From Solirubrobacteraceae bacterium (lineage in GTDB: Bacteria; Actinomycetota; Thermoleophilia; Solirubrobacterales; Solirubrobacteraceae), in contig DASZGB010000005.1 of assembly GCA_035939185.1 (NCBI GenBank), positions 182,713 to 246,712 of the forward strand: 64,000 nt of DNA, given 5' to 3'. Positions within the stretch are counted from its first letter, which is position 1. The number at the start of each line of letters is the position of its first letter. Of the stretch, positions 1-64,000 are shown piece by piece. A program made the position numbers and the translations under genes. The notes beneath the pieces are model-generated. The model worked only from the letters and a program-made list of their open reading frames with translations. It was not told the origin of the DNA and ran no database searches.

Positions 1-599
1 CCGGCGAGCGCGCGGGCGAAGCTCTGGAGCGGGTCGGGGTCGAGCGCGAGGTGCGCAAGTGGCTCGCTGCTTGATTGTGCGAGGCGAAGCTCGGCGCGCA
101 TCGCACACCCGTCCTCCCTCAGCGGGGGCTCAGGGTCGGCGAGCCGGGCCTGTACCCGGTCGTAGTTGCTGAGCGCCGAGCGGATCGCGGGCAGCGCGCG
201 CTCGGGCGCCACCAGCGAGTAGCGCATCGCTCCCTCGCTGCCGTCGAGTAGTACCCGCACGGCGCTCGCGCGGGGGTCAAGCCAGCCGCCGACGAGCCGC
301 CGAACACGGGAAAGCTGAGCGGCGCAGCGAAGGACGCCGTCGAGTGTCGGCGCGAACGAGTCGGGGGCAAGCACGACGAGCCGCACACGCCGGGAAAGCG
401 CACGACGAGTCACGACGACACGACACGTGAGCGCCGCTAGCAGTACCAGCGTCACCGGCACGACCGCATACGCGATGAGTACTCCACTGTGCTGCACAAT
501 CCATGCGGGCAGCTCACGGTCACGCAGCAGCGCGAGCGCCACCAGCACGCCAACGACAGCCACCAGCGGCCGAGCGTCCTGTGAGGGGCGGCGAGTCAC
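1..599 (-). CDS. N-terminal part of probable type IV coupling protein (VirD4/TraM-like), partial
   Basis: Read manually: open frame from GTG 599 to window edge (MTRRPSQDARPLVAVVGVLV...RAELRLAQSSSEPLAHLALDPDPLQSFARAL). Two N-terminal TM stretches; start overlaps previous stop. ATPase motifs lie outside window, so the call is contextual. Confidence 0.5.
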   Translation of the reverse strand, partial: MTRRPSQDARPLVAVVGVLVALALLRDRELPAWIVQHSGVLIAYAVVPVTLVLLAALTCRVVVTRRALSRRVRLVVLAPDSFAPTLDGVLRCAAQLSRVRRLVGGWLDPRASAVRVLLDGSEGAMRYSLVAPERALPAIRSALSNYDRVQARLADPEPPLREDGCAMRAELRLAQSSSEPLAHLALDPDPLQSFARALA

Positions 600-742
600 A
601 GGCAGTTACCCGTGCAGATAGAGATGTCGAAAAACCCAAGGCCTCGAAATCCCGCATCACCAAGCCGTAAACCCGCGCTTCGCATGGCGGGCAGGGTGAA
701 CCGCAGCCGGAACCACAGACGGAACTCAGAAGGAACAGTCAT
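596..742 (-). CDS. 48-aa hypothetical peptide in tra operon
   Basis: ATG 742 overlaps stop of 739-1926; its TGA overlaps GTG 599 (coupled on both sides). No recognisable domain. Confidence 0.3.
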   Translation of the reverse strand: MTVPSEFRLWFRLRFTLPAMRSAGLRLGDAGFRGLGFFDISICTGNCL

Positions 743-1926
743 CCCGCCCTGCCACCTGGCGTGCTCGGTGGTTGTGCGTACCCGTAGATCGGTGCGGTCT
801 GACCGGCGCTGGTTGCGTGGGTGGGCTGGAAGGGGCCGACGAGCGCGACGTGGTTTGCGTAGTTGCCCTCGATCGTCGTGATCTGCCCGTTGGGGTAGAC
901 GCGCTGCACGATCCCGACGTGCGCGCTTTCGCTGGGCCCGGTCCCGTAGAACACGGCGTCGCCCGGCGCGGGTCTCGCTGTTGGCGGGAGCACCCGGCCG
1001 TGGTGTTCTCGCGTCCAGGTGTAGAGCGACCCGGAGTACCCGTAAAGCGCGGTCGAACCGGGGAGCGGCACCCCGGCGTGCTGCCACACCCACGCCGCGA
1101 ACAGCGAGCACCACTCCTCACACGGCCCGTAAATCGTGCAATTGGAGCCGGGTGGTTGCTCGCCCTGGCCGAGCTGGCTTTCAGCGACTCGGACGATCTG
1201 CGAACTGGAGGCCGCTTCGGGCATAAACGTGCTCGCACTGCACCCGCTGGTCGAGACGGGCTGAGATAGCGGCGGGCTCGTCGCTGTTGGGGAGCCGGTG
1301 CCGGTGAACCCGTACTGCACGGCGCGGGCCATCACCTCGTCTGCGTAGGCGACGGTGGAGTCTCCGCACGCACCGTAGTAGCGGCAGGCGGCCTCGCGGT
1401 ATTCGCTGTAGCTGCCGCCAGCCGGCGGGGCGCCCATGTCTTCCCGCAGGATGCGCGCAGCGGTGTAGATCGCGTCCGCCGGATCGTTGACATCGGGTGC
1501 TTGGCTGGGGTGCGCGGAGACGGCGTAGCGTTCCCATAAAGTCGGTCCTGATCCGGGGCTGCATGGGCTGCCTCGGACGTAGGCGATCTGCATAGGCCCG
1601 GCGCACCCAGCCGAGTTGACGCCCGAGCAGTTTCCGTTGTTGCACTCCTGCGCCCCAATCGACGCGACAAACGACCAGTCGATGTCGAACTTCGCCCCGG
1701 CCTGCTCGTAGAGCCGCAAGCGTTCGGGTGGGATGCTCTGGAGCGCATAGGAGGACGGGGCGGGCCCGGTGGACGCAGGCGCTGGTTCACTGCCGGGTTG
1801 GCAGCCGGTGAAGCTCGCGCCCAGCACGGCGACCGCGATACCAAAGATCGCGAGAAACGCGAGGGTCGTGCTTCCTGCCCCGGCCGCGAGCCACCACAGC
1901 ATCTTGCGGGACGGCTTGCGCATCAC
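739..1926 (-). CDS. Conjugative cell-wall hydrolase: lytic transglycosylase + CHAP/NlpC-P60 (VirB1/TcpG/CwlT-like)
   Basis: TM anchor; SLT-like DWSFVASIGAQE...AGCAGPMQI; C-terminal EWCSLFAAWVW, GDAVFY, HVGIV, TIEGN. Confidence 0.85.
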   Translation of the reverse strand: MMRKPSRKMLWWLAAGAGSTTLAFLAIFGIAVAVLGASFTGCQPGSEPAPASTGPAPSSYALQSIPPERLRLYEQAGAKFDIDWSFVASIGAQECNNGNCSGVNSAGCAGPMQIAYVRGSPCSPGSGPTLWERYAVSAHPSQAPDVNDPADAIYTAARILREDMGAPPAGGSYSEYREAACRYYGACGDSTVAYADEVMARAVQYGFTGTGSPTATSPPLSQPVSTSGCSASTFMPEAASSSQIVRVAESQLGQGEQPPGSNCTIYGPCEEWCSLFAAWVWQHAGVPLPGSTALYGYSGSLYTWTREHHGRVLPPTARPAPGDAVFYGTGPSESAHVGIVQRVYPNGQITTIEGNYANHVALVGPFQPTHATSAGQTAPIYGYAQPPSTPGGRAG

Positions 1927-2447
1927 TCGCCCTCCAGTCCACTGACGAGCAGCCGCCCGTGTTCAGAGACGAGCAGAAGGCCGACGGGGTAGTCGATGAG
2001 CCCACCGTCGTTCACGACCGCGCTCACCGCGAACTCGCCGGCCGGCGCAGCCGTGGGGTGCAGCGATCGGACCCGCGGATGACGTGCGCGCGATGCCGGC
2101 GGCACGCGCGGCGGATCAGCCTCAAGGGAGACGATCAGCGATCGGGTTGCGCCCGTGATCCGGTTCGCGGGAGCCTGGCCGTAGGCATAGGGCAGATAGC
2201 CTGCGAGGAACCGTCGGGCGTCCCGCTCCGCTTCGCGTGTGTGACCTTCGAGGGCTGCCGCCAGCGTTGTGGGTGCGCCGCGCGAGGCGCCCTGAGCCGT
2301 CCCACCTGCCTTGCTGGTCGGCTGGGTGAGCGTGAGCAGCACCGCGACCGCTCCGAGCAGCACCACGACAACTGCCATCGCTGTGCGCCGCTCGCGCTCG
2401 GCGATCGGCCGGTCGCGCTGCCGTTGAACCCATGAGATGGCGCTCAC
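1923..2447 (-). CDS. Single-TM conjugation-associated protein (possibly VirB8/TcpC-like fold)
   Basis: One TM segment then ARRFLAGYL...; overlapping start/stop with neighbours in the tra operon. Confidence 0.6.
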   Translation of the reverse strand: MSAISWVQRQRDRPIAERERRTAMAVVVVLLGAVAVLLTLTQPTSKAGGTAQGASRGAPTTLAAALEGHTREAERDARRFLAGYLPYAYGQAPANRITGATRSLIVSLEADPPRVPPASRARHPRVRSLHPTAAPAGEFAVSAVVNDGGLIDYPVGLLLVSEHGRLLVSGLEGE

Positions 2448-3190
2448 TGTGCGCGCTCCAGCAGCTTCGTGAGGCGTCTGCGGGTGGCCTCGGCGTTCCC
2501 CGGGTCGGGGTCGACCCCGAGGTAATGGCGACCCCGGCGGACCGCGACGATCCCGGTATCAGCGTCCGCGCAGAAAGGGTCGATCACTAGGCACCGTCCA
2601 CGGCCGCCTTTGTGGGCGCACGTCGAGCGCCACCGTTCACGACAACGGACGGACTGACGGGAAGGCGCCCCGCACACCTCGCACGCAAACGGGACGGTGC
2701 TCGCGAGGATGCACCACTCGATCACCTCTATGGGTGGCATCCCACCCGCCCCGGGCGAGGGCACACACCACGCACGGCGCCGCACCGGACAGCACCAGCA
2801 GTTGTGCCCTGGCCGCTGTGCCACCGGATACCTGGAGCAGACGGGGCTCTGTGGTGAAACAACTCCAGCTAGAGGGCGCTGCGGTCTAAAGAGAAAGGCC
2901 GGCTGCTTCGCAAGCAGCAACATACGTCTCGGTGTCGCGCCAGCCGGGAGTGGTTGCAACCAGCGGGTGTCTTTGAGCGCCAGTTTCAACTCGTGCGCGT
3001 TACCGCCCATGGTGAGAGCAAGCCAAAGCGTCCCGTCTGCGCGGAGTACTCGGTGAACCTCGTCGAGCACGGCAAGCAGATAGGGGATCGGGGCGTCCCG
3101 CCTGGGGCTGGTGACACAGGTCTGTGCCCACTCGTCGGGTAGTTCTCGAAGTAGCGCGAGCGGGTCGGCTTGTTCGATACGGAAGCTCAT
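2444..3190 (-). CDS. N4/N6 DNA methyltransferase-like protein with degenerate motifs
   Basis: TCVTSPRR where SPPY is expected, DEVHRVLRADGTLWL, CEVCG, and VIDPFCADADT where DPFxGSGTT is expected; GRHYLGVD. Confidence 0.7.
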   Translation of the reverse strand: MSFRIEQADPLALLRELPDEWAQTCVTSPRRDAPIPYLLAVLDEVHRVLRADGTLWLALTMGGNAHELKLALKDTRWLQPLPAGATPRRMLLLAKQPAFLFRPQRPLAGVVSPQSPVCSRYPVAQRPGHNCWCCPVRRRAWCVPSPGAGGMPPIEVIEWCILASTVPFACEVCGAPSRQSVRCRERWRSTCAHKGGRGRCLVIDPFCADADTGIVAVRRGRHYLGVDPDPGNAEATRRRLTKLLERAQ

Positions 3191-4980
3191 GCGGGCTCCT
3201 CATCGGGGTCGAACTCATCGCCGTCTGAGACGGGCAACGGCCCGCCTTCGCTGCCGGCGATCGGCTCGTCGTAGTCGTCGCCCGGTTCGGGTACGTCCAC
3301 GCCCCGTGGTCGGGGTGAACTGGTGCTGGCCACGGTTGCCTCCTCATTGCTGTTGGGATTTGGTGACGGTGGGCTGTCCTCGCGCGGTGGCGGCAGTGGC
3401 GGTTTGCGCTGCCGTGCCATTTGCATGAGGCGGGTGGCGTAGTAGAGGGTCTGTAGGCGGCTGGCACCGCCTTGCGCGGCCTTTGGTCCGGCGGTCGCGG
3501 CCAGCAGGTCTGTGGTCAGCCGATCGCGCTGGATGAAGACCATCCACAGGAACGTGGCCTGGAGCGCGAACGCGAGTAGCCATCCGAGGTTTGAGGTGGC
3601 GTCCGCGAGGGCTTGGCTGACGGCGAGCGTGACCGCGAGGATCAGGCTGTAGATCACCTTCCGCGCGAGATAGCCCGTGAGCTTTGAGAGCCACGCGCGG
3701 AAGAAGTCGTGTCCGCGTCCGGGGAATATCCCGATCAGCAGCGCGACGGGCGCGAACGCGAGTAACAGCAGTAATAGGAGTTGGGCGAGGATCACTCCGA
3801 GTGCGAGCGCGCCCAGCAGGAGGAACGCGCCTATCTCCCCGAGCAGGATCACGACAGCGAGCAGCAGCCGCTGGTATTGGCCGCCCTTGCCCATCGCTTC
3901 GGCGGCGGGCTCGTCGGTCTTCCCGAGCGTGTAAGTGCCGTCCGTCTTGCCAGGGTCTGAGCTGGGGAGATGCCCTGTGTCACCCTTTTCCAGGGCTTCG
4001 TGCTCGCTGTTACGGTCTTTGCTCTGGAACGGGTACGCGAGGAAGTGGGAGGCGTACTTGCTGCGGTTGTTGATGCACGTCTTGCCCTGCGGGTGGACTT
4101 CTGTGCCCGCTTCGAGCTGGGAGGCGAGCTGCGCGTCCTGCCTGGCGTTCCCGCTCAGCGGGCGCACGGCAACCGACTTCGTTCCGCCGGATGTGGTGCA
4201 GTGCTCGATCCCGCCGAACTCAAGGACGGTCCACGGGTCCAACACCAAAAACGAAAAGAGCTGGTTGCTCGCAGCGGTCTTCGCCTGCTGTTCGCTTGCG
4301 ATGCTGCCCTGGCTCGTAAGCGACAGCAGAGATGTGGAGAGCTGGTTTGAGAGTTTGCTCGCTGGAGCGATAGTCCGCTGCGGCTGGGTGACTATCCCGA
4401 TCGCCAGCACGCAATAGAGCAGCGAGACGGCGAGCGCGCCGCTCGTCTCTGTGTAACGGCGCTGCACGAGTGCCTTCCACATCGCCCAGCACCCGGCGAG
4501 CACGATCACGGCGATGAGCCACGGTGCACCAAACGTGCTCGTATAGAGGTTGTGGATCGCCGAGGCGACCGGGGTCAGCGCGCCCGAACCGGGGGTGCCG
4601 TTTCCGTTAACCAGGTCGAGGTTGAACGCTAACGCGAAGAGAGTGATAACGGCGTTCGCCAGGAACGCGGTGATGAGCCAGATGACCTGCGCGATAAAGA
4701 ACGCGATCAGCGGCGGGACACCGGACACGTCCACGCCGCTGAAAACGCCGGCGCTGATCCCGGGGAAGTACTGGTCGAGCTGATAGTTAGCCAATGGGTA
4801 GCGATTGACCAATCCCCCGGACGGGAGCTGGGGCGCGGGCCCGATGTTGCTGTAGATGTCGTTCGCTCCGGCGGATGGGCCGGCGAGCAACACGAGCGCC
4901 ACGGTCAGGCCGAGCAGGAGAGCGACGCGCCGCCGCGTTGTGGTGAGACGGCGTAGGGGGGTGAGAACGGTGGGCTTCAT
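3187..4980 (-). CDS. Polytopic T4SS membrane protein (VirB6/TrbL/TcpH-like)
   Basis: Signal peptide, 7-8 hydrophobic segments, Pro/acidic tail; directly after VirB4. Confidence 0.75.
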   Translation of the reverse strand: MKPTVLTPLRRLTTTRRRVALLLGLTVALVLLAGPSAGANDIYSNIGPAPQLPSGGLVNRYPLANYQLDQYFPGISAGVFSGVDVSGVPPLIAFFIAQVIWLITAFLANAVITLFALAFNLDLVNGNGTPGSGALTPVASAIHNLYTSTFGAPWLIAVIVLAGCWAMWKALVQRRYTETSGALAVSLLYCVLAIGIVTQPQRTIAPASKLSNQLSTSLLSLTSQGSIASEQQAKTAASNQLFSFLVLDPWTVLEFGGIEHCTTSGGTKSVAVRPLSGNARQDAQLASQLEAGTEVHPQGKTCINNRSKYASHFLAYPFQSKDRNSEHEALEKGDTGHLPSSDPGKTDGTYTLGKTDEPAAEAMGKGGQYQRLLLAVVILLGEIGAFLLLGALALGVILAQLLLLLLLAFAPVALLIGIFPGRGHDFFRAWLSKLTGYLARKVIYSLILAVTLAVSQALADATSNLGWLLAFALQATFLWMVFIQRDRLTTDLLAATAGPKAAQGGASRLQTLYYATRLMQMARQRKPPLPPPREDSPPSPNPNSNEEATVASTSSPRPRGVDVPEPGDDYDEPIAGSEGGPLPVSDGDEFDPDEEPA

Positions 4981-7407
4981 GCCGCGCTCCTTCCGGGTTG
5001 GTCGGGGGTCGTTTGCAGCGCTTGCAGCAGGTGCGGGTAGACGAGGTCGATCTGCACCTCGCCGACACGGCCGTGCAGGTCGCGCATTAGGCAGCGCCCC
5101 GCGCGGAACTCACGGACCCGGCCGACGAGCTCGCGGGTCGGGTCAAGGCCGATGAACCGCAGCGCGGCGCTCGCGGCGTCGTCGGAGTCCTGGCCGAAGA
5201 CGAACACGACGCCGATCAGGTCAGACAGGTCCCCGAGATCACCAATGCGGTGTGTGCCGAGCAACAGCGTCGCGTTGAACGCACGCCCCAAACGGACCAA
5301 GCGGTTGATGATCTGCCGCCCCTGTGGGGAGGCGAGCAGGAACCAAATCTCGTCCAGGCCGACGACCTTGTGCCGTGAGCGATCCCGTGAGATCAACTGG
5401 AGCGCATAAGCGGCGACCAGTGAAAGCGTGGCGACGGAAACGCGCTCCGCGCGTGTGTATGTATCGCGGGCCGCTGACGGTTCGGGCAGCGACAGGCCCG
5501 GCATACGGATCGTCGTGACCGGCCGGTCGGCCTGAATGTCTGTCGCCTGGCCGTCACCGAACCCGAGGCGTGCGAGGCCGAAGTCGCGGATCACCTCAAG
5601 CGCTTCACCCGCCTCCCGCGCGGTCGCACGGTCGGTCTGTTGCAGCAGCTCGACGACGCGCGAAAGGCTTCGCGAGCCCTCGCTTACCGTGTCCTTGACC
5701 GCGAGGCTGACAGCGTTCTCCCACGAAGCCGTGTTGCCGGGAAGCAGCTCAAGCAGGTAGGAGCAGGCAAGCTCCTCGCGCAAGTCCTCGAGCCCGATCG
5801 CTAGCGGGTCGAGCTTCCCCTGCTGCGCGGGGTCGCCGGAAAGCTCAAGCACCTGCACCCGCCCGTCAAGTTCGGGGAGCTTGTGCAGCCCGTGGTCGGG
5901 CTTCGGATCGAAGTCCACCACCAGCGACCCGCGTCGCTCGGCTGCGTACTCGATCGTCTGCGCCGCAACCGTCTTCCCGCTGCCAAGCGTCCCGATGAGC
6001 AGGACGGCTGAGGCGCGATCTTCCCTCGGTGCTTGTGTCGGATCGAACCGCACCGGCAAGGGCGCGCCGGTCGGGGTGTACCCGAGATATGGGCCGCGCT
6101 GGGAGCCGACCATCCGGCTTCCGGTCGCGATGAGCGCCCCGAACTGCTCGACGGTGAGCTGCTGGGTGTAGTCGCGCACGTCAGACCCACCCGTCCGGTC
6201 GTGGCAAGTGGTCGAGCCAGAGCTGGTGCTGCAATCCGGCGGGGCGGTGCAGCGTGATGTCGCCGTACTGCTCTTTCAGAACGGAGACGCGACGCTCCAG
6301 CTCCTCCTCTGTGGGCGCGCCGACGGCGAGCCCGATCTGCGTGTAGAGCATCGGCGGGTGCCCGCCGGCCTCTAGTTGCGCCTCGTACTCGCGGGCGAGA
6401 ACACGGTCAGCGCCCGCCATCAGGCTCGGACCGTGCGCGGCACCCTCGACCTGCTCGTTGTAGGCGTGCTCCACGTCTGCGATCCGCTTGCGCACCTGCG
6501 CGAGCGCCTGCCGGTTTCCCAACCAGCGCGCGTGAAGGCAGGCATCAACAGGGAACCCGACGGCCTCCAGTGGGGCGAAAAGCGCCTCGGCGGTCGTACC
6601 TGGGAACTCGGGGGCGTCGGCGAGCGCGCCGAGCGCGAGCATCGCCTGAAATGACCGGCCCTGCTCACCGTCCACCACGAGTGTCTGCTTCTGCTCGGTG
6701 ATCGCGGCGTTCGCGCACCGTTCAAGATCGTGGCCGAGCGGCGTAAACGCGACCCCACCGCCGGGGGCGGAGATGATGAGCGCGTCGGGCTGCCAGTTAC
6801 GGTCAAGCTCCGGCTCCGCTACGCCCCGACAGGAGGTGCGGCGTAGCAGCCATTGAAGCTCGACGGTCCTCGCGCGCCGTGCTCCGATCACACCGTTCAC
6901 CCGCTCGTAGATCCGCTGCTCGCGGGTCGCGAGTTCCGCGAGCTCTGAGGCGGGTATAGGTGAGGCGGCACCGATCCCGGCCAGCTCCTCGACACGGCGC
7001 CGGACACGATCGACGTTGCGCACGAGCCCGGAGCCGACTCCCGTTGGTGTGTTGCCGGCGAGCGAGACTGCGAGGTAAACCTCGGGGATGTGCGACCCGA
7101 GCTGGTGTAGGCGCTGCTCGTGCCCGGCGAGGAACGCCTGCCACGCCCGGCGGTCCTGGTGGCGGTCATCCAGCAGGCGTTCGGTATGCCGCACGTACCG
7201 CTCGGCGGGGTAGGCGCGGTTCACCCGCCAGAGCGAGAAGTCAGCGGCGATTGTGTGCGCCAACCGTTGGAGGCGGCGCTGTAAGGACCACTTCTCCCCG
7301 GTAGGGAGATACGGGTAGATGCTCATCGCCAGCCGGTAAAGGCCGGCGGGCTCACCGCCACGCCCCAACAGCACGTTGCCGTGCGCGTAACGCAACGGGA
7401 AGGTCAT
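4977..7407 (-). pseudogene. virB4: VirB4/TcpF-like conjugation ATPase split by a +1 frameshift near 6190
   Basis: ORFs 6181-7407 and 4977-6179; Walker A GTLGSGKT and Walker B VVGLDEIW are in the second. Removing one G from GAC GGG TGG GTC TGA C GTG gives GAC GGT GGG TCT GAC GTG CGC GAC (DGGSDVRDY) and one ~809-aa protein. Confidence 0.8.
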
Positions 7408-8114
7408 GGCCGGATCTCCACGGCCTGTCCGTCCGCCAGCTCGATCACTTCAGCAAGCCGCTCGCCGCTGCGCAGCCGGTGACCGTCGGCGTGGCGGACG
7501 ATCAGCCGCCCACGGCCAGAGATCGCCACTACTGGGCGAGCGAACACGAGTCGCGCGGGGCCTCGCACCTTCCCGTGGTGAAGCACGGGTGCGTGCTCGT
7601 CCGGTGCGACCCATACGTGCGGTGCCCACACCTGCTGCTCGCCGTCCGGGGTGATTGCTCGGTCCAGGGAACGGCGTGCGGCGCGTGCCCGCAGCGAAAG
7701 CAGCGAGGTCAGATAGCGGTGTGCGGGCCGCCCGTCCGGGGAGGCCTGCCCGGCGAGCGTAGCGACCATGCCGGGAGCTATCAGCAGCCGCAGCGGCCAG
7801 TCGAGCCACCCCAACACCACGCCCGCCAATAGCGTCGCTACGAACCCCGCGACCGCACCAATGATGGCGCCGGGCCAGCCGTGCGAGCTTGCACCAAGCA
7901 GACCAACGATCGCGCCGAGCACCAGCGCGAACACGATCGAGCGCTGGCTCAGCACGAGGATCGCGACCAGCGCAGCGAACGCCCAGCCGAGCCACTCAAG
8001 CGGCACGCCGCCAGGAACCGGCAGGCGCCGACCGTCGATCTGGTAGATACGCCGCTCGGGCTTGAATATCCGCTGGTAAGAGCGGATCGTGTGTGGAGAG
8101 TCACTCATCGCCAC
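7404..8114 (-). CDS. TcpE/VirB3-like conjugal transfer membrane protein
   Basis: RSYQRIFKPERRIYQIDG..LPVPGGVPL followed by TM helices; immediately upstream of VirB4. Confidence 0.7.
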   Translation of the reverse strand: MAMSDSPHTIRSYQRIFKPERRIYQIDGRRLPVPGGVPLEWLGWAFAALVAILVLSQRSIVFALVLGAIVGLLGASSHGWPGAIIGAVAGFVATLLAGVVLGWLDWPLRLLIAPGMVATLAGQASPDGRPAHRYLTSLLSLRARAARRSLDRAITPDGEQQVWAPHVWVAPDEHAPVLHHGKVRGPARLVFARPVVAISGRGRLIVRHADGHRLRSGERLAEVIELADGQAVEIRP

Positions 8115-8127
8115 TCAGCCCCAGGGC

Positions 8128-8433
8128 TCACCCGAAGACCTGTTTGCCGATGCCTTCAGCGGCTTTAGCGATGTCAGACGGTGCGAACACCATCCACGCG
8201 ACCACTATCGCTGCGAATAAGAACACCGCCAGCTCGGTGTAACGGCGGTTTAGGAGAAACATCAAGCTGATGACGCCGACGATCCCGCCGTACACCTCCC
8301 CCGCGTAGTGCTTCAGGAGACCCCCGACGTTCGCGCCGACGTCGTTACCCGTCGCCAGCGCGGTCGCCGGGAACAACACGACCGCATAGACAGCGAGTAG
8401 ACAAACCTGCCAGATACGCCTTATACATGACAT
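8128..8433 (-). CDS. Small pilin/VirB2-like membrane protein (101 aa)
   Basis: ATG 8433; signal peptide ending ALA, two hydrophobic helices; position upstream of the TcpE-like gene. Confidence 0.6.
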   Translation of the reverse strand: MSCIRRIWQVCLLAVYAVVLFPATALATGNDVGANVGGLLKHYAGEVYGGIVGVISLMFLLNRRYTELAVFLFAAIVVAWMVFAPSDIAKAAEGIGKQVFG

Positions 8434-8438
8434 ACCAA

Positions 8439-8708
8439 TCACTTCCCTTGCGCGTTTGAGGTTTCGGTGCTGGCGGACCGCATCACAGTCACCGTCACAC
8501 CGCGAGTAGCGACGGGAACCCGCGAGGTGGTGTTGAAGTAGGACGCGATACCGCGTACAAGAAGCAGCAGCACGCACCCCCATAACAACACACGACCCGC
8601 GGTGCGAGCAAGCCGATTAACACCTTCTGACGGCTGGCCTCCACCTGTTGTCGTCCTGCGAATAACAGTCATAGGGCGACGGTAGACGGGGCTCGCCCAA
8701 AACACCAC
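8439..8708 (-). CDS. Short membrane protein resembling a TcpC N-terminus (possibly truncated)
   Basis: RLARTAGRVLLWGCVLLLLVRGIAS TM segment; first ORF after the tra promoter. Confidence 0.45.
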   Translation of the reverse strand: MVFWASPVYRRPMTVIRRTTTGGGQPSEGVNRLARTAGRVLLWGCVLLLLVRGIASYFNTTSRVPVATRGVTVTVMRSASTETSNAQGK

Positions 8709-8716
8709 AAGCGCAC

Positions 8717-8767
8717 ATTATGTGAAAGCAATTGCTTACATCAAATATGAAAGCAAACGCTTTCATA
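8717..8767 (-). promoter_or_regulatory. Sigma70-type promoter of tra operon overlapped by two palindromic operators
   Basis: Minus strand TTGATG-16nt-CATAAT (8744-8717). Palindromes TGTGAAAGCAATTGCTTACA (8721-8740) and TATGAAAGC-AAAC-GCTTTCATA (8746-8767) in an AT-rich patch. Confidence 0.7.
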
Positions 8768-8775
8768 AGCCACAC

Positions 8776-8816
8776 AAAAAAAGCCCGGCGCGCATCACAC
8801 TCGATGAGCGCCGGGC
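8776..8816 (-). terminator. Intrinsic terminator after ArsR gene
   Basis: GCCCGGCGC...GCGCCGGGC stem followed on the minus strand by 7 T. Confidence 0.8.
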
Positions 8817-8837
8817 CTAAACGTCTCGTCAGAGCTG

Positions 8838-9164
8838 TTACGCCGCGAGCTTCACAACGTCAGCCAGCTCCTCAATCTGACCGCTAATGGACTTCAGGAC
8901 TTTGTCCAGCAGCAGGCACGTCGAGTAGTCGGTCAACGAGTAGTAGACTGACGTTCCCTCCCGTCGGCGCGCGATAATACCCGCCCTGTGCAGGATGCCA
9001 AGATGACGGGAAACGTTCTGTGGTGTGCTCGCAACCTTGTCTGAGAACTCCTGCACAGTCCCTTCGTGCTGGCGAAGCAGCACAAGAAGACGCACACGGG
9101 TCGGGTCGGCCAGAAGCGCCATACGGCTGGCCACAAGATCGACCACCGATTCAGACCAGGCCAC
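8838..9164 (-). CDS. ArsR/SmtB family transcriptional regulator
   Basis: LADPTRVRLL..L...TVQEF......PQNVSRHLGILHRAGII..RREG..VYYSL. Confidence 0.9.
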   Translation of the reverse strand: MAWSESVVDLVASRMALLADPTRVRLLVLLRQHEGTVQEFSDKVASTPQNVSRHLGILHRAGIIARRREGTSVYYSLTDYSTCLLLDKVLKSISGQIEELADVVKLAA

Positions 9165-9207
9165 GAGTCACCTCGTGTCCCGATGCGCTATTACCGACAC
9201 TTCCGCC

Positions 9208-9756
9208 TCACCGCTCGAATCCGAACTCGCTCGCCGCACGTTCACCAGTTGCATGATCCGCGCGCGGCGCAGGTATCCGGTGTTCCGTGGACCGCGGCGA
9301 TGGAGCCTGCCATCCATCCGAGGACCAAGCATGAACGCATCGTTGACCACACGATCCACGATGCGCCATCGAAGCAGAGATATCGAGCCGTGGCAGTCGA
9401 TGACTTACACGAGCGCGGACAGGACCACGCGAACGTCCGTGCTCATGCACAACAACCCGATGCCGGCCGCTGGCACGATGTGCGCCCGCCGCCTTGGCCC
9501 GCGCTGGTGTAGGTACTCCCTGCCCGTCATTTTGCTGCACTTGCAGTGTCCCGAGCACCATCACCGCTGCCGCTAACCCGACAAGTGTGATCGCCATCAA
9601 CACGACGACACGACCGCGTCGCCGTTCCCTGCCAGAGTCTTTGACGTGTAGGACACGCATACCCTCGGCAGCGCCGTCGGGGTCAAGTCGGTCTTCGTTA
9701 TCTAAGAATGAGTCCATGTTCAGTAGTCGCTCTGGACTACGCGGACCCCCCCTCAA
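9208..9756 (-). CDS. Hypothetical single-TM protein
   Basis: TM segment VVVLMAITLVGLAAAVMVL, Arg-rich linker, ends EFGFER; start uncertain (ATG 9717 possible). Confidence 0.55.
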   Translation of the reverse strand: MRGGPRSPERLLNMDSFLDNEDRLDPDGAAEGMRVLHVKDSGRERRRGRVVVLMAITLVGLAAAVMVLGTLQVQQNDGQGVPTPARAKAAGAHRASGRHRVVVHEHGRSRGPVRARVSHRLPRLDISASMAHRGSCGQRCVHAWSSDGWQAPSPRSTEHRIPAPRADHATGERAASEFGFER

Positions 9757-9812
9757 ACATACGTCCGGCCACGCTGCGCTAATCGCGGCGACAGACCAGC
9801 TCGCATCCTGAG

Positions 9813-10499
9813 CTACAGGTCGCTGAGTTCGCGGAAACGACGAGCCGCCGGGGTGGCAGCCGCCAGCTCGCCGAGACGAGACACGAGCCCAGCGTGATGC
9901 AGCGCCGCCAGCGCTTCGCGTGCCGCGCCCGAGTCACCCAGGCGCCCGGCAATGTCCCACACCGGTCGCCAACAAACCGACGGCGATCCGAGCAACAAGT
10001 CCAGGACCTCACGCTCCGCGACAGCCAGACGCCCACCAGAACCGCCAGGGCCGCCGGGTGAGCAGCCGGCCACGGCCCGCAATGCCCCCTCGACCATCGC
10101 CTGCGTCTCAGCCTTCCGCGCGAGCTCGCGCAGCTTCCGGACTCGCCTATTGAGCCTGCGCCGCCTGGATTTGCTGTGCCCTTCCGCCCGGGCGTTCTCA
10201 AGCTGGCCCTGGCACACGGCGGTTTCGTGATCCAACGCCTCGAGCAAAGCCCAGCAGTTCTCCCGGAGAGAGACGACTATCTCCCGCGGGGGCTCCTGGG
10301 CAGTCCAGCCGACAGCGTCCAGCAACGCCCGGATCCGATCAAGGCGTGCCAGCGGCTCTCGCTGCCAGCCCTGGCAACGCTGCTCCGCCGGGCGCGCCTG
10401 GAAATCCGTGAGCGCTTCCCCTACCAGCCGCAGCTCTTCGTACAGACCCTCCCGCACAAACCGCACCATCCCGGCCGGCACCACAAACATCGTGCTCAT
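9813..10499 (-). CDS. Hypothetical protein, paralog A (helical N-domain + probable wHTH C-terminus)
   Basis: RBS AAGGAG before ATG 10499; similar by eye to 11323-11991. Confidence 0.7.
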   Translation of the reverse strand: MSTMFVVPAGMVRFVREGLYEELRLVGEALTDFQARPAEQRCQGWQREPLARLDRIRALLDAVGWTAQEPPREIVVSLRENCWALLEALDHETAVCQGQLENARAEGHSKSRRRRLNRRVRKLRELARKAETQAMVEGALRAVAGCSPGGPGGSGGRLAVAEREVLDLLLGSPSVCWRPVWDIAGRLGDSGAAREALAALHHAGLVSRLGELAAATPAARRFRELSDL

Positions 10500-10535
10500 C
10501 CTGCTCTCCTTTCGCTCACACCGAGAAGGCACGCG

Positions 10536-10680
10536 CCAGCGAGCACGACGAGCAACCGCAAGAGCTACGGTTCCCGTGGCATCGAAGGGCCACCCTTCGG
10601 TGCTACCGGCCGGGCGGGTGCTACCAACACCCCCCGGCCACTAGATTTTCTGGTTGAGCAGCGATCAGAGCAGAACCCGC
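10536..10680. repeat. Structured leader repeat copy A (candidate ncRNA)
   Basis: Imperfect direct repeat of 12081-12232; hairpins 10576-10606 and 10608-10639, then a T-rich tract. Confidence 0.8.
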
Positions 10681-10857
10681 CACGGATCTCAAGAGGACGC
10701 CAGAACGAGCCCCGCCAGGCAGCCAAGAACGACGCTGGCTGGCACCGTACGCCGCTGGTCGTGCCGGCCAGCGCGCGCAACCAGAGCCGGCTGGATGCTC
10801 CCATCGGGGGCGGTGCAAGCCGCCGCGCCCACCGTCACACCCAGGTGGGTACCTCCT

Positions 10858-11268
10858 CTACTGGTTGTGGCGAGGACGGCGCAGTTGGTGGCGAGCAGCA
10901 ATTGTCATCCCCTCGTTACCTTGCCAGCGGCGTTTGGCGCGAAACGCCGCCGGTGAAACCCCATAGCAGCCACGAAACGCATGGGCAAAGTAGGACGACT
11001 GGTGGTAGCCGACCAGTCTCGCTACATCGCGCACCCGGATCGTGGGGTCGGATAGCAACCCGGCGGCGGCGACCATCCGTCTGGCCAAAAGATCGTCGCG
11101 GAAGGGTGCCGCTGCCGAACTGGGCATAGGCGCGCTGTAACGCTGCAAGCCGAACACTCCCTCGGCCTGCGCGAGTCGATCACCCGCCGATACGACGAAC
11201 TCACCCGCTCGCTTGACGAGCAGCTCGGCCTTGAGCCCGCCCGCGAGACTCGACTCATTTACAGACAA
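10858..11268 (-). pseudogene. AraC-type HTH regulator, probably frameshifted
   Basis: C-terminal LLSDPTIRVRDVARLVGYHQSSYFAHAFRGCYGVSPAAFR. The preceding LQRAYAQFGSGT lies in another frame (extra base near 11105). Confidence 0.6.
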
Positions 11269-11322
11269 TTGCTCGGGCAGGCCTAGTCGAGAAGGGCTGG
11301 TTGGCAGTGTCCCTGCGTGGAC

Positions 11323-11991
11323 TCATACGCCCAATATCCCGAGATCACTTAGGCGGCAAGCGCACCTTGAAGCCCAAACCCGATCATCGAGCAAGTGAAT
11401 CGCCCCGGCGTCGCGCAGCGCATATAGCGCAGCGGTGACAGTCTTTGGCTGTACGTGGGATATCTCGCCCCGCAGTTCGGCGCGTGACCACTGCTCGGTG
11501 TGATCGTCACGGAGCACCTGCCAGACGATGGCCCGTTCGGCGGTGTCCTGGTCGTCGTCACGGACGATGCGCTTTTGACGCTCGCTGGCTTTGGCTTCCA
11601 GCGCTGGAAGACCGGCTAGAAAGCCCTCGATCGCGGCGATGGCACGCTCGGCTTCGTCTCGTAGCTCCGCGCTGTTCTCCTCGTCGTTGCGGTGATTGTG
11701 CTGCGTCCACAGCTCGTTCTGTAGACCGCTCCGCAAGATTGCTGCCCACGAGCCAGTCTCGATGTCGGCCTCGACCGGCGGGCCGGTCCTCTGCCAGTCG
11801 ATCACACGCAGTAGCTCGCACGCCTGATTGAGATTGCGCAGTGGCACCTCGAACCATCCGAGGTTTTCTGCACGGGTATGGAAGGCCTCGTCCAATTCTT
11901 CGGCGAGACGCCAGACCTCAAGCTCCAGACCGGAGTACGCCAGCGGGACGACCACTGCGGGGATAGTGATTGAGCTACTTTGATCGCGCAT
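11323..11991 (-). CDS. Hypothetical protein, paralog B (helical N-domain + probable wHTH C-terminus)
   Basis: RBS AGGAGG upstream; AERAIVWQVL...WSRAELRGEI...AALYALRDAGAI wHTH-like end; similar to 9813-10499. Confidence 0.7.
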   Translation of the reverse strand: MRDQSSSITIPAVVVPLAYSGLELEVWRLAEELDEAFHTRAENLGWFEVPLRNLNQACELLRVIDWQRTGPPVEADIETGSWAAILRSGLQNELWTQHNHRNDEENSAELRDEAERAIAAIEGFLAGLPALEAKASERQKRIVRDDDQDTAERAIVWQVLRDDHTEQWSRAELRGEISHVQPKTVTAALYALRDAGAIHLLDDRVWASRCACRLSDLGILGV

Positions 11992-12080
11992 GGGAGTGAT
12001 ACCTCCTGTGTCACGGTCTCGGGCGGGGCTCCAATCCCCGCGCCGAGGCCAATATGGGCCTTTGGGGGCACCGAATGACC

Positions 12081-12232
12081 GCCGGCGAGCACGACCGATG
12101 ATCCGCAGAGAGCTACGGTGGGCGTGGCATCGAAGGCGCGTCCTTCGATGCCACAGGCCGGGCGGGGTGCTAACGACACCTCGCTCGGCCGCATCGTTTT
12201 TCGCTTGCTGGCGCGATCAGAGCAGAGCCCGC
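12081..12232. repeat. Structured leader repeat copy B (candidate ncRNA)
   Basis: Hairpins 12124-12154 (13-bp perfect) and 12156-12190 (14 bp with 2 G-U), T-tract 12197-12201. Confidence 0.8.
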
Positions 12233-12293
12233 GGCGGAAAAACTTGCGACTGTCCGCAAAGGCCAGCTTGCGCGGTCGGCAGTCGCATACGAC

Positions 12294-12695
12294 TCATCCG
12301 TCTGAGTCTTCGATTAGCTCCCTCGGCCGAACGCGCAATCCGCGAGCAAGGCGCTCGATCGTCGTGAGCTGCGGGTCGCTCCCGCCGTGCTCGCACGTAC
12401 CGATCGACGTTCGATTGACAAAGCCCGTTCGGCGAGCGAGCCCAGCCTGCGTCAGGCCGCGCTCGGTGCGAAGGTCGCGTAGTCGCCGACCAAACGCAGC
12501 ACACACGGCGCTCACATCCAAATAGCCGAGCGCGTCCGGGTCAACACCCAGCCCTGTCGCCAGCGCCGGCAGCAAGGCGTCGGTCGGAGCGAGCCGACCA
12601 GCTTCCCAGCGCTTCAAGCTCCTCACGCTCGACGAGCGCAGCAGAAGCAAGCTCGGCCGGCGTCATTCCCCGCTCCTCGCGTGCCTGTCGGACCG
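12294..12695 (-). pseudogene. Tandem-HTH XRE family regulator, frameshifted and 5'-truncated
   Basis: C-terminal HTH FGRRLRDLRTERGLTQAGLARR. First HTH AVRQAREERGMTPAELA...EELEAL|EAGR is joined by removing one G at ~12606; no start codon, in-frame stop just upstream. Confidence 0.75.
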
Positions 12696-12721
12696 CCTGT
12701 GGTCGAGGTCATGCGCGACCC

Positions 12722-12961
12722 AGCTTCGCCAACCCCGCGATCAGCGTCGGGCGCATGTTCTCCAACACCTTCGCCGGCATCGCGCCCGCGTCCGTCCCCG
12801 CCTACGTCGCCGCGCAGCTCGTCGGCGGCGTCTGCTCAGTCCTCGCGATCCGCGCGCTCTACTCCGACGTGACCTCAGCCGACGCCGCTGAGGTCATCCT
12901 GCCGCACGAACAGGCCCGCGCGGACGGCGCCAGCCTGCGCGCCAGCGCACTAGATGATTGA
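12722..12961 (+). pseudogene. 3' fragment of MIP/aquaporin (arsenic-operon-type)
   Basis: SFANPAISVGRMFSNTFAGIAPASVPAYVAAQLVGG: second NPA motif only; 5' two-thirds missing. Confidence 0.8.
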
Positions 12962-13945
12962 TTCCACGGTGGTGGCCGTGGTTTTCGAGGGTTTATAGGC
13001 AGCAGGGTCGAAGTCGGCGGTGCTCAATAGCATCGCCCACCGAAGGGGGCCTCGATGGACGCCGACCTCGACCTGCTGCTCATTGCCGTTTATGTCACGG
13101 CTGACGATCTCCTGCCCTAGCGGCCGGGGAACGCCAAGCGGATCGTCACAGACGCGGAGGTCGTGACGCTGTGTATAGCGCAAGCGATCATGGGTATACC
13201 GTCTGACCGGCGGTTCCTCGCCGTCGCGTCCAAGCGCCTTTGCCACCTCTTCCCGCGGCTCCCAGGGCAAGCCGGCTACCACAAGCGCCGCCGTGCCTTG
13301 ACGGGCACCCTGGAGTGGCTGATGGAGGTCTTCGCGAGCCAGAGCCCGGGGTTCGAGGACGATCTCCTGCTGGTCGACTCCACCCCGGTGGAGTGCGCCA
13401 GAAGCCGCGAGACCGTCAAACGCTCGCAGCTTGGCGACGCTGCGGACTACGGGTACTGCGCCAGCCATTCCCGGTTCTTCTGGGGGTTCAGGCTGCACGC
13501 CATCTTCGCGCCCGACGGGACCCCAGAGCACTCGCCCTGACCTCCCCCAAGCAGGACGAGCGCGACGTCGCGCTCAAACTCCTCGAGCGCTGCCCCCGCC
13601 AGGGCAAAGTGACGCTGATCGGCGATAAGGGCTACGCCGGCCGGGAGTTCGCTATCCGCGTCGGCGACCTGGACGCCACGATCGCCAGACCCCGACGCAA
13701 AGACGAGCCCGGACGTGGACCCCACCTCGCGCCGATCCGCCAGCGCATCGAGAGCATCTTCTGGACCTGCAGAGACATCCTCACCCTCGAGCGCCACGGC
13801 GCACGCACCCTCCCAGGACTCAGAGAGCGCGTCCTGCAACGCCTCCTCTGTCTCGCAGCAGCCATCTCCCTCAACCACCAACTCGGCCGCCCAAGCCGCG
13901 CACTCGTCAACTACCGCGCCTGATCCCGTGGAATCAATCAACTAG
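12950..13945 (+). mobile_element. IS982-family insertion sequence (defective)
   Basis: CTAG+ATGATTGATTCCACGG (12950-12969) and CCGTGGAATCAATCAA+CTAG (13926-13945): 16-bp IRs with 1 mismatch, flanked by CTAG (probable target duplication). Confidence 0.85.
13055..13923 (+). pseudogene. IS982-family DDE transposase pseudogene
   Basis: MDADLDLLLIAVYVTADDLL; in-frame TAG 13118-13120; LLVDSTP, FWGFRLH; frameshift ~13523; LIGDKGY; RQRIESIF. Confidence 0.85.
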
Positions 13946-13947
13946 AC

Positions 13948-13995
13948 GTACCGCAACGGTACCCAAAACGACCTTCGTTGGTCGTGAAGGGACTT
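13948..13995 (+). repeat. 47-bp imperfect direct repeat, copy 1
   Basis: GTACCGCAACGGTACCCAAAACGACCTTCGTTGGTCGTGAAGGGACTT; matches 18558-18604. Confidence 0.8.
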
Positions 13996-14344
13996 CTGCC
14001 AAACCCGGCAAGTTCAATCTGCCGGACCTCGCTCTATACTCCTATGACCCACTACTGGAGGAGCAGCGAAAACCGATAGCCGAACAGCACATAGCTCCGC
14101 CGCGGAGCAGGTGTCGACCAAGTTTTTTTGTCGCCCCCGCAGCTCTCTCGAACATGAGGTCGGGATTGAGCGCGAACCGGGCAATGTTGTAGCCCAGACA
14201 CAGCGACCGTCACACGCCAACACCATGTGACTCGTCCCCCTCCAGCATCCTCCGGCTAGTGCCGCCACGCCCATCGAAGCTCTGATGGCGAGGTGGGCTC
14301 GACGGCTCCGCGCGGCAGTCCTTCGGCTCAAACGAAAGGACACG

Positions 14345-14434
14345 ATGAGCAGACCGATTTCATTTCCCTCGTTGCGCACACAGGGCGACCGGCAGCCAGC
14401 CGCAGCCGGTGCTTGGCATGGCGGTGATCGATGA
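14345..14434 (+). CDS. 29-aa upstream ORF coupled to helicase
   Basis: RBS GAAAGGA, ATG 14345, TGA overlaps helicase ATG (ATGA). Confidence 0.4.
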   Translation: MSRPISFPSLRTQGDRQPAAAGAWHGGDR

Positions 14435-15831
14435 GAGTCCTCTCCGATGTACGCCTCACGCCTGAGCAGCTAAAGGTCGTGCGCGATCCGCGGCCCGGCA
14501 CGATGCTGATTCGCGGCGCCGCGGGCAGCGGCAAGACCACGACGGCGGTGCGTCGTCTGCAGTTCGTCGCTGGCGTGTGGCTGCGTCAGCACGCCCGCTC
14601 CGGTGTCGCCGAGCCTCTGCAGGTACTCGTGCTGACCTACAACCGCACGCTACGGGGCTATGTCGAGGAGCTTGTAGAGCGGCAGGTCAGCAGCATCTCG
14701 CAAGCGGAGTTGACGCTCGACACCTTCGGGCGCTGGTCGATGTGCCAGCTCGGCTTTCCTGACGTACTCGATGAGCGCGAACGCAGCGCCAAAATCTGGC
14801 AGCTCGGACAGCAACTCGGCTACACACGCGAGTTCCTGCTCGATGAGGTCGACTACGTCCTCGGGCGGTTCTTGCCATCCGATCTCTCGCTCTACGCGGA
14901 TCCGCAGCGCATCGAGCGCACCGGACGCGGCACGACGCCGAGGGTCGATCGAAAAGCGCTGCTTGAGCGCGTGATCTTCCCCTACCAGGAGGGGAAGACG
15001 ACGGAGAGATTACGAGACTGGAACGACCTCGCGGTGATGCTCGCGACCCGCGAGGACGGCCCACGCTACGAGGTCATCGTGGTCGACGAGGCGCAGGACT
15101 TCTCGGGCAATCAGGTCCGGGCTGTCGTGCGTCACGCAAGCCAGCAGGCCAACGCGACCTTCGTGCTCGATGCCGTGCAGCGCATCTACCCGAGCGGGTT
15201 CACGAGCTGGCGCGAGGTCGGGGTCCAGATCACGGGCGCCAACTCGCACCGGCTGAGCACCAACCATCGCAACACCAAGCAGATCGCTGCCTTTGCCTAC
15301 CCGCTGGTTGCAGGACTCCCACCGGAGGATGACGGCACGCTGCCCGAGTTCGAGAACAGCGAGCGCGAGGGACCGCAGCCGCTGGTGGTACGCGGTCGCT
15401 TCGCCGACCAGATGCAATATGTCATCGAGCACATCGGCGAGTTGCCCGATGATGAGTCGGTAGCGCTGCTGCACCCAAAGGGCGGCGGGTGGTTCAGCTA
15501 CGTCCGAGAAGTCCTCAGAGCCGCCAGTATGTCGTTCGTGGAGATCACTCGCCGCTCCGAGTGGCCGCAAGGCCCGGAGGAGATCGCACTTTGCACGATG
15601 CACTCCTCCAAGGGTCTTGAGTTCGATCACGTCGTGCTACTCGGGCTCAATGCCGAGCTGATGCCACATGGCAGCGAAGAGAACGACACCCAACTGCTCA
15701 CGCATCGCAAGCTGGTGGCAATGGCGATTGGTCGAGCCCGCAAGAGCGTCATGCTCACCTACAAGCCCGGCGAGGAGTCACGCGTGGTCGATCTACTCGA
15801 CCCAGACACCTACGAAGAGGTCGATCTATGA
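14431..15831 (+). CDS. Compact SF1 (UvrD/Rep-like) helicase
   Basis: GAAGSGKTT, VLTYNRTL, VIVVDEAQD, LSTNHRNT, TMHSSKGLEFDHV, AIGRARK. Confidence 0.9.
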   Translation: MRVLSDVRLTPEQLKVVRDPRPGTMLIRGAAGSGKTTTAVRRLQFVAGVWLRQHARSGVAEPLQVLVLTYNRTLRGYVEELVERQVSSISQAELTLDTFGRWSMCQLGFPDVLDERERSAKIWQLGQQLGYTREFLLDEVDYVLGRFLPSDLSLYADPQRIERTGRGTTPRVDRKALLERVIFPYQEGKTTERLRDWNDLAVMLATREDGPRYEVIVVDEAQDFSGNQVRAVVRHASQQANATFVLDAVQRIYPSGFTSWREVGVQITGANSHRLSTNHRNTKQIAAFAYPLVAGLPPEDDGTLPEFENSEREGPQPLVVRGRFADQMQYVIEHIGELPDDESVALLHPKGGGWFSYVREVLRAASMSFVEITRRSEWPQGPEEIALCTMHSSKGLEFDHVVLLGLNAELMPHGSEENDTQLLTHRKLVAMAIGRARKSVMLTYKPGEESRVVDLLDPDTYEEVDL

Positions 15832-16478
15832 GTGCCATCGCGGAGATCATTCAGGAGCGAGAAATCACGGAGGTCGTGCATTTCACGACCAATCACGGTG
15901 TGTTGGGCATGTTCGCCGACGGCAGGCTGCTCTCCCGTAAGCGTCTACCGACGAACAAGTACCTCGAGCACGTCTACCTCCCGAACGCATCGGTGCGCAA
16001 GGACCCCGCCTGGCTCGACTACATCTCCATGTCGATCAGCCGGGTCAACACAAGATTCTTCGGCTTCTCCCAGGGCTGGGAGCGGGAGGTCGAGACGTGG
16101 TGGGCGATCGTCGCGCTGGACCCGACGATCCTCAACCACGAGGGCGTCGTCTTCACGACCACCAACAACATCTACCCAAGCTGTCGCCGCGCTTCCGGCG
16201 CCGACGGGCTCGAAGCGATGTTCGCTCCCGTCGTAGCCGGCGTGTGGGAAAGGCCTCTGAAGCGGACCTACGATATGCCCGCTAGCTGGACGACCGACGA
16301 CCAAGCCGAGATCCTCTACCCAGCAGAACTGCCCACGAGCTACCTGCGCGAGGTCTACACCGCGACCGACGAGCACGCCGATATCGTCGCCTCCCAATAC
16401 GAAATGCTTGTCGCCCAAGGCCACGCCAGCGACCCACGAAGCGAGCTTCCAGTCCATGTCCGCCCAGAGTTCTTCTAA
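15828..16478 (+). CDS. darT: DarT-like (DUF4433) ssDNA ADP-ribosyltransferase
   Basis: VVHFTT...GRLLSR, YISMSIS, VFTTTNN, QAEILYP (catalytic Glu retained); 216 aa; ATGA overlap with helicase. Confidence 0.75.
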   Translation: MSAIAEIIQEREITEVVHFTTNHGVLGMFADGRLLSRKRLPTNKYLEHVYLPNASVRKDPAWLDYISMSISRVNTRFFGFSQGWEREVETWWAIVALDPTILNHEGVVFTTTNNIYPSCRRASGADGLEAMFAPVVAGVWERPLKRTYDMPASWTTDDQAEILYPAELPTSYLREVYTATDEHADIVASQYEMLVAQGHASDPRSELPVHVRPEFF

Positions 16479-18132
16479 CGCAAGCAAGCAGCGCCGAGCG
16501 GCTATCCGCCGATCGGCGCTTTGGGCTGCCTGGGGCGATGCGCTCGGCTTCATGACCGAGCGCGCCAACGCCGCTCGGGTCCGCCAACGAACCGGCCAAG
16601 ATCGCGTCGAGCAGACGAAGCCCTGGCAGCGCAAGATAGGCGGCAGGACCGGCCCAACGGTCACCTTGCCAGCCGGCTGCATTTCAGACGACACGCAGCT
16701 ACGGCTCAGCACCTGCCGCGCGATCCGAGGCGACGGTGCCTTCGACGTGGAGCCGTTCGCAAAGATCGAGCTAGCGACGTGGCCCGCCTACGCGCTCGGC
16801 GCGGGTCTTGGCTCGACGGCCGCTGCGAACAATCTCAAGCGCCGCGACGTGACCTGGGACACCAACTTCTTCGACACGAAACGGTCGAACTACATGCAGG
16901 GCGGCGGCAATGGCGCAGCAATGCGAATCCAGCCGCACGTTTGGTCGGCCGCCAGCCCAGGCGACCACGACGCCGACGTTCTCGTCAACGCCGTAGTCAC
17001 GCACGGCCATCCGCGGGGTATTGTCGGCGCGCTCTTTCATGCAGCTTGCCTGGACGCAACCCTGCGCAGCGGGTCGATCCTAGGGCCGGGCGAGTGGGCG
17101 AAGATCGCCGACCAAGCCGCAGCCCGCGTGGTCGAACTCGCGCACGACGATCACCGCCTCGCCGAAGTCTGGCTCGGAGCGTGGGAGGACCACAGCGAAC
17201 AAACCTTCGCTGAAGCGGTGACGCAGACAGTCGGCGAGCTACAGGACGCGTTGAAGCTATGCACGACCGTCCTCATCGAGGACCAGAAGGCCGCATATGC
17301 CCGTGCCGTAGAAGCCCTCGATGCACGCGGTGAGGAACGCGGCTCGGCCATCAAGTCGGCGGCACTCGCACTCCTAGCAGCGCACCTCTATCAAGGCCGA
17401 CCGGAAGAGGCCTTGATCCGCTGCGCGAACGAGCTATGGACAGACACAGACACGATCGCGACGATGGCTGGGGCCCTGCTCGGCTTGACAGCAGGCGACG
17501 AGCCGATGGGCGCCATCGCTGATCGCGACGTGACGGTCATGGAGGCGGATCGCATGGCTGCGATCGCCGAAGGGCAGACGGTGCCGAGCTTCCCCTATCC
17601 GAGCCTCGTGACATGGAGTTCGCCCAAGGCACAGCTCGATTCGGTCGTGGCGGACGGGGACCAGCTCCAGCTCGCCGGCCTTGGGCCGGCCGGCGTGGTC
17701 GAACAAGTTTTCCGAGATACCGGCAAGACCCCGAGCACCTGGGAGTGGCTCAGACTATGGTTCGGCCAGCAGGTCCTGATCCGTCGCCGGCCACGTCCTG
17801 GCCCGCTGTCAGAGTCTCATCGTGTGCAGCAGATGCCTAGCTACCTGATTGCCCCACCGCCTCCGCAGGACACAGGGCAGCTCTCCCTACGCGATGACCC
17901 GTCGCCGACACGCATCACGCCAAATCGTCCAGCCCTTGACGACCGCGACTTGCACGAACTCACGGAATACGTCATCGACTCTGGCTTTGACGAGCACGTC
18001 ATTGGCGAGGCATTGCTGATGCTCGCGCGGCGCCCAGGCGGGATCAACGACGCTATCGGATTCGCAGCGATCATCGCCAAGGCCGCAGCGACACGCCAAG
18101 ATCGAGAAAGACGCCGCAGCGCTCAGTCCTGA
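16456..18132 (+). CDS. ADP-ribosylglycohydrolase (ARH/DraG family) with ~200-aa C-terminal extension
   Basis: AAWGDALG, ISDDTQL, GNGAAMR, VTHGHP, TDTDTIATMAGAL; ATG 16456 overlaps darT end by 23 nt. Confidence 0.9.
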   Translation: MSAQSSSNASKQRRAAIRRSALWAAWGDALGFMTERANAARVRQRTGQDRVEQTKPWQRKIGGRTGPTVTLPAGCISDDTQLRLSTCRAIRGDGAFDVEPFAKIELATWPAYALGAGLGSTAAANNLKRRDVTWDTNFFDTKRSNYMQGGGNGAAMRIQPHVWSAASPGDHDADVLVNAVVTHGHPRGIVGALFHAACLDATLRSGSILGPGEWAKIADQAAARVVELAHDDHRLAEVWLGAWEDHSEQTFAEAVTQTVGELQDALKLCTTVLIEDQKAAYARAVEALDARGEERGSAIKSAALALLAAHLYQGRPEEALIRCANELWTDTDTIATMAGALLGLTAGDEPMGAIADRDVTVMEADRMAAIAEGQTVPSFPYPSLVTWSSPKAQLDSVVADGDQLQLAGLGPAGVVEQVFRDTGKTPSTWEWLRLWFGQQVLIRRRPRPGPLSESHRVQQMPSYLIAPPPPQDTGQLSLRDDPSPTRITPNRPALDDRDLHELTEYVIDSGFDEHVIGEALLMLARRPGGINDAIGFAAIIAKAAATRQDRERRRSAQS

Positions 18133-18179
18133 CCGAAACGCACGCTCGCCCTTGAGCGGTGCGCAATGATGGAGCAGCT

Positions 18180-18550
18180 ATGCCGCAGTCCAACGTGGAG
18201 GTCGCCCGGCGCGGATTCGAGGCCGTGATGTGCGGCGACCTCGACGCGATCGGCGAACTGCTCGACCCCGAGGTCAAATGGCATGGCGGCGACCCGTCGG
18301 CCGAGGGAGCCTGCCGCAACAGGGAGGAGGCGCTGGCGTTCATGCGCCGCGCGCGCAGCCGCAATCCGATGGGCGAGCTTGTGGACGTGATCGACGCCGG
18401 CGACCGCGTGGTCGTGGTGATACGACCGGCCCGCGGCGCCGAGCTGCGGGCCAATCTCACGACCTTTCGTGACGGAAAGGTCATCGAGATAGTCGCCACG
18501 CGACCCCCGACGACGCCTTGGCAGCGGCCGGGATACCGACCACCGGCTGA
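18180..18550 (+). pseudogene. SnoaL/NTF2-like protein with 3' frameshift
   Basis: SNVEVARRGFEA...GDLDAIGELLDPEVKW; expected end (Y)ATPDDALAAAG lies in another frame after ~18498. Confidence 0.7.
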
Positions 18551-18557
18551 GCTGCGC

Positions 18558-18604
18558 GTACTGCAAGGGCACCCAAACAACCTTCGTTGGTCGTGAAAGG
18601 ACTT
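18558..18604 (+). repeat. 47-bp imperfect direct repeat, copy 2
   Basis: GTACTGCAAGGGCACCCAAACAACCTTCGTTGGTCGTGAAAGGACTT. Confidence 0.8.
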
Positions 18605-18968
18605 GCCCTCGACAGCCCGCGCCCGCCTGGTCTACATGCCTCTTGAGATCGCCGGCCGGCTCTGCTCTGTTCGCCCCGGCCGGTTCAGAAACGGATGATT
18701 GTCCCCGGTGGGTCGGGCTGCGCTACGATCCTGGCCAGCCTGGGAACGACCGCTCCACGGCTACGGCTAGGTTGCTGTTAGGAGCGAATCGTTCCCCCCG
18801 CTATGAACCCGCGACACTCGGCATCACACGCCCGAATCTCGATTGGTGGTGCCGGACGAGGATTCGACCCCCCGTCGCACCCGCGACCAGCGGAAAGAAA
18901 ACCTAAGCCTAGCCCAGCGATCCAGCGGCAGCGCCGCCGGCAAGTCGCTTCGCCGCCCCTAAAAGCGC

Positions 18969-18994
18969 CTGCTTGATCTCTGCTTGATCTCTGC
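18969..18994. repeat. 11-bp tandem repeat near island boundary (possible integrase arm sites)
   Basis: CTGCTTGATCT x2 + CTGC, ~60 bp from tRNA 3' end. Confidence 0.6.
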
Positions 18995-19051
18995 CGTGGC
19001 CAGTCGCTGTCGCCAGCCCCAAAACAGGCCGATTAGCAGGCATTTCTCAAG

Positions 19052-19124
19052 TGGAGCCAGCCGGGATCGAACCGGCGACCTCCTGCTTGCAAAGCAGGCG
19101 CTCTCCCAGCTGAGCTATGGCCCC
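19052..19124 (-). tRNA. tRNA-Ala(TGC)
   Basis: GGGGCCATAGCTCAGCTGGGAGAGCGCCTGC-TTTGCAA-GCAGGAGGTCGCCGGTTCGATCCCGGCTGGCTCCA; G3:U70 pair. Confidence 0.97.
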
Positions 19125-19176
19125 GAATACACTGAGTCTAAGGCAAGAACCGTCGCCAGACCAGCCAGTGTGGAGG

Positions 19177-19671
19177 CTACTTGTCGAAGTCGAAGTCGCG
19201 AGGAGGCTGTTGCTCGAACCAAAGACGATCCTGATCGGGGGTATCACGCAGGAAGTCCGGGGTCTCCTCGAGGACGTCGTCGACCGGCTCCTCCTGATCC
19301 TCGGCCTTCTTGCCATCGGACGAATCGCCCGGAACCTCCCATTCCAGCGACTCCTCGGCGGCCGGGGCTGCTGCACCAACAGGCGACTCGGTCGTTAGCA
19401 CCGTGCGCATGTCAAGCTCCGCAGTCTCCTCGCCAGTCTGGGGCAGAGTCTGCCCTGAGGGGGGGAGGGAGTCCTCGGTAGACGCAGCAAGCTCCTTCCC
19501 AGCCTCCACTGTCGCATTGGCAGGGCCATCGGGCGACGCCGAAGCAGTATTGCCCCCGCGATCCACAGGTCCCAGCGCCTCGTGCTCCTGACGAGCAACC
19601 TCGTTGGGGTCGGCACCGTGCTGGCGCCTAAACTCCAAGTGCTCGCGGATGGCGTCATCGAGCAATCCCAT
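19177..19671 (-). CDS. Acidic hypothetical protein
   Basis: MGLLDDAIREHLEFRRQHGAD...EETPDFL...LWFEQQPPRDFDFDK; lies between the two tRNAs. Confidence 0.8.
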   Translation of the reverse strand: MGLLDDAIREHLEFRRQHGADPNEVARQEHEALGPVDRGGNTASASPDGPANATVEAGKELAASTEDSLPPSGQTLPQTGEETAELDMRTVLTTESPVGAAAPAAEESLEWEVPGDSSDGKKAEDQEEPVDDVLEETPDFLRDTPDQDRLWFEQQPPRDFDFDK

Positions 19672-19805
19672 GCGCAGGGGCAAACCATACCTCTCGAGGC
19701 GAACGGCTTCGCCGGGCGCTTACCGCCGGTCCGGGGATTCCCACGCACCCCGCTGTGCGACTACACTTGCCTGACCGCGCCTTCCTTCTGTGTGGGGACG
19801 AGCGT

Positions 19806-19878
19806 GGGGCTATAGCTCAGTTGGGAGAGCGCCTGGATCGCACCCAGGAGGTCGGGGGTTCGAGTCCCCCTAGCTCCA
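19806..19878 (+). tRNA. tRNA-Ala(CGC)
   Basis: GGGGCTATAGCTCAGTTGGGAGAGCGCCTGG-ATCGCAC-CCAGGAGGTCGGGGGTTCGAGTCCCCCTAGCTCCA. Confidence 0.96.
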
Positions 19879-19972
19879 TAAGCATGAAAGCCCTGCAAAT
19901 CTGCGGAGTTTTTGTGCGCGACCTGTGTCCACGAGGAGGCGCAATGCGGCAAATCAAGCTCAGGAGAACCAC

Positions 19973-20326
19973 ATGAGCTTCATGCTCGCCCACCGAGACG
20001 CTTGCGAGAGAACCGGCAACTGGCAGCTCGTTCGCCGCACGCTTGGCCTCGGCGCGTTCGGCATCAACATCGTGGAGATCCCAGCCGGCGAGCGGATCCC
20101 CGAGCACAATGAGAGTGAACGTGACCAGGAGGAGGTGTTCTACGTGCTGAGCGGCAGCCCGACACTCCTGATCGATGGTGAGGAGCACCCAGCCCCCGCG
20201 GGGACCTTCGCACGCCTCGACCCTGAGCACTCGCGTACTGTTGTCAACGGGAGCGGGGAGCTCGCGAGCGTGCTGATCGTCTCGGCGCCGCGATCGAGTG
20301 GATACGAACCGATGGGGTGGGCATGA
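19973..20326 (+). CDS. Cupin domain protein
   Basis: PEHNE...QEEVFYVLSG...GTFARLDPEHSRTVVN; RBS CAGGAG. Confidence 0.85.
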   Translation: MSFMLAHRDACERTGNWQLVRRTLGLGAFGINIVEIPAGERIPEHNESERDQEEVFYVLSGSPTLLIDGEEHPAPAGTFARLDPEHSRTVVNGSGELASVLIVSAPRSSGYEPMGWA

Positions 20327-20748
20327 GCAGTGCGATTGAGCAGCTGCAGGAAACGATTGCTGCCTACAACGACGCCTGGAACGCCCATGACGTGGAGCGG
20401 ATCGCCTCGATGCACGCTCCCGACATGGTTTTTGAGAACCACACTGCCGGTGAGCGAGCCGCGGGCGAGGCTACGCTCGAGCACATCGCGCGGATCTTCG
20501 ACTCCTGGCCGGATATCGAGTTCCAGACCCGCAGGCTCTACGTGCGCGAGGACCTTGTGGTGCAGGAGTGGACCGCCACGGCAACCCACGTAAGGCCGCT
20601 CAGCCGCGGCGATATCGTGGCCGAGCCCTCGGGCAAGCGCATCGAGTGGAAGGGCATGGACGTGATTCCTTTCCAGGATGGCAAGGTCAAGCGTAAGGAC
20701 GTCTACTCGGACTCCGTATCGATCCTGCGTCAGGTCGGCCTGCTGTAG
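20323..20748 (+). CDS. SnoaL-like / ester cyclase family protein
   Basis: YNDAWNAHDVE...PDMVFE, VVQEWTATATH, GKRIEWKGMDV. Confidence 0.85.
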   Translation: MSSAIEQLQETIAAYNDAWNAHDVERIASMHAPDMVFENHTAGERAAGEATLEHIARIFDSWPDIEFQTRRLYVREDLVVQEWTATATHVRPLSRGDIVAEPSGKRIEWKGMDVIPFQDGKVKRKDVYSDSVSILRQVGLL

Positions 20749-20770
20749 CCGCGCACCCCGTTCGCCCCGC

Positions 20771-21652
20771 TCAGCGCGATCGTGTGCGCCCGCTTCGATG
20801 GGCGGGTGGGCAGGCCGCCCGCACAAGAGCGCTGCCGCGAGAACCGTCGGCAAAGGTCGATTCGGCGGCGAAGGGGAAGCCACCCCTAGGACACCTGGAA
20901 GGCACGATGACCTGGTTCGCGAGGGAGAATCGTGCGTGCCTGTTCACGCCCAAGGTCAGTGAGAAGAGAACTGGCGAAGCATCGGGCGTCTGAGGCAGCG
21001 CGTGAATGGGGGGCACACTGATTATGAGCTCTTCTCCGTAAGGAGCGCGATCGAAGCGGATTTCCCCCTTGAAGACAAAGCGCTCGGACAGTGGTGTAAA
21101 GCCCTGGGCGAGGATCGCGAGCGTGGGCTGGCCGTTTCGCAAGGGCCCGACAAAGGCCGACAGGGTGATGCGCTCGGTGAGGATCTGGGATCCCGCGGGC
21201 AACGCTGTGAGCGCGTGCCCACTGCCGACGCGTGAGGCCTGCGAACAGCCACGTATCCCGTGCGCACGCAGGCGCGCCGCCGAGCAGGTAAGGAGGTTGG
21301 GTATGTCAAGCCCCATGCCAGCGGGGAAGCGCATCGTCAGCTTGCGCACCGCGGCAGGCACGCGAGATTCGGCCGGAGCAATGCCGTCGGCCTGACCGAC
21401 GTCATAGTGGATCGAGAAGGTCAGAGCGCCTCTTGCACCAAGGCGATCGGGGGAGAAGGTCGATGTGATCGAGGAGATACCGGCGGGTGTAGGCGCAGGT
21501 GCAGGCCCCGGAACCAGTTCCGGCACGCCGAACCCAGCGTAGGCTGTTGGCGCGGCGCAGAAAACCAGGACGGCGCATACAGTCAGCGCGCGCATACCAC
21601 GCTTGCCTATGCGCGCCGGGAACCTCGGTGGCAGCATGTCCTCGCTCTGCAT
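20771..21652 (-). CDS. Secreted hypothetical protein
   Basis: Signal peptide (ALTVCAVLVFCAAPTAYA), beta-rich body, CPRGGFPFAAE end; start uncertain (21652/21595). Confidence 0.7.
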   Translation of the reverse strand: MQSEDMLPPRFPARIGKRGMRALTVCAVLVFCAAPTAYAGFGVPELVPGPAPAPTPAGISSITSTFSPDRLGARGALTFSIHYDVGQADGIAPAESRVPAAVRKLTMRFPAGMGLDIPNLLTCSAARLRAHGIRGCSQASRVGSGHALTALPAGSQILTERITLSAFVGPLRNGQPTLAILAQGFTPLSERFVFKGEIRFDRAPYGEELIISVPPIHALPQTPDASPVLFSLTLGVNRHARFSLANQVIVPSRCPRGGFPFAAESTFADGSRGSALVRAACPPAHRSGRTRSR

Positions 21653-21659
21653 CTCAGTG

Positions 21660-22790
21660 TCACGATAGCCCGAGGCGCAGCTCCGCGCTGGCGAACTCGA
21701 CTCCCAGGGGCTCGATGAGGACGCGCCGCGGGCCGTTTTCGACGGTCCCCGCGAGGATCGCCTGAAGCCCCAAGCCATGCGCGAGAGCCACGACCTGCTC
21801 GCCGTTGCCGGGGGCGCAGTAGACAGCGAAGCCTGCGCCCATGTTGAGCGTCGCGTAAGACGCGCGGTCGCTCATGCCGGTATGGCGCGCAAGGAACGCA
21901 AGTACCTCAGGGACAGGCGGCAACCGCGTGATCTTGTAGGTGAGCTCCTGCGGCGGGCGCATGAGCTTGAGGAAGCCATGGCCTGTGATGTGGCTGAGAT
22001 AGCTGACCGGCACGCTGGCGTCGAGCACCGCCTCAACCAACCTGGAGTAGATGAGGGAGGGCGTGAGGAGCGCCTCGCCAAAGGTCGCCCCTCCGGGCAG
22101 GCGGGTGGCGAAGCCATCGTCCAATTCCCGCGCGACCATGCGCGCGAGCGAGGAGCCGTTGGCGTGCAGACCATTGCTGGCGACCAGGACGATTTCATCG
22201 CTCGCCGCCAAGTCCTGCCCCAGCACCGCGGCGTCACCCGCAGGCACGACCCCCACGGCACTGCCCGCCAGCTCGATGTCCGACGCGGCGACAAGCTCGG
22301 GGAGCGAGGGCGACTCCCCCCCGCCCCACACGCAGCCGGCCTCGGCGCAGGCCGCAGCCCAACCTTCGATCAGCTCGCTGTGCCAGTCGTGGTTGGCAAA
22401 CCAAGCGGGGGTGCCGGTGGCAAAGTAGGCGTTCAGCACCAGCGGTCTCGCGCCGACGCAGCAGAGATCGTTGACGATCGCGGCGACGGCGTCGTAGGCG
22501 ACGGCGCGGAAGCGGTTGACCCCCTGCTGCTCGGCCACCATGCGCGCGATGATCGACTTCGTGCCCAATCCCTCGAGTACCAGTGCGAGCGTCTGTCCAG
22601 CTAGCTCGAAAACGAAGGCGGGCTCGCCACGGGACTCATCCAGAGCACGGCCGCCGCGTGCCCTCAGCAGCGGAGACGTGGCGAGCGCGGAGTCGATCGC
22701 CAGGCGCTTGCCGGCGTCAAGCACAGCGTAGTCGATGCCGGCGTTGCGATAGGCGTCATCGCCTCCTCCGCCACCCGCGCCATCGCTCAC
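21660..22790 (-). CDS. purM: AIR synthase (PurM) family protein, divergent
   Basis: YRNAGIDY, EGLGTKS, VAAIVNDL, GGESPSL, SNGLHANG, HITGHG, TLNMGAGF; true start probably GTG 22790. Confidence 0.8.
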   Translation of the reverse strand: MSDGAGGGGGDDAYRNAGIDYAVLDAGKRLAIDSALATSPLLRARGGRALDESRGEPAFVFELAGQTLALVLEGLGTKSIIARMVAEQQGVNRFRAVAYDAVAAIVNDLCCVGARPLVLNAYFATGTPAWFANHDWHSELIEGWAAACAEAGCVWGGGESPSLPELVAASDIELAGSAVGVVPAGDAAVLGQDLAASDEIVLVASNGLHANGSSLARMVARELDDGFATRLPGGATFGEALLTPSLIYSRLVEAVLDASVPVSYLSHITGHGFLKLMRPPQELTYKITRLPPVPEVLAFLARHTGMSDRASYATLNMGAGFAVYCAPGNGEQVVALAHGLGLQAILAGTVENGPRRVLIEPLGVEFASAELRLGLS

Positions 22791-22867
22791 GCGGCAAAGT
22801 CTAGACGGCGGCGCCCCTGGCCCCCCCGTGCGGCACCGCGAAATTCGGCGCGGGCGCAGGGCAGCCG

Positions 22868-24301
22868 CTAGACCGGCGCCACGCGCTCGTGCCAGCGCTC
22901 GACCTGCTCTAACTGTGCGGCCAGCGACAACAGGCGGCCCTCGGTGTTGGCAGGCCCCAGCAGCTGGACGCCAAAGGGCAGCCCGTCCCGGTTCACACCT
23001 GCAGGCACATTGATGCCGGGCCAACCCAAGACGTTCCAGGGCCACGCATAGGGGCAGGCGCCGGCGACGATCTGGTCGGTGGCGAAGCCCGAGAGCCCTT
23101 CGGTGGCGCCGATCGGCAGCGGCGGCGCAGCGGTGGTGGGTGCAAGCACGACATCGGCGCGCTGGAAGACCGTGCCGGCGCGGCGCTGGAAGAAGGACTC
23201 CAGACGCCGGGCGGGCCCCAGCACGGGCCGTGCGAGCAGGCGCCCGACGAGAGCAGAGCTGCGGGTGACTGGGTGAAGGAGCGAGCGGTCGGGCACCTGC
23301 GCTGCCCACTGGTGCACTCCAGACTGCCCGCGGGCGAGGAGCGTCAACCCCATGAGACCGTAGCGGGGCTCGTCTTCGATAACGGTATGGCCGAGCTCGC
23401 GCAGGACGCCGCCAAGGCGATGCACGGCAGCGCGGATCTCGTGGTCCAGGCGCACGGGGGCGGCGCTGAAAGGTGCGCGCAACGAGAGTGCGATGCGCAG
23501 CCGCCCCGGCTCGCGGGCAGCGGCCTGGGTGTAGGGCTCAGGGGGAGGCGGAGGGATGTGCAGATCGCCGGGGTGCGAGCCGCTGAGGACGTCGAGCATG
23601 AGCGCCGTGTCGGCGACGGTGCGGGTAAGCGGTCCAAAGCAGGTGAGGCCGTTGAAGGACTCGGGATCCGGCCAGGTGGAGATACGCCCGCGCTGGGGCT
23701 TGATGCCCACGAGGCCACACCAGGCGGCAGGGATGCGTACCGAGCCCGCGCCGTCGGAACCGGTCGCGACGGGCACCAGGCCTGCGGCGACGGCCGCGGC
23801 GCTGCCGCCGCTTGAGCCTCCGGGCGTGTGGTCGAGGCTCCAGGGGTTGCGAGTAGCCCCGAAGGCCGGTCCCTCGGTGAAGGGGTAAAGCCCGATCTCC
23901 GGCGCATTGGTCTTGCCGACGATGACGGCGCCGGCCTCGCGCAAGCGCCGCACGAGCTCACAGTCCTGGGTCTTGACCGGAAAATCACCGGGGCAGCCGA
24001 AGGCGGTTGGGTGCCCAGCGACGTCGACATCGTCCTTGACGGCCACGGGCACGCCGAGCAGCGGCAGGCGCTCGCCGGCCGCCAGACGCCGGTCGGCGGC
24101 GGCGGCTTCTGCGGGTGCGGACTCATCGAAGACGACGCGGAAAGCGTTGAGGGTAGGCTGGGTAGCGTGGATGCGCGCGAGCGTACGCGCGATGAGCTCG
24201 CACGAAGTGATCTGCCCACCGGCAAGCGCGGCCACGCACTCGACCAGGCTCATCGGTACGGCCTGCGAAGGACTGTCGTGGGTCGCCTCAGCTGTGGACA
24301 T
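22868..24301 (-). CDS. Amidase (amidase-signature family)
   Basis: GVPVAVKD, GKTNAPE, PGGSSGGS, GSDGAGSVRIPA. Confidence 0.92.
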   Translation of the reverse strand: MSTAEATHDSPSQAVPMSLVECVAALAGGQITSCELIARTLARIHATQPTLNAFRVVFDESAPAEAAAADRRLAAGERLPLLGVPVAVKDDVDVAGHPTAFGCPGDFPVKTQDCELVRRLREAGAVIVGKTNAPEIGLYPFTEGPAFGATRNPWSLDHTPGGSSGGSAAAVAAGLVPVATGSDGAGSVRIPAAWCGLVGIKPQRGRISTWPDPESFNGLTCFGPLTRTVADTALMLDVLSGSHPGDLHIPPPPPEPYTQAAAREPGRLRIALSLRAPFSAAPVRLDHEIRAAVHRLGGVLRELGHTVIEDEPRYGLMGLTLLARGQSGVHQWAAQVPDRSLLHPVTRSSALVGRLLARPVLGPARRLESFFQRRAGTVFQRADVVLAPTTAAPPLPIGATEGLSGFATDQIVAGACPYAWPWNVLGWPGINVPAGVNRDGLPFGVQLLGPANTEGRLLSLAAQLEQVERWHERVAPV

Positions 24302-24443
24302 GGCTCCCAGCGAACAGTAGCGCTGCAAACTCGTGATCCGTGCGCGGCCTCATCTCCGCAAGGCTCGAGCGATGCTCGCGGCGATCATAGTGGCGCAGCG
24401 CAATCGAGCTTGTGTCTCCCAATCGGCTTGTGCCTCCCCATTC

Positions 24444-24516
24444 AAAGCAGCCCCTCAGCGCAAAGCGCCCCTCAGCGCAAAGCGAGCCCCTCAGCGCAAA
24501 GCGAGCCCCTCAGCGC
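24444..24516. repeat. 17-19-bp tandem repeat x4
   Basis: AAAGCG(AG)CCCCTCAGCGC; last unit contains the SDR stop codon; no spacers. Confidence 0.85.
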
Positions 24517-25304
24517 GCCAACCATCCGCCATCGACGCGCAGTGTCGCGCCGGTGACATAGCTGGCTTCCGAAGAGGCCAGGAAACAGATCGCCGCTGCC
24601 TGCTCCTCAGGGGTGGAGAAGCGCCCCAGCGGGATCGCCTCGGTCAGGGCCGCGGCGCGCTCGGGGTCCGCACGTATGGCGGCGTTCATGCCCGTCTTCG
24701 TGACCCCGGGGGCGACGGCGTTGACGCGGATGCCGTGCGGCGCGAGCTCCAGCGCAAAGGCGCGCGTGAGCATCAGCAAGGCACTCTTGGAGGTGGTGTA
24801 GGCGGCGTGGCCGGGCAGCGCGATGAAGGACTCGATCGAGCCCACGTTGACGATCGCGCCGGGAGTGCCCGTCTCGATATGCGCGCGTGCGAACTCGCGC
24901 GAGAGTCGCAGAGGCGCCCTGTAATTGACATCAAGCGTGCGCTGCCACTCATCCAGCGGATGCTCGAGGAAACCGTGACGCAGCAGAATGCCCGCTGCGT
25001 TGACAAGCACGTCGCTGCCACCGACAGCCGCCAGTGCCTCCTCGCTGTTCACATCAACCGCCAAAAGGTGAGCGCCAGGGATGGAGTCGAAAGTCTCCTC
25101 CAGGCCGTCCCTCGATGTGTCAAGGCCCACCACCTCCGCGCCCTCTGCGGCGAGGCGGCGGGCGACCGCTCGCCCGATGCCCGAGGCGGCGCCGGTGATG
25201 AGGGCGCGTTGACCGGCGAAGCGCGGGGCGGAGGACCCCGAGCGCGAAGACGGCGCCGGTGAGCTCGAAGACGGCACCGCCGAGTCCGGCGGCGGCGCCG
25301 TCAT
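24510..25304 (-). CDS. SDR oxidoreductase
   Basis: TGAASGIG, NAAG, YTTSK, NAVAPG, VDGG. Confidence 0.92.
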   Translation of the reverse strand: MTAPPPDSAVPSSSSPAPSSRSGSSAPRFAGQRALITGAASGIGRAVARRLAAEGAEVVGLDTSRDGLEETFDSIPGAHLLAVDVNSEEALAAVGGSDVLVNAAGILLRHGFLEHPLDEWQRTLDVNYRAPLRLSREFARAHIETGTPGAIVNVGSIESFIALPGHAAYTTSKSALLMLTRAFALELAPHGIRVNAVAPGVTKTGMNAAIRADPERAAALTEAIPLGRFSTPEEQAAAICFLASSEASYVTGATLRVDGGWLAR

Positions 25305-25314
25305 CCCAGCACCC

Positions 25315-25350
25315 TTGGCGGGATCAACAACATTGGCGGGATCAACAACA
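25315..25350. repeat. 18-bp tandem duplication between SDR genes
   Basis: TTGGCGGGATCAACAACA x2. Confidence 0.8.
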
Positions 25351-25356
25351 GATCGC

Positions 25357-26064
25357 TCATCGCAGCAGATAACCCCCATCCACGTAGACGATCTCACCCG
25401 TCATGTAGCGCGCTGCATCGGAGATGAGAAAGGCGACTACATCACCCACGTCCTCCGGCCTGCCCGGGCGACCGCCCAGCGGAATCGCCTGCTCGAGCTC
25501 TGCCAGCTCCGGTGTCATGGCCGTGGCTATCGGCCCTGGCCCCACCGCCACCGCACGGATGCCGTGTGGTGCGAGCTCGAGCGCCTGGGCTCTGGTCAGT
25601 CCAAGCAGCCCGCCCTTGGTGGCGGCGTAGGCGGCCTGCGGCGGATCGGCCCAGCCGACCTGGGACTCGATCGAGCACACATTCACAATCGTGCCCCCTG
25701 TGCCTTCCTTTACCCAATGGCTGGCAACTGCCTGTGAGAGCAAGAAGGGCACGTTCAGATTGAGCGCCACCATCGCGTCGATGTCCTCATCTGACTGCTC
25801 CCAGCAGTCGTCCTCCAACAGCAGGCCAGCATTGTTGACCAGCGCGTCGACGCGACCACAGGCATCGAGCGCCGCGGCCAGCACCCGCTCAGCAGCAGCG
25901 CCGGGCTCGGTGAGATCGCATTGAAGCTGTACCCACTCTCCAGGCGAGCGGCTGACACCGAATACCTGCATCCCAGCAGCGGTGAGCCGACGTGCGATTC
26001 CTGCGCCGATCCCACGCGAGGCGCCAGTGACGATCGCCACGGGAGCGGGGTCCGTCACTGACAC
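25357..26064 (-). CDS. SDR oxidoreductase
   Basis: TGASRGIG, NNAG, YAATK, VDGG. Confidence 0.92.
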   Translation of the reverse strand: MSVTDPAPVAIVTGASRGIGAGIARRLTAAGMQVFGVSRSPGEWVQLQCDLTEPGAAAERVLAAALDACGRVDALVNNAGLLLEDDCWEQSDEDIDAMVALNLNVPFLLSQAVASHWVKEGTGGTIVNVCSIESQVGWADPPQAAYAATKGGLLGLTRAQALELAPHGIRAVAVGPGPIATAMTPELAELEQAIPLGGRPGRPEDVGDVVAFLISDAARYMTGEIVYVDGGYLLR

Positions 26065-27332
26065 ACGGTTATCGCTTGGATCGGCCAGCGCGTGAGCAGC
26101 TCCACGCCGCCCTCGCGCACCACGATCATCTCCTCCACGCGCACGCCCTGGCCGTGGCCGTCGCGGTCCTGCGTCTCCACCGCCATCGTCATACCCTCGG
26201 CATAGACCGTGGCGCCCTCCGCCGCTGCGCCGCGCCAGGTCAAGGGGATCTCATACAGCGAGAGGCCAATGCCGTGACCCCAGTGGTTGGTGGTCATCTG
26301 CCAGGCCTCACTGGCGCCGTAGTACTCCCAGTACTCACCCTTCGCATCGGGGAAGCGCTGGGCGGCTTCTGCCGTGCTTACGCCGGGGGCGATCGCCTCC
26401 AGCACGGCGTACAGGTTCTCCACCGCGCGCGTGTGTGCTTCGCGGGTCTCCTGGCGCGGCTCACCGCAGCTGAAAGTGCGGTAGTAGCACGAGCGGTAGC
26501 CGTGGAAGCCGATGTTGTAGAGATCGCTGTAGACGACGTCGCCGGGGCGGATTATGCGGTCGGTGGTGTCAGCCTGGCTCTTCGGCCACGTGTTGGGGCC
26601 GCTTGAGATATTGCCGCCGCCGTGCTCGCCGCCGAGTTCGATGATGCGCGCCACCCCGCGCGCGAACACCTCGCTCTCGCGCGCGCCCGGGCGGATGGCT
26701 TCACGCATCGCCTGAAAGCCAGCCTCGCAGACACAGGCGCTCAAGCGCAGGCACTCGACCTCGTCCGGGGTCTTGATCGCGCGGGCGCGGGCCAGTGCGG
26801 TGCCGGCGTCCGCGTCGACCGCGTAGCCGTAGCGCTCCAGCAGGCTCATCAAGCCTGGCTGGCCGATGTCCAGACCGATGCGCCCGGACAGCACGCCGTG
26901 GTCGGAGAGCGCCGTGGCGATCTCCTTGGCCATCTGCTTCAGCAGCGCCTCCGCGGCGGGGCCCGCGCCAAGTGCCGCCGGCACGATGCCGATACCCGGC
27001 ACGGCGTAGCGAATGTCCTCCAGCCACGGGCAGCTGCGCCGCTCGTGGATCGCGTGATCGGCGCTGTCCCAGTGCGTGATCCGCCCATCGCCAAACAGCA
27101 GCGAATAGTGAAAGCCACCCGCGCCCGAGACCGAAGTTGTTGCAACCGCCGTCACATAGCGGATGTTGGGGTCTGAGAGCAGCAGCACGGCGTCGTAGCC
27201 CGCGGTCGCCAGCGCCTCCCGCGCGCGGACCAAGCGCTCTTGGCGCATGCGCGCCATGTCGATGCGCGACTCCCAATCGACGGCCATCGCGCCGCGTGTG
27301 CCCTCCATGTAGCCAGGCTCGATGATCGTCAT
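26055..27332 (-). CDS. M24-family (creatinase/prolidase fold) enzyme
   Basis: NIRYVT; DVVYSD...GYRSCYYRT; HWGHGIGL; AVET; GVRVEE. Confidence 0.85.
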   Translation of the reverse strand: MTIIEPGYMEGTRGAMAVDWESRIDMARMRQERLVRAREALATAGYDAVLLLSDPNIRYVTAVATTSVSGAGGFHYSLLFGDGRITHWDSADHAIHERRSCPWLEDIRYAVPGIGIVPAALGAGPAAEALLKQMAKEIATALSDHGVLSGRIGLDIGQPGLMSLLERYGYAVDADAGTALARARAIKTPDEVECLRLSACVCEAGFQAMREAIRPGARESEVFARGVARIIELGGEHGGGNISSGPNTWPKSQADTTDRIIRPGDVVYSDLYNIGFHGYRSCYYRTFSCGEPRQETREAHTRAVENLYAVLEAIAPGVSTAEAAQRFPDAKGEYWEYYGASEAWQMTTNHWGHGIGLSLYEIPLTWRGAAAEGATVYAEGMTMAVETQDRDGHGQGVRVEEMIVVREGGVELLTRWPIQAITVCQ

Positions 27333-28477
27333 GGCTCACGCTCGCGCGCAGGACGAACCTGCGTGTCCGGCCGAACCTGCGCGCCCGCCAGCTGAAAGTC
27401 GCCGTGTGCGATCTGCGCCTCGCCGGCAGCGGGCCAGGCAAGCAGCTGGCGCACCGCGCCCGCCACGGACTCCTGCGCGGGATAGACAAACGCCTCCGCG
27501 GAGCCGAAGGGTGTAGGCCAGTGCCTGGCGCCAAGCCGGCCGACGACGGCACCATGCGCCACATGGTCCACCGTGGCGGCGAGCGTGGCCGTGATTCCTC
27601 CCAGCAGCGGGTCATCGCCGAGGCACAGCACGCGACCAGTATGCCGGGAGGATTCGCCGATGGTCTGCCCGTCCAGCGGTGAGAGCAGGCGCAGGTCCAC
27701 GATCTCGAGCTCCACTCCTTCTCCCGCAAGGTCCGTGGCTGCCGCGAGGGCAAGCGCAGTGCCGAAGCCGAAGCACAGCACCGTGGCATCGCGACCGGGG
27801 CGCAGGACGCGCGCAAGGGGAACGCCGTTATGTGTTGCATCGCCCGCGGCGGCGGGCGCCGCCGGCAAGTGCGAATCACCCGCGCGCGAGACACCCGCTC
27901 CTGCCAGGTCTCGCACCAACGGCCCCTTCCTCCTGTAGAGGCGCATGTCCTCGGCGAACACCACCGGATCGCGCTGGCGCAGCGCCCAGCGCAGCTGCGT
28001 ATAAGCGTCCTGCGCATCGCTCGGCGCGCACAGCGCGAGGCCCGGCACGGAGGCAAGCCAGGCGTGCTGTGCCTGGGAGTGCTGGGCGGCGAAGGCCCCC
28101 AGTGGCCCCTGCCCCACGCGCACGAGCAGCGGCACGCGCAGCTGCCCGCCGCTCATGTAGCGCAGCTTGGCGGCGTTGTTCACGAGCTGGTCGAGGCCAA
28201 GCAGCAGGAAGCCCGCGAAGTCGACCTCCACGACCGTGCGCACGCCCATCATCGCCGCACCGATCCCGCAGCCCATCGTCGCCGCCTCGGAGATGGGGGT
28301 GTCGCGCACGCGCTCGTCTCCAAATGAAGCCGCGAGTTCGCGCGTGGCGCCGAAGGGAAAGCCCGAGGCGATGTCCTGTCCCAGCAGCACGATCGACTCG
28401 TCCTCCCTCATCGCATCCTCGAGCGCGCACCTGATCGCCTCGGCGAATGTGACATCAGCCGTCGGTGTGTCACTCAT
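27329..28477 (-). CDS. 2-oxoacid/acetoin dehydrogenase E1 beta subunit
   Basis: DTPISEAA, DQLVNNAAKLRYMSGG, AAQHS, IVDLRLLSPLD; ATG 28477 overlaps alpha stop. Confidence 0.88.
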   Translation of the reverse strand: MSDTPTADVTFAEAIRCALEDAMREDESIVLLGQDIASGFPFGATRELAASFGDERVRDTPISEAATMGCGIGAAMMGVRTVVEVDFAGFLLLGLDQLVNNAAKLRYMSGGQLRVPLLVRVGQGPLGAFAAQHSQAQHAWLASVPGLALCAPSDAQDAYTQLRWALRQRDPVVFAEDMRLYRRKGPLVRDLAGAGVSRAGDSHLPAAPAAAGDATHNGVPLARVLRPGRDATVLCFGFGTALALAAATDLAGEGVELEIVDLRLLSPLDGQTIGESSRHTGRVLCLGDDPLLGGITATLAATVDHVAHGAVVGRLGARHWPTPFGSAEAFVYPAQESVAGAVRQLLAWPAAGEAQIAHGDFQLAGAQVRPDTQVRPAREREP

Positions 28478-29412
28478 CCCCATACATCCCTGTCCAATTC
28501 CGCGAAGGTAGGACGAGGTGAGGCACGAGCGAACTCGATCGCCTCGTGCACCTGCGCCTGCGCCTGCGCCTCCAAGCGCATGCACGTGTCAGTGTCGAGG
28601 TCCGCGTTGGCCGCCAGCACCGCGAGCGGGTCGCGGCCCTGCCAGCGCTCCACCTCCTCGCGCGTGCGATAGCGACCGTGCGCGGGATCGGCGCGCGAGT
28701 GGCCGAGGAAGCGGTAGGTGAGGCATTCCAGCAGCCCCGGCTGGGCGGCGCGGGCCTCGGCCACAAGCGTGCGCGTGGCGCCCGCGACCGCTTCGACATC
28801 CTGGCCGTCGACGCGTAGCGCGCTCAGACCGAATGCCTGCGCGCGCAGCTCGATGCCTTCACCGGCCGTGGCCTTCGCGGCCGGTGTGGTGATCGCGTAG
28901 GCGTTGTTCTCGCAAACGAAGATAACTCCGAGCTTCCAGATCGCCGCGAGGTTCATGGCCTCATAGAGCACCCCCTGATTAACGCCGCCATCGCCGAAGA
29001 AGACGGCACAGACCGTGTCCTCGCCGGCGCGGCGAGCGGCCAGCGCGACGCCTACCGCTAAGGGGATCGAGCTGCCGACCACGGCCAGCGAGCCAAGAAA
29101 ACCGCACTTGACATCGGCGATATGCATGGAGCCGCCCTTGCCGCCGCAGACTCCGTCGGCGCGGCCGAAGAGCTCGGCCATCAGGCGCTTGGGATTGACA
29201 CCCTTGGCCAATGCGTGGCCGTGGCCGCGGTGGTGGCTGAGCATCTTGTCGCTGTCTGCAAGCGCAGTAGCCACGCCAACCGCAACCGCCTCCTGGCCGA
29301 TGGAGGCGTGGACCGTGCCCTCCAGCTCGCCCCGCTCGTACGCCCGGTACGCGGCTTGCTCGAAGTTGCGGATCAGCGCCATGCGCGCGTACAGCTCTGC
29401 AGCGGTCTTCAC
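28474..29412 (-). CDS. ThDP-dependent dehydrogenase E1 alpha subunit
   Basis: GKGGSMH, GDGG...CENN ThDP motif, TYRFLGHS. Confidence 0.92.
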   Translation of the reverse strand: MKTAAELYARMALIRNFEQAAYRAYERGELEGTVHASIGQEAVAVGVATALADSDKMLSHHRGHGHALAKGVNPKRLMAELFGRADGVCGGKGGSMHIADVKCGFLGSLAVVGSSIPLAVGVALAARRAGEDTVCAVFFGDGGVNQGVLYEAMNLAAIWKLGVIFVCENNAYAITTPAAKATAGEGIELRAQAFGLSALRVDGQDVEAVAGATRTLVAEARAAQPGLLECLTYRFLGHSRADPAHGRYRTREEVERWQGRDPLAVLAANADLDTDTCMRLEAQAQAQVHEAIEFARASPRPTFAELDRDVWG

Positions 29413-29428
29413 ACCTTCATCCAGGTCT

Positions 29429-31111
29429 TCACACCCTCATCCCATAATCGCGCCAGGCCGCCTCAGCGCTCACGTATCCCTGGCGCACGTCGCGGGCGAC
29501 GGCCTCGCGGTCGCGACGCAGGGGGTTGCCCCAGCCTCCCCCGCCGGCGGTCATCTGCACGACGACGTCGTCCGCGCGCAGCGGCACGCCTGCCGCCTTG
29601 GAGCCGAAGCGCGGCGCCGGGTTGATCGGCTCCGCGCCCTTACGCAGCAGTCGGTAGCTGGCGGCTGCGCCCTCGCCGCCGCCATCCAGACCCCACGGCG
29701 GCACCATCACGCGGTTGCCCACGATCGACATTTCCGCGCCGTGATCGAGGATGCGGTGGTCGCGGCGGATGCCCAGGCCCCCGCGGTGCTCGCCCGCGCC
29801 GCCGCTGTCCTCGCGCAATTCGTAGCGCTCGACGCGCAGCGGGAAGCGACGCTCGACCACCTCCACCGGCACGTTCCAGGTGTTGCCGGCGATCGAGTAC
29901 ACGGCGCTCAACCCGTCGCGGTCGGCGTTGGCTCCCCAGCCGCCCTCGGGGTACTCATACAGCACATAACGGCTGCCGCCGTGGGGACGCATGCCAGAGA
30001 TCAGCAGATTGTTGGAGGAACCCTGATCGCAGGCCATCGTGCGCGCGCCCTCGATCTGCGCGAGCGCGCGGAAGATCGCCGCGCTGATCACGAACACCGT
30101 CTCGTTGCCCCCTGTACATGGGGCTGGGAAACGTGGGTTGACGATGCTACCCGCCGGGGCGATGATCTCGATCGGGCGGTAGCAGCCCGCATTGGGGGGG
30201 ATGTCGGGGTCTGTCGCGGCCTGCAGCGTCATGTAGACGCCCGAGCACGTGTAGCCCAGCACGCTGTTCAGTGGCCCCCTGGTCTGCTCGCTGGAACCCG
30301 TGAAGTCCACCTCCACGCGATCACCCCGCACCCTCAGGGTCACCCTGATCTCGCGCGGCTCGTCCTCGACGCCGTCGTTATCCAGCCAATCCGAGGCGGT
30401 GTAGTCGCCGTCGGGCCAGCTCTTGATCACCGCGCGCATACGTCGCTCGCTGTAGGCCATCGCCTCGTGCATCGCTGTGCGCAGCATCTCCTCGCCGTAG
30501 CGGTGAAAGAGCTCACTCACGCGCTCGATCGCCGTGCGGTTGGCCGAGACCTGGCTCTCCAGATCCACCCGCATCTGCTCGGGCAGACGGGAGTTTTCGG
30601 TGACCAGCTGCAGCAGGTGCGGATCACGCTCGCCGCCGCGAAAGAGCTTCATCGGGCTGATGCGCAGCCCCTCCTGGTAGTTGTCGGTGGCGCCGGAGAA
30701 GAAACTGCCGGGCATCGTGCCACCCACATCGAGGTGGTGCGCCCGGTTGGCGGCGTAGGCCACCGCCTCGCCCTCATGGAAGATCGGCGAGACCATCGTG
30801 ATGTCCGGCAGATGCGAGCCACCCAGATAGGGGTCATTCATGATTACGGTGTCGCCCTCCTGCAGCCCGTCGTGCGCGAAGGCCGCGCGGGCGTGGAAGA
30901 CGGAGAAGGACAGTGAGCCGAGGTGGATCGGCAAGAACTCCCCATGTGTCACCAGTTTGCCCTGAGCGTCGAAGATTGCACAGCTGTAGTCGTTGCCCTC
31001 GTTGAAGATCGGAGAGCACGAGGTCATGCGCAGCGTCACCCCCATCTCGCGCGAGACGGCCGTCAGCGCGTGACGAATCACCTCAGCGGTGATCGCATCG
31101 GCCTTGGTCAC
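29429..31111 (-). CDS. Hydantoinase B / oxoprolinase family
   Basis: FNEGNDYS, PIHLGS, NDPYLGGSHLPD, HHLDVGG, GGWG, PVEVVE, GGGGWG. Confidence 0.92.
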   Translation of the reverse strand: MTKADAITAEVIRHALTAVSREMGVTLRMTSCSPIFNEGNDYSCAIFDAQGKLVTHGEFLPIHLGSLSFSVFHARAAFAHDGLQEGDTVIMNDPYLGGSHLPDITMVSPIFHEGEAVAYAANRAHHLDVGGTMPGSFFSGATDNYQEGLRISPMKLFRGGERDPHLLQLVTENSRLPEQMRVDLESQVSANRTAIERVSELFHRYGEEMLRTAMHEAMAYSERRMRAVIKSWPDGDYTASDWLDNDGVEDEPREIRVTLRVRGDRVEVDFTGSSEQTRGPLNSVLGYTCSGVYMTLQAATDPDIPPNAGCYRPIEIIAPAGSIVNPRFPAPCTGGNETVFVISAAIFRALAQIEGARTMACDQGSSNNLLISGMRPHGGSRYVLYEYPEGGWGANADRDGLSAVYSIAGNTWNVPVEVVERRFPLRVERYELREDSGGAGEHRGGLGIRRDHRILDHGAEMSIVGNRVMVPPWGLDGGGEGAAASYRLLRKGAEPINPAPRFGSKAAGVPLRADDVVVQMTAGGGGWGNPLRRDREAVARDVRQGYVSAEAAWRDYGMRV

Positions 31112-33228
31112 GGCCCCCCCACTCCCACGGCCCCAACGTCCTGCAGTTCGGCCAGGGCCTGCCCGGGGCTGGTGACGATCAGGCTCCCTGACGGATGCGC
31201 CACCGCGACCGTGCCCGGCGGTATCAACACGGTCGCGTCGAGCTGATGCACGACCGCAGGGCCCTCGAGCTTCTGCTCGGGCTCGATCTCGCGGCGGCTC
31301 AGCACGCGCGTGTCGAGGAAGCCGCCGGCCTCGTGGAAGTAGACGTCGCGATGCTTCTCCGCGCCCCGCTCGGGCGCTGCCGTCTTGGACCAGTCCCACC
31401 ACATTGTTGGGCTCGGCGGGATGCCGTGGCCGGTCACGCGCACGTTCACGAGCTCCACCGTCATATCTGGGAAGGAGTGACCGTAGAGCTGCTCGTGCAG
31501 CCGATGGAAGCGACCCAGGGCCTCAGCCAGCACCGTTGCGAAGGCCGGCTCGGGGGCGGGGGCCGCGGGGAACGCCTCGGGGCAGCGCACCGAGAGATCG
31601 TGCGCCTGGCCTTCGTAGCGCAGGTCCAGCCACAGCTCCAGTAGCGACTCGGTCGCGTGAAAGCCTTCGCCCGCCAGCGCCGCCTGCGCCTGCGCGCGCA
31701 TGCTGTCCACTGTGCGACGCACGGACTCCGCGCGTACCTCGCGCAGCGGGCGCCCGATCGTGCGCACGAGGTCATGGCGCGCGTCCGCCGACACCGCCCC
31801 CAGGGCAGAGGTGCAGCCGGGGCAGGGCGGCACGAGGATGCGCTCGATCCCCAGCTCCCGTGCCACGTCCGCGCCGTGCACGGGGCCAGCGCCGCCGAAG
31901 GCGACGAGCGTGAAGTCGCGCACATCGCGACCGCGCTCCAGCGAGATCGTGCGCACCGCGCCCTCCATATGGGCGTTGACGATGCGCACGATCCCCGCTG
32001 CGGCCTGCACCACCCTCAGCTGCAGCGGCCGTGCAATCGCGCGCTCCACGGCCTCGTGCGCGCGCTCGACATCGAGCGCCAGCGCGCCCCCCAGCGGCGC
32101 GGCGGGGTCATAGCGGCCAAGGATCAGGTTGGCATCGGTGACGGTCGGCTGCGTCCCACCCAGGCCGTAGCACGCCGGTCCCGGGTCGGCGCCCGCGGAG
32201 CCCGGCCCCACGCGCAACGCGCCGCCGGGGTCGATCCAGGCGATGCTGCCCCCACCCGCGCCGATCGTGTGGATATCGAAGGTGGGATAGCTCACCGCCA
32301 GGCCGTCGATCCAGAGGTCCAGGCGCTCATCGGGGCGGCCCTGGACGATCCCCGAGACGTCGCAGCTGGTGCCGCCCATGTCGAGCGTCAACGCGTTCTC
32401 GATACCCGCTTCAAACGCCAGGCGGTGCGCACCGGCGACGCCTCCCGCGGGCCCCGAGAGCAGGCTGGGGATCGGCGCATCCGCGACCGCCTCCGAACCC
32501 AACACCCCGCCCGAGCTGGTCATGATCGACAAACGCCCCGGCGCCAGCCAGCGCGCGTGCAGACGCTCGCCCAGATCGGCCAGGTGCGCGCGCATTGCCG
32601 GCGCCACGTAGGCAGCCATCGCGGTGGTGGAGGTGCGCTCGTACTCGCGGTGCACCGGCAGCACCTGCGAGGAGATGAACACGCACTCCGCGCCGCCCTC
32701 GCGCAGCACGATCTCGCGCGCACGCTGCTCGTGCTCGGGGTTCTCGAAGGAGAACAGGAAAACGATCGCCAGCGAGGTCACGCCCGCGGCGCGCAGCTCG
32801 CGCCAGGCGGCGCGCACGCCCTCCTCATCCAGCTCCTGCACGACGTTGCCCTCCGCGTCAATGCGCTCGCTCACCTCCAAGCGCTTCTCGCGCGGCACGA
32901 GCGGCTCGGGAAGTTGCTCGTCGAGGTCGAACAGGCGCGTGCGGTGCGTGCGGCGGATCTCCAGCACGTCGCGAAAGCCCTTCGTCGTGATCAGGCCCGT
33001 GCACGCGCCACTGCGTGTCAGCACCGCGTTGACGCCCAGCGTCGTGCCTACCTTCACATGCGAGACCTCGCTCAGCGGCACCCCGCTCGCCGCCATCGCT
33101 TCGAGCACGCCCAGCGCCGGCTCACGCTCGTTCGTCGGCAGCTTCAGCCATGACGTAGACCCGCTTTCCTCATCGAGCACGACCACGTCCGTGAACGTGC
33201 CCCCCACATCCACGCCAATACGTCTCAT
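31108..33228 (-). CDS. Hydantoinase A / oxoprolinase family (ATP-dependent)
   Basis: GVDVGGTFTD, GTTLGVNA, LLSGPAGG, DMGGTSCD, GAGGGS, FGGAGP. Confidence 0.93.
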   Translation of the reverse strand: MRRIGVDVGGTFTDVVVLDEESGSTSWLKLPTNEREPALGVLEAMAASGVPLSEVSHVKVGTTLGVNAVLTRSGACTGLITTKGFRDVLEIRRTHRTRLFDLDEQLPEPLVPREKRLEVSERIDAEGNVVQELDEEGVRAAWRELRAAGVTSLAIVFLFSFENPEHEQRAREIVLREGGAECVFISSQVLPVHREYERTSTTAMAAYVAPAMRAHLADLGERLHARWLAPGRLSIMTSSGGVLGSEAVADAPIPSLLSGPAGGVAGAHRLAFEAGIENALTLDMGGTSCDVSGIVQGRPDERLDLWIDGLAVSYPTFDIHTIGAGGGSIAWIDPGGALRVGPGSAGADPGPACYGLGGTQPTVTDANLILGRYDPAAPLGGALALDVERAHEAVERAIARPLQLRVVQAAAGIVRIVNAHMEGAVRTISLERGRDVRDFTLVAFGGAGPVHGADVARELGIERILVPPCPGCTSALGAVSADARHDLVRTIGRPLREVRAESVRRTVDSMRAQAQAALAGEGFHATESLLELWLDLRYEGQAHDLSVRCPEAFPAAPAPEPAFATVLAEALGRFHRLHEQLYGHSFPDMTVELVNVRVTGHGIPPSPTMWWDWSKTAAPERGAEKHRDVYFHEAGGFLDTRVLSRREIEPEQKLEGPAVVHQLDATVLIPPGTVAVAHPSGSLIVTSPGQALAELQDVGAVGVGGP

Positions 33229-33277
33229 CGGAAAAGGGTCTGTGGTCGGGGGGGCATCCAGCAAGTAGGGTAGGCAT

Positions 33278-34504
33278 ATGAGCGCGCTCGCGCCGAGCCC
33301 AACCCCCTCAAGCGAGTTTGGGGCCCGCTGGCAGCGGGCTCTCGCCGAGTGTGGGAAACGGGGTCTGGACGGCCTGCTGGCGGTCTCCCGCGGGGCATCG
33401 AGCATCGACTCCTACGCCGACGTCTTCTATCTCTCCGGCCACTACGGCAATATCGGCTTCACGCCCGACTTCCAGGACTACTGGGTAGGGCGCTCGCACT
33501 CAGCGGTTGTGCTGGTGCCCGACCGCGAGCCATTGTTGATCGTTGACGGCGCGGACTACCGCCGCGACCTCATAGGGATCGAAGAAGTGCGCTTCGCGCT
33601 TGACTTCCCCGCGGCCGTCGCGCAGGCGCTGCGGGACCTCGGCCTCGATCGGGGGCGCGTGGGCGTGGCCGGCCTGAACGTGATGAGCGCCCGCGTCCAT
33701 CGCCTGCTGTGCGAACGGCTAGGCGGCTGCGAGCTGCACGACGCCGATGACCTCCTCGAAGCGCTGCGCGTTATCAAAAGCCCCTTCGAGCTGCAGCGCA
33801 TCCGCGCCGCTACGCAGATCGGCGACGCCGTCGTCACGACGATGATGGAACACGCCCAGACGGCGGGCACCATCGAGGCGCACGCCGTCGCCGAGGGCTA
33901 CAGGGTCGGCGTCGCCGCCGGCGTGCACTTCTTCGACACCTCCATCGCCTCCGGCCCCTACAGCAACTATTTCACCCACAATCACCTGCCCTCCTGGTCG
34001 CAGCGCGTGCTACAGCCAGGCGACATCTTCCATGCCGACTCCTACGGCGCGGTCGAGGGCTACCTGTTCGATTTCGGGCGCACCTGCATCGTCGGCAGCG
34101 GTGCGAGCGCAGAGCAGGCCGCCCTCTGTCAGGGCGCGATCGACGCTGTCGAGGCGGGCATCGCGCTGATCCGTCCCGGCGTCCCCGCTTCAGCCGTCTT
34201 CGACGCCGTGCATGGCCACCTGCTCTCCGTCGGCCTCGCCACAGACGAGCAGGAGGAGATGGACATGGAGAATGCCTCCGCCCTCTCCATCGGCTTCCCT
34301 CCTCACGGTCACGGCTTTGGCCTCGGCTGGGAGTGGCCTTGGATCCTCCCTACCGAGGAGCGCCTACTGGAGCCGGGGATGTGCCTCGCTGTGGAGGCCA
34401 TGCCCACCAAGCCTGGCCTCGGCTCCTCCTACTTCGAGCAGGACATCGTCGTCGCCGACGACGGTTACGAGCTTCTCACCCAGACGACCAAGCGCTGGTG
34501 GTAG
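33278..34504 (+). CDS. M24-family metallopeptidase-like enzyme
   Basis: D...D (HADS...FDFGRT), HGHGFGL, AVE, FEQD; transcribed divergently from hyuA. Confidence 0.85.
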   Translation: MSALAPSPTPSSEFGARWQRALAECGKRGLDGLLAVSRGASSIDSYADVFYLSGHYGNIGFTPDFQDYWVGRSHSAVVLVPDREPLLIVDGADYRRDLIGIEEVRFALDFPAAVAQALRDLGLDRGRVGVAGLNVMSARVHRLLCERLGGCELHDADDLLEALRVIKSPFELQRIRAATQIGDAVVTTMMEHAQTAGTIEAHAVAEGYRVGVAAGVHFFDTSIASGPYSNYFTHNHLPSWSQRVLQPGDIFHADSYGAVEGYLFDFGRTCIVGSGASAEQAALCQGAIDAVEAGIALIRPGVPASAVFDAVHGHLLSVGLATDEQEEMDMENASALSIGFPPHGHGFGLGWEWPWILPTEERLLEPGMCLAVEAMPTKPGLGSSYFEQDIVVADDGYELLTQTTKRWW

Positions 34505-34712
34505 TCCTCCCCCCAGGAGTTACCGGGCCACCGTATGTGAGAGCTTTGTAAAAGCGAGGGGGAAGGACAAGGGGAAATCGGTCCCAGTGTACATTCGGGG
34601 AAATCTGCCCTAATGTAGGCTGGGCCGCAGGAATAGCTACACATCCGCCAGCCGCCCAACGCTAATGGGCCTACCGACGCGGCCTTTATACACATACCGC
34701 TAGGCGCTCACG

Positions 34713-36350
34713 CTACTGGGCGCGCCGACGCGGCTTCCAACCCGGCCTTGGCACCGAATCGAGCAACAGGCGCGTATAGGGATCGGCCGGAGAAGTCAGG
34801 ATCTGCTGCGTCGCCCCACGCTCTACGATGCGTCCCCGGCGCAGCACGATCACCTCGTCGCTCACGCGGCGCACCACCGCCAAGTCGTGGGAGATGAAGA
34901 CATAGGAGGTGCCGGTGGCGACACGGATGCCTGCGAGCAGGTCGAGAATCTGCGCCTGAGTCGCCACGTCCAGCGAGGAGACCGCCTCGTCCAGCACGAG
35001 CAGACGTGGTTGCACCGCCAGGGCGCGCGCGAGCGCCGCCCGCTGGCGCTCGCCACCGGAGAGCGCGCGCGGCAGCGCGCGGGCGTGCTCCTGCTTGAGC
35101 CCGACGCTGTCGAGTAGTTCGGCAACACGCCGGCGACGCTCCTCAGCAGTTGGGCGGAAGTGCAGGTCTAGGGCCTCGCCCAAGGCATCACCGACGCGCT
35201 GGCGCGGGTCCAGCGAGGAGTAGTTGTCCTGGAAGACGATCTGCGCCTCGCGCCCGCGGGTGCGACGCTCGCGCGCACCGCGGGGGGGCCTGCTGCGTAG
35301 ATGACCCAGCACTGCGATCGCGCCGGCGCTGGGTGCCTGCAGGCCGACGATCATGCGCGCAATCGTCGTCTTGCCCGAGCCCGACTCCCCCACGATTGCC
35401 AGCGACGCCCCGGGCGCGACCGCGAACGAGACATCGTCAACCGCAAGCAAACCGGCGAAGACCATGCACAGGCCAGAGACCTCGAGCACGGCCGGCTCAG
35501 GTGCAGAAGTCGAGCATGCCGGGGCGGAAGTCGAGGATGCCCTGGCAGAAGTGAAGAATGCCGGGGCTGAAGTCGAGGATGCCGGGGCAGAAGTCGAGGA
35601 TGCTGGCGCTGTCTGCTGCAGCAGATCCGCGCGTGCGACAGGCTGCTCGTCCACGATCGCCCCCGCACGCATCACCACGGTGCGCTCGCATACGGCGGCC
35701 GCCAGGTCGAGGTCGTGAGTGATGAACAGCAGAGCCAGCCCGCGCGCGTGGCGCACTTCATCAAGCATCGCCATCACCTCGGACTGAGTCGTCACATCGA
35801 GCGCAGTCGTCGGCTCATCGGCGATCAGGAGCCTCGGCTCGCAGGCCAGTGCCGCGGCGATCATCACGCGCTGGAGCTGCCCGCCCGAGAGCTCGTGGGG
35901 ATACTGGCGCAGACGGCGCTCAGGTTCTTCCACGCCCGTTTCGCCGAGCAGGCGTGTGACCTTGGCCAGCGCTGCGGTGCGCCGCATGCCCTGTGTGAGC
36001 ACCAGCGCCTCGGTGAGGAAATCGCCGATGCGGCGCACCGGGTTGATGTGGCTGCGTGGGTCCTGGAAGACCATCGCGACGTCGTCCGCGCGATAGCGCA
36101 GCAACTGCTCGCGGTCGAGATCCAGGACTGAGCGCCCGGCGAAGCGAATCGAGCCGCCGACCTGCGCCCCGGGCGGGAGCAGGCGCACGACCGCACGTGC
36201 AGTCATGGTCTTGCCCGAGCCCGATGCACCGACAAGCCCCACCGCCTCGCCCGCGCCGACCTGCAGCGATACATCGCGCAGAACCGCCGTAGCACCCTCC
36301 TCCGCGGGGAGCGTTACGCGCAGGTGCTCGAGCTCGAGTAATGCGCTCAT
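34713..36350 (-). CDS. Dual-domain oligopeptide/nickel ABC ATPase
   Basis: GASGSGKT / LSGGQ / IADEPT and GESGSGKT / LSGGE / LDEAVS. Confidence 0.92.
   Translation of the reverse strand: MSALLELEHLRVTLPAEEGATAVLRDVSLQVGAGEAVGLVGASGSGKTMTARAVVRLLPPGAQVGGSIRFAGRSVLDLDREQLLRYRADDVAMVFQDPRSHINPVRRIGDFLTEALVLTQGMRRTAALAKVTRLLGETGVEEPERRLRQYPHELSGGQLQRVMIAAALACEPRLLIADEPTTALDVTTQSEVMAMLDEVRHARGLALLFITHDLDLAAAVCERTVVMRAGAIVDEQPVARADLLQQTAPASSTSAPASSTSAPAFFTSARASSTSAPACSTSAPEPAVLEVSGLCMVFAGLLAVDDVSFAVAPGASLAIVGESGSGKTTIARMIVGLQAPSAGAIAVLGHLRSRPPRGARERRTRGREAQIVFQDNYSSLDPRQRVGDALGEALDLHFRPTAEERRRRVAELLDSVGLKQEHARALPRALSGGERQRAALARALAVQPRLLVLDEAVSSLDVATQAQILDLLAGIRVATGTSYVFISHDLAVVRRVSDEVIVLRRGRIVERGATQQILTSPADPYTRLLLDSVPRPGWKPRRRAQ
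35503..35607. repeat. 21-bp x5 coding repeat (ASSTSAP) in ABC linker
   Basis: GCAGAAGTCGAGGATGCCGGG-like units. Confidence 0.85.
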
Positions 36351-37237
36351 CGGCGGGGGAGCTGCCGATCGTCTCGATCCCCCAGACGCCGTCCCAGCAC
36401 CATCACGCAGAGCACGACGAGCACCAGCACGATCCCCGGGTAAAGCGCCTCGGCGGAGTGCCCCGCAAGGATCGCGGGACGGCCCTCGGCGACCATCAGC
36501 CCCCAATCGGAGCTGGGCGGCTGCTGGCCCAGGCCGAGGAAGGAGATCGCCGCGAGGTCGATCGTGGCGTAGCCGAACATGACAGTGCTCTGCGCCACGA
36601 TCAGCGGCCACACATTGGGCAACAGGTGCCGCCAGAGGATCCTGCGCGCCGGCAGCCCCAGCACGGTGGTTGCGGCGATGTAGGGCAGCGCGCGTTCACG
36701 CAAGGCGCTCGAGCGCACGATACGCGCCATGATCGGCGTGTAGGCGATGCCGATCGCCAGCATCGGCGCGGTGAGACCCACGCCGAACACCGCCACCGCG
36801 ATGATCGCCAACAGCAGGCCGGGAAAGGCGAAGAGCACATCGATCACCGCCGAGAGCCCCGTATCGACCCAGCCGCCGAACCACGCCGCGACGAGTGCGA
36901 TCGAGACGCCGAGAGCAAGTGCCAGCGCGATCACGCCCAGCGGTCCCAAAAGGCTCGCGCGTGCGCCGAAGATCACCCGCGAGAGGATGTCCCGCCCCGA
37001 CGCGTCCGTCCCCAGCGGATGTTCGAGCGAAGGCCCCAGGTAGGCGCTCGACAGGTTCACTTCCGTCGGGGAGTGCGGTGCGATCAGCGGCGCGAACACC
37101 GCCACGAGCACGACGAGCGCCAGCAACGTCATGCAGACGGCCGCAAGTCGATCGCGACGAACGACACGCAGCAGCGCACGCGAGCTCGCGGCTGCGCCTG
37201 GTAGTCGCGGCGCAAACCTCATTTGCGGAGGCGTCAT
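36347..37237 (-). CDS. ABC permease (DppC/OppC-like)
   Basis: HPLGTDASGRDILSRVIFGAR; RHLLPN. Confidence 0.92.
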   Translation of the reverse strand: MTPPQMRFAPRLPGAAASSRALLRVVRRDRLAAVCMTLLALVVLVAVFAPLIAPHSPTEVNLSSAYLGPSLEHPLGTDASGRDILSRVIFGARASLLGPLGVIALALALGVSIALVAAWFGGWVDTGLSAVIDVLFAFPGLLLAIIAVAVFGVGLTAPMLAIGIAYTPIMARIVRSSALRERALPYIAATTVLGLPARRILWRHLLPNVWPLIVAQSTVMFGYATIDLAAISFLGLGQQPPSSDWGLMVAEGRPAILAGHSAEALYPGIVLVLVVLCVMVLGRRLGDRDDRQLPRR

Positions 37238-38229
37238 CGACTCCTCCGCAGACGCGGGTCGAGCAGTAGATAAAGCACGTCCACGACCGCGTTCACCACC
37301 ACGTAGACGACCACCAAGATCAGACAGATGCCCTGCACTACAGGGAAGTCGTTGTTGGTCACCGACTGCACCAGGTAGGCGCCGATGCCGGGCAGTTCAT
37401 AGGCGGTCTCGACCACCGCCACCCCGGCGACGAGGCTTGCCACGGTGATGCCCGACACGGTCACGACCGGTATCAGCGCGTTGCGGACCACGTGACGACG
37501 AATCACGAGCCGCTCGCGCAGGCCGCGCCCGCGGGCGGTGTCGCTGTGCTCGGAGCCCATCTCCACGCGTACCGCGGCGCGGGTGATCAAGGCCACGTAT
37601 GCGATCAGCCCCAGCGCCAGCGAGATCGCCGGCAGGGTCAGATGCCACAGGCGATCCGCGAACCCGCTGCCGGCCCCATACACCGGGAACCAGCCCAGCT
37701 TCAGCGCCAAATAGTTGATCAGGATCGTCGCCGTGACAAACGAAGGAATCGCCATCCCGACGGTGACCGCAGCCAGCACCCCTGCATCGATGCGGCGCCC
37801 GCTTACACCGGCCAGCACCCCCAGCAAGATGCCGCCCACGACGATCAGAAAGGCGCCCATCGCCACCAGCGTGAACGTCACCCCGATGCGCGGCGAGAGC
37901 AGCGTGGTGACAGGTTCGCGGGTGATCGTCGAGCGCCCGAGATCGCCCTGCAGCAGTCCTGTCAGCCACAGCCAGTAGCGCTCGAAGAACGGCTTGTTGA
38001 GGTGATACTGCGCTTCGATCGAATGCACTGCTTCGGGCGAGAGGCTGTGCCCGTGTGTCAAGAACCCCAGCGGGCTGCCCGGCGAGAGGTACAGCGCGGC
38101 GAATATCAGGAAGCTCGAAACCAACAGCGTGGCCAGCGTGCGCAGCAATCGCCGCAGCACACCAGCCCACACACCCGAGCGCAAGGGGGTGGGCCGGGCG
38201 CCACCCCCTTCCCCGGAGGCCCTCCCCAC
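37234..38229 (-). CDS. ABC permease (DppB/OppB-like)
   Basis: GDLGRS, AIPSF, TARGRGL, RHVVRNAL, VETAY. Confidence 0.92.
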   Translation of the reverse strand: MGRASGEGGGARPTPLRSGVWAGVLRRLLRTLATLLVSSFLIFAALYLSPGSPLGFLTHGHSLSPEAVHSIEAQYHLNKPFFERYWLWLTGLLQGDLGRSTITREPVTTLLSPRIGVTFTLVAMGAFLIVVGGILLGVLAGVSGRRIDAGVLAAVTVGMAIPSFVTATILINYLALKLGWFPVYGAGSGFADRLWHLTLPAISLALGLIAYVALITRAAVRVEMGSEHSDTARGRGLRERLVIRRHVVRNALIPVVTVSGITVASLVAGVAVVETAYELPGIGAYLVQSVTNNDFPVVQGICLILVVVYVVVNAVVDVLYLLLDPRLRRSR

Positions 38230-38248
38230 AACGAGGGCCTGCGGTTTC

Positions 38249-39910
38249 TCAGGTTCCGCCGAGCTCAGCTGCCCAGGGGTAGTAGAGGAACGTGGAGAAC
38301 GAGCTGGGCGCTCCGGTGATGCGCTTGTTCATGAACAGCCGCTCGGGATAGATGTAGAGCGGGATGTTGTTCACCGGTTTCACCCACAGCTGCAACGCGC
38401 GGACCGCGAGCGCGGCCCGCTGTTCCGGTTCGGCCTGCGCACGGGCCTGCGCGAAGAGGCTGTCGACTTCCTTCTCGGCGAAGCCGTCGAGGTTGTAGGG
38501 GGAGTTGCTGCGACCCCAGTAGTAGAGCACCTGCAGCGGTTCGGCCTGGTCAATGTAGTTGTTGTTGCCCGTGGTCCAGTCAATCCCCGCTCGCGCCTTT
38601 TCGGAGAAGATCAGTTCCACGTACTGCGCGGTGGGCAGCGCCTTGACCTGCATGTTCAGCCCGATGCTCTTGGCCGCCGACTGGATCGCGGTGGCCACGG
38701 CCGCGGACTGCGAGTCGCCCTGCTGAATGCCGATCGTCATCGCGCTCTTGGGATTACCCGCTTCTTCGACCAGTTTGCGTGCGGCTGCCACATTGGGAGT
38801 CGTGGGAGTGCCCACGCCGAGATACCACTGCTGGTAGCGCTGCGTGGCGTAGGAGAAGGAGTCCGGGGGCACGGCGGCGAGCTCGGGCACGGCCAGGCCC
38901 TGGAAGACAGTATGTGCAATGCCCGTGCGGTCGATGACCATCGAGAGCGCTTCGCGCACCTTCGCGTTCGCGCTCAGACCCGTCTTCTGGATCGGCTGCA
39001 AGATGCCCTGGTTGGTGCTCAGGCCGTAGTACATCTTGCCGGCGCCACCCAGCCGCGCGATGCCCTGGATCGGCACTTCATAGGTGCCGTCGATGGCGCC
39101 GGCGGCCAGTGCGTTGGTGAGGGTGGTGGCGTCGGTGATGAACTTGAAGATGAGCGTCTGCACCTTGGGCTGCAGGCTCGGGTCCCAATAACCCGGGTTG
39201 CGGGTGAGCGTGATCTGCGAGCCCGTCTGCCAGGACTTGAACTGGAAGGGTCCGCTGCACATGATGCCCCCGCTGGCCGTTCCATACGCTGCGCCCTTAG
39301 CTTCGGCGTAGGCCTTCTCGATGACGGTGCCCAGGCCCGAGGCCATCATCTGCGCGACGATCACATCGGGGACCTTGGTGGTCAACGTCACTTCGCTGGG
39401 GCCGCTCTGCGCGATGCTCTTGATGTCCGCGACCCAGGCTGTGTAGAAGGTGCCGAGCTTGGGATTCAGATGGCGGTTGAGGCTGTAGAGGACATCGCCC
39501 ACCGTCAGCGGATGCCCATCCCAGAAGCGCACGCCCGGGCGAATCTTGAACACCCACGTGGTCGGCGTCGGGTGCGTCCAGCTGCTCGCAAGACCCGGCT
39601 GCAGTTTCAGATCCGGGCCGGTGCGCAGCAGCGCGTCGCAGGCGTTCGAGAGCACCGTGTTCTCCGGCAGTGCATAGGATTTCAGCGGATCGAGGGAGGC
39701 AGGTTCCCCGTAGGGCTCATCCCAGACCACCTGCGCGACGGTACTGCTCGCCGGGGGCGTGGTGGGGGTCACGTTCACGCCCGCGGGGTGAAAGGGACTC
39801 GCGGCGGGACTCGAACTGGAGCTGGTGCTAGTGCTGCTGGACCCGCCGCCACAGCCGGTCACGGCGAGGGCGAGGACGACCGAAATCGCTGCGATGAGGC
39901 GCATCTGCAA
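38249..39910 (-). CDS. ABC substrate-binding lipoprotein (family 5)
   Basis: Lipobox AVTGC; SLDP, FKIRPGVRFWDG, SGPFQF. Confidence 0.92.
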   Translation of the reverse strand: MQMRLIAAISVVLALAVTGCGGGSSSTSTSSSSSPAASPFHPAGVNVTPTTPPASSTVAQVVWDEPYGEPASLDPLKSYALPENTVLSNACDALLRTGPDLKLQPGLASSWTHPTPTTWVFKIRPGVRFWDGHPLTVGDVLYSLNRHLNPKLGTFYTAWVADIKSIAQSGPSEVTLTTKVPDVIVAQMMASGLGTVIEKAYAEAKGAAYGTASGGIMCSGPFQFKSWQTGSQITLTRNPGYWDPSLQPKVQTLIFKFITDATTLTNALAAGAIDGTYEVPIQGIARLGGAGKMYYGLSTNQGILQPIQKTGLSANAKVREALSMVIDRTGIAHTVFQGLAVPELAAVPPDSFSYATQRYQQWYLGVGTPTTPNVAAARKLVEEAGNPKSAMTIGIQQGDSQSAAVATAIQSAAKSIGLNMQVKALPTAQYVELIFSEKARAGIDWTTGNNNYIDQAEPLQVLYYWGRSNSPYNLDGFAEKEVDSLFAQARAQAEPEQRAALAVRALQLWVKPVNNIPLYIYPERLFMNKRITGAPSSFSTFLYYPWAAELGGT

Positions 39911-40014
39911 CCTTCTTCCCTTGAGAACGAGCGTGTCGTGTGATGTGTTGGTGTCCTGCCAGTTTTACTTCCCCGGGTGGACTCTAACGACTGCCCCGGG
40001 AAGAAGCGCGACGG

Positions 40015-41394
40015 CTATCCCGACAGGACGGTTCCAGCTATCGTGATCACCTTCTCGATGTCCTGCTCGCTGTGCGCTGCGGAGGTCAGCGCGGGATGCC
40101 CTGGAGGCCAGAGCACGCCACCGGCGACCATCCCCAGTAGGAAGGCGCGCATAGCCTCAGGATCGGCGCGCAACACATCGCGACGGTTGCGCACCTCCTG
40201 CACACCCAGATGCACCTGCGCGATCGAGGCGACGCCCGTGACCGCCGCTGCGAGGTCGTATGCGGCGAAGAGCTCCTTCAGACCCGCACGCAGCAGTTCC
40301 CCCGTACGGTCCGCGCGCTCCAGCACGGGCTCGGACTCGAGCACGTCAAGCACCGCCAGACCCGCGGCCATCGCCACGGGATTCTCGGTGAAGGTGCCCG
40401 ACTGGAAGATCTGGCGAGGGTGTACCCCCCGCGGCGCGAGGTCCTCGTCGTGCGCCAGCGCGGCCTCCATCAGCTCCATCCGCCCGCCGAAGGCCGCCAG
40501 CGGCATGCCGCCACCCACGGCCTTGCCGATCGCAGCCAAGTCCGGCGTCACGCCCAGGTACGCGGACGCGCCCGCGAGACCCAGGCGGTATGCACAGAGG
40601 ACTTCATCGAAGATCAGCACCACATCGTGCCGTCCCGTGGCCTCGCGCAGCGCGCGCGCGAACTCCGCGGTGGCGGGCACGCCGCCACCGCTTGAGAACG
40701 CGACGGGCTCCACGATCACGCACGCCAGCTCGTCGGCGTGCTTGGCAATCAGCTGCGCCGCCGCCTGTGGCTCGTTGTAGGGGAGCACCAGCACCGTCTC
40801 CTGCACGTTGGGCTGAAGACCGGGGTAATCCACGACCGGCTGCGGCCGGGTATCGCTGCCCGCCACCCTGCGGGTGTGGCTTGAGACCAAGAACATATCG
40901 TCGGAGCCGTGGAAGGCCCCCTCGCACTTGGCGATCAGCGGGCGCCCAGTCACCGCGCGCGCAACGCGCACGGCTGAGCGCGTGGCCTCGGAGCCGGTGT
41001 TGGTGAAACGCAGGCGCTCGAGATGGGGCATATGTCCGCGAATACGCTCTGCCAGCTCGATCGAGAGCTCGCTGGGGAGCATCGGATTGGTCATCCACGG
41101 GACCTGCTCGCGGATCGCCTCGAGCACGCGCGGATGGCCGTGGCCGAGCAGCATCGGACCGGCTCCCATCAGCATGTCGATGTAGTCGTTGCCATCGACA
41201 TCGGTGGCACGCGCACCGCGTGCCGCGGCGAGGAACACGGGAAACGGCGCGTAGTACTTGGCCGCCCCGCTTACCCCTCCCGGCAGCACTCCGCGCGCGC
41301 GCTGCCACAGCCGCTCTGACTCCTCGCGGCCTGCGTAGTAGCGCTCGAGCGCGCGCACGGCCATCACTCCGTTAGGACTGCTCACCACAGCCAT
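40015..41394 (-). CDS. Class-III PLP aminotransferase (HemL/GSA-aminomutase-like)
   Basis: LPGGVS, DVDGNDYID, FTNTGSEAT, HGS, IFDEV, GKAVGGG, GTFTENP. Confidence 0.9.
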   Translation of the reverse strand: MAVVSSPNGVMAVRALERYYAGREESERLWQRARGVLPGGVSGAAKYYAPFPVFLAAARGARATDVDGNDYIDMLMGAGPMLLGHGHPRVLEAIREQVPWMTNPMLPSELSIELAERIRGHMPHLERLRFTNTGSEATRSAVRVARAVTGRPLIAKCEGAFHGSDDMFLVSSHTRRVAGSDTRPQPVVDYPGLQPNVQETVLVLPYNEPQAAAQLIAKHADELACVIVEPVAFSSGGGVPATAEFARALREATGRHDVVLIFDEVLCAYRLGLAGASAYLGVTPDLAAIGKAVGGGMPLAAFGGRMELMEAALAHDEDLAPRGVHPRQIFQSGTFTENPVAMAAGLAVLDVLESEPVLERADRTGELLRAGLKELFAAYDLAAAVTGVASIAQVHLGVQEVRNRRDVLRADPEAMRAFLLGMVAGGVLWPPGHPALTSAAHSEQDIEKVITIAGTVLSG

Positions 41395-41510
41395 GCACCG
41401 ATTTTACTCCCCGCCATCAGTTCAAACTATCCGCAATTAATCCGCGAGGGCGAGCCGCGTCCCCGCGCGGGGACTGTTGGACGAGCGGGTCCCGCGTGTC
41501 CACGTCGGTC

Positions 41511-41545
41511 TGACATCACTTGACATGGCCGGTTATGATGTCAAG
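41511..41545 (+). promoter_or_regulatory. Promoter/operator upstream of WS/DGAT
   Basis: CTGACA-18nt-TATGAT with CTTGACAT-11nt-ATGTCAAG inverted repeat; TGACAT repeated at 10-bp period. Confidence 0.5.
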
Positions 41546-41610
41546 CAGGGTCGAGTGGGCGCAGCGCCACCGCACCGCCGTGTGGCCTGCGTCCGCGGAA
41601 TGGAAGCACC

Positions 41611-42969
41611 ATGGGGAGGACCGTGGCGAGCAAGACCGTCTACCACCGCCTGCCGAGCGCCGACGCAGCGTTCCTGCACATGGACAGGCCGACCAACCTG
41701 ATGGTCATCAACTTCGTGATGCTCTTCGACGAGCGCTTGGACGAGCAGCGCTTGCGCGCAGTCATCAGCGCGCGGCTGCTGGAGCGCTACCCACGCTTTC
41801 GCCAGCGCGTGGTCAAGCGCCGGCCACCGCTGCGCGGACCCGCGTTCGTGGAGGACCCCCGCTTCGAGCTCGACCACCACGTGCACCACCACGAGCTATC
41901 CGTGGCGGGCGACGACGCCCTGCGCGAGCTGGTGAGCGACCTTGTTACATCGCCCCTGGAGCGCTCCAGGCCGCTGTGGGCCATGTACCTCCTCAAGCGC
42001 CCCGGCGGGGGCTGCGCACTGGTCGTGCGCATACATCACTGCATCGTCGATGGCATCGCGCTGGCGCAGTTGATGCTGTCGCTGACCGACGCCGTGCCCG
42101 CTGCGCCAGCCGCTGCGCCGGTCTGCGCGGATGCGCTCGTGGCTGCCCGCACCTCTCATGTACGCGCCTCCCGGCGCGGGGAGAGAGCGCACGGGGCGCT
42201 CGCCGGCGCAGCGGCCAACGCCAAGGCGCTGGCCAAGCTGCTGTTCACCCTCCCCGACGCCAAGACCGCTCTACGCGGGGAGCTGGTCACCGCCAAGCGG
42301 GTGGCCTGGACTGGGCGGCTGGACCTGGCGCTCGTGAAGGCGACGGCACGAGCACAGGGCGCGAGCGTCAACGACGTGCTGCTGGCGGCCGTCTGCGGGG
42401 CGCTGCGCCGCCACCTGCTGGAGCGCGGCGGGCGACCCCGGGCGATCAGGACACTCGTACCTTTCAACCTGCGCCCCCTGGAGGAGCCGATCCCGCGCGA
42501 TCTGGGCAACCGCTTCGGGCTGGTGTTCCTGACGCTGCCCGTGGACATCAGCTCTCGCCGCGAGCGCCTGCAGGAGCTTACGCGCAGGATGGCCGCGATC
42601 AAGAGCTCGCGCGAGGGACCGGTCTCCTACGTGATCCTCAAGGCCATGGGCCTGACCCCGCCGGGCGTGGAGAGTCGCATCGTGGACATCTTCACGGCGA
42701 AGGCCAGCGCTATGACCACCAACGTCCCCGGTCCGCGCGAGCAGGTCTACCTGGCCGGCACGCGCCTGGGTACGGTGTTGGTGTGGGCGCCCGTGTCGGG
42801 CAGCGTGGGCATGACCGTGAGCATCTTCAGCTACCACGATGGGGTAACGATCGGGCTGCTGGTAGACGCCGGCCTGGTGCCTAACCCGCAGGTGATCGCG
42901 CAGCATGCGGAGGCGGAGCTGGCGGAGCTTGCGAGGCTCAAGCCGATGGGGGGAAGTGGACTTCGATAA
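41611..42969 (+). CDS. Wax ester synthase / diacylglycerol acyltransferase
   Basis: RIHHCIVDG (HHxxxDG), SVNDVLL, GNRFG, TNVPGP, SYHD. Confidence 0.93.
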   Translation: MGRTVASKTVYHRLPSADAAFLHMDRPTNLMVINFVMLFDERLDEQRLRAVISARLLERYPRFRQRVVKRRPPLRGPAFVEDPRFELDHHVHHHELSVAGDDALRELVSDLVTSPLERSRPLWAMYLLKRPGGGCALVVRIHHCIVDGIALAQLMLSLTDAVPAAPAAAPVCADALVAARTSHVRASRRGERAHGALAGAAANAKALAKLLFTLPDAKTALRGELVTAKRVAWTGRLDLALVKATARAQGASVNDVLLAAVCGALRRHLLERGGRPRAIRTLVPFNLRPLEEPIPRDLGNRFGLVFLTLPVDISSRRERLQELTRRMAAIKSSREGPVSYVILKAMGLTPPGVESRIVDIFTAKASAMTTNVPGPREQVYLAGTRLGTVLVWAPVSGSVGMTVSIFSYHDGVTIGLLVDAGLVPNPQVIAQHAEAELAELARLKPMGGSGLR

Positions 42970-43304
42970 GTCCGTGCGGTCCGATGTGCCCGTTACGGTG
43001 CTTGAAATTAACCGGAGATAGCGGCAAGACAGCGTGCAGGACTGGAATAGCGAACCCGACGCTGCAAGCCTAAGGCGTGAGGGAGCGCTGCAGTTCCGTG
43101 AGAGATCGCCGCAGGACGCGTCCAAAGCGGTATGGGTTCGTTGATATTTATCCTAGCCCCGGTGCTCGGGGCAATGTGCCTGGCCACCGGGTTCGTGATC
43201 GCGCTCGGGATTGTCGCGGCGCGGGCCGATGAGCACTTCGACCGGCAACTGGCCGAGGAGCGGGCGCAGGCGCTGTCGGCTACCAGCGACTACGGGCCGG
43301 GGCT

Positions 43305-43556
43305 CTACGCCCCGCCGCCGGAGGTGAGCACGGCCATGGCGGCCGCAAGCACCACGAGCGTGGCCGTGATCCCGATCACCAAGCGCTCGCCGCCAGAGTC
43401 AGAGGGGAAGTCGGGGCGGCTGCGGCCGATACCCATCGACAACAGAAACGCCCACACCACCAGCGCGCCGCCGGCGATATAGAACGGCACTTTGCTCTTC
43501 GCGGCGCCGAGGACGGCCGTCACGTGCGAGAGGGTGGCGAGCACAAGCACAAGCAT
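43305..43556 (-). CDS. Small membrane protein
   Basis: Three hydrophobic segments (PFYIAGGALVVWAFLL...ITATLVVLAAAMAVLTS); overlaps competing + ORF 43132-43482. Confidence 0.5.
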   Translation of the reverse strand: MLVLVLATLSHVTAVLGAAKSKVPFYIAGGALVVWAFLLSMGIGRSRPDFPSDSGGERLVIGITATLVVLAAAMAVLTSGGGA

Positions 43557-43654
43557 CAGGCGCGAGCGTAACGGATCGCGGGGCGGGTATGCCGCGCGCG
43601 CGAGGAGCGACGCGGTCCCGTAGGGGGGATCGCCAGGCGGCTATGCTGCGCGCG

Positions 43655-44536
43655 ATGTCCGACGCGGTCCGCATTCCCGATGAGGCGCTGCAGGATCTGC
43701 CCGACTTCCCTTTCCAGCCTTACTACCGCGAAGTGCAGGGCCTGCGCCTAGCGCACCTCGACGAGGGTGAAGGCAAGCCCGTGGTGTTCCTGCACGGCGA
43801 GCCCACCTGGTCGTTTCTGTGGCGCAAGGTGATCCCGCCGGTGCGCGCTGCGGGCTTGCGCTGCATCGCGCCGGACCTTGCCGGCTTCGGACGCTCGGAC
43901 AAGCCCACGGACATCGGCTGGTACTCCTACGATCGCCACACGCAGATGACCGCGACTCTGCTGGAGGACCTCGACCTGCGCGAAGCCACGATGGTGGTGC
44001 ACGACTGGGGTGGGCCGATCGGGCTGCGCCTGGCGGTCGAGCAGCGGCAGCGCATCGAGCGGCTGGTGATCCTCGACACGGGCCTCTTCACCGGACACCA
44101 GCGCATGGCCGAGGCCTGGACGCTCTTCCGCGACTTCGTGGAGCGCACGGAGGATCTACCGGTGGGCTTCCTGGTCAAGGGCGCCTGCAAGAACGACCCC
44201 GGCGAGGAGGTGATCGGGGCCTACGACGCCCCCTATCCCAACGCGCAGTCCAAGGCGGGCGCGCGCGCCTTCCCGCTGATGATCCCCCTCACCCCCGAGG
44301 CGCCCGGCGCGGCCGCCGGGCAGCGCGTGCTCGATGAGCTACGCAACGACCGCCGCCCGACGCTGATGCTGTGGGCCGACTCGGACCCCGTGCTTCCTCT
44401 CGCCACCGGCGAGCACTTCGCCGCGGCCATCGGTCGCGAGAAGCCCACGACGATCGAGTGCGCATCGCACTTCCTGCAGGAGGATCAGGGGCCGCTGATT
44501 GGCGGCCTGATCGCGGAGTGGCTCAGCGCAGGCTGA
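43655..44536 (+). CDS. Haloalkane dehalogenase-like alpha/beta hydrolase
   Basis: HGEPTWSFLW, PDLAGFGRSDKP, VHDWGG, SHFLQED. Confidence 0.88.
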   Translation: MSDAVRIPDEALQDLPDFPFQPYYREVQGLRLAHLDEGEGKPVVFLHGEPTWSFLWRKVIPPVRAAGLRCIAPDLAGFGRSDKPTDIGWYSYDRHTQMTATLLEDLDLREATMVVHDWGGPIGLRLAVEQRQRIERLVILDTGLFTGHQRMAEAWTLFRDFVERTEDLPVGFLVKGACKNDPGEEVIGAYDAPYPNAQSKAGARAFPLMIPLTPEAPGAAAGQRVLDELRNDRRPTLMLWADSDPVLPLATGEHFAAAIGREKPTTIECASHFLQEDQGPLIGGLIAEWLSAG

Positions 44537-44751
44537 GTCGACAGCAGGTTGATCAGGTAGCACACGGCACTTCGGGTCCGTCCGACTCATTTACTAGCTA
44601 CGTAAAGGCGCCTACGCGCGTTGCCCTCGGCGAGCGCTCTGCATAAAGCCCAGCGAAATCGGGCGTTACGTCGATCTGTTCTCAGGAGCGGGTGTCTTCT
44701 TATAAAGAGATATGCAGCTATTATGTTTTCGCTTCAAGCCAATACAGAAAC

Positions 44752-46395
44752 ATGCCATATCCCCCTTTACATCCAGCTTCCGACGATCAGCCCAGCCACT
44801 TCTCCTCCGCAGACGAGTTCCGGCGCATCTTCGTAGAGGAGACCGACTACGTCGAGTTCAAGACTGGGGCTGGCAACCAGCCCCTCCAAGACGCCATCGT
44901 CGCGTTCTCCAACGCAGATGGAGGCGTCATCTTCATTGGCGTCCAAGATGACGGGAGCGTTGTCGGACGAGAGCCGACTCAAGGGACACTCGATGCCATA
45001 GGTCAGGCGTTTCGGGATACGCGCGATCCCGGACGCTACTCAATCCGTCCCATATCTGTGGGCGATATCTCAATCCTGGCGATCGCTGTCGCCAAGAGGA
45101 TCAACAGCTTCTCGCAGACTTCGAGTGGTCGCGTACTCGTGCGACGAGGATCTCACAAGGTCGCTCTCTTCGGAGACGAGCTCCGACGCCTGCTGATAGA
45201 TCGCTCACTCGAGCGCTTCGATGAGCACGACTCGGGCGTTCCCCTTGCGACTGTCACGGATCAGCAACTCGCAAAGCTTCGTGCCATATACGGGTGGAGC
45301 AGCAACTCTGGGCTTGAAGAGCGCCTGCGTGAACGGGGCCTTCTACTCGCAAACGCTCCCAACCTTACGATCGCCGGTGCTATGTACCTGCTCGATGATC
45401 CGAGCTCGGCTTTTGGCAAGGCCTACATCGAGATACTCCGCTATCCACCTGGTGCAGGCGAGTACGACCGCCGTATCGAGGTCAGAGGTTCGCTCAACCG
45501 CCAGGTCGCCGAGGCAACGAGGGCGATCGCCGAGGAACTCGGTCATGAGCTGGTGGTGATAGGTCTTCATCGCCACGAGCTGCCGAGACTTCCGATCGTG
45601 GTGCTTCGAGAGGCGCTCGCAAATGCTGTGGCCCATAGGTCCTATGAGATGAGCGGCGTCTCCATTCGCGTTGAGATCAGGACCGATGAGGTTCGTGTCA
45701 TCTCGCCCGGAGGACTGCCCGAGCCGGTCACCGAGGAGAACATCCGCGATGCCCAATCCGCGCGCAACTTCAGGATCATCGGGGTGCTACGCCAGGCCGG
45801 CTTGGCCGAGGACGCGGGGCGCGGCATCGACGTGATGCTCGACTCGATGCGCAGCGAGCTCCTGGACGCGCCCCGCTTCAAGGATCTGGGACATGCAGTT
45901 GAGGTTTCCCTGCCGACGCGCAGCGCCGTGACCCCGGCCGAGCGAGCATGGGTACGAGAGATCGAGGCAAGAGGCTTGATCCAGCCCTTGGACCGTCTTA
46001 TCCTCGTGCACGCGGCGCGGGGAGAGCGTCTTACAAACGCTGGCATTCGAGAGCTTCTCGGCATAGACAGCTCCGATGCTCGCCAAGCCCTCAGGCGTCT
46101 TCGCGACGCCGGTCTGCTAGTGCAGCACGGACAGACGAGGGGGGCTACGTACATCCTCTCGGACTCGATCAGCGCACCAGCGGGCCTGCGGCTAAGTAGA
46201 GCAGAGCTGGGAGACCTGCTCTTGGAGATGGCCCAAACAGAACCACTCACCAATGCCAACGTCCGGCTCCGGACCGGACTCGACCGTACAGGAGCGCTTC
46301 GCGCACTCGAAGAAATGGTCGCGGACGGGAAGCTGATTCGCATCGGGGAGAGACGCGGCACGCGTTACCTGCGGTCGGTCTCCGCCGATAAATAA
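44752..46395 (+). CDS. Schlafen/AlbA_2 + HATPase_c_4 + wHTH protein (often annotated RecG-like/ATP-binding)
   Basis: ETDYVEFK, AFSNADGGVIFIGVQDDG, LREALANAVAHRSY, SPGGLP, SARN, EDAGRGI; two C-terminal wHTH with TRY ends. Confidence 0.85.
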   Translation: MPYPPLHPASDDQPSHFSSADEFRRIFVEETDYVEFKTGAGNQPLQDAIVAFSNADGGVIFIGVQDDGSVVGREPTQGTLDAIGQAFRDTRDPGRYSIRPISVGDISILAIAVAKRINSFSQTSSGRVLVRRGSHKVALFGDELRRLLIDRSLERFDEHDSGVPLATVTDQQLAKLRAIYGWSSNSGLEERLRERGLLLANAPNLTIAGAMYLLDDPSSAFGKAYIEILRYPPGAGEYDRRIEVRGSLNRQVAEATRAIAEELGHELVVIGLHRHELPRLPIVVLREALANAVAHRSYEMSGVSIRVEIRTDEVRVISPGGLPEPVTEENIRDAQSARNFRIIGVLRQAGLAEDAGRGIDVMLDSMRSELLDAPRFKDLGHAVEVSLPTRSAVTPAERAWVREIEARGLIQPLDRLILVHAARGERLTNAGIRELLGIDSSDARQALRRLRDAGLLVQHGQTRGATYILSDSISAPAGLRLSRAELGDLLLEMAQTEPLTNANVRLRTGLDRTGALRALEEMVADGKLIRIGERRGTRYLRSVSADK

Positions 46396-46415
46396 GTCGC
46401 CCCCGATGGCTCTGG

Positions 46416-47315
46416 TTAGCCTTCCGCGCTCCGCCCGATACGCGCCGGCTCGCTGCCAGCCTCCAGCCCCGGCTCCGAGCGCGCGGCGCGCAGTTCGTAG
46501 TCCTTGCGGATGTCGCTGTTGGCGCCGGCGAGCACGCGGTCGGCCTTCATCGCCCGCGCCATGCCCTCGGCGAGGCGCCGAGGAAGCAGCTGCCCGAGGG
46601 TGTTGGTGCGCTTGGAAGACTTGGGCACCCATACGTCCACGATGCCGTGCTGGAGGGCGTCCACGATCGCGTCGGCCACATCGGAGGGCTGCAATGTGTG
46701 CAGGCCTCGGGCCTCGCCGAGGCCCGAGCCGAGCTCGGTGTTGACGACGAAGGGCATCACGTAGCAGACGTCGATGTGCGCGTCCATCAGGCGCAACTCG
46801 CCGCGCACGGCCTCGGTCAGGCCGACGACCGCGTGCTTGGTGGCCGAGTAGGTGGCGCCGCCGGGAGCGCCGAACTTGCCCGCCTGCGAAGAGATGTTGA
46901 CGATCTGGCCGTGGTCGCGCGGGATCATGCGCTCCAGCGCCAGCTTCATGCCGGTGATGACGCCGTGGATGTTGATGTCCACCATGCGCCTGGCCGTGAG
47001 CTCGTCCTCATCGATGAAGCGCCCCACCTGCATGATGCCCGCGTTGTTGACGAGCACGTCGATCGGGCCCAGCTGCGCTTCGGCGGCGTCGAGGAACTTC
47101 GCATAGGACTCTCGCTGGGTCACATCGACCGGCAACGCCACCGTGCCCGCACCCAACTCCGCGGCCGTGGCCTGCGCCGTGGCGAGGTCCACGTCGCCGA
47201 TCGCCACGCGCATCCCCTGGCGGATGAAGGCCTGCGCAGTGGCGCGGCCGATGCCGCGTGCGGCGCCGGTGATCGCGGCTGTCTGTCCGGCGAGGATGCG
47301 GGGCTGCTTGGCCAT
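46416..47315 (-). CDS. SDR oxidoreductase
   Basis: TGAARGIG, NNAG, YSATK. Confidence 0.92.
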   Translation of the reverse strand: MAKQPRILAGQTAAITGAARGIGRATAQAFIRQGMRVAIGDVDLATAQATAAELGAGTVALPVDVTQRESYAKFLDAAEAQLGPIDVLVNNAGIMQVGRFIDEDELTARRMVDINIHGVITGMKLALERMIPRDHGQIVNISSQAGKFGAPGGATYSATKHAVVGLTEAVRGELRLMDAHIDVCYVMPFVVNTELGSGLGEARGLHTLQPSDVADAIVDALQHGIVDVWVPKSSKRTNTLGQLLPRRLAEGMARAMKADRVLAGANSDIRKDYELRAARSEPGLEAGSEPARIGRSAEG

Positions 47316-47559
47316 CTGGGCCTCCTGGTCTGGGGGTGCTGGGAGCGCGGATGCGCAGGACTGTCTGTGAGGCTCACGCCGGTGTCTGCGGGGATCTCCG
47401 CTGATGCAAAACTAGCGCACCTTCCGCGCTTCTGTTGGGTTTCATCCTCTGGTCATCTGCTCGAGGACTGGCAGGGACCTCCGGAGAGGGGCACCGGCCC
47501 CGGGCGATCCACGGCGTCGCCCGGGTCCGTGTGCGCTTTGCAGGCAGTAGGCTGATGCA

Positions 47560-48459
47560 GTGTCTGACTTCCGCTTCCAGGACCAGCGCATCGCCTACAC
47601 GGAGTACGGCGGTGGACCTGCAGTCCTAACGCCCTCCGGCAAACGCGCGCGTACGGCCCGCTCGGCGCCCGCGGCCGCGCGCCCCGTGATCCTCGTGCAC
47701 GGCCTGCTGCTCTCCCAGGAGATGCACCGGCCGCTCGCCGAAGACCTGGCCGCCCGCGGAAACCGCGCGATCACGATCGACCTGCTGGGCCACGGCGAAT
47801 CGGATCGCCCGCGGGATATGTGGCGCTACTCGATGAGCTTCTTCGCCGAGCAGATACTGGCGCTGATGGACCATCTGGAGCTGGCGCAGGCCGTCGTGAT
47901 GGGCACTTCTTTGGGCGCGAACGCGGCGCTGGAGGTGGCGCTGAAGGCGCCTGAGCGCCTGCGCGGCATGGTTATCGAGATGCCCGTGCTCGACAACGCG
48001 CTGCCGGCGGCAGCCCTCACCTTCACTCCGATCCTGCTGGCGCTGACCTTCGGCGAGCAGGTCATGAAGCTTCTCGCCAGCGGCGCGCGCGCGGTGCCGC
48101 GGCAGCTGCTACCCCACTACGGCAACGTCGTGCTCGACCTGATTCGCCAGGAACCGGGCCCCGGCGGCGCGCTGCTGCAGGGTCTCTTCTTCGGGCGCAT
48201 CGCCCCCCACCGCTCGGAGCGGCGTACCTTCACGACGCCCACCCTCGTCATCGGGCACCGCCGCGATCCGGTGCACCCCTTCTCCGACGCCGGGCAGCTA
48301 GCCGAGGAGCTTCCCAACGCCCGCCTACTTCAGGCCGACTCGCTGGTTGAGCTGCGGCTGAAGCCCGAGCGCCTGACCGAAGAGATCGCGGCGTTCTTGG
48401 ATGAGGTGTGGAAGGGACCCGTCAGGCGGGTGGGTACAACACGAGTTCGCCGAGGCTGA
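47560..48459 (+). CDS. Alpha/beta hydrolase
   Basis: ILVHG, IDLLGHG, GTSLGA, HPF. Confidence 0.88.
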   Translation: MSDFRFQDQRIAYTEYGGGPAVLTPSGKRARTARSAPAAARPVILVHGLLLSQEMHRPLAEDLAARGNRAITIDLLGHGESDRPRDMWRYSMSFFAEQILALMDHLELAQAVVMGTSLGANAALEVALKAPERLRGMVIEMPVLDNALPAAALTFTPILLALTFGEQVMKLLASGARAVPRQLLPHYGNVVLDLIRQEPGPGGALLQGLFFGRIAPHRSERRTFTTPTLVIGHRRDPVHPFSDAGQLAEELPNARLLQADSLVELRLKPERLTEEIAAFLDEVWKGPVRRVGTTRVRRG

Positions 48460-49561
48460 CCTTTTCCGGCGAGGAAGCAGGCGCCTTGGTGAACCAGAGT
48501 ACGATGAAGCGGAAGGCCTTGCCACCCGTGGAGAGCTTGATGCTGGCGGTTTTCTTCTTGACGAGATGACTGGGGGTGAGCTTGGTCCAGGCGGGGTCGA
48601 GGATCGTTGGCGGCAGCTTGCTGCCATTGGCGCCGAACACTTCGATCGTCATCCCCGGGGTGCTGGTGTGGATTTCCAGCGTGCCCAAATGGCGCGCCGT
48701 CTTCAGGTCGAGCGCCAGGCCAGCGGCCATCAGCGGAGCCACTTTTGGTTCCACCTGGGCCGTCCAGGCCGTACTGGTTTCGCCGTCGATCGCCAGCGCG
48801 GGGTCGCCGAAGTAGGAGGCGGGGTAGCCCGAAGGGTTATAGGTGGAGGCCGCGTTGGTGTCCAGCAGGATCGGGTTGCTCGCGGGATTGGTGGGTTCGG
48901 TTGCGCCCGTCGTGGGGGTTTTGACCGGCAGGTTCGGTTCGCTTGCGGGCGTGCTGCCGGTATTCGTCGGCAACAGCGTCGAGCGTGAGGGGAGCCGTGG
49001 GGTCGGCACGACCGCGGGCAGCTTCGGCGGCCTGATCGTGCTCGAAGGCAGGCCCGTGCGCGAGCTGCCATTCCCGCCGGCGCCGAGCGCCCCGCCGAGG
49101 GTGCTCGTGCGCGGCGTGGTCGTAGGCGGCGGCGTGTTCAGCGTGGAGGGCGCGGTGGGCGTCGTCGTCGCTGCCGCCGGCACTTGCGCGATCAGCACGT
49201 GCGTCGGCGGTTTCGCGGGCTTCTGGCTGAGCGCCGCGTAGGCCGCCGTGCCCGCGCCGGCCAGCAGGATCGCGCCCGCGGCCGCCAGCGCCGCCAAGGG
49301 CCGCCAATCCCGCTCGCGCTCGAGGCTGCCGGGCGCGCCGGTGCCGCACTGTAGGCACCACCCCTGGTCCTCCGCCAACGTGGCGCCGCAGTTGTTGCAC
49401 GTGCGCGCAGGGTCCGGCGGCGGTTGCATCGCACCGTACGGCGAGCCGTTGCCGTTCGCTGTCACAGCAGCGGGCGCAGGGACGGTCGCGGGCGTCGAGG
49501 GCACAGCCTGCGGCTGCTCCGATGCAGTCGGTTTGTCTGCCAGCAGCGGGTCCATCGTCAT
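48422..49561 (-). CDS. Zinc-ribbon, single-TM, Pro/Thr-rich protein with beta-sandwich C-terminus
   Basis: CNNC...CLQC, TM segment, PT-rich stalk, ALAIDGETSTAWT. Confidence 0.7.
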   Translation of the reverse strand: MTMDPLLADKPTASEQPQAVPSTPATVPAPAAVTANGNGSPYGAMQPPPDPARTCNNCGATLAEDQGWCLQCGTGAPGSLERERDWRPLAALAAAGAILLAGAGTAAYAALSQKPAKPPTHVLIAQVPAAATTTPTAPSTLNTPPPTTTPRTSTLGGALGAGGNGSSRTGLPSSTIRPPKLPAVVPTPRLPSRSTLLPTNTGSTPASEPNLPVKTPTTGATEPTNPASNPILLDTNAASTYNPSGYPASYFGDPALAIDGETSTAWTAQVEPKVAPLMAAGLALDLKTARHLGTLEIHTSTPGMTIEVFGANGSKLPPTILDPAWTKLTPSHLVKKKTASIKLSTGGKAFRFIVLWFTKAPASSPEKVSLGELVLYPPA

Positions 49562-49574
49562 CGATTCTTGCAGC

Positions 49575-50585
49575 TCAGAGAGCCTTTGGCGGCACTTTCG
49601 GCGTCGGCGGCCCGCCCGGCACGATCTCGCGTCCGGTCGGACGCATGTCCTCGTCGAGCTCAAGCTGCCAGTAGTAGCGGGTGAAGCTGCGCCCGGCGCG
49701 GAACTCGCCGACGTGTGGCTCGGGCGCCTCGCCGCAGGCCATACGCACGATCAACTCGGGGTAGCTGCGGCCCTCCAGGGCCGCGTATGCGGGCGCAGGG
49801 AAGGCGCCGCCGAAGCGGGTGTTGACGTCGGTGATGCCCAGGCCCAGCTCGGGGTCGCGGAAGACCTGGATCGTCGCGGGGCCGCGCACCGCCAGCGCCT
49901 CCATCACGCGCCGGCCCAGCTCGATGAGCTCCTCATCGCGCACCACCCTGCCCTTGATCGACTCTCCCCCACGGGACTCTTCCATCGTGCGCGGGATCGC
50001 GTTCAGGCAGCGTCCCTGGGTATCCCCGAGGCAGTCGATCGACAGCTCAGGACCGCCCATCGCGCGCTGCACCATCGTCGGCTCCTCTACGTAGGCGACA
50101 AAGAAGTCCTTTTGCGCCTGGTCGTGCGCGAGGTGGATCGAACGCGCGCCCGAGCCCCGCCGCGGTTTGACCATCACCGGATAGGACTGCGGCTCCTGCT
50201 CGGGCAGCACGGTCGGCGGTGAGGGCAGGCCCAGCTCTCCTAGGAGCAGGTGCGTCTCGTACTTGTCATACGTGCGCCGCGCCACCTCCGAGCTCGGCAC
50301 AAGCGCCGGCAGCCGTCCTTCCTCGCGGGCGCGCGCCAGCACCTCGATGTCGAGGTCCGTCAAGGGGATCACCGCGCCCACCCCGTGCTCCGCGCACAGG
50401 CGCTCCAGCGCCGGCACGTACTCGGGGTCCGCAATCAGCGGCACCTTCGCGCGCACCTGCGCCGCGTACTGCGCCGGCGCCAGCGGGTTGGGGTCTGCCG
50501 CCACCGTCCGCGTCAGCGCGGCGAAGCAGGAGACGATGTCATAGCGCTTGCCCACGCCCGTCAAGAGGACGGCCGCGCTGCTCAT
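49575..50585 (-). CDS. ATP-grasp domain protein
   Basis: TGVGKR, PLTD, DKYET, VKPRRGSGA, ELSID, TDVNTRFGG. Confidence 0.88.
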   Translation of the reverse strand: MSSAAVLLTGVGKRYDIVSCFAALTRTVAADPNPLAPAQYAAQVRAKVPLIADPEYVPALERLCAEHGVGAVIPLTDLDIEVLARAREEGRLPALVPSSEVARRTYDKYETHLLLGELGLPSPPTVLPEQEPQSYPVMVKPRRGSGARSIHLAHDQAQKDFFVAYVEEPTMVQRAMGGPELSIDCLGDTQGRCLNAIPRTMEESRGGESIKGRVVRDEELIELGRRVMEALAVRGPATIQVFRDPELGLGITDVNTRFGGAFPAPAYAALEGRSYPELIVRMACGEAPEPHVGEFRAGRSFTRYYWQLELDEDMRPTGREIVPGGPPTPKVPPKAL

Positions 50586-50624
50586 CGCAGCGCTCCAGTC
50601 GCTGCGATGAGCAGCCGGAAGGGG

Positions 50625-50665
50625 ACAAGCGGCCCACACGGCGGAGCGAAGCGGAGCCTTTCAAA
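50625..50665 (+). repeat. REP/MITE-like element, intergenic copy
   Basis: ACAAGCGGCCCACACGGCGGAGCGAAGCGGAGCCTTTCAAA; inverted copy at 52343-52384. Confidence 0.7.
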
Positions 50666-50670
50666 GCTGT

Positions 50671-51267
50671 TCATGCGCTCCATCCTCCGGTCTGTCCCTT
50701 GTAGAGACCCGCGCCCCCCAGCACCATCGCCGGCGTGCGCCTGAGGATCTCCAGATCCAGGCGCCAGGAGCGGTTTTCGATGTAGTACAGATCGAGCTCG
50801 ATGCGCTCGTTCCAGGGCAGCGCGGCGCGGCCGTTGACCTGCGCCCAGCCGGTAATGCCCGGGCGGATCGCAAGCCGTCCGCGCTGGCGCGCGTCGTAGC
50901 TTGCCACCTGGTGGGGCAGCGTCGGGCGCGGGCCGATCAGCGACATCTCGCCGCGCAGCACGTTCAGCAGGTTGGGCAGCTCATCCAGGGAGGTGCGCCG
51001 CAGCAGCGCGCCCACGCGCGTGATGCGCGCGTCGTTCTCGTTCACCGCCAGGCCCGCGCCCAGGTGCTCGGCGCCTTGCACCATCGTGCGCAGCTTGAGC
51101 ACGTCGAATTCGCGGCCGCCCCTGCCGACGCGGCGCTGGCGGTAGAGCGCGGGGCCCCGCGACTCCAGGCGGATCGCCAGCATCGCCGCCGCCAGCAGCG
51201 GCGCGGTTAGGAACAGCGCCACCCCCGCTACCGCTATGTCGATCGTCCGCCGCATCACCGCTGGCAT
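50671..51267 (-). CDS. Sugar transferase (initiating polyprenyl-phosphate glycosylphosphotransferase)
   Basis: KLRTM, RITRVGALLRRTSLDELP, GEMSLIGPRP, RPGITGWAQV. Confidence 0.95.
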   Translation of the reverse strand: MPAVMRRTIDIAVAGVALFLTAPLLAAAMLAIRLESRGPALYRQRRVGRGGREFDVLKLRTMVQGAEHLGAGLAVNENDARITRVGALLRRTSLDELPNLLNVLRGEMSLIGPRPTLPHQVASYDARQRGRLAIRPGITGWAQVNGRAALPWNERIELDLYYIENRSWRLDLEILRRTPAMVLGGAGLYKGQTGGWSA

Positions 51268-51288
51268 TCTCGCAAGCGGAGCTGGTGC

Positions 51289-52524
51289 TCAGCGCGTCCC
51301 CTCGGCCGCCTCCCAGGCCGCGGAGGTGCCGTGCCTGAGCCAGTCCCAGAGCCCGAGGGCCAGCGCGGCGGTGGTTAGGACGTAGTAGCGGACCACGAGC
51401 AGCGGGCGGGTGGGAATCAGCCCACCCAGCCAGGCCAGCACGAGCAGCAGCAGTTGCAGCGCGAGCGTGGCCACGTAGACGCCATCGGCGCCGGCGGCCA
51501 CCAGCGCGACGTTCGCCGCGAGCGCGAGCGCGTGCAGGAAGGGCGTGGCGTAGCGCAGCACGCGGTGGGAGAGGATCATCAGCGCGTAGGTCACGCCGTA
51601 GCCGCGCGGCGAGAGCATGCCCCCGCGCAGCACGATCGGCCAGGTGTGGCTCATCATGCGCCGCTTGCGCGCGAGCTCGCCCTCGATCGAGGGCACCATC
51701 TTCTCGCTCGCCCGCGCCTGCGGCACGTACACCGCGCGCCAGCCGCGCTTGACCATGTTGAAGGGGAAGGACAGATCGTGGCCCATAATCGGGTCCACCA
51801 CCATGTAGGACTCGCGGCGCGTGGCGTAGATCGCGCCGTTGCCGGCGGTGATCGAGCGCAGCCGCGACTCGGCCAGGCGTTGGGCCATCTCGTAGCGCCA
51901 GTAGAGGCCCTCCTGGTTGGTGGCACTCGCGCCCGCGGCAGACTGCACGAAGCGCACCTGCCCGCAGGCGTACCCCACGCGCTCCTGTGCGAAGGCGCGC
52001 ACGAGCGCGCGTAGGGCATCGGGCTCCCACAGCGAGTTGGCGTCGCTGAAGGCCACGATCTCTCCCCTGGCCCCCGCTACGGCCGCGTCCTGGGCGCGGA
52101 TCTTTCCCCCGCGCGGCAGCTCCAGCACGAGGTCCGCCCCCGCCTCACGCGCACGCGCCGCGGTCGCATCAGTGCAGCCATCGCAGGCGACGATCACCTC
52201 CAGGCGCTCGCGCGGGTAGTCGAGCGCGAGCGCGTTGCGCACCTTCTCTCCCACGACGGCCTGCTCATCGTGCGCGGCCACGATCAGGGAGACGCTTGGG
52301 AGGGCAGCCATTGCCCCCGACGAGACAGACGGCCCGTCAGGGTTTGGAAAGGCTCCGCTTCGCTGCGCCGTGTTGGCCGCTTGTGTCGGTGCCCGCGCGC
52401 CCTCCTGCGCTCGCTGCGGTCGCAGTACGCGAGCAAGTAGCGCCAGCGCTGCCGCGTAGCCCAGCTGGGTCCACACGATCAACGCAAGTGAAATCCACAA
52501 CACGATCTCCAGGGCGGTACGCAT
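51289..52524 (-). CDS. GT2 glycosyltransferase
   Basis: SLIVAAHDE, ACDGCTD, FSDAN, GNGAIYA, HDL; ~40-aa N-proximal insertion. Confidence 0.9.
   Translation of the reverse strand: MRTALEIVLWISLALIVWTQLGYAAALALLARVLRPQRAQEGARAPTQAANTAQRSGAFPNPDGPSVSSGAMAALPSVSLIVAAHDEQAVVGEKVRNALALDYPRERLEVIVACDGCTDATAARAREAGADLVLELPRGGKIRAQDAAVAGARGEIVAFSDANSLWEPDALRALVRAFAQERVGYACGQVRFVQSAAGASATNQEGLYWRYEMAQRLAESRLRSITAGNGAIYATRRESYMVVDPIMGHDLSFPFNMVKRGWRAVYVPQARASEKMVPSIEGELARKRRMMSHTWPIVLRGGMLSPRGYGVTYALMILSHRVLRYATPFLHALALAANVALVAAGADGVYVATLALQLLLLVLAWLGGLIPTRPLLVVRYYVLTTAALALGLWDWLRHGTSAAWEAAEGTR
52343..52384 (-). repeat. REP/MITE-like element, copy inside GT2 coding sequence
   Basis: Minus strand ACAAGCGGCCAACACGGCGCAGCGAAGCGGAGCCTTTCCAAA. 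Confidence 0.7.
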
Positions 52525-52943
52525 CAGAGATAGACAACCTCGACGCCCAGCCGAACATAGACCGCCTCCGCGCGCCGGTCGCAGCTGAGCAGGCGATAGC
52601 CGTAATGCGCGGCGGTGGCGCCGACAAGCGCGTCGTATACCGCGCCGCCCGCGATCGAGAGGCCTGCCAGTCGATCGAGTAGGCCGCGTCTGGCGCTGTC
52701 CGGCAGGAACAGTCGTTTGCCCGTGTAGTCCTCGCGCAGGTACTGCGCCACCAGCGCCGGCGCCGCCCGCTGCGGTTCCGGCAGGCGCGTTAGAACCGAG
52801 TAGGTCTCAAGCTCGGCGTGCGCGATCAGATCCCTGGCGTCGCCAAGCGCCTCGATCGCCGCCTCGTGATGCGTGTTCCAGCTCGCGAAGGCGGCGATCA
52901 CCACGCTGCTGTCGGGGGTGATCCCCGCACTGCTGTTGCTCAC
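52524..52943 (-). CDS. vapC: PIN-domain toxin (VapC)
   Basis: PDSSVVIA, HAELETYSVLTRLP, GAVYDALV, LLSCDRRA. Confidence 0.9.
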   Translation of the reverse strand: MSNSSAGITPDSSVVIAAFASWNTHHEAAIEALGDARDLIAHAELETYSVLTRLPEPQRAAPALVAQYLREDYTGKRLFLPDSARRGLLDRLAGLSIAGGAVYDALVGATAAHYGYRLLSCDRRAEAVYVRLGVEVVYL

Positions 52944-53185
52944 CCGCGGATCTGTTCCAGCGTCTCGCGCACCATCTCCGCGGTAAGTGTCGGCATCTCC
53001 CGATCCGTGACGGCTACCAATCGCCCCTTGCGCTTCTCCAGGCGGATCGGGGTCGTCGGATGCTCGATCTCAAGCCGCCCGTCGATGGCGCTCAGCTCCA
53101 GCTTCTGGCCGGGCCTGAAGTGCAGCTCTTCGCGCAGGCGCTTGGGAATGACGATACGCCCGGCGGAATCGATGGTTGCGACCAT
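52940..53185 (-). CDS. vapB: AbrB/MazE/SpoVT antitoxin (VapB)
   Basis: TIDSAGRIVIPKRLREELHFRPGQKLEL; overlaps vapC start. Confidence 0.9.
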   Translation of the reverse strand: MVATIDSAGRIVIPKRLREELHFRPGQKLELSAIDGRLEIEHPTTPIRLEKRKGRLVAVTDREMPTLTAEMVRETLEQIRG

Positions 53186-53234
53186 GGCAGAAATATACCA
53201 CTGCCGCACCCATCCCGCCCGGACCTTGCGTCAG

Positions 53235-53339
53235 CGAGATGTCCCCCTTGGGCTCCTCACCGAGATCGCGGTCCACCATCTGCCGGAAGTACTCCGCCAA
53301 AGATATCCCCCGCTCCGCGGCGTGGCTCACCTGACTCAC
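53235..53339 (-). pseudogene. Remnant of RHH/CopG-type antitoxin
   Basis: HAAERGISLAEYFRQMVDRDLG is ribbon-helix-helix-like; frame then degenerates into the vapB promoter region. Confidence 0.45.
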
Positions 53340-54523
53340 TCCTTCAGCAGCTGCCGATACACCCGCATGTGCGCGCGGGCGATCTGCTCCCAGGAGTAGC
53401 GCCCGGCGGCGGCGGCGCGGGCGCGGGCGCCCATCTCGGCGAGGGCGCCGGGGTCGGCGAGCAGTTCGCCCAGGGCCTCGTGCAGCGCAGCGGGGTCGCC
53501 GGCAGGTACCGTGCGAGCCGCGCCCGTCGCCGCGATCTCGGGGAAGCCGCCGACGTCGCTGAGCAGCAGTGGCTTGCCGAACGCGAGCGCCGTGAACAGT
53601 ACGCCGGACTGGTCGATCTCGCGGTAGGGCAGCACGACGAGATCGGCGCGCTGGAAGTAGGCGGGCAGCTCATCGTCGCCGATGAAGCGCGCGTCGAAGC
53701 GCACGTTGGGGGGCGCGGCCGCCTGGAGCTTTGAGATGTCCATGCGCGGCATTCCTGCGATCCACAGCTCGGGCGAGCCGGATCGGGCCTGGGCGTTCGG
53801 GTCGCCAATCCCCCGCCACGCCTCGATCAGCACGTCGAGGCCCTTATAGGGCCGCATCAACCCGAAGCAGAGCACGACGGGGGCGTCGGTCTGGTGCGGC
53901 GGGGGCAGCGGCGGGGCCTGCGCAAGGTGCGCGAACGCGCCGTGCGGGATCGCGTGCACGCACGCGGGGTCGATCCCCAACTCGCGCGTGAGCCGCCGGC
54001 GCCCGTGCTCGGAGTGCACGATGACCGCGTCGAAGCGCTCGTACAACCGCTGCTGCGCGGTCAGCTGTCCCGGACGCGGCTCGCGCGGGAGCACGTCGTG
54101 GGCAGTCAGCACCAGTCTCGGTCCCCGCCCACCCTGCCCGGCGGCCAAGGCGCGCGCGTGGCGCGGCAGCAGGTGCACGTCGAGCGGCTGCACCGTCAAC
54201 CACTGAAAGTGCGCGATTTCCGCCGCGCGCGCCAGGCGCCGGTAGCGCAACATCTCCGGCACGTGCTCGGCCAGCTTCAGCGCCATCCGCCCGCGCGAGC
54301 GGGGGCGGGCGGGGGCGGGCGCCCCTGGGCGGGCGCTCGCGCCCCGGTGCGCGAGCCCGTAGAACAGCTCTCGGCGCTCGTACCCCTGCGCCGCTGCGAC
54401 CGGCCCGTAGTCGAAGTGACTCGTGATCAGCTCCACCTGCGCTCCCTCGCGCGCCAGCGCCCGGCACAGCGCGTGGTCGTACGGCGGCGTGTAGGCCGAC
54501 GGGTCCACGACGTGCACGCGCAT
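53336..54523 (-). CDS. GT4 glycosyltransferase
   Basis: LTAHD, VHSE, FGLMRPYKG, PYREIDQSGV, SDVGGFPE. Confidence 0.92.
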   Translation of the reverse strand: MRVHVVDPSAYTPPYDHALCRALAREGAQVELITSHFDYGPVAAAQGYERRELFYGLAHRGASARPGAPAPARPRSRGRMALKLAEHVPEMLRYRRLARAAEIAHFQWLTVQPLDVHLLPRHARALAAGQGGRGPRLVLTAHDVLPREPRPGQLTAQQRLYERFDAVIVHSEHGRRRLTRELGIDPACVHAIPHGAFAHLAQAPPLPPPHQTDAPVVLCFGLMRPYKGLDVLIEAWRGIGDPNAQARSGSPELWIAGMPRMDISKLQAAAPPNVRFDARFIGDDELPAYFQRADLVVLPYREIDQSGVLFTALAFGKPLLLSDVGGFPEIAATGAARTVPAGDPAALHEALGELLADPGALAEMGARARAAAAGRYSWEQIARAHMRVYRQLLKE

Positions 54524-54542
54524 GGACGGAGACAATAGGCCG

Positions 54543-55565
54543 GTGCCCGATACAGCGGCGCCCCGCGGGGCCACCACCGAGAGCGATCCAGTCGAGCTGA
54601 CCTACTGCGTCGTGAACACCTCGCAGCGTGAGCTGCTGAAGTGCGGGCTGGACGCGATCGGCAGGGAGCGCGCGGCCGTGCCGTTCACGACGGAGGTGCT
54701 CGTGCTGGACAACGGCTCGCGCGACGGATCGGCGCAGGCGGCCCGCGCACATCCCGCGGTGGATGAGGTGATTGCGCTGGGCGAACGGCGCGGCAAGGGC
54801 CTGAACGACTCCGAGCTGCTGCGCCGCGCGCGCGGGCGTTACGCGCTGTTGCTCAACGAGGACTCCGAGTTGCAGGACGGCGCGACGCTTGCACTGCACC
54901 AGGCGCTCCAGGAGCGCCCGCGGGCGGCCTGCGCCGGGGCCAAGCTACTGCGTCCCGGCGGCGCCGAGCAGGCCTCGGCATGGCGCTTCCCCACTCCGCT
55001 GACGGCACTCGCGGGCGCGCTGTTCCTGCATCGCCGCTTCATCGTGCAGAGCAAAGGCCCGCGCACGCGCGCGGTGGACTGGTGCCAGTCGGCCGCGCTG
55101 CTCGTGCGGCGGGCGGCGGCCACGCAGGTCGGCTACCTGGACCCCGACTTCTTCGTCTACTCCGACGAGGTCGACTTCGCCCGGCGGCTGCGCGACGTGG
55201 GTTGGCGCAGTGTCTGGGTTCCGGACGCTGTCGCCGTGCACCACGAGCAGCTTGCGACTGACGTCGTCCCGGAGCGGCGCATCGTCGAAATGGCGCGCAA
55301 TCGCGATCTGTACATGCGCAAGCACCATTCACGTCTGAGCGCCCTGGCGGTGCGTTTGCTCACCGCGTGGGCCTATGCGTCGAGGACGCTCGCAGCGCTG
55401 GTGCTCCCCCACCACACCCCCGCCCGCTACTGGCGTCACGTCACGGCGACGCTCATGCCCCAGCGCGGCGACGGGCTGCGCGAGGCCGCCGCGGAATACA
55501 ACCACGTGCAGTCAGCCTCCGCGGGCGCGGAAGGACCCCACGAGCCGGCGTCCACCGGCGAGTAG
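54543..55565 (+). CDS. GT2 glycosyltransferase
   Basis: VLDNGSRDGS, LLLNED, GAKL, FFVYSDEVD; GTG 54543 preferred (GACAAT 6 nt upstream), ATG 54522 possible. Confidence 0.9.
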   Translation: MPDTAAPRGATTESDPVELTYCVVNTSQRELLKCGLDAIGRERAAVPFTTEVLVLDNGSRDGSAQAARAHPAVDEVIALGERRGKGLNDSELLRRARGRYALLLNEDSELQDGATLALHQALQERPRAACAGAKLLRPGGAEQASAWRFPTPLTALAGALFLHRRFIVQSKGPRTRAVDWCQSAALLVRRAAATQVGYLDPDFFVYSDEVDFARRLRDVGWRSVWVPDAVAVHHEQLATDVVPERRIVEMARNRDLYMRKHHSRLSALAVRLLTAWAYASRTLAALVLPHHTPARYWRHVTATLMPQRGDGLREAAAEYNHVQSASAGAEGPHEPASTGE

Positions 55566-57092
55566 CAGGCGCGCCTGCGTCAGCTCGGAGGGCACGAAGA
55601 AGCGCGTGAGCAAGAGCAGGCCCGGGATCCATGCGAGCCACACCACGCGCGCCGCCAGTCCGGCGATGCCTTGGGTCGGCAGCAGCAGCTCGCCGGAGAC
55701 GGCGACGCCGCCAAGGATCAGGATCAAGAGGCACAGGCGCCGCCCGTCGAAGGCGATCGGAAAGACGCGACGGGTGAGCAGGCGCAGGACGGCGAGCATT
55801 GCTATGTAGGCGCCGCACAGCGCGATGCCGGCGCCGGCGATGCCCAGACCGGCGCCGGAGGTGGGTACGAGCAGCAGCAGCAGGACGACGTTCGCCGCGA
55901 GCCCCACCAGCGCAGCGGGCAGGTTCAGGCGCGTGACGCGCGCGCGACCCGTGATCACGATCAGCACCTGGTAGAGGCCGTACAGTGTCCAGCCCAGCGC
56001 AAGCCAGGGCAGCGCGGCGTGCGCGCCGAAGTATTCGGGAGCGGCGAGCAGGCGCACGAGCCAGCGCCCGAGCAGGGCCACGGCACAGACGACGGTGCCG
56101 GTGGCGAGCACGAAGAAGGTCGTCACCAGCGAGTACAGGCGCGCGGCCATGCGGTCGCTCTTGACGGAGTACGCCAGCGGCGGCCAGGCGTACTGAAAGC
56201 CGCGCACGAACACGAACACGACGGTGGCGAGTTGCAGCGCGATCGAATACTGCCCGGCGGCGGCGTGGGAGTAGCCGCGGTAGAGGTACAGCCTGTCGGC
56301 GACCTGCAGCCCGTAGACGCTGGCGTCGGCGGGGATCGTGGGCAGGCCAAAGCCGAGCATCGCGCGCAGGTCGGCCAGCTTCGCGCGCAGCGACCGCAGC
56401 CGGGAGACACTCGCCTCCGACCGGAGCCGGGGGACACTCGCCTGCGGCTCGCATCCCCGGTCCGGCCAGCATCCCCGTTTCGACCAGCGTGCGCGCAGCA
56501 CCCACCACAGGCCGAGGACGACCACCGCGGAGGCGCCGAAGTTGCCGAGCAACAGGCCCCGCGCGCCCTCGCCGGCGAAGACGACGAGTACGATCGTGAA
56601 GGTGACAGTCATCGCGACGTTGGCCCCGGCGGCGCGCACGTAGACGCCGACGCGTTCGTCTACGCGCAACTGTGCGTAGGCCATCTCCAGGTTGGTGAAG
56701 GCCCACAGTCCGAGCACAGCGCAGTCGAGCAGTTCGACATTGGTGGCACCAAGCAGCAGACGCGAGAGCGGCGCGGCGAAAACCAGCGCCAGCAGCGCGG
56801 CGATCGTGGTGGTCCAGGCCACCGTGGCGGTCGCGCTGCGCGCGATGCGATCGCGGCGCGCCTGGTCCTCGTCCTCGAAGTAGAAGCGCACGAACGCCTC
56901 GCCGAGGCCCACACGCAGGAAGATGCTCGACAGGATCACGGCGGTGAGCAGCGAGTTGTAGGCGCCGTATTCGCCGCTTGAGACGTGGCGCGTATAGAGC
57001 GGCAAGGTGAAGACGGCGATCGCCTTCGCGGCGATATCCGCCGCCTGGTAGGCGGCTCCGGTGCGCAGCAGCCGCTTCAGGTAGGCGAGCAC
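55512..57092 (-). CDS. Oligosaccharide flippase (Wzx-like)
   Basis: ~12-14 TM helices; MLAYLKRLLRTGAAY, FGLPTIP, DRLYL. Confidence 0.85.
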   Translation of the reverse strand: MLAYLKRLLRTGAAYQAADIAAKAIAVFTLPLYTRHVSSGEYGAYNSLLTAVILSSIFLRVGLGEAFVRFYFEDEDQARRDRIARSATATVAWTTTIAALLALVFAAPLSRLLLGATNVELLDCAVLGLWAFTNLEMAYAQLRVDERVGVYVRAAGANVAMTVTFTIVLVVFAGEGARGLLLGNFGASAVVVLGLWWVLRARWSKRGCWPDRGCEPQASVPRLRSEASVSRLRSLRAKLADLRAMLGFGLPTIPADASVYGLQVADRLYLYRGYSHAAAGQYSIALQLATVVFVFVRGFQYAWPPLAYSVKSDRMAARLYSLVTTFFVLATGTVVCAVALLGRWLVRLLAAPEYFGAHAALPWLALGWTLYGLYQVLIVITGRARVTRLNLPAALVGLAANVVLLLLLVPTSGAGLGIAGAGIALCGAYIAMLAVLRLLTRRVFPIAFDGRRLCLLILILGGVAVSGELLLPTQGIAGLAARVVWLAWIPGLLLLTRFFVPSELTQARLLLAGGRRLVGSFRARGG

Positions 57093-57096
57093 TGGC

Positions 57097-58419
57097 TCAG
57101 GCGCCGGCCGCCACCGGTTCAGTGCCGGCAGAGCGAACGGGCAGACTCTCTGCCAGCGGAGCGCGCGCCAGAGCCACGCCGATGCCCAGCAGTGTCCACG
57201 TCATTGGGTCCTCAAGAAAGTCCGCGTAGGTCCAGGTGTGCAATACGAGCGCCGCGAAGCACGCCGCGAGCGCAATCCGCGGCGGCGAGCGCCCGGCGCC
57301 TGCGAACAGCACGATGAAGGCCACGACAAGCAGCGCCACATACAGCGCCAGCCCCACGATCCCCTGCTCGGCGGCAACCGTGATCGGGATCGTGTGCGAG
57401 GCCGAGGTCGCATTCACAGCCGTGGCCTTTTTGTGCAGCTCGTACTCGTGCGCGAAGGAGCCCGAGCCAAATCCCTGTAGCGGCCGGTCCGCCCACAGCG
57501 AAAGGCCGCCGGAGACCAGCTTTGCGCGTCCGCTGGTGGCGCTGTTCGCCGAGGACCCCGCGCCGCGCAGGCCGATGTGCAGGCTCGGCGGGGCCGCCAC
57601 CGCCACGACCGCCGCGAGCGCCACGGCGGCGAGCGCCACGTAGACGGTGGCGCGCACGTCCCAGCGCCACGCCGCGAGCACCGCCAACCCGAGCAGCAGC
57701 GCCGCGATGCTCGACTGCGAGAAGCTCGTCACCAGGCCGGCCAGCAGCCAGGCGAGCAGCGCCGCGCCCGCCCACACCTCGCGCCGCTCCCTGGCCCACA
57801 GCACGACGGTGCTCACCGCCAGCATCACCAGCGCCAGGAAGCGCCCGTAGATGCTGGGATCGAAGAACAGCGAGTTGACGCGGAAGTAGTTGTCGTACTC
57901 GTTCGCCGCCACCACTTTGGGGTTGAGCAGCAGCTGCTTTTGCCCATACTCGATGAAGCCGATGCCGGCAAACACGACGGCCTCCGCGACGGCGATCGCC
58001 AGGCATTGCAGCAGCAGCTCGCGTGTCCACTGCGTCTGGCGCAGCAGGATGTAGAGCAGCCCGAAGGGGATGTAGAAGAACGCAAGGTTCTCCAGGGCCT
58101 TGGTGAGGTCACTGGAGTAGGCAGCCTGCAGGGCATAGAGGACGACGGTGGCCAGCAGCAGCCAATCCAGGAGGATGGGCTTACCGAGGCGCCTGCGCAG
58201 GTTGGGTAGGTACGCCAGCGTCCCCGCGCCCACCACCAGATACAGCGGGATCAGCAGGTTCACGGTGCGCCCGTCGGCGGAGATGGGTAGCCGGAAGGGC
58301 AGCGCGGCGATCGCGAGCAGCGGGAACGCTCGCGGGTGCCGACGCATGCCCAAAGCCACCAGCACGAGCACCACGGCTGACGCCGGCACAGCGATGGCGA
58401 GCTTCTCCGTCGTGCTCAT
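57097..58419 (-). CDS. O-antigen ligase/polymerase family protein
   Basis: RVNSLFFDP, TSFSQS, RPLQGFG.G, SHT...AAEQGIVG. Confidence 0.85.
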   Translation of the reverse strand: MSTTEKLAIAVPASAVVLVLVALGMRRHPRAFPLLAIAALPFRLPISADGRTVNLLIPLYLVVGAGTLAYLPNLRRRLGKPILLDWLLLATVVLYALQAAYSSDLTKALENLAFFYIPFGLLYILLRQTQWTRELLLQCLAIAVAEAVVFAGIGFIEYGQKQLLLNPKVVAANEYDNYFRVNSLFFDPSIYGRFLALVMLAVSTVVLWARERREVWAGAALLAWLLAGLVTSFSQSSIAALLLGLAVLAAWRWDVRATVYVALAAVALAAVVAVAAPPSLHIGLRGAGSSANSATSGRAKLVSGGLSLWADRPLQGFGSGSFAHEYELHKKATAVNATSASHTIPITVAAEQGIVGLALYVALLVVAFIVLFAGAGRSPPRIALAACFAALVLHTWTYADFLEDPMTWTLLGIGVALARAPLAESLPVRSAGTEPVAAGA

Positions 58420-58889
58420 TGCAGCACGAAGGTCCTCGGCGATCGCACCGTGCGGTGCTGGACGCGCAAGCTCACGCGCACGCGGTATTCGCCAGCATCT
58501 GCCAGGCGACCACGATCCTTGGCCATGAGCGGGTTATGCGGTGTGCCTGTCCCTGTCGGCAGGCTGGTGGGGCCGCGGTGTCCATCCCACACCAGCGACA
58601 GCTGCGTGTAGCGCGCCAACGGGCGGTCTTGCACAAGCGTGGCCACGACGTTGCCGCTTGAATCTTCGATCGCAACCGTGACATCGTCGCTGTGGGCGAT
58701 GCGGAATGAGATGTGCTCAAGCGCATGACGCCCCGGCACGCGCGGCGAGAAATGGCCTGTCATGTGGAAGTTCTGCACGACCGTCGGAGTGTGCTTGAGG
58801 TGCTGGGTGATCGCAAAGGCCGCAAAGCTCGCCAGCACGAGCGCGGCAAAGACCACGCCGGCGAGCCGACTTACGCCGGTGTCGCTCAA
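58416..58889 (-). CDS. Membrane-anchored FlgD-like Ig-domain protein
   Basis: TM then ISFRI...VTVAIEDSSG.VVATL...WDG...GEYRVRV. Confidence 0.7.
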   Translation of the reverse strand: MSDTGVSRLAGVVFAALVLASFAAFAITQHLKHTPTVVQNFHMTGHFSPRVPGRHALEHISFRIAHSDDVTVAIEDSSGNVVATLVQDRPLARYTQLSLVWDGHRGPTSLPTGTGTPHNPLMAKDRGRLADAGEYRVRVSLRVQHRTVRSPRTFVLQ

Positions 58890-59689
58890 TCCCGGCCGTC
58901 CAGCGCGAAGCGCCCGACGGTCTCCGAGCGCAGGCCGAGGCGCAGCGTCTCAAGCGAGAGGACTTCGTCGGGCGCGATGTTGCCGAGGTTGCAGTTGGAG
59001 CCGAAGAAGCTCAACAGCCACGCCTGCTGGTCGCGGCGGGGGGCCTCGAAGATCATGCGCTCGGGATCGATAGCGTGAGCGATCTCATCGATCAGACCGC
59101 TGCGCACCTCGCCGTCGGCGCGGAAGATGCCAGCGGTGCCGGACTCGCGCGCCTCGGCGATCACCTTCCACGCGCCCGCCTGCAGATCCCCCTGGATACG
59201 TTCGATCCAGACGTAGGGAGCCATGATCGCCTGCGCGTCCTTGCTGCCCACCTCAGCGAGCACCGTGAATTCGTCGGCGAGACGCGCGATCAGCTCGTGC
59301 TTGACGTCCTGCTCGAGCTCGATCGTGCCATCGGAGACCTCGACATAGCGCAGCCCCAGCTCGTGCAGCCAGCGCACGAGGCCCTGCACCTTGCCCTGGC
59401 GGATGGCGACCTCGGTGAGGGTGCCGCCGAGCACCACAGGCACGCCGTGGGCGGCGTAGCGCTCGAGCTTGGGCGCGAGGTTGCCGGTCACTACGGCGGT
59501 GCCCCAGCCGAGCTTGACGATGTCCACAAGCGCGCCGGCGGTCTCCATCAGACCCTCCACTGCCGCCACCGAGAGCCCGCGGTCGATCACGTGGGTCAGT
59601 CCCCGCTCGCGCGGCTTGACCGTGCGCTCGGGGATGTCCAGGAAGGTCTCTATGGGAGGGTCAGTGGCCCGTGCCACCGGCTGCTTCAC
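58886..59689 (-). CDS. comA: Phosphosulfolactate synthase (ComA) family
   Basis: KPRERGLTHVID.G, DIVKLGWGT, GGTL, VEVSDG, AEVGSK, EARESG, FEAP, NLGNI, ETLRLGLR. Confidence 0.92.
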   Translation of the reverse strand: MKQPVARATDPPIETFLDIPERTVKPRERGLTHVIDRGLSVAAVEGLMETAGALVDIVKLGWGTAVVTGNLAPKLERYAAHGVPVVLGGTLTEVAIRQGKVQGLVRWLHELGLRYVEVSDGTIELEQDVKHELIARLADEFTVLAEVGSKDAQAIMAPYVWIERIQGDLQAGAWKVIAEARESGTAGIFRADGEVRSGLIDEIAHAIDPERMIFEAPRRDQQAWLLSFFGSNCNLGNIAPDEVLSLETLRLGLRSETVGRFALDGRD

Positions 59690-61166
59690 CCGGGGTTCCG
59701 CTGGCTTCCGAGCCCGCCGCGCCTGCGCCGCCGGCGCTTTCCGCGGCGCCCGTACCCGACGTGCCTGTGCCCGATCCCGTTTCAGTGCTCGATCCTGTGC
59801 CCGCGCTCGATCCCGTGCCGGTGCTCGCGAGGTCGCTGCCGGCGATCACCACCACGGTGGCCGAGCCGCCAGCCATCGCAGCGATCGCGGACTCAAGCGG
59901 CTTGGTCTGCGAGACGCCAAGCGTCTGCGCCACATGGCGGGCATCGGTGCGGTGGCCGGATGCGTACTCGACAACCGTCGTGGAATACCCGGAGGGGTGG
60001 CCGCCCAGCGCGGTGGCCAGCGTGTAGCCGCTCTGCTGGAGGTTGCCCGAGAGCCGGTGCGCGAGCCCGCCCGTTTCGGTGCCGTTGAGCACCACGACGT
60101 GAGTTTCAGAGGGGTTGCTGGCGGGGAGTGAGGTTTCGCTGTGATGCGTTCCCGTGTGAGTGTTTTCGCCGCTCGCCGAGGACAGCGTCGATGGAGACGT
60201 GCTCGTAGAGGCGCTTTTGTTCGAACTGCCGCCACCGGCAGTCAACAGCACGATCAGCGCCACCACCGCCACAATCGCAGCACCCAGGATCAGCAGCCGG
60301 CCGCGGCCGCGTGCGCGTTCCTCGCGCAGGAACGGCGGCCCCGGCGGCGGACCGCCGCGGCGGCGCACAGGACGGCGAGAGGGCTGCGCGCGACCAACGG
60401 ACGGGCGAGCGCCGGAGAGCGGAGGCGCGCTGCGGCGCGTTGGCGGCGCAGCCGGGGGGCTGGCAGGAGCCGCGCGCCGCACCGGCGGGGGGGGCGGGCT
60501 GGGGGCGCGTGGAGCAGATACCGCCGCGCGCGTGGCCATAGGCGCCGGTGCAGATGCGGTCAGGGAAGAGACCTCAGCCGCAACGGCCGCCAGCGCCGGG
60601 ACCTCCTCGTCGGCGTCGGGGCGGGGCTCAGCGTCTGGGCTGGACTCAGCATCCAGCGCAGAGGCCTGAGCAGATGGCGTCGCCACGCCTATCACCGGCT
60701 CTGCGCCCGCGGTCAAATCCGCCACGAGGGGCTCAGGGACAGCGGGGCTCTGCGGCGCCTGCGTCTCCTCGGCAGCCACCGTCGCGTTGCCGGCAACGAT
60801 TGCAGGGGCGGCGGGGAGCAGCTTGACTGCGGGGGCGCGCTTCACCACGGGCTCGACGTCGGCCGCAGGCGCCTGCGCGACCAGGCGCGTGGCAGGCGCT
60901 ACGGCATTCGCCGCCTTGGCCGGCTGCGCCACCTGCGCAGTGGCTCGCTGGATGCGCAGCGAGAGCGCGGAGGTGAGACGGTGCTCGAGCTCGGCGATGC
61001 GCTGGGGCTCCTCCTCGGACCATTCACGCAGACGCTTGAGCTCGCGGGCCTGGGCGAAGAAGAGCATCGCGAGCAGCGCGATGCCGACGACCGCAGCGAA
61101 GGCCACGATCGCACCGATCTTGGTGAAGGAGTTGGAGAGGGAGAGCGCCAGCAGGATCGGCTTCAT
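59661..61166 (-). CDS. LytR C-terminal-domain membrane protein
   Basis: Two TM segments, Pro/Ala-rich linker, VVVLNGTETGGLA...VVVIAGSD. Confidence 0.8.
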   Translation of the reverse strand: MKPILLALSLSNSFTKIGAIVAFAAVVGIALLAMLFFAQARELKRLREWSEEEPQRIAELEHRLTSALSLRIQRATAQVAQPAKAANAVAPATRLVAQAPAADVEPVVKRAPAVKLLPAAPAIVAGNATVAAEETQAPQSPAVPEPLVADLTAGAEPVIGVATPSAQASALDAESSPDAEPRPDADEEVPALAAVAAEVSSLTASAPAPMATRAAVSAPRAPSPPPPPVRRAAPASPPAAPPTRRSAPPLSGARPSVGRAQPSRRPVRRRGGPPPGPPFLREERARGRGRLLILGAAIVAVVALIVLLTAGGGSSNKSASTSTSPSTLSSASGENTHTGTHHSETSLPASNPSETHVVVLNGTETGGLAHRLSGNLQQSGYTLATALGGHPSGYSTTVVEYASGHRTDARHVAQTLGVSQTKPLESAIAAMAGGSATVVVIAGSDLASTGTGSSAGTGSSTETGSGTGTSGTGAAESAGGAGAAGSEASGTPGEAAGGTGH

Positions 61167-63238
61167 GAGCTCTGTGAGTGTATGAGGGGCACAGGCGCAT
61201 CGGCGCCACCGGTAAGCGACTCCTCGCCGGCGTGCTCGGCGGTGCCCGTTTGCGGGACGCTGCGCACAGCCGAGAGCTCGGATACCTTCGCGGCCAGCCC
61301 CGCGGCATCGCCTTCGAGCACGAGCAGGTTTATCTCCTCGAACATGGCCTCCACGGTGGCGGCGTCGAGCGGCTGGCGCTCGGCCAGGAGGATCTTCTCG
61401 GCGGCGGTGGCACAGCGGCGCTCGTAGCTGTTGAAGAGCTCCTCCTGGAGCTTCTCCCCCGTGCGCCGGCCGACGAGCTCGATGTCGATGTCGCGCCCGG
61501 GCTCAAGGCCCGAGAGCTCGATCATCGCGCGGGCGAGATCGATGATGCGCACGGGCTCGCCCATATCGAGCACGAATACCTCCGAGCCTGCGGGGGGCTC
61601 GGAGGATCCGGGCGTGCCGAGCCGCCGGAAGGGATCCAGCGTGGGATCCAGGCCCCCCGCCAGCGAGCCGGCGCGGATGATCAGCTGGACGGCCTCGGGG
61701 ATCGTCATGAAGTAGCGGGTCATGCGCTCGTCGGTCACCGTCACAGGGCCGCCGCGGGCGATCTGGCGGCGGAAGATCGGCACGACGCTGCCGGAGCTGC
61801 CGAGGACGTTGCCGAAGCGTACGGCCGAGTAGAGCGTGGCGGGAAAGCGTGCAGTGGCTGCCTCCAGCGCGAACTCGGCCAGCGCCTTAGAGGCGCCCAT
61901 GACGGTCGCCGGCGCCACCGCCTTGTCGGTGGAGACCAGCACGAAGCGCCCCACGCCGCGCTCGCCGGCAACGTGCGCGACGACGCGGGTGGCGATGGCG
62001 TTGTTGCGCACCGCCTCCACCGGGTTGGCCTCCATCAAGCCGACGTGCTTGTAGGCGGCGGCATGGAAGACGATCGCGGGGGCGTACTCGGCGAAGACCT
62101 CGCGCATGCGCTCGCCCTCCTTGCAGTCCGCCAGTACGGCGCGCAATAAGGAGGGCGGCACGTGGCGCTCATCGAGCAGCTCGCGGTGGATTTCGAAGAG
62201 GTTGTCCTCGGCGTGATCGAGCAGCACGAGTTGGGCCGGTCCGAACCGGGCGATCTGGCGGCAGAGCTCGGCGCCGATCGAGCCGCCGGCGCCAGTGACG
62301 AGCACTACCGCCCCCTGCAGGTAGGCGCCGACGCTGTCGAGCTCCATCTGCACGGGCTCGCGGCCGAGGACGTCCTCGACCTGCACCTCGCGGACCTGGC
62401 GCGCCAGCGCCCCATCCACGCCGTTCTGCAAGAGCTCGAAGACCGTCGGCAGCGTGCGCACGGGAATGCCCCGCGTACGGCACTCGCGCACGACGCGCGC
62501 GCGCATCGACCCCGGCGCGGAGGGGATCGCGATGATTACCTCATCCGGCTCGGCCTCCTCGAGGATGCGCGGCAGATCGCCCGTCGTATCGCCGCGCACG
62601 CTGAGGCCATCGATGCGCAAGCCGCGCTTGCGGGGATCGTCGTCAAGGAACCCCACGGGCACCAGCCTGAGCTCGCGGTTGCGGAGGATCTCGCGCAGCA
62701 CCAGGCGCCCACCGTCGCCGGCGCCCACGATCAGCACGCCACGCTCGCCCTCGCGCACGCCGCGGAAAGCCGCCAGCGGGCGTCCCTCGTGGATGGAGCG
62801 GGCCACGACCCGCACGCCCACGAGCAGCACGAGCGCGAGCAGGAAGAACATCGCCACGACCCCGTTGGGCAGCTCGACCGCCACCAGCGCCTTGCCGTGG
62901 GGAACCTGCACTGGTCGGATCACAGCGACGGCGACCACCGCGAGCAGCACGATCGCCACGACGCCGCGCACGATCGCCCAGTAATCGCGCTGGCCCGAGT
63001 AGCTCCAGCTGCGCTGATATGAGCGCGCGAGCGTAAGCACCACTACGCCGCCCGCCACGACCCACCAGATCGTGCGTTCGCGCAGGTGCAGATAGCGGCC
63101 GTGGGGGCCGTTGTCGAAGCGCAGCTGGAAAGCCAGCCAGTAGGCGAGCGCGACCAGCGCCCCGTCCACAGCCAGCTGAGGGAGCGAGTGGCGGTGCAAG
63201 AGGGGAGTGGCCACGGAACGGATCCTGCGGCGCATCAA
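61163..63238 (-). CDS. Nucleoside-diphosphate-sugar 4,6-dehydratase (CapD/PglF/WbpM-like)
   Basis: N-terminal TMs, IVGAGDGG, VTGAGGSIG, FHAAAYKHV, STDKAV, MGASK, RFGNVLGS, MTRYFMTIPEA. Confidence 0.93.
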   Translation of the reverse strand: MMRRRIRSVATPLLHRHSLPQLAVDGALVALAYWLAFQLRFDNGPHGRYLHLRERTIWWVVAGGVVVLTLARSYQRSWSYSGQRDYWAIVRGVVAIVLLAVVAVAVIRPVQVPHGKALVAVELPNGVVAMFFLLALVLLVGVRVVARSIHEGRPLAAFRGVREGERGVLIVGAGDGGRLVLREILRNRELRLVPVGFLDDDPRKRGLRIDGLSVRGDTTGDLPRILEEAEPDEVIIAIPSAPGSMRARVVRECRTRGIPVRTLPTVFELLQNGVDGALARQVREVQVEDVLGREPVQMELDSVGAYLQGAVVLVTGAGGSIGAELCRQIARFGPAQLVLLDHAEDNLFEIHRELLDERHVPPSLLRAVLADCKEGERMREVFAEYAPAIVFHAAAYKHVGLMEANPVEAVRNNAIATRVVAHVAGERGVGRFVLVSTDKAVAPATVMGASKALAEFALEAATARFPATLYSAVRFGNVLGSSGSVVPIFRRQIARGGPVTVTDERMTRYFMTIPEAVQLIIRAGSLAGGLDPTLDPFRRLGTPGSSEPPAGSEVFVLDMGEPVRIIDLARAMIELSGLEPGRDIDIELVGRRTGEKLQEELFNSYERRCATAAEKILLAERQPLDAATVEAMFEEINLLVLEGDAAGLAAKVSELSAVRSVPQTGTAEHAGEESLTGGADAPVPLIHSQSS

Positions 63239-64000
63239 CGGGATTGTAAGGGGGAGAGCAGCAAGTTCACCAGCAGCCGTGGGTCGCGTTTGATCCTGGA
63301 CTCGCCCGGTCCGCCGCTAACGCGGGATCGCTTGGCCAAATCGAGCTCCGCGGGGTCGCGTAGGCGGCGCAGGCGATGCTCCTGGATCAGGCGTTCGTCA
63401 ACCGCTCCAAGGCGGCCCTCGAAGGTCGTGTAGACGGGCGTGCCCAGCGCCACCGCCTCGCGGTTCATGGTGCCTCCGGCGGAGATCACGAGGTCGGCGT
63501 ACACGATCAACGACTGCGCATCGATTGCCCGCTCGGGCACGACGAAGCCGGGCACGCCCGCGAGCTCCGCGCGCTGCGCGGCGGTGCGGGGCAGCACGAC
63601 GGACTGCACGCCTTCCTGCGCAGCCGCCATCCGCAGGCGCGCTAGGACCTGCGCGAAGAGATCGTTCTCGAAGCGGTGATAGAGAGACACTTCGGGCGGC
63701 GTCCTCACGACGACGATCGGCCTCCGCGGGTCGAGCGCCAGTTCCGCCAGCACCGCGGCGTCCGGCTCGAAGTCGGCCAGGTAGTACTCCTCCTTGAGGC
63801 CCTCGTAGGCGCGCACCTTGCCCTTGGCGCCGTAGCGGTCCAGGCGCTCGGGGGGGATCGCGGTGGGCACCACCACCGCCTTCGCCAGGCGGCAATTGAC
63901 GTTGTGCTGCACGGTCGCCCACTCGTAGTCGAACATCGTGGCGCTGGGGATGCGCAGGGCGAAGGCGGCCACGGTGATGTCGTTGGAGCCGTGGCCAAGT
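63235..64000 (-). CDS. DUF354-family (GT-B-like) protein, 5'-partial
   Basis: GHGSND, FDYE, GLKEEYYL, VVRTPP, ISAGGTMNREAVALGTP. Confidence 0.85.
   Translation of the reverse strand, partial: LGHGSNDITVAAFALRIPSATMFDYEWATVQHNVNCRLAKAVVVPTAIPPERLDRYGAKGKVRAYEGLKEEYYLADFEPDAAVLAELALDPRRPIVVVRTPPEVSLYHRFENDLFAQVLARLRMAAAQEGVQSVVLPRTAAQRAELAGVPGFVVPERAIDAQSLIVYADLVISAGGTMNREAVALGTPVYTTFEGRLGAVDERLIQEHRLRRLRDPAELDLAKRSRVSGGPGESRIKRDPRLLVNLLLSPLQSR

Follow-up and report, generated by a model that had tools for sequence, protein, structure and literature searches.

A family of control cassettes with a predicted antisense RNA precedes regulator genes of mobile elements in Solirubrobacterales

The window, a 64,000-nt stretch of DNA from a Solirubrobacteraceae bacterium, carries a T4SS-type conjugation operon that includes a TcpE gene. 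Beside this operon lie two copies of a repeat, copy A at 10500-10690 and copy B at 12056-12240, which are ~78% identical when aligned. They contain the duplicated element that the initial annotation had reported, and a third copy is found in the same genome on another contig (C16:336644-336796). The two repeats are members of an order-wide, previously undescribed family of ~200-nt control cassettes. The cassettes sit before regulator genes of mobile elements in soil bacteria of the order Solirubrobacterales.

The order of elements in the cassette is fixed. Starting from the minus-strand start codon, it is RBS hairpin-H0-H1-H2-T-rich stretch, and the conserved unit, which is longer than first stated, spans the start codon and RBS hairpin through the GATCAGAGCAGA block. 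In both clades, almost every copy has the RBS hairpin, CUUCGGUGC-N-CCGAAAGGAGG, 5-9 nt before its start codon, and the distance from cassette to start codon is fixed at 25-40 nt. H0 (CCGCAG..CUACGG) is a fourth hairpin, with a wobble pair on the minus strand. The H1 stem, GCAUCGAAG/CUUCGGUGC, is nearly invariant across the family. H2 is a G+C-rich hairpin with the T-rich stretch beyond it. The stems of H1 and H2 are 9-14 bp long, and the TANNNT boxes discussed below lie outside them.

The gene served by copy A is on the minus strand at 9813-10499. It encodes a 228-aa protein that matches no Pfam family and whose C-terminal part looks winged-helix-like. Its start codon is the CAT at 10497-10499, with GGAG 7 nt upstream (the reverse complement of 10506-10509). 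The minus-strand RBS hairpin (10506-10529; mRNA form CCUUCUCGG..CGAAAGG) partly covers this GGAG. Next comes a box, GCGAGCACGAC, at 10539-10549, which is conserved in the near clade. It lies ~17 nt upstream of the plus-strand -10 box and, on the mRNA, between H0 and the RBS hairpin; it may be the -35 region of a plus-strand promoter. H0 (CCGCA..UACGG; minus strand, 10556-10571) overlaps the -10-like TACGGT of the plus strand (10566-10571). The plus-strand hairpins follow, H1 at 10576-10606, with a fold of -23.8 kcal/mol on the plus strand versus -15.9 on the minus strand, and H2, recognized from its fold, at 10608-10639. The TTTT of the T-rich tail is at 10646-10649. A small antisense RNA is predicted to extend over plus-strand positions 10576-10650, based on the fold together with the wobble bias and covariation seen family-wide. 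The 3′ conserved block of the alignments, GATCAGAGCAGAACCCGC, is at 10663-10680.

Copy B has the same layout, as judged from its sequence and the alignments: box GCGAGCACGAC at 12085-12095, H0 at 12103-12118, plus-strand TACGGT at 12114-12119, and the 3′ block, here GATCAGAGCAGAGCCCGC, at 12215-12232. From fold and sequence, its predicted antisense RNA would occupy plus-strand positions 12124-12202. Within it are H1 (12124-12154), the sole fully Watson-Crick H1 of the family, H2 (12156-12190), which has two G·U pairs, and TTTTT at 12197-12201. Hairpins 1 and 2 had been described in both copies, each pair followed by a T-tract; mapping bears this out, and covariation (see below) places the hairpins beyond chance.

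Both copies had been said to precede paralogous minus-strand genes. This holds for copy A. At the RBS-hairpin position of copy B there is only a degenerate remnant, GGGCCTTTGGGGGCACCGAA (minus strand, 12056-12080), which aligns with the RBS hairpins of other copies and has no gene behind it. The next gene downstream (minus strand, 11323-11991) encodes 222 aa without a Pfam family, and its kinship with the gene of copy A is weak, with 31% identity over 72 N-terminal residues. Between copy B and this gene, beyond the remnant, lies a third hairpin, hp3 (12015-12050), once taken to be of the same type as the others. It is instead a separate conserved intergenic hairpin outside the cassette, 92-100% identical over ~50 nt in more than 20 related loci, where it follows a cassette-served response-regulator gene and just precedes the RBS of the next gene. 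A second hp3 copy is at C16:335717-335764. In the closest relatives (locus L002, 88% identical), a gene for a 257-aa OmpR-type regulator starts at the site of copy B's RBS remnant. We infer that such a gene once stood behind copy B and was deleted in this genome.

A search for further homologs yielded 165 distinct cassette copies, every one from the order Solirubrobacterales; about 385 other Actinomycetota were searched, and the cassette was not found in them. Matches to the exact pattern number more than 120, nearly all in metagenome-assembled genomes of Solirubrobacterales. The cassette is present in 23 of 37 genomes of the genus and in 40 of 301 genomes of the order, representing 12 of its 81 genera. 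A distant-mode search of a plasmid collection left the cassette unmatched, and a literature search on Solirubrobacterales and antisense RNA found nothing relevant. In Rfam 15, cmscan at the gathering score gave no match in the window. With the cutoff relaxed to E 10, the segment 10400-12400 returned nothing beyond chance-level hits (mir-5985, E 1.2; scr4677, E 1.9). No family, C4 and c4-a1b1 included, is matched, and the resemblance to the C4 a/b architecture that the initial annotation had seen by eye is not supported.

The genes behind the cassettes are diverse. At least five unrelated gene families are served, many without a recognizable DNA-binding domain. Among them are a family of 135 aa, marked by the motif DFRLLxDLGW, another of 230-250 aa, and atypical OmpR-type regulators. 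The two genes of the window were considered as homologs of the 135-aa family and rejected, as the family profile misses both even at E up to 10. Among 52 downstream proteins, Trans_reg_C is found in nine and Response_reg in eight, one matches Replic_Relax, and no Rep family occurs. One distant copy sits among Replic_Relax, serine recombinase, SIR2, and PIN genes.

For copies A and B, the plus strands have fold z-scores of -4.7 and -4.8 against shuffles, and the minus strands -3.1 and -3.6. Of 41 copies compared across the family, 40 have H1 and H2 more stable as plus-strand folds, with a mean gain of 11.7 kcal/mol. Wobble pairs are informative here, as a G·U pair on one strand is an A·C opposition on the other. 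In hairpins 1 and 2 of copies A and B and in hp3, all of the non-Watson-Crick pairs are G·U on the plus strand, as had been pointed out; they number five rather than six (two in H1 of copy A, two in H2 of copy B, and one in the third hairpin). The strand bias was then assessed in H1 and H2 across 39-76 copies, whose counts are not independent events because the copies share descent. Counted on the plus strand, the cells of H2 are 51 G·U against 0 A·C. In H1 the corresponding figures are 85 and 12, the 12 A·C cells all belonging to a minor class that is shifted, and the distant clade is biased in the same way, with 35 G·U and 0 A·C. The U·G of H1 is retained in 69 of 72 copies.

Covariation gives the same picture. 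RNAalifold on the raw MAFFT alignment returned a poor consensus of 16 pairs, and the structure was then set by hand and refined with a covariance model, to whose structure the working alignment (A4) was fitted. Of 29 pairs, 21 have changed on both sides, and 96.5% of cells are paired; none of 500 shuffles reaches the observed covariation scores, and slid controls are 35-55% paired. The earlier statement that the stems co-vary is thus upheld. Double changes with pairing retained in H2 are also seen on the MAFFT alignment. The sequence of H2 is clade-specific (GGCCGGGCGGGUG versus GGCCCCGGGGCG), with the pairing retained, and the intermediates are always plus-strand wobbles: C-G, U·G, and U-A at 102-135, and G-C, G·U, and A-U at 107-130 and 110-127. 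These comparisons indicate that what is selected in H1-H2 is structure on the antisense strand, not sequence.

Contrary to what had been supposed, not all of the evidence is plus-strand. In 33 of 41 copies, H0 has its more stable fold on the minus strand, and the RBS hairpin does so in 33 of 41 as well. At pair 36-52 of H0, 25 copies have C·A on the plus strand (U·G on the minus strand), and another 13 have U-A. We favor the view that H0 and the RBS hairpin belong to the mRNA strand. It could then be argued that all of the hairpins act there, as parts of a cis-regulatory leader that could be a site for protein binding, an attenuator, or something riboswitch-like, with no antisense RNA made and with the A·C oppositions being tolerated or functional mismatches. 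The cassette is contiguous with the RBS and start codon at fixed spacing, four CCGAAGG-like or CCUUCG-like segments could pair alternatively in attenuator fashion, and the minus strands, too, fold better than their shuffles. The wobble pairs of H2 argue otherwise, as do the two conserved H1 wobbles, which would be A·C mismatches on the mRNA, and the plus-strand wobbles that always intervene between Watson-Crick pairs. A leader acting on the mRNA strand alone would also leave the plus-strand TANNNT box without a role. We consider this explanation unlikely.

A further proposal is that nothing folds, and that the inverted repeats are double-stranded sites for DNA-binding proteins, the candidate binders being the OmpR-type or winged-helix regulators encoded downstream. 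DNA-binding regulators are indeed frequent among the downstream proteins, the H1 stem hardly varies, and the word CTTCGG/CCGAAG is seen again at the RBS hairpin. Strand-biased wobble is meaningless for a double-stranded site, however, and the H2 sequence shifts while its pairing survives through double changes. Moreover, many of the unrelated gene families served lack a DNA-binding domain that could be recognized. The proposal is therefore very improbable as an account of the cassette. The near-invariance of the H1 stem does require some reason beyond pairing, for example, a protein partner.

The plus-strand hairpins could also form in single-stranded DNA while the element is being transferred by conjugation or replicated as a rolling circle. 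There they would provide a single-strand promoter or priming site that allows the downstream genes to be expressed early, as the Frpo/ssi elements of F-like plasmids do. Because G·T is the most stable DNA mismatch, the strand bias fits single-stranded DNA as well as RNA. The mobile-element setting is suitable, as a T4SS operon is found next to copies A and B and a distant copy has relaxase-type genes nearby. As Frpo-type promoters require, the folded strand is the template of the downstream genes (PMC11541004, PMC9849209). Like Frpo/ssi, then, the cassette is a strand-specific folded element before genes of a conjugative element. In Frpo-type promoters, however, the folded single strand forms a long imperfect duplex that contains the -35 and -10 boxes (PMC11541004), whereas the cassette's far shorter stems contain neither box. 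Its TANNNT boxes are located beyond the hairpins, in an arrangement suited to double-stranded DNA. The tight link between the cassette and the RBS hairpin would also go unexplained. We regard a role in single-stranded DNA as very unlikely. Integron attC sites, IS200/IS605 ends, and oriT were weighed on anatomy alone and set aside, as core-site motifs are lacking and no transposase is close by; the occurrence of several copies per element and the tight cassette-RBS link also count against them.

Promoter-like boxes are found on both sides of the hairpins. On the plus strand, 143 of 165 copies have a TANNNT 6-10 nt before H1, with variable middle letters (CGG, CCG, GCG, GCT, GGC, and others). 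The box is a candidate by its match to the consensus. In the distant clade, a minus-strand TANNNT faces it from 18-26 nt beyond H2 (TACGTT, TAGGTT, TACGGT, TACCTT, or TAAGTT). The facing boxes have the layout of converging promoters, as read from the sequence. Block GATCAGAGCAGAACCCGC aligns with the distant clade's minus-strand box and may be the mRNA promoter site or a regulator site. In the window's clade, the expected -10 of the mRNA reads TCTGAT and lacks the key A, so that no mRNA promoter was recognized there. A simple sigma-70 scan of both strands found no promoter, and no clear -35 box was seen.

The end of the putative RNA had been called terminator-like. A T-rich stretch is indeed present: across the family, positions +7 to +11 after H2 are 50-60% T, although the genome has 67% G+C. 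The T runs of copies A and B start 6 nt past the H2 stem, not directly after it, and given this ~6-nt spacer, the end is atypical for an intrinsic terminator. In a simple scan for a G+C-rich stem with a U run within 0-2 nt, copy B was listed and copy A was not, and the yield of the scan was not above that of shuffles. We infer that the RNA's 3′ end would lie in the T-rich stretch.

Taken together, the wobble bias, the H2 covariation, and the TANNNT box make it probable that the cassette encodes a small cis-antisense RNA of ~75-90 nt, H1-H2-U, directed against the 5′ leader of the downstream gene. The plus-strand cis-antisense RNA of the initial annotation is thus retained as a reading that rests on comparison. 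Each copy would be a portable control cassette directly before a mobile-element gene and read from both strands, as follows. In the gene-strand transcript, the cassette would form the 5′ mRNA leader, with H0 and the hairpin that partly covers the RBS. On the plus strand, the TANNNT box (TACGGT here) would start the small RNA, consisting of H1, the G+C-rich H2, and the U-rich tail. Its complementarity to the mRNA leader would be complete over the first ~90 nt and would not extend to the RBS; in copy A, the start of H1 is 67 nt from the gene's GGAG, with the plus-strand TANNNT between them. Since the antisense region does not overlap the RBS, simple occlusion is excluded.

Pairing of the antisense RNA with the nascent leader would be expected to lower expression of the downstream gene. 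Possible routes are cleavage or decay of the duplex, collision of converging polymerases, and refolding of the leader, alone or in combination. In the refolding route, the H1′ arm GCACCGAAG could pair with the anti-Shine-Dalgarno word CUUCGGUGC of the RBS hairpin; were the antisense RNA to capture the H1′ arm, the RBS hairpin would close. When H2′/H1′ of the leader is blocked, the predicted openness of the RBS goes from 0.43 to 0.34, being lower in 58 copies and higher in 16. The predicted openness points weakly to leader refolding. The H1′ arm and the anti-Shine-Dalgarno word are conserved, but their variants do not covary, and the long-range pairing between them is speculative.

Two further features of the fold were considered and set aside. 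A closing stem around H1-H2 (ACGGUG/CAUCGU) appears when copy B is folded, but other copies do not conserve it. A small plus-strand ORF (GAAGG in H1, then GUG) is broken by indels in H2, and has an early stop in the distant clade.

A broader role for the predicted RNA can also be imagined. The word CUUCGGUGC is common to H1 of the antisense strand and the anti-Shine-Dalgarno arm of the RBS hairpin and is conserved order-wide; the other H1 arm mimics the Shine-Dalgarno side. Given these shared words, RNAs of one copy or one element could open or close the RBSs of all cassette genes. The cassette would then be a portable two-way riboregulator, acting also in trans on the RBSs of cassette-bearing genes, with cross-talk or immunity between co-resident mobile elements as the outcome. 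We think this quite unlikely.

Solirubrobacterales are abundant soil Actinomycetota. To our knowledge, the order has almost no molecular genetics and no described regulation of its mobile elements. For these bacteria, the cassette is a candidate family of regulatory RNAs that is well supported, as it comprises 165 copies, covaries strongly, and is unmatched in Rfam 15. It flags the regulatory genes carried by their integrative and conjugative elements, and its covariance model can be used to find and annotate such elements in soil metagenomes. If the antisense reading is true, several gene families of unknown function share one control. The cassette also illustrates the use of asymmetry in wobble pairs to place different hairpins of a single locus on opposite strands.

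On the antisense reading, the cassette would be like FinP/traJ or CopA in kind, and it is a member of neither family, nor of C4. The counter-transcribed RNAs of plasmids (CopA/CopT of R1, the ctRNA of pGA1 from Corynebacterium, RNAIII of pIP501) control rep genes and copy number. They are constitutive, structured antisense RNAs directed against a leader, with converging promoters ~100 nt apart. The cassette resembles them in its putative converging promoters and in predicted action at a distance from the RBS through leader refolding or attenuation. The genes that it serves differ from their targets, encoding response regulators and small proteins without known function, and none is a recognizable Rep. 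The pGA1, pND324, pT181, p42d, CopA, and RNAI families gave no Rfam match. RNA-OUT of IS10 is a single hairpin that covers the start codon region and is specific to the transposase gene. Like RNA-OUT/RNA-IN, the predicted antisense RNA would be complementary to the extreme 5′ end of the mRNA, with facing promoters, but it would have two hairpins and spare the start codon region, and the cassette serves many unrelated genes.

The C4 RNA of phages P1 and P7 is cut from its target's own transcript and acts through its a′/b′ loops on a2/b2 sites. Like C4/c4-a1b1, the predicted cassette RNA is a small, structured regulatory RNA of a mobile element with short complementarities between loop and target. 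The cassette RNA, by contrast, is predicted to be a true cis-antisense product with full complementarity; because its wobble pairs are on the strand opposite the gene, its hairpins are not on the target's own transcript, as those of C4 are.

Like the predicted cassette RNA, FinP of the FinP/traJ system of F-like plasmids (PMC3105414) is small and ends in a U tail after two stem-loops. FinP is made opposite the 5′ leader of a regulator gene that heads a conjugation region, and its antisense hairpins mirror those of the leader. FinP covers the traJ ribosome-binding site (PMC3105414), whereas the antisense overlap in the cassette would end at least 60 nt upstream of the RBS. The cassette shows no sequence or covariance-model similarity to FinP (RF00107). 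It has no known FinO-like partner, resides in an actinobacterial order, and serves many unrelated genes. What it shares with cis-antisense systems in general is a promoter-like box on the opposite strand at the right distance and a structure that appears to be selected on the antisense strand.

By ORF and domain annotation, positions 9800–12700 of the window are at the start of a conjugation operon of the T4SS type on the minus strand, with a TcpE gene annotated nearby at 7404–8114. Two copies of a cassette, i.e., a repeated element of about 200 nt preceding minus-strand genes, lie in it, copy A at 10536–10690 and copy B at 12081–12240, with HTH genes of the ArsR, AraC, and XRE types close by. 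The copies are ~78% identical when aligned, and the plus strand of each folds into two strong hairpins, H1 (10576–10606 in A and 12124–12154 in B) and H2 (10608–10639 and 12156–12190), with a T run six bases past H2 (TTTT in A and TTTTT in B). Relative to dinucleotide shuffles, the folding z values for A and B are −4.7 and −4.8 on the plus strand and −3.1 and −3.6 on the minus strand. A third copy is found on another contig of the same genome (C16:336644–336796), before a minus-strand gene for an OmpR-type response regulator. The duplicated structured element of the initial annotation is thus borne out. The C16 regulator (C16:335849–336657) consists of two overlapping ORFs, a receiver ORF of 160 aa and a DNA-binding ORF of 123 aa, likely split by a frameshift. 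Between copies A and B, a minus-strand ORF of 136 aa (10858–11268) has only a C-terminal AraC-type HTH (HTH_18) and is probably a gene fragment.

In alignments, all copies share one layout. In plus-strand order, it comprises the reverse complement of a start codon; 5–9 nt on, a small hairpin holding the reverse complement of the ribosome-binding site, where the mRNA reads CUUCGGUGC-N-CCGAAAGGAGG; a conserved box (GCGAGCACGAC in the window’s clade, one of two sequence groups of copies); hairpin H0, overlapping a TANNNT box; H1, whose stem, GCAUCGAAG/CUUCGGUGC, is almost invariant and whose loop varies; H2, with 12–14 pairs, G+C-rich; a T-rich stretch; and a conserved block (GATCAGAGCAGA in the window’s clade). 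The cassette lies 25–40 nt from the start codon of the opposite-strand gene in almost every copy.

A DNA search of 61 relatives found 1–5 copies in 23 of the 37 genomes of the genus. The covariance model R1, built from 39 copies, places the cassette in 40 of 301 genomes of the order (12 of 81 genera); in a phylum-wide sample of 401 genomes, it found none outside Solirubrobacterales. When 185,579 species genomes were scanned for an exact pattern, at least 120 stretches matched; the 80 listed came nearly all from metagenome-assembled genomes under the labels Solirubrobacterales, Solirubrobacteraceae, or Conexibacter, plus a few from Thermoleophilia and Gaiellales and a handful in other phyla that look like chance matches. 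In all, 165 distinct copies were gathered, the hosts being uncultured soil bacteria. Searches of a plasmid collection and of the literature returned no cassette. At one locus of a related genome, L082:4715–4909, a pair of cassettes on opposite strands is arranged head to head, with overlap between their H2 and T-rich parts.

The hairpins are supported by covariation. In the MAFFT alignment, 92.6% of cells pair, versus 35–53% with slid partners, and none of 500 shuffles reached the covariation score. In a model-fitted alignment of 76 matches, which leans toward the model’s own structure, 21 of 29 pairs show changes on both sides, 96.5% of cells are paired, and again 0 of 500 shuffles reached the observed scores. 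H2 differs in sequence by clade, GGCCGGGCGGGUG versus GGCCCCGGGGCG, with pairing kept in both. The H1 stem is nearly unvarying, and a U·G pair is retained in 69 of 72 copies, copy B being a rare exception with U-A, which points to a constraint on H1 other than pairing. Double-stranded operator sites would agree with the invariant stem and with the regulator genes downstream; however, operators explain neither the H2 covariation nor strand bias of any kind.

The favored strand is not the same for every hairpin. H1 and H2 together are more stable on the plus strand in 40 of 41 copies (mean difference 11.7 kcal/mol), whereas the minus strand is favored in 33 of 41 copies both by the ribosome-site hairpin (1.1 kcal/mol) and by H0 (2.5 kcal/mol). 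Wobble cells, counted on the MAFFT alignment of 39 copies, where A·C on the plus strand equals G·U on the minus strand, number 51 G·U versus 0 A·C in H2, 85 versus 12 in H1, where all 12 belong to a minor class displaced by one base, and 2 versus 28 in H0. In the distant clade, the bias for H1 plus H2 is 35 to 0 toward plus. These counts reflect copies related by descent, not independent events; plus-type wobbles nevertheless occur at 13 or more different pair positions, and the minus type at no H2 position. Changes between Watson–Crick pairs also pass through plus-strand wobbles, for example, C-G, U·G, U-A at 102–135, and G-C, G·U, A-U at 107–130 and 110–127. The plus-strand folding proposed initially is supported for H1 and H2 and does not extend to H0 and the ribosome-site hairpin. 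A leader acting only within the gene’s own transcript would suit the contiguity of cassette and ribosome-binding site, yet it is at odds with the wobble bias. A single-strand DNA promoter of the Frpo kind would fit the conjugative context, and G·T pairs stabilize DNA too; in Frpo, however, a long duplex encloses the −35 and −10 boxes (PMC11541004), whereas the cassette has short stems with the boxes outside.

A plus-strand TANNNT hexamer ends 6–10 nt before the GCAUC of H1 in 143 of 165 copies, with T, A, and T fixed and the middle letters varying: TACGGT (98), TACCGT (32), TAGCGT (5), with TAGCTT, TAGGCT, TAGACT, TACCTT, TATGGT, and TACCCT occurring as well. This spacing matches that of an actinobacterial −10 box whose putative transcription start would be at the base of H1. 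In the distant clade, a second TANNNT occurs on the minus strand, 18–26 nt past H2 (TACGTT, TAGGTT, TACGGT, TACCTT, or TAAGTT), which would start the mRNA 10–20 nt outside H2′, the mRNA-strand counterpart of H2; the two boxes face each other with ~110–130 bp between them. In the window’s clade, no mRNA promoter was recognized at the aligned position, which reads TCTGAT and falls in the GATCAGAGCAGA block, itself strongly conserved. This block, GATCAGAGCAGA(A/G)CCCGC at 10663–10680 (A) and 12215–12232 (B), sits where the distant clade has a plain minus-strand TANNNT; it may be read by another sigma factor or a regulator. A simple sigma-70 scan found no promoter; it scored H2 of copy B as terminator-like, at a yield not above chance. 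T frequency family-wide is 50–60% at +7 to +11 past H2, in a genome of 67% G+C.

Comparison of the copies shows a conserved cassette with two halves selected on opposite strands and promoter-like boxes facing each other. The plus strand would yield a small RNA, H1-H2-U, of ~75–90 nt, with full complementarity to the downstream gene’s leader over the leader’s first ~90 nt. Since it ends short of the ribosome-binding site, any effect must be indirect: the duplex could be cleaved or decay, converging polymerases could collide, or the leader could refold. As to the last, the arm GCACCGAAG of H1′, the mRNA counterpart of H1, and the anti-Shine-Dalgarno word CUUCGGUGC in the ribosome-site hairpin are exactly complementary, and A·C mismatches weaken H1′. 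If the antisense RNA captured H1′, CUUCGGUGC would be free to close the ribosome-binding site. A thermodynamic model of 157 leaders gives a modest shift toward closing (unpaired probability of the site 0.43 to 0.34, with openness reduced in 58 copies and increased in 16). Variants of the GCACCGAAG and CUUCGGUGC words do not covary, so the refolding step stays speculative.

The hairpin at 12015–12050, initially taken for one of the same type, is instead a separate conserved element outside the cassette. Its plus-strand fold is the more stable one (−28.7 versus −25.0 kcal/mol on minus), and it is more conserved than the cassette, as more than 20 related loci carry it at 92–100% identity over ~50 nt; other copies lie at C16:335717–335764 and, e.g., L002:562–612 and L124:3004–3053. 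In related loci, it normally follows the cassette-served response-regulator gene, just before the next ribosome-binding site. Copy B has a degenerate ribosome-site hairpin (12056–12080) with no gene behind it and this element directly after, and its closest relative (88% identical) has a gene for a 257-aa OmpR-type regulator there. From this we infer a deletion that removed the regulator gene from this genome and joined copy B to the next gene.

Several unrelated gene families follow the cassette: OmpR-type response regulators, a 135-aa family that has the motif DFRLLxDLGW but matches no Pfam family, a 230–250-aa family (FEPVSD...SATYCL), a 131-aa family (LLDVVGW), small winged-helix proteins, and the window’s two proteins, whose likeness is confined to the N-terminal 72 residues (31% identity). 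The commonest gene behind the distant-clade cassette encodes a ~135-aa family without a Pfam match (MPxTTxTIxRDQRDGLYELVRNHL...AERLGLEFAEDFRLLQDLGW...ELTMP; L116:5643–6053, L128:5158–5556, and ~20 other loci), duplicated in tandem at L083. The contexts are mobile elements, such as the T4SS operon of the window; one distant copy is surrounded by Replic_Relax, large serine recombinase, IS21, SIR2, and PIN genes.

In kind, the cassette reads as a control region of the cis-antisense type that belongs to a mobile element. FinP/traJ (PMC3105414) and plasmid countertranscripts that act away from the ribosome-binding site are closest in design. The cassette belongs neither to these families nor to C4: no Rfam 15 family matched, whether the cutoff was the gathering score or E = 10, the predicted RNA does not overlap the ribosome-binding site, and no rep gene lies downstream. 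The C4 resemblance suggested earlier is not supported. Two traits are unusual: the cassette’s portability, i.e., its occurrence before unrelated genes, and the nine-base word common to H1 and the ribosome-site hairpin.

Follow-up and report, generated by a model that had tools for sequence, protein, structure and literature searches.

The closest described system to the locus reported here is DarHTG, also called Liu-DS3 (Liu et al., Nucleic Acids Res 2026;54:gkag308; PMC13069673). It was published in April 2026, and a preprint of December 2025 had named it TgaH-DarTG (bioRxiv 10.64898/2025.12.08.692795). The system was tested in E. coli and has three parts. DarH is a UvrD-like helicase that lacks the 2B domain, DarT is the toxin, and the ARH-like antitoxin, DarG3, is stated to resemble archaeal and eukaryotic ARHs (PMC13069673). 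E. coli DarHTG protects against T4, T5, T7, and SSL_2009a, and this protection needs the active site of DarT and the ATP-binding residues of DarH. DarG3 was indispensable, and constructs with mutant DarG3 could not be made (PMC13069673).

We analyzed a stretch of 64,000 nucleotides from a Solirubrobacteraceae bacterium (the window), which encodes a helicase, a DarT, and an ARH side by side. As this trio has already been published as DarHTG, the window locus is a distant actinobacterial member. We are confident that it belongs to the DarHTG family, as a three-gene, helicase-dependent anti-phage toxin-antitoxin (TA) system that is carried as a cargo module. A reading made from the sequence alone had proposed a DarTG-like toxin-antitoxin or defence module with an ARH eraser and an added helicase, and our results support this. 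The same sequence-only reading called the system undescribed, which has to be withdrawn: the same architecture is published as the phage-blocking DarHTG, and the window proteins are full-length homologues of such a triad from E. coli. The prospect that an existing description would remove the novelty was realized in part. The DarHTG paper covers all three genes, but PADLOC-DB v2 (2023 models) does not: it lacks a model set for DarHTG, and it gave a weak match for DarT (20 bits) and none for the ARH. As a system, the window locus adds little to DarHTG, which had been named and validated before.

Of 5426 complete E. coli genomes, 21 carry the E. coli triad (WP_000699006, WP_000151475, and WP_001087212) at ≥99% identity, as does a Salmonella plasmid. 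We equate this triad with the cloned Liu-DS3 by architecture and species, not by sequence identity; a literature search on the accessions of the triad proteins gave no match. The window's helicase and DarT are 42% and 43% identical to their E. coli/Salmonella counterparts over the full length (BLASTP E = 3e-130 and 8e-51), and DarG3 is 36% identical end to end, including its C-terminal extension (BLASTP E = 2e-109).

Organization and setting of the locus

The coordinates of the module are in Table 1. The ORF coordinates bear out the earlier description of three co-oriented, overlapping ORFs: by inspection of the sequence, darH and darT share a 4-nt ATGA (15828-31) and darT and darG3 overlap by 23 nt (16456-16478). 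The length of DarG3 is counted from the ATG; an alternative TTG at 16408 is also in the open frame. All three ORFs are full length and translationally coupled, have zero internal stops, and keep every family-invariant catalytic residue. The helicase, DarT, and ARH domain calls of the sequence-only reading are all over the Pfam cut-offs, and the catalytic motifs that it named are genuinely present, in columns that are invariant in each family.

Table 1. Features of the module, with positions in the window
Feature	Position	Strand	Description
Upstream leader of module	14005..14430	+	Nucleotide homology with the two closest relatives (L004, L005); probably non-coding
darH	14431..15831	+	466-aa UvrD-like SF1 helicase or ssDNA translocase without 2B domain
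darT	15828..16478	+	216-aa DarT-family ADP-ribosyltransferase (toxin), DarT1-like type
darG3	16456..18132	+	558-aa ARH-fold ADP-ribosylglycohydrolase (antitoxin) with conserved C-terminal extension

Nucleotide homology of about 80% to the two closest relatives begins at about 14005-14007. In the leader it spans 14005-14366 and picks up again, at 14382 or 14413, shortly upstream of the darH start. The indels relative to these relatives have lengths that are not multiples of three, and we found no ORF common to the relatives in the conserved 425-nt upstream region. A scan of this region against Rfam gave no match, and a scan with the sigma-70 consensus only gave no promoter-like match; a notable terminator was likewise absent. 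The leader is probably non-coding and may hold a promoter or a 5'-UTR.

The 4.1-kb module (14005-18133) adjoins conjugation (T4SS) genes, an insertion sequence (IS), and tRNA-Ala genes, and a gene for an HTH regulator is also next to it. The earlier claim that the genes of the surrounding island are frameshifted is correct only in part. The transposase is split over two frames, and it sits in an IS whose 20-bp inverted repeats are intact. A programmed frameshift, of the kind that occurs naturally in IS elements, may account for the two frames. A truncated MIP fragment adjoins the IS.

A 47-nt direct repeat flanks the locus. It is not a genome-wide REP-like element, as these are the only two copies in the genome. 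Both ends of the homology with the close relatives, at 14005 and 18133, fall within the repeats, which are therefore not the boundaries of the transferable DarHTG module.

The helicase

DarH matches the Pfam families UvrD-helicase (40.9 bits) and UvrD_C (50.2 bits), both over the cut-off; the UvrD_C match covers only the last ~80 positions of the family. The best structural matches of its AlphaFold model (pLDDT 86) are PcrA, UvrD, and Rep (E ~1e-19), with TM scores of 0.6-0.7 on the query and ~0.5 on these targets of ~630-650 aa. The matches include 2is6, which is the comparator structure of the DarHTG paper. Since only ~190 aa follow domain 1A and domain 2A is uninterrupted, DarH has no space for a 2B insert. 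Walker A and B and motifs III-VI are invariant in the family; the invariant residues are G29-T36 of Walker A (with K35), D219/E220/Q222/D223, R280/N281, T389-F398, and R435.

The transferase and its likely acceptor

The darT product matches PF14487 at 54.4 bits (cut-off 22.5), and H18-F19-T20 and Q159-A160-E161 sit in family-invariant columns. When we compared a profile of the DarT family to the PDB, the sole match was DarT1 from E. coli C7 (8baq, E = 1e-17); DarT2 chains were absent from the matches, even at E ≤ 10. In the profile alignment to 8baq, residues H17, R35, N48, R52, D54, S63, F72, N104, and E152 of DarT1 correspond to H18, R37, N53, R57, D59, S69, F78, N113, and E161 of the window protein. 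Across 15 family members, S69, D59, N113, R57, and E161 are invariant.

In the guanine-specific subfamily, Ser63 of DarT1 replaces the Tyr of the H-Y-E triad, and S63 and N104 of DarT1 have been equated with Y71 and H119 of DarT2 (Schuller et al., Mol Cell 2023; PMC11543638). Mapped through these two residues, the positions of Tyr71 and His119 in DarT2 are Ser69 and Asn113 in the window's DarT. On this alignment the DarT clade of DarHTG groups as DarT1-like, a point that goes beyond the DarHTG paper. As every residue that defines the guanine-specific DarT1 is invariant, and DarT2 was not detected, N2 of guanine in ssDNA is the likely acceptor. The earlier reading had suspected an acceptor other than thymidine, and this is supported. 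The SMS motif, which had been taken as non-canonical, is nothing of the kind: its second Ser (S69) is family-invariant and aligns with Ser63 of DarT1. Placing these enzymes with DarT1, rather than with the thymine-specific DarT2, gives a concrete and testable prediction of the acceptor.

The probable antitoxin

The darG3 product matches ADP_ribosyl_GH (PF03747) at 111 bits (cut-off 26.2), with invariant metal-binding and catalytic residues D28, E35, S77-D78-D79-T80, and D330-T331-D332. In its predicted model (pLDDT 88), residues ~1-375 form the ARH fold, and the best matches in the PDB are ARH3 (6hh4), MJ1187 from M. jannaschii (1t5j), and DraG; the eukaryotic ARH3 and the archaeal MJ1187 agree with the resemblance stated for DarG3 in the DarHTG paper. 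A search against a library of viral folds found only generic phage and giant-virus ARHs. By Pfam, none of the three proteins contains a macrodomain or a NADAR domain.

Beyond the ARH fold, the model has a β domain of five strands (397-444), a disordered segment (468-493), and a three-helix bundle (499-557). A Pfam search of this C-terminal part found no family at E ≤ 1. The conserved extension, with its β domain and three helices, is a second point that goes beyond the DarHTG paper, and this unannotated module could be an element that binds DarT or DNA.

Conservation and distribution

To compare gene neighborhoods, we used 80 species-level loci from the genomes with the closest DarT relatives. 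Helicase, DarT, and ARH occur in this order, on one strand and as full-length homologues, in 78 of the 80 loci (uninterrupted in 70). This conservation far exceeds chance. The 80 loci span Actinomycetota, Acidobacteriota, Pseudomonadota, Chloroflexota, Desulfobacterota-like bacteria, Binatia, and Saccharimonadales. No fourth gene recurs in the 3-kb flanks of the 78 loci, and the same comparison of flanks led us to reject the neighboring SnoaL gene as a component of the system. About eight loci have a split or interrupted helicase, and plasmid p1 of a Streptomyces carries a degenerate copy. Some homologues are on conjugative or mobilisable plasmids, while most are chromosomal. The module is patchy: within the order, 2 of 301 genomes have it, and none of the 15 other genomes of the genus does. 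Helicase-DarT-ARH is a strict, self-contained three-gene module that has spread horizontally over at least six phyla, including Actinomycetota.

Proposed mechanism and alternatives

With a little less than even confidence, we propose that the DarTs of DarHTG systems modify guanine-N2 in ssDNA that DarH exposes, that DarG3 erases this mark, and that its β domain and three-helix C-terminus anchor it on DarT or DNA. DarT, whose ART family and catalytic residues are described above, would use NAD+ to ADP-ribosylate a base in ssDNA; residue conservation suggests that this base is guanine, modified at N2 as by DarT1. In an uninfected cell, the ARH-fold DarG3 would act as the antitoxin by hydrolysing the adduct, which would keep the cell alive, and with its C-terminal β and helical domains it may hold on to DarT as well. 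During phage infection, the 2B-less, UvrD-like motor DarH would move along replicating or incoming DNA, or unwind it, at the expense of ATP, and it might thereby either supply or sense the ssDNA substrate. Modification by DarT would then block replication of the phage DNA, in an abortive-infection-like manner.

Erasure of guanine-N2-ADP-ribose by DarG3 is chemically plausible because N2 is part of a guanidine-like group, which resembles the Arg-ADP-ribose that ARH1 and DraG cleave. If this is true, DarG3 would be the first hydrolase of the ARH superfamily for which removal of base-linked ADP-ribose from DNA is shown. And if the prediction of guanine holds, the ARH fold would join the macrodomain and NADAR as erasers of nucleobase ADP-ribosylation.

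Characterised ARH, DraG, and ARH3 enzymes act on ADP-ribose that is linked to Arg, Ser, or a terminal phosphate, the model of DarG3 is nearest to ARH3 and DraG, and in one published table no ARH enzyme is entered for a nucleobase adduct. The DarT-like enzyme might accordingly modify a protein (at Arg or Ser) or RNA instead of a DNA base, with the helicase as its target or as an RNA helicase. We consider this unlikely, as the transferase belongs to PF14487 and has the full catalytic and base-coordinating set of DarT1 (including Asn113 for Asn104 and Asp59 for Asp54), and its partner is a DNA motor of the UvrD/PcrA/Rep type. It is similarly improbable that the triad serves mainly as an addiction or stabilisation module (by post-segregational killing) of a conjugative or integrative element, rather than in phage defence. 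The pairing of a toxin with an enzymatic antitoxin is classic for TA modules, and the neighboring T4SS genes, HTH regulator, and IS, as well as the plasmid-borne homologues, would fit an addiction role. Yet several phages are blocked by the E. coli homologue, which needs the helicase's ATPase for this, a helicase is of no obvious use to a simple addiction module, and most homologues are chromosomal; also, the addiction and defence roles are compatible.

That the window's copy is an inactive relic seems very unlikely to us. Degenerate copies do exist elsewhere, such as the one on Streptomyces plasmid p1 and the eight or so loci with split or interrupted helicases, and an IS and a gene fragment are in the neighborhood, but here the three ORFs are full length without internal stops, with invariant catalytic residues and with the overlapping start and stop codons kept. 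Hardly credible is a housekeeping-type regulator of host replication or growth that acts by reversible ADP-ribosylation of DNA. Such a role is documented for a canonical DarTG, that of Mycobacterium tuberculosis (PMC12170906), but the presence of our module in so few genomes of the order and in no congener, with no fixed genus-wide chromosomal position, its sharp horizontal-transfer boundaries, and its mobile-element setting all argue against it.

Comparison with known systems

Two annotations with partial matches to the window's proteins were rejected. In PADLOC-DB v2, GajB, the UvrD-like helicase of Gabija, matches the window's helicase at up to 68.7 bits, but these matches span generic helicase motif segments only; Gabija was set aside because its OLD-family nuclease GajA is absent and the neighbors are DarT and an ARH. 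The DraG equivalog (TIGR02662) matches at 29.2 bits, relative to a cut-off of 337, and the partner of the ARH is a DarT. More broadly, NCBIfam has no equivalog for these proteins: PcrA, Rep, UvrD, HelD, and DraG are all far under their cut-offs.

DraT/DraG and the ART-ARH effector-immunity pairs (such as Listeria Lmo0067, PDB 8za7) resemble the window locus in that an ARH hydrolase is encoded beside the ART whose modification it reverses, and the metal-binding motifs S-D-D-T and D-T-D-T are common to these hydrolases and DarG3. In contrast, the window's transferase is a DarT, of the H-Y-E/ARTD type instead of an R-S-E ART, and DNA, not protein, is what it is expected to modify. The window also adds the helicase and the C-terminal extension of ~180 aa.

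DarTG2 (from Thermus aquaticus, M. tuberculosis, and EPEC) and the window locus are both TA or defence systems of reversible DNA ADP-ribosylation with a PF14487 transferase. However, DarTG2 has the macrodomain antitoxin DarG2 and a transferase with Tyr71 and His119, whereas the window has no macrodomain and has Ser69 and Asn113. The locus shares with DarTG1 a DarT1-type transferase and the expected chemistry, ADP-ribosylation of guanine-N2 in ssDNA (PMC11543638). The antitoxin of DarTG1 is the NADAR protein DarG1, while that of the window has the ARH fold and is accompanied by an extra, essential helicase. Also, the position of Met71 in DarT1 holds Phe, Met, or Leu in the DarT family of DarHTG (Phe77 in the window).

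DarHTG itself has the same gene order as the window, H-T-G, with a UvrD-like helicase without 2B, a DarT toxin, and an ARH-like antitoxin, and the sizes are close (465/221/561 aa in E. coli/Salmonella and 466/216/558 aa in the window). The window's copy differs in that it comes from a high-GC, Solirubrobacterales-like actinobacterium and is only 36-43% identical. Its neighbors are T4SS conjugation and tRNA-Ala genes. The E. coli copy, by contrast, is next to ychF in an integrase- and IS-rich island.

Gene calls and domains

The helicase, DarT, and ADP-ribosylglycohydrolase (ARH) genes of the window make up a distant member of the DarHTG family that appears to be intact. The parts of this family are a helicase (DarH), a toxin (DarT), and an ARH-like antitoxin (DarG3). 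Both gene junctions described in the sequence-only reading are borne out: the helicase and DarT genes share an ATGA stop/start overlap (15828-15831), and the DarT and ARH genes overlap by 23 nt (16456-16478, from the ATG of the ARH to the DarT stop codon at 16476-16478). A TTG at 16408, 5' of this ATG, is likewise open. In the family alignment, the ARH of the closest relative (L004) starts at the Met that is equivalent to the window's ATG, in support of the ATG as the start.

The UvrD, DarT, and ADP_ribosyl_GH domains hold up as well, as all three proteins exceed the curated Pfam cut-offs (DarT scored 54.4 bits against a cut-off of 22.5, and the ARH scored 111 bits). In NCBIfam, none of the three proteins matched an equivalog, and the PcrA, Rep, UvrD, HelD, and DraG models were far under their cut-offs. 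PADLOC-DB v2 (2023) gave only generic GajB-type matches for the helicase, a weak match for DarT (20 bits), and zero matches for the ARH.

Features of the DarHTG module and its surroundings
Feature	Position	Strand	Remarks
Conjugation genes (TrbL/VirB6-like, AAA_10/VirB4-like, TcpE)	upstream of module	-	
Two paralogues, about 220-240 aa	9813-10532, 11323-11991	-	between conjugation genes and HTH gene
MIP/aquaporin fragment, 68 aa	12755-12958		abuts IS; weak Pfam match (19 bits)
IS, 996 bp	12950-13945		20-bp terminal inverted repeats 12950-12969 / 13926-13945, 95% complementary
Imperfect direct repeat, about 47 nt	13948-13995, 18557-18604		brackets module and SnoaL-like gene
Helicase (darH)	14431-15831	+	466 aa; Pfam UvrD-helicase and UvrD_C
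DarT	15828-16478	+	216 aa; Pfam DarT (PF14487)
ARH (darG3)	16456-18132	+	558 aa from ATG; Pfam ADP_ribosyl_GH (PF03747)
SnoaL-like gene	18159-18596		downstream of module
tRNA-Ala pair (TGC and CGC)	19051-19124, 19805-19879	-, +	inverted orientation, just downstream of the island

DarT type and catalytic residues

The DarT family profile had a single match in the PDB, DarT1 from E. coli C7 (8baq, E = 1e-17); it found no DarT2 structures, even at E ≤ 10. We used the alignment of the profile to 8baq, along with the residues defined by Schuller et al. 2023, to map DarT1 onto the window's DarT. H17, F18, and T19 of DarT1 correspond to H18, F19, and T20; R35 to R37; N48 to N53; R52 to R57; F72 to F78; and E152 to E161. 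D54, which is an extra catalytic Asp that is specific to DarT1, corresponds to D59; S63, which replaces the Tyr of H-Y-E, corresponds to S69; and N104, which coordinates the base and is His119 in DarT2, corresponds to N113. All of these positions are invariant in the family alignment, as are N74 and the rest of Q159-A160-E161. The position of M71 is Phe, Met, or Leu across the family. Because the family keeps the DarT1-type residues, we predict guanine-N2 in ssDNA, and not thymine, as the acceptor. An SMS motif had been considered non-canonical in the sequence-only reading, but its Ser is S69, which is normal for the DarT1 type.

The other two proteins also have the invariant residues of their families (K35, D219/E220/Q222/D223, R280/N281, T389, S392, K394-G395, E397-F398, and R435 in the helicase; D28, E35, S77-D78-D79-T80, and D330-T331-D332 in the ARH), so the window's copy appears to be catalytically intact.

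Conservation of the triad

We scanned the DarT alignment against one genome per GTDB species and found 223 relatives. The best 80 of these 223 loci are from Actinomycetota, Acidobacteriota, Alpha-, Beta-, and Gammaproteobacteria, and Dehalococcoidia, as well as Desulfobacterota-type lineages, Binatia, and Saccharimonadales. That the three genes belong together is supported by the synteny of these best 80 loci: tblastn with the window's helicase and ARH found the order helicase-DarT-ARH, on a single strand, in 78 of them. (This order was uninterrupted in 70 of the 78, and eight loci had a split, truncated, or interrupted helicase.) As for the two exceptions, one had no detectable helicase and one was ended by the edge of its contig. 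We also clustered the ORFs in the 3-kb flanks of the 78 loci and found no recurrent fourth gene, so we rejected the SnoaL-like gene as a component of the system.

In damaged DarHTG loci (L014, L035, L049, L054, L055, L057, and L082), the gene affected is that of the helicase, which is split, truncated, or interrupted (L057 has an insert of about 1 kb), and the DarT and ARH genes are intact. No helicase was detected in L041. Helicase decay with an intact DarT and ARH fits a toxin-antitoxin pair that is not easily lost and a third gene that decays. A degenerate copy on plasmid p1 of Streptomyces sp. FXJ1.172 (L003) has an intact DarT, a 77-aa helicase remnant (annotated as a 3'-5' exonuclease), and a 112-aa ARH remnant, and it adjoins Tn7-like TnsA and Mu-transposase genes.

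Ralstonia megaplasmids carry a far more divergent triad with the same layout. In R. solanacearum (L087; AP024098.1, 1843994-1847978), its products are a "DNA helicase" of 498 aa, a DarT-like protein of 230 aa that shares 28% identity with the window's DarT, and a hypothetical protein of 600 aa. The DarHTG-like family thus extends beyond the 223 close relatives. On plasmids of Deinococcus (L085) and Acinetobacter (L086), a DarT domain forms the C-terminus of an 846-aa and a 361-aa protein, respectively. In each case, the next gene encodes a hypothetical protein of about 225-235 aa, and an N6 DNA methylase or BREX brxL lies alongside. Both are further DarT architectures in defence neighbourhoods.

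Genomic setting and limits of the module

The source assembly (3.29 Mb, 96% complete) has one DarT gene, and close homologues of DarT carry the annotation Solirubrobacteraceae or Solirubrobacterales. Only 2 of the 301 genomes from this order had DarHTG, and none of 15 further genomes from the genus did; such patchiness is typical of defence modules that spread horizontally. The two paralogues upstream have no Pfam match, and between them and the module lie an HTH gene, the MIP fragment, and the IS. The DDE transposase of the IS spans two overlapping reading frames (13163-13540 and 13240-13923); a programmed -1 frameshift, instead of decay, could explain this layout. Other Solirubrobacterales likewise have tRNAs beside their DarHTG modules: in L006, a tRNA-Arg (L006 3940-4016) precedes the helicase by about 530 nt, and L008 has, downstream of the ARH, a 46-nt match (L008 5008-5053) to the 3' part of tRNA-Ala(CGC). 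This suggests that these modules are in tRNA-targeted islands.

Nucleotide homology to the two closest relatives (L004 and L005; about 80-84% identity) is confined to 14005-18133, which comprises the three genes and a 425-nt upstream region. The direct repeats have a 33-nt core (91% identity) with a short hairpin; the SnoaL ORF runs at its 3' end into the right copy, and there are no further copies in the 3.29-Mb genome. Since the homology ends at 14005 and 18133, inside the repeats, we ruled them out as the boundaries of the transferable module.

The upstream region (14005-14430) is about 80% identical in L004 and L005, which are also Solirubrobacterales. It appears to be conserved but non-coding: indels between the relatives have lengths that are not divisible by three, and the window, L004, and L005 have no ORF in common. 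It contains conserved hairpin-like blocks, such as GTCCTTCGGCTCAAACGAAAGGAC, and has no Rfam match. This region may act as a structured leader or encode a small RNA.

Structure models

Beyond its ARH fold, the model of the window's DarG3 has a five-strand β domain (residues 397-444), a Pro-rich disordered linker (468-493), and a three-helix bundle (499-557). This extension matches no Pfam family, and W387, G410, W431, G437, and G517 are among its conserved residues. Canonical DarG is reported to neutralise DarT by direct binding as well, which suggests that the extension may bind DarT or DNA.

The ARH fold itself spans residues ~1-375 (pLDDT 88 and pTM 0.81 for the model), and the top matches are ARH3, MJ1187 from M. 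jannaschii, and DraG. The model is consistent with the description of DarG3 in the DarHTG paper.

The helicase model (pLDDT 86, pTM 0.85) is most similar to PcrA, UvrD, and Rep (E of about 1e-19 to 1e-20), and its matches include 2is6, the structure that the DarHTG authors used. TM-scores were 0.6-0.7 when normalised by the query and only about 0.5 on the targets of ~630-650 residues. Domains 1A and 1B reach about residue 275, which leaves about 190 residues, the size of an uninterrupted 2A, and the Pfam UvrD_C match is confined to the last ~80 positions. It follows that the 2B insert is absent.

Comparison with the published DarHTG system

In the sequence-only reading, the operon was proposed to be an undescribed system. 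The biochemistry of that proposal stands, but the novelty does not: the system has been published as DarHTG, or Liu-DS3, from E. coli (Liu et al., Nucleic Acids Res 2026, PMC13069673), and a preprint from December 2025 (10.64898/2025.12.08.692795) describes it under the name "TgaH-DarTG." Its parts include DarT and DarH, a UvrD-like helicase without a 2B domain; it defends E. coli from T4, T5, T7, and SSL_2009a in a manner that resembles abortive infection; and constructs with mutated DarG3 were unobtainable (PMC13069673).

When we compared the window's DarT to plasmids with tblastn, it matched a Salmonella plasmid whose triad is annotated as a helicase (465 aa), DUF4433 (221 aa), and an ADP-ribosylglycohydrolase (561 aa). 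Among 5426 complete E. coli genomes, 21 also carry this 3.76-kb stretch (≥99% identity); there it adjoins ychF, within an integrase- and IS-rich island. Equating the E. coli triad with the cloned Liu-DS3 rests on species and architecture. The window's proteins align with the enterobacterial ones end to end: the helicases are 42% identical (E = 3e-130), the DarTs are 43% identical (E = 8e-51), and the ARHs, including the C-terminal extension, are 36% identical (E = 2e-109).
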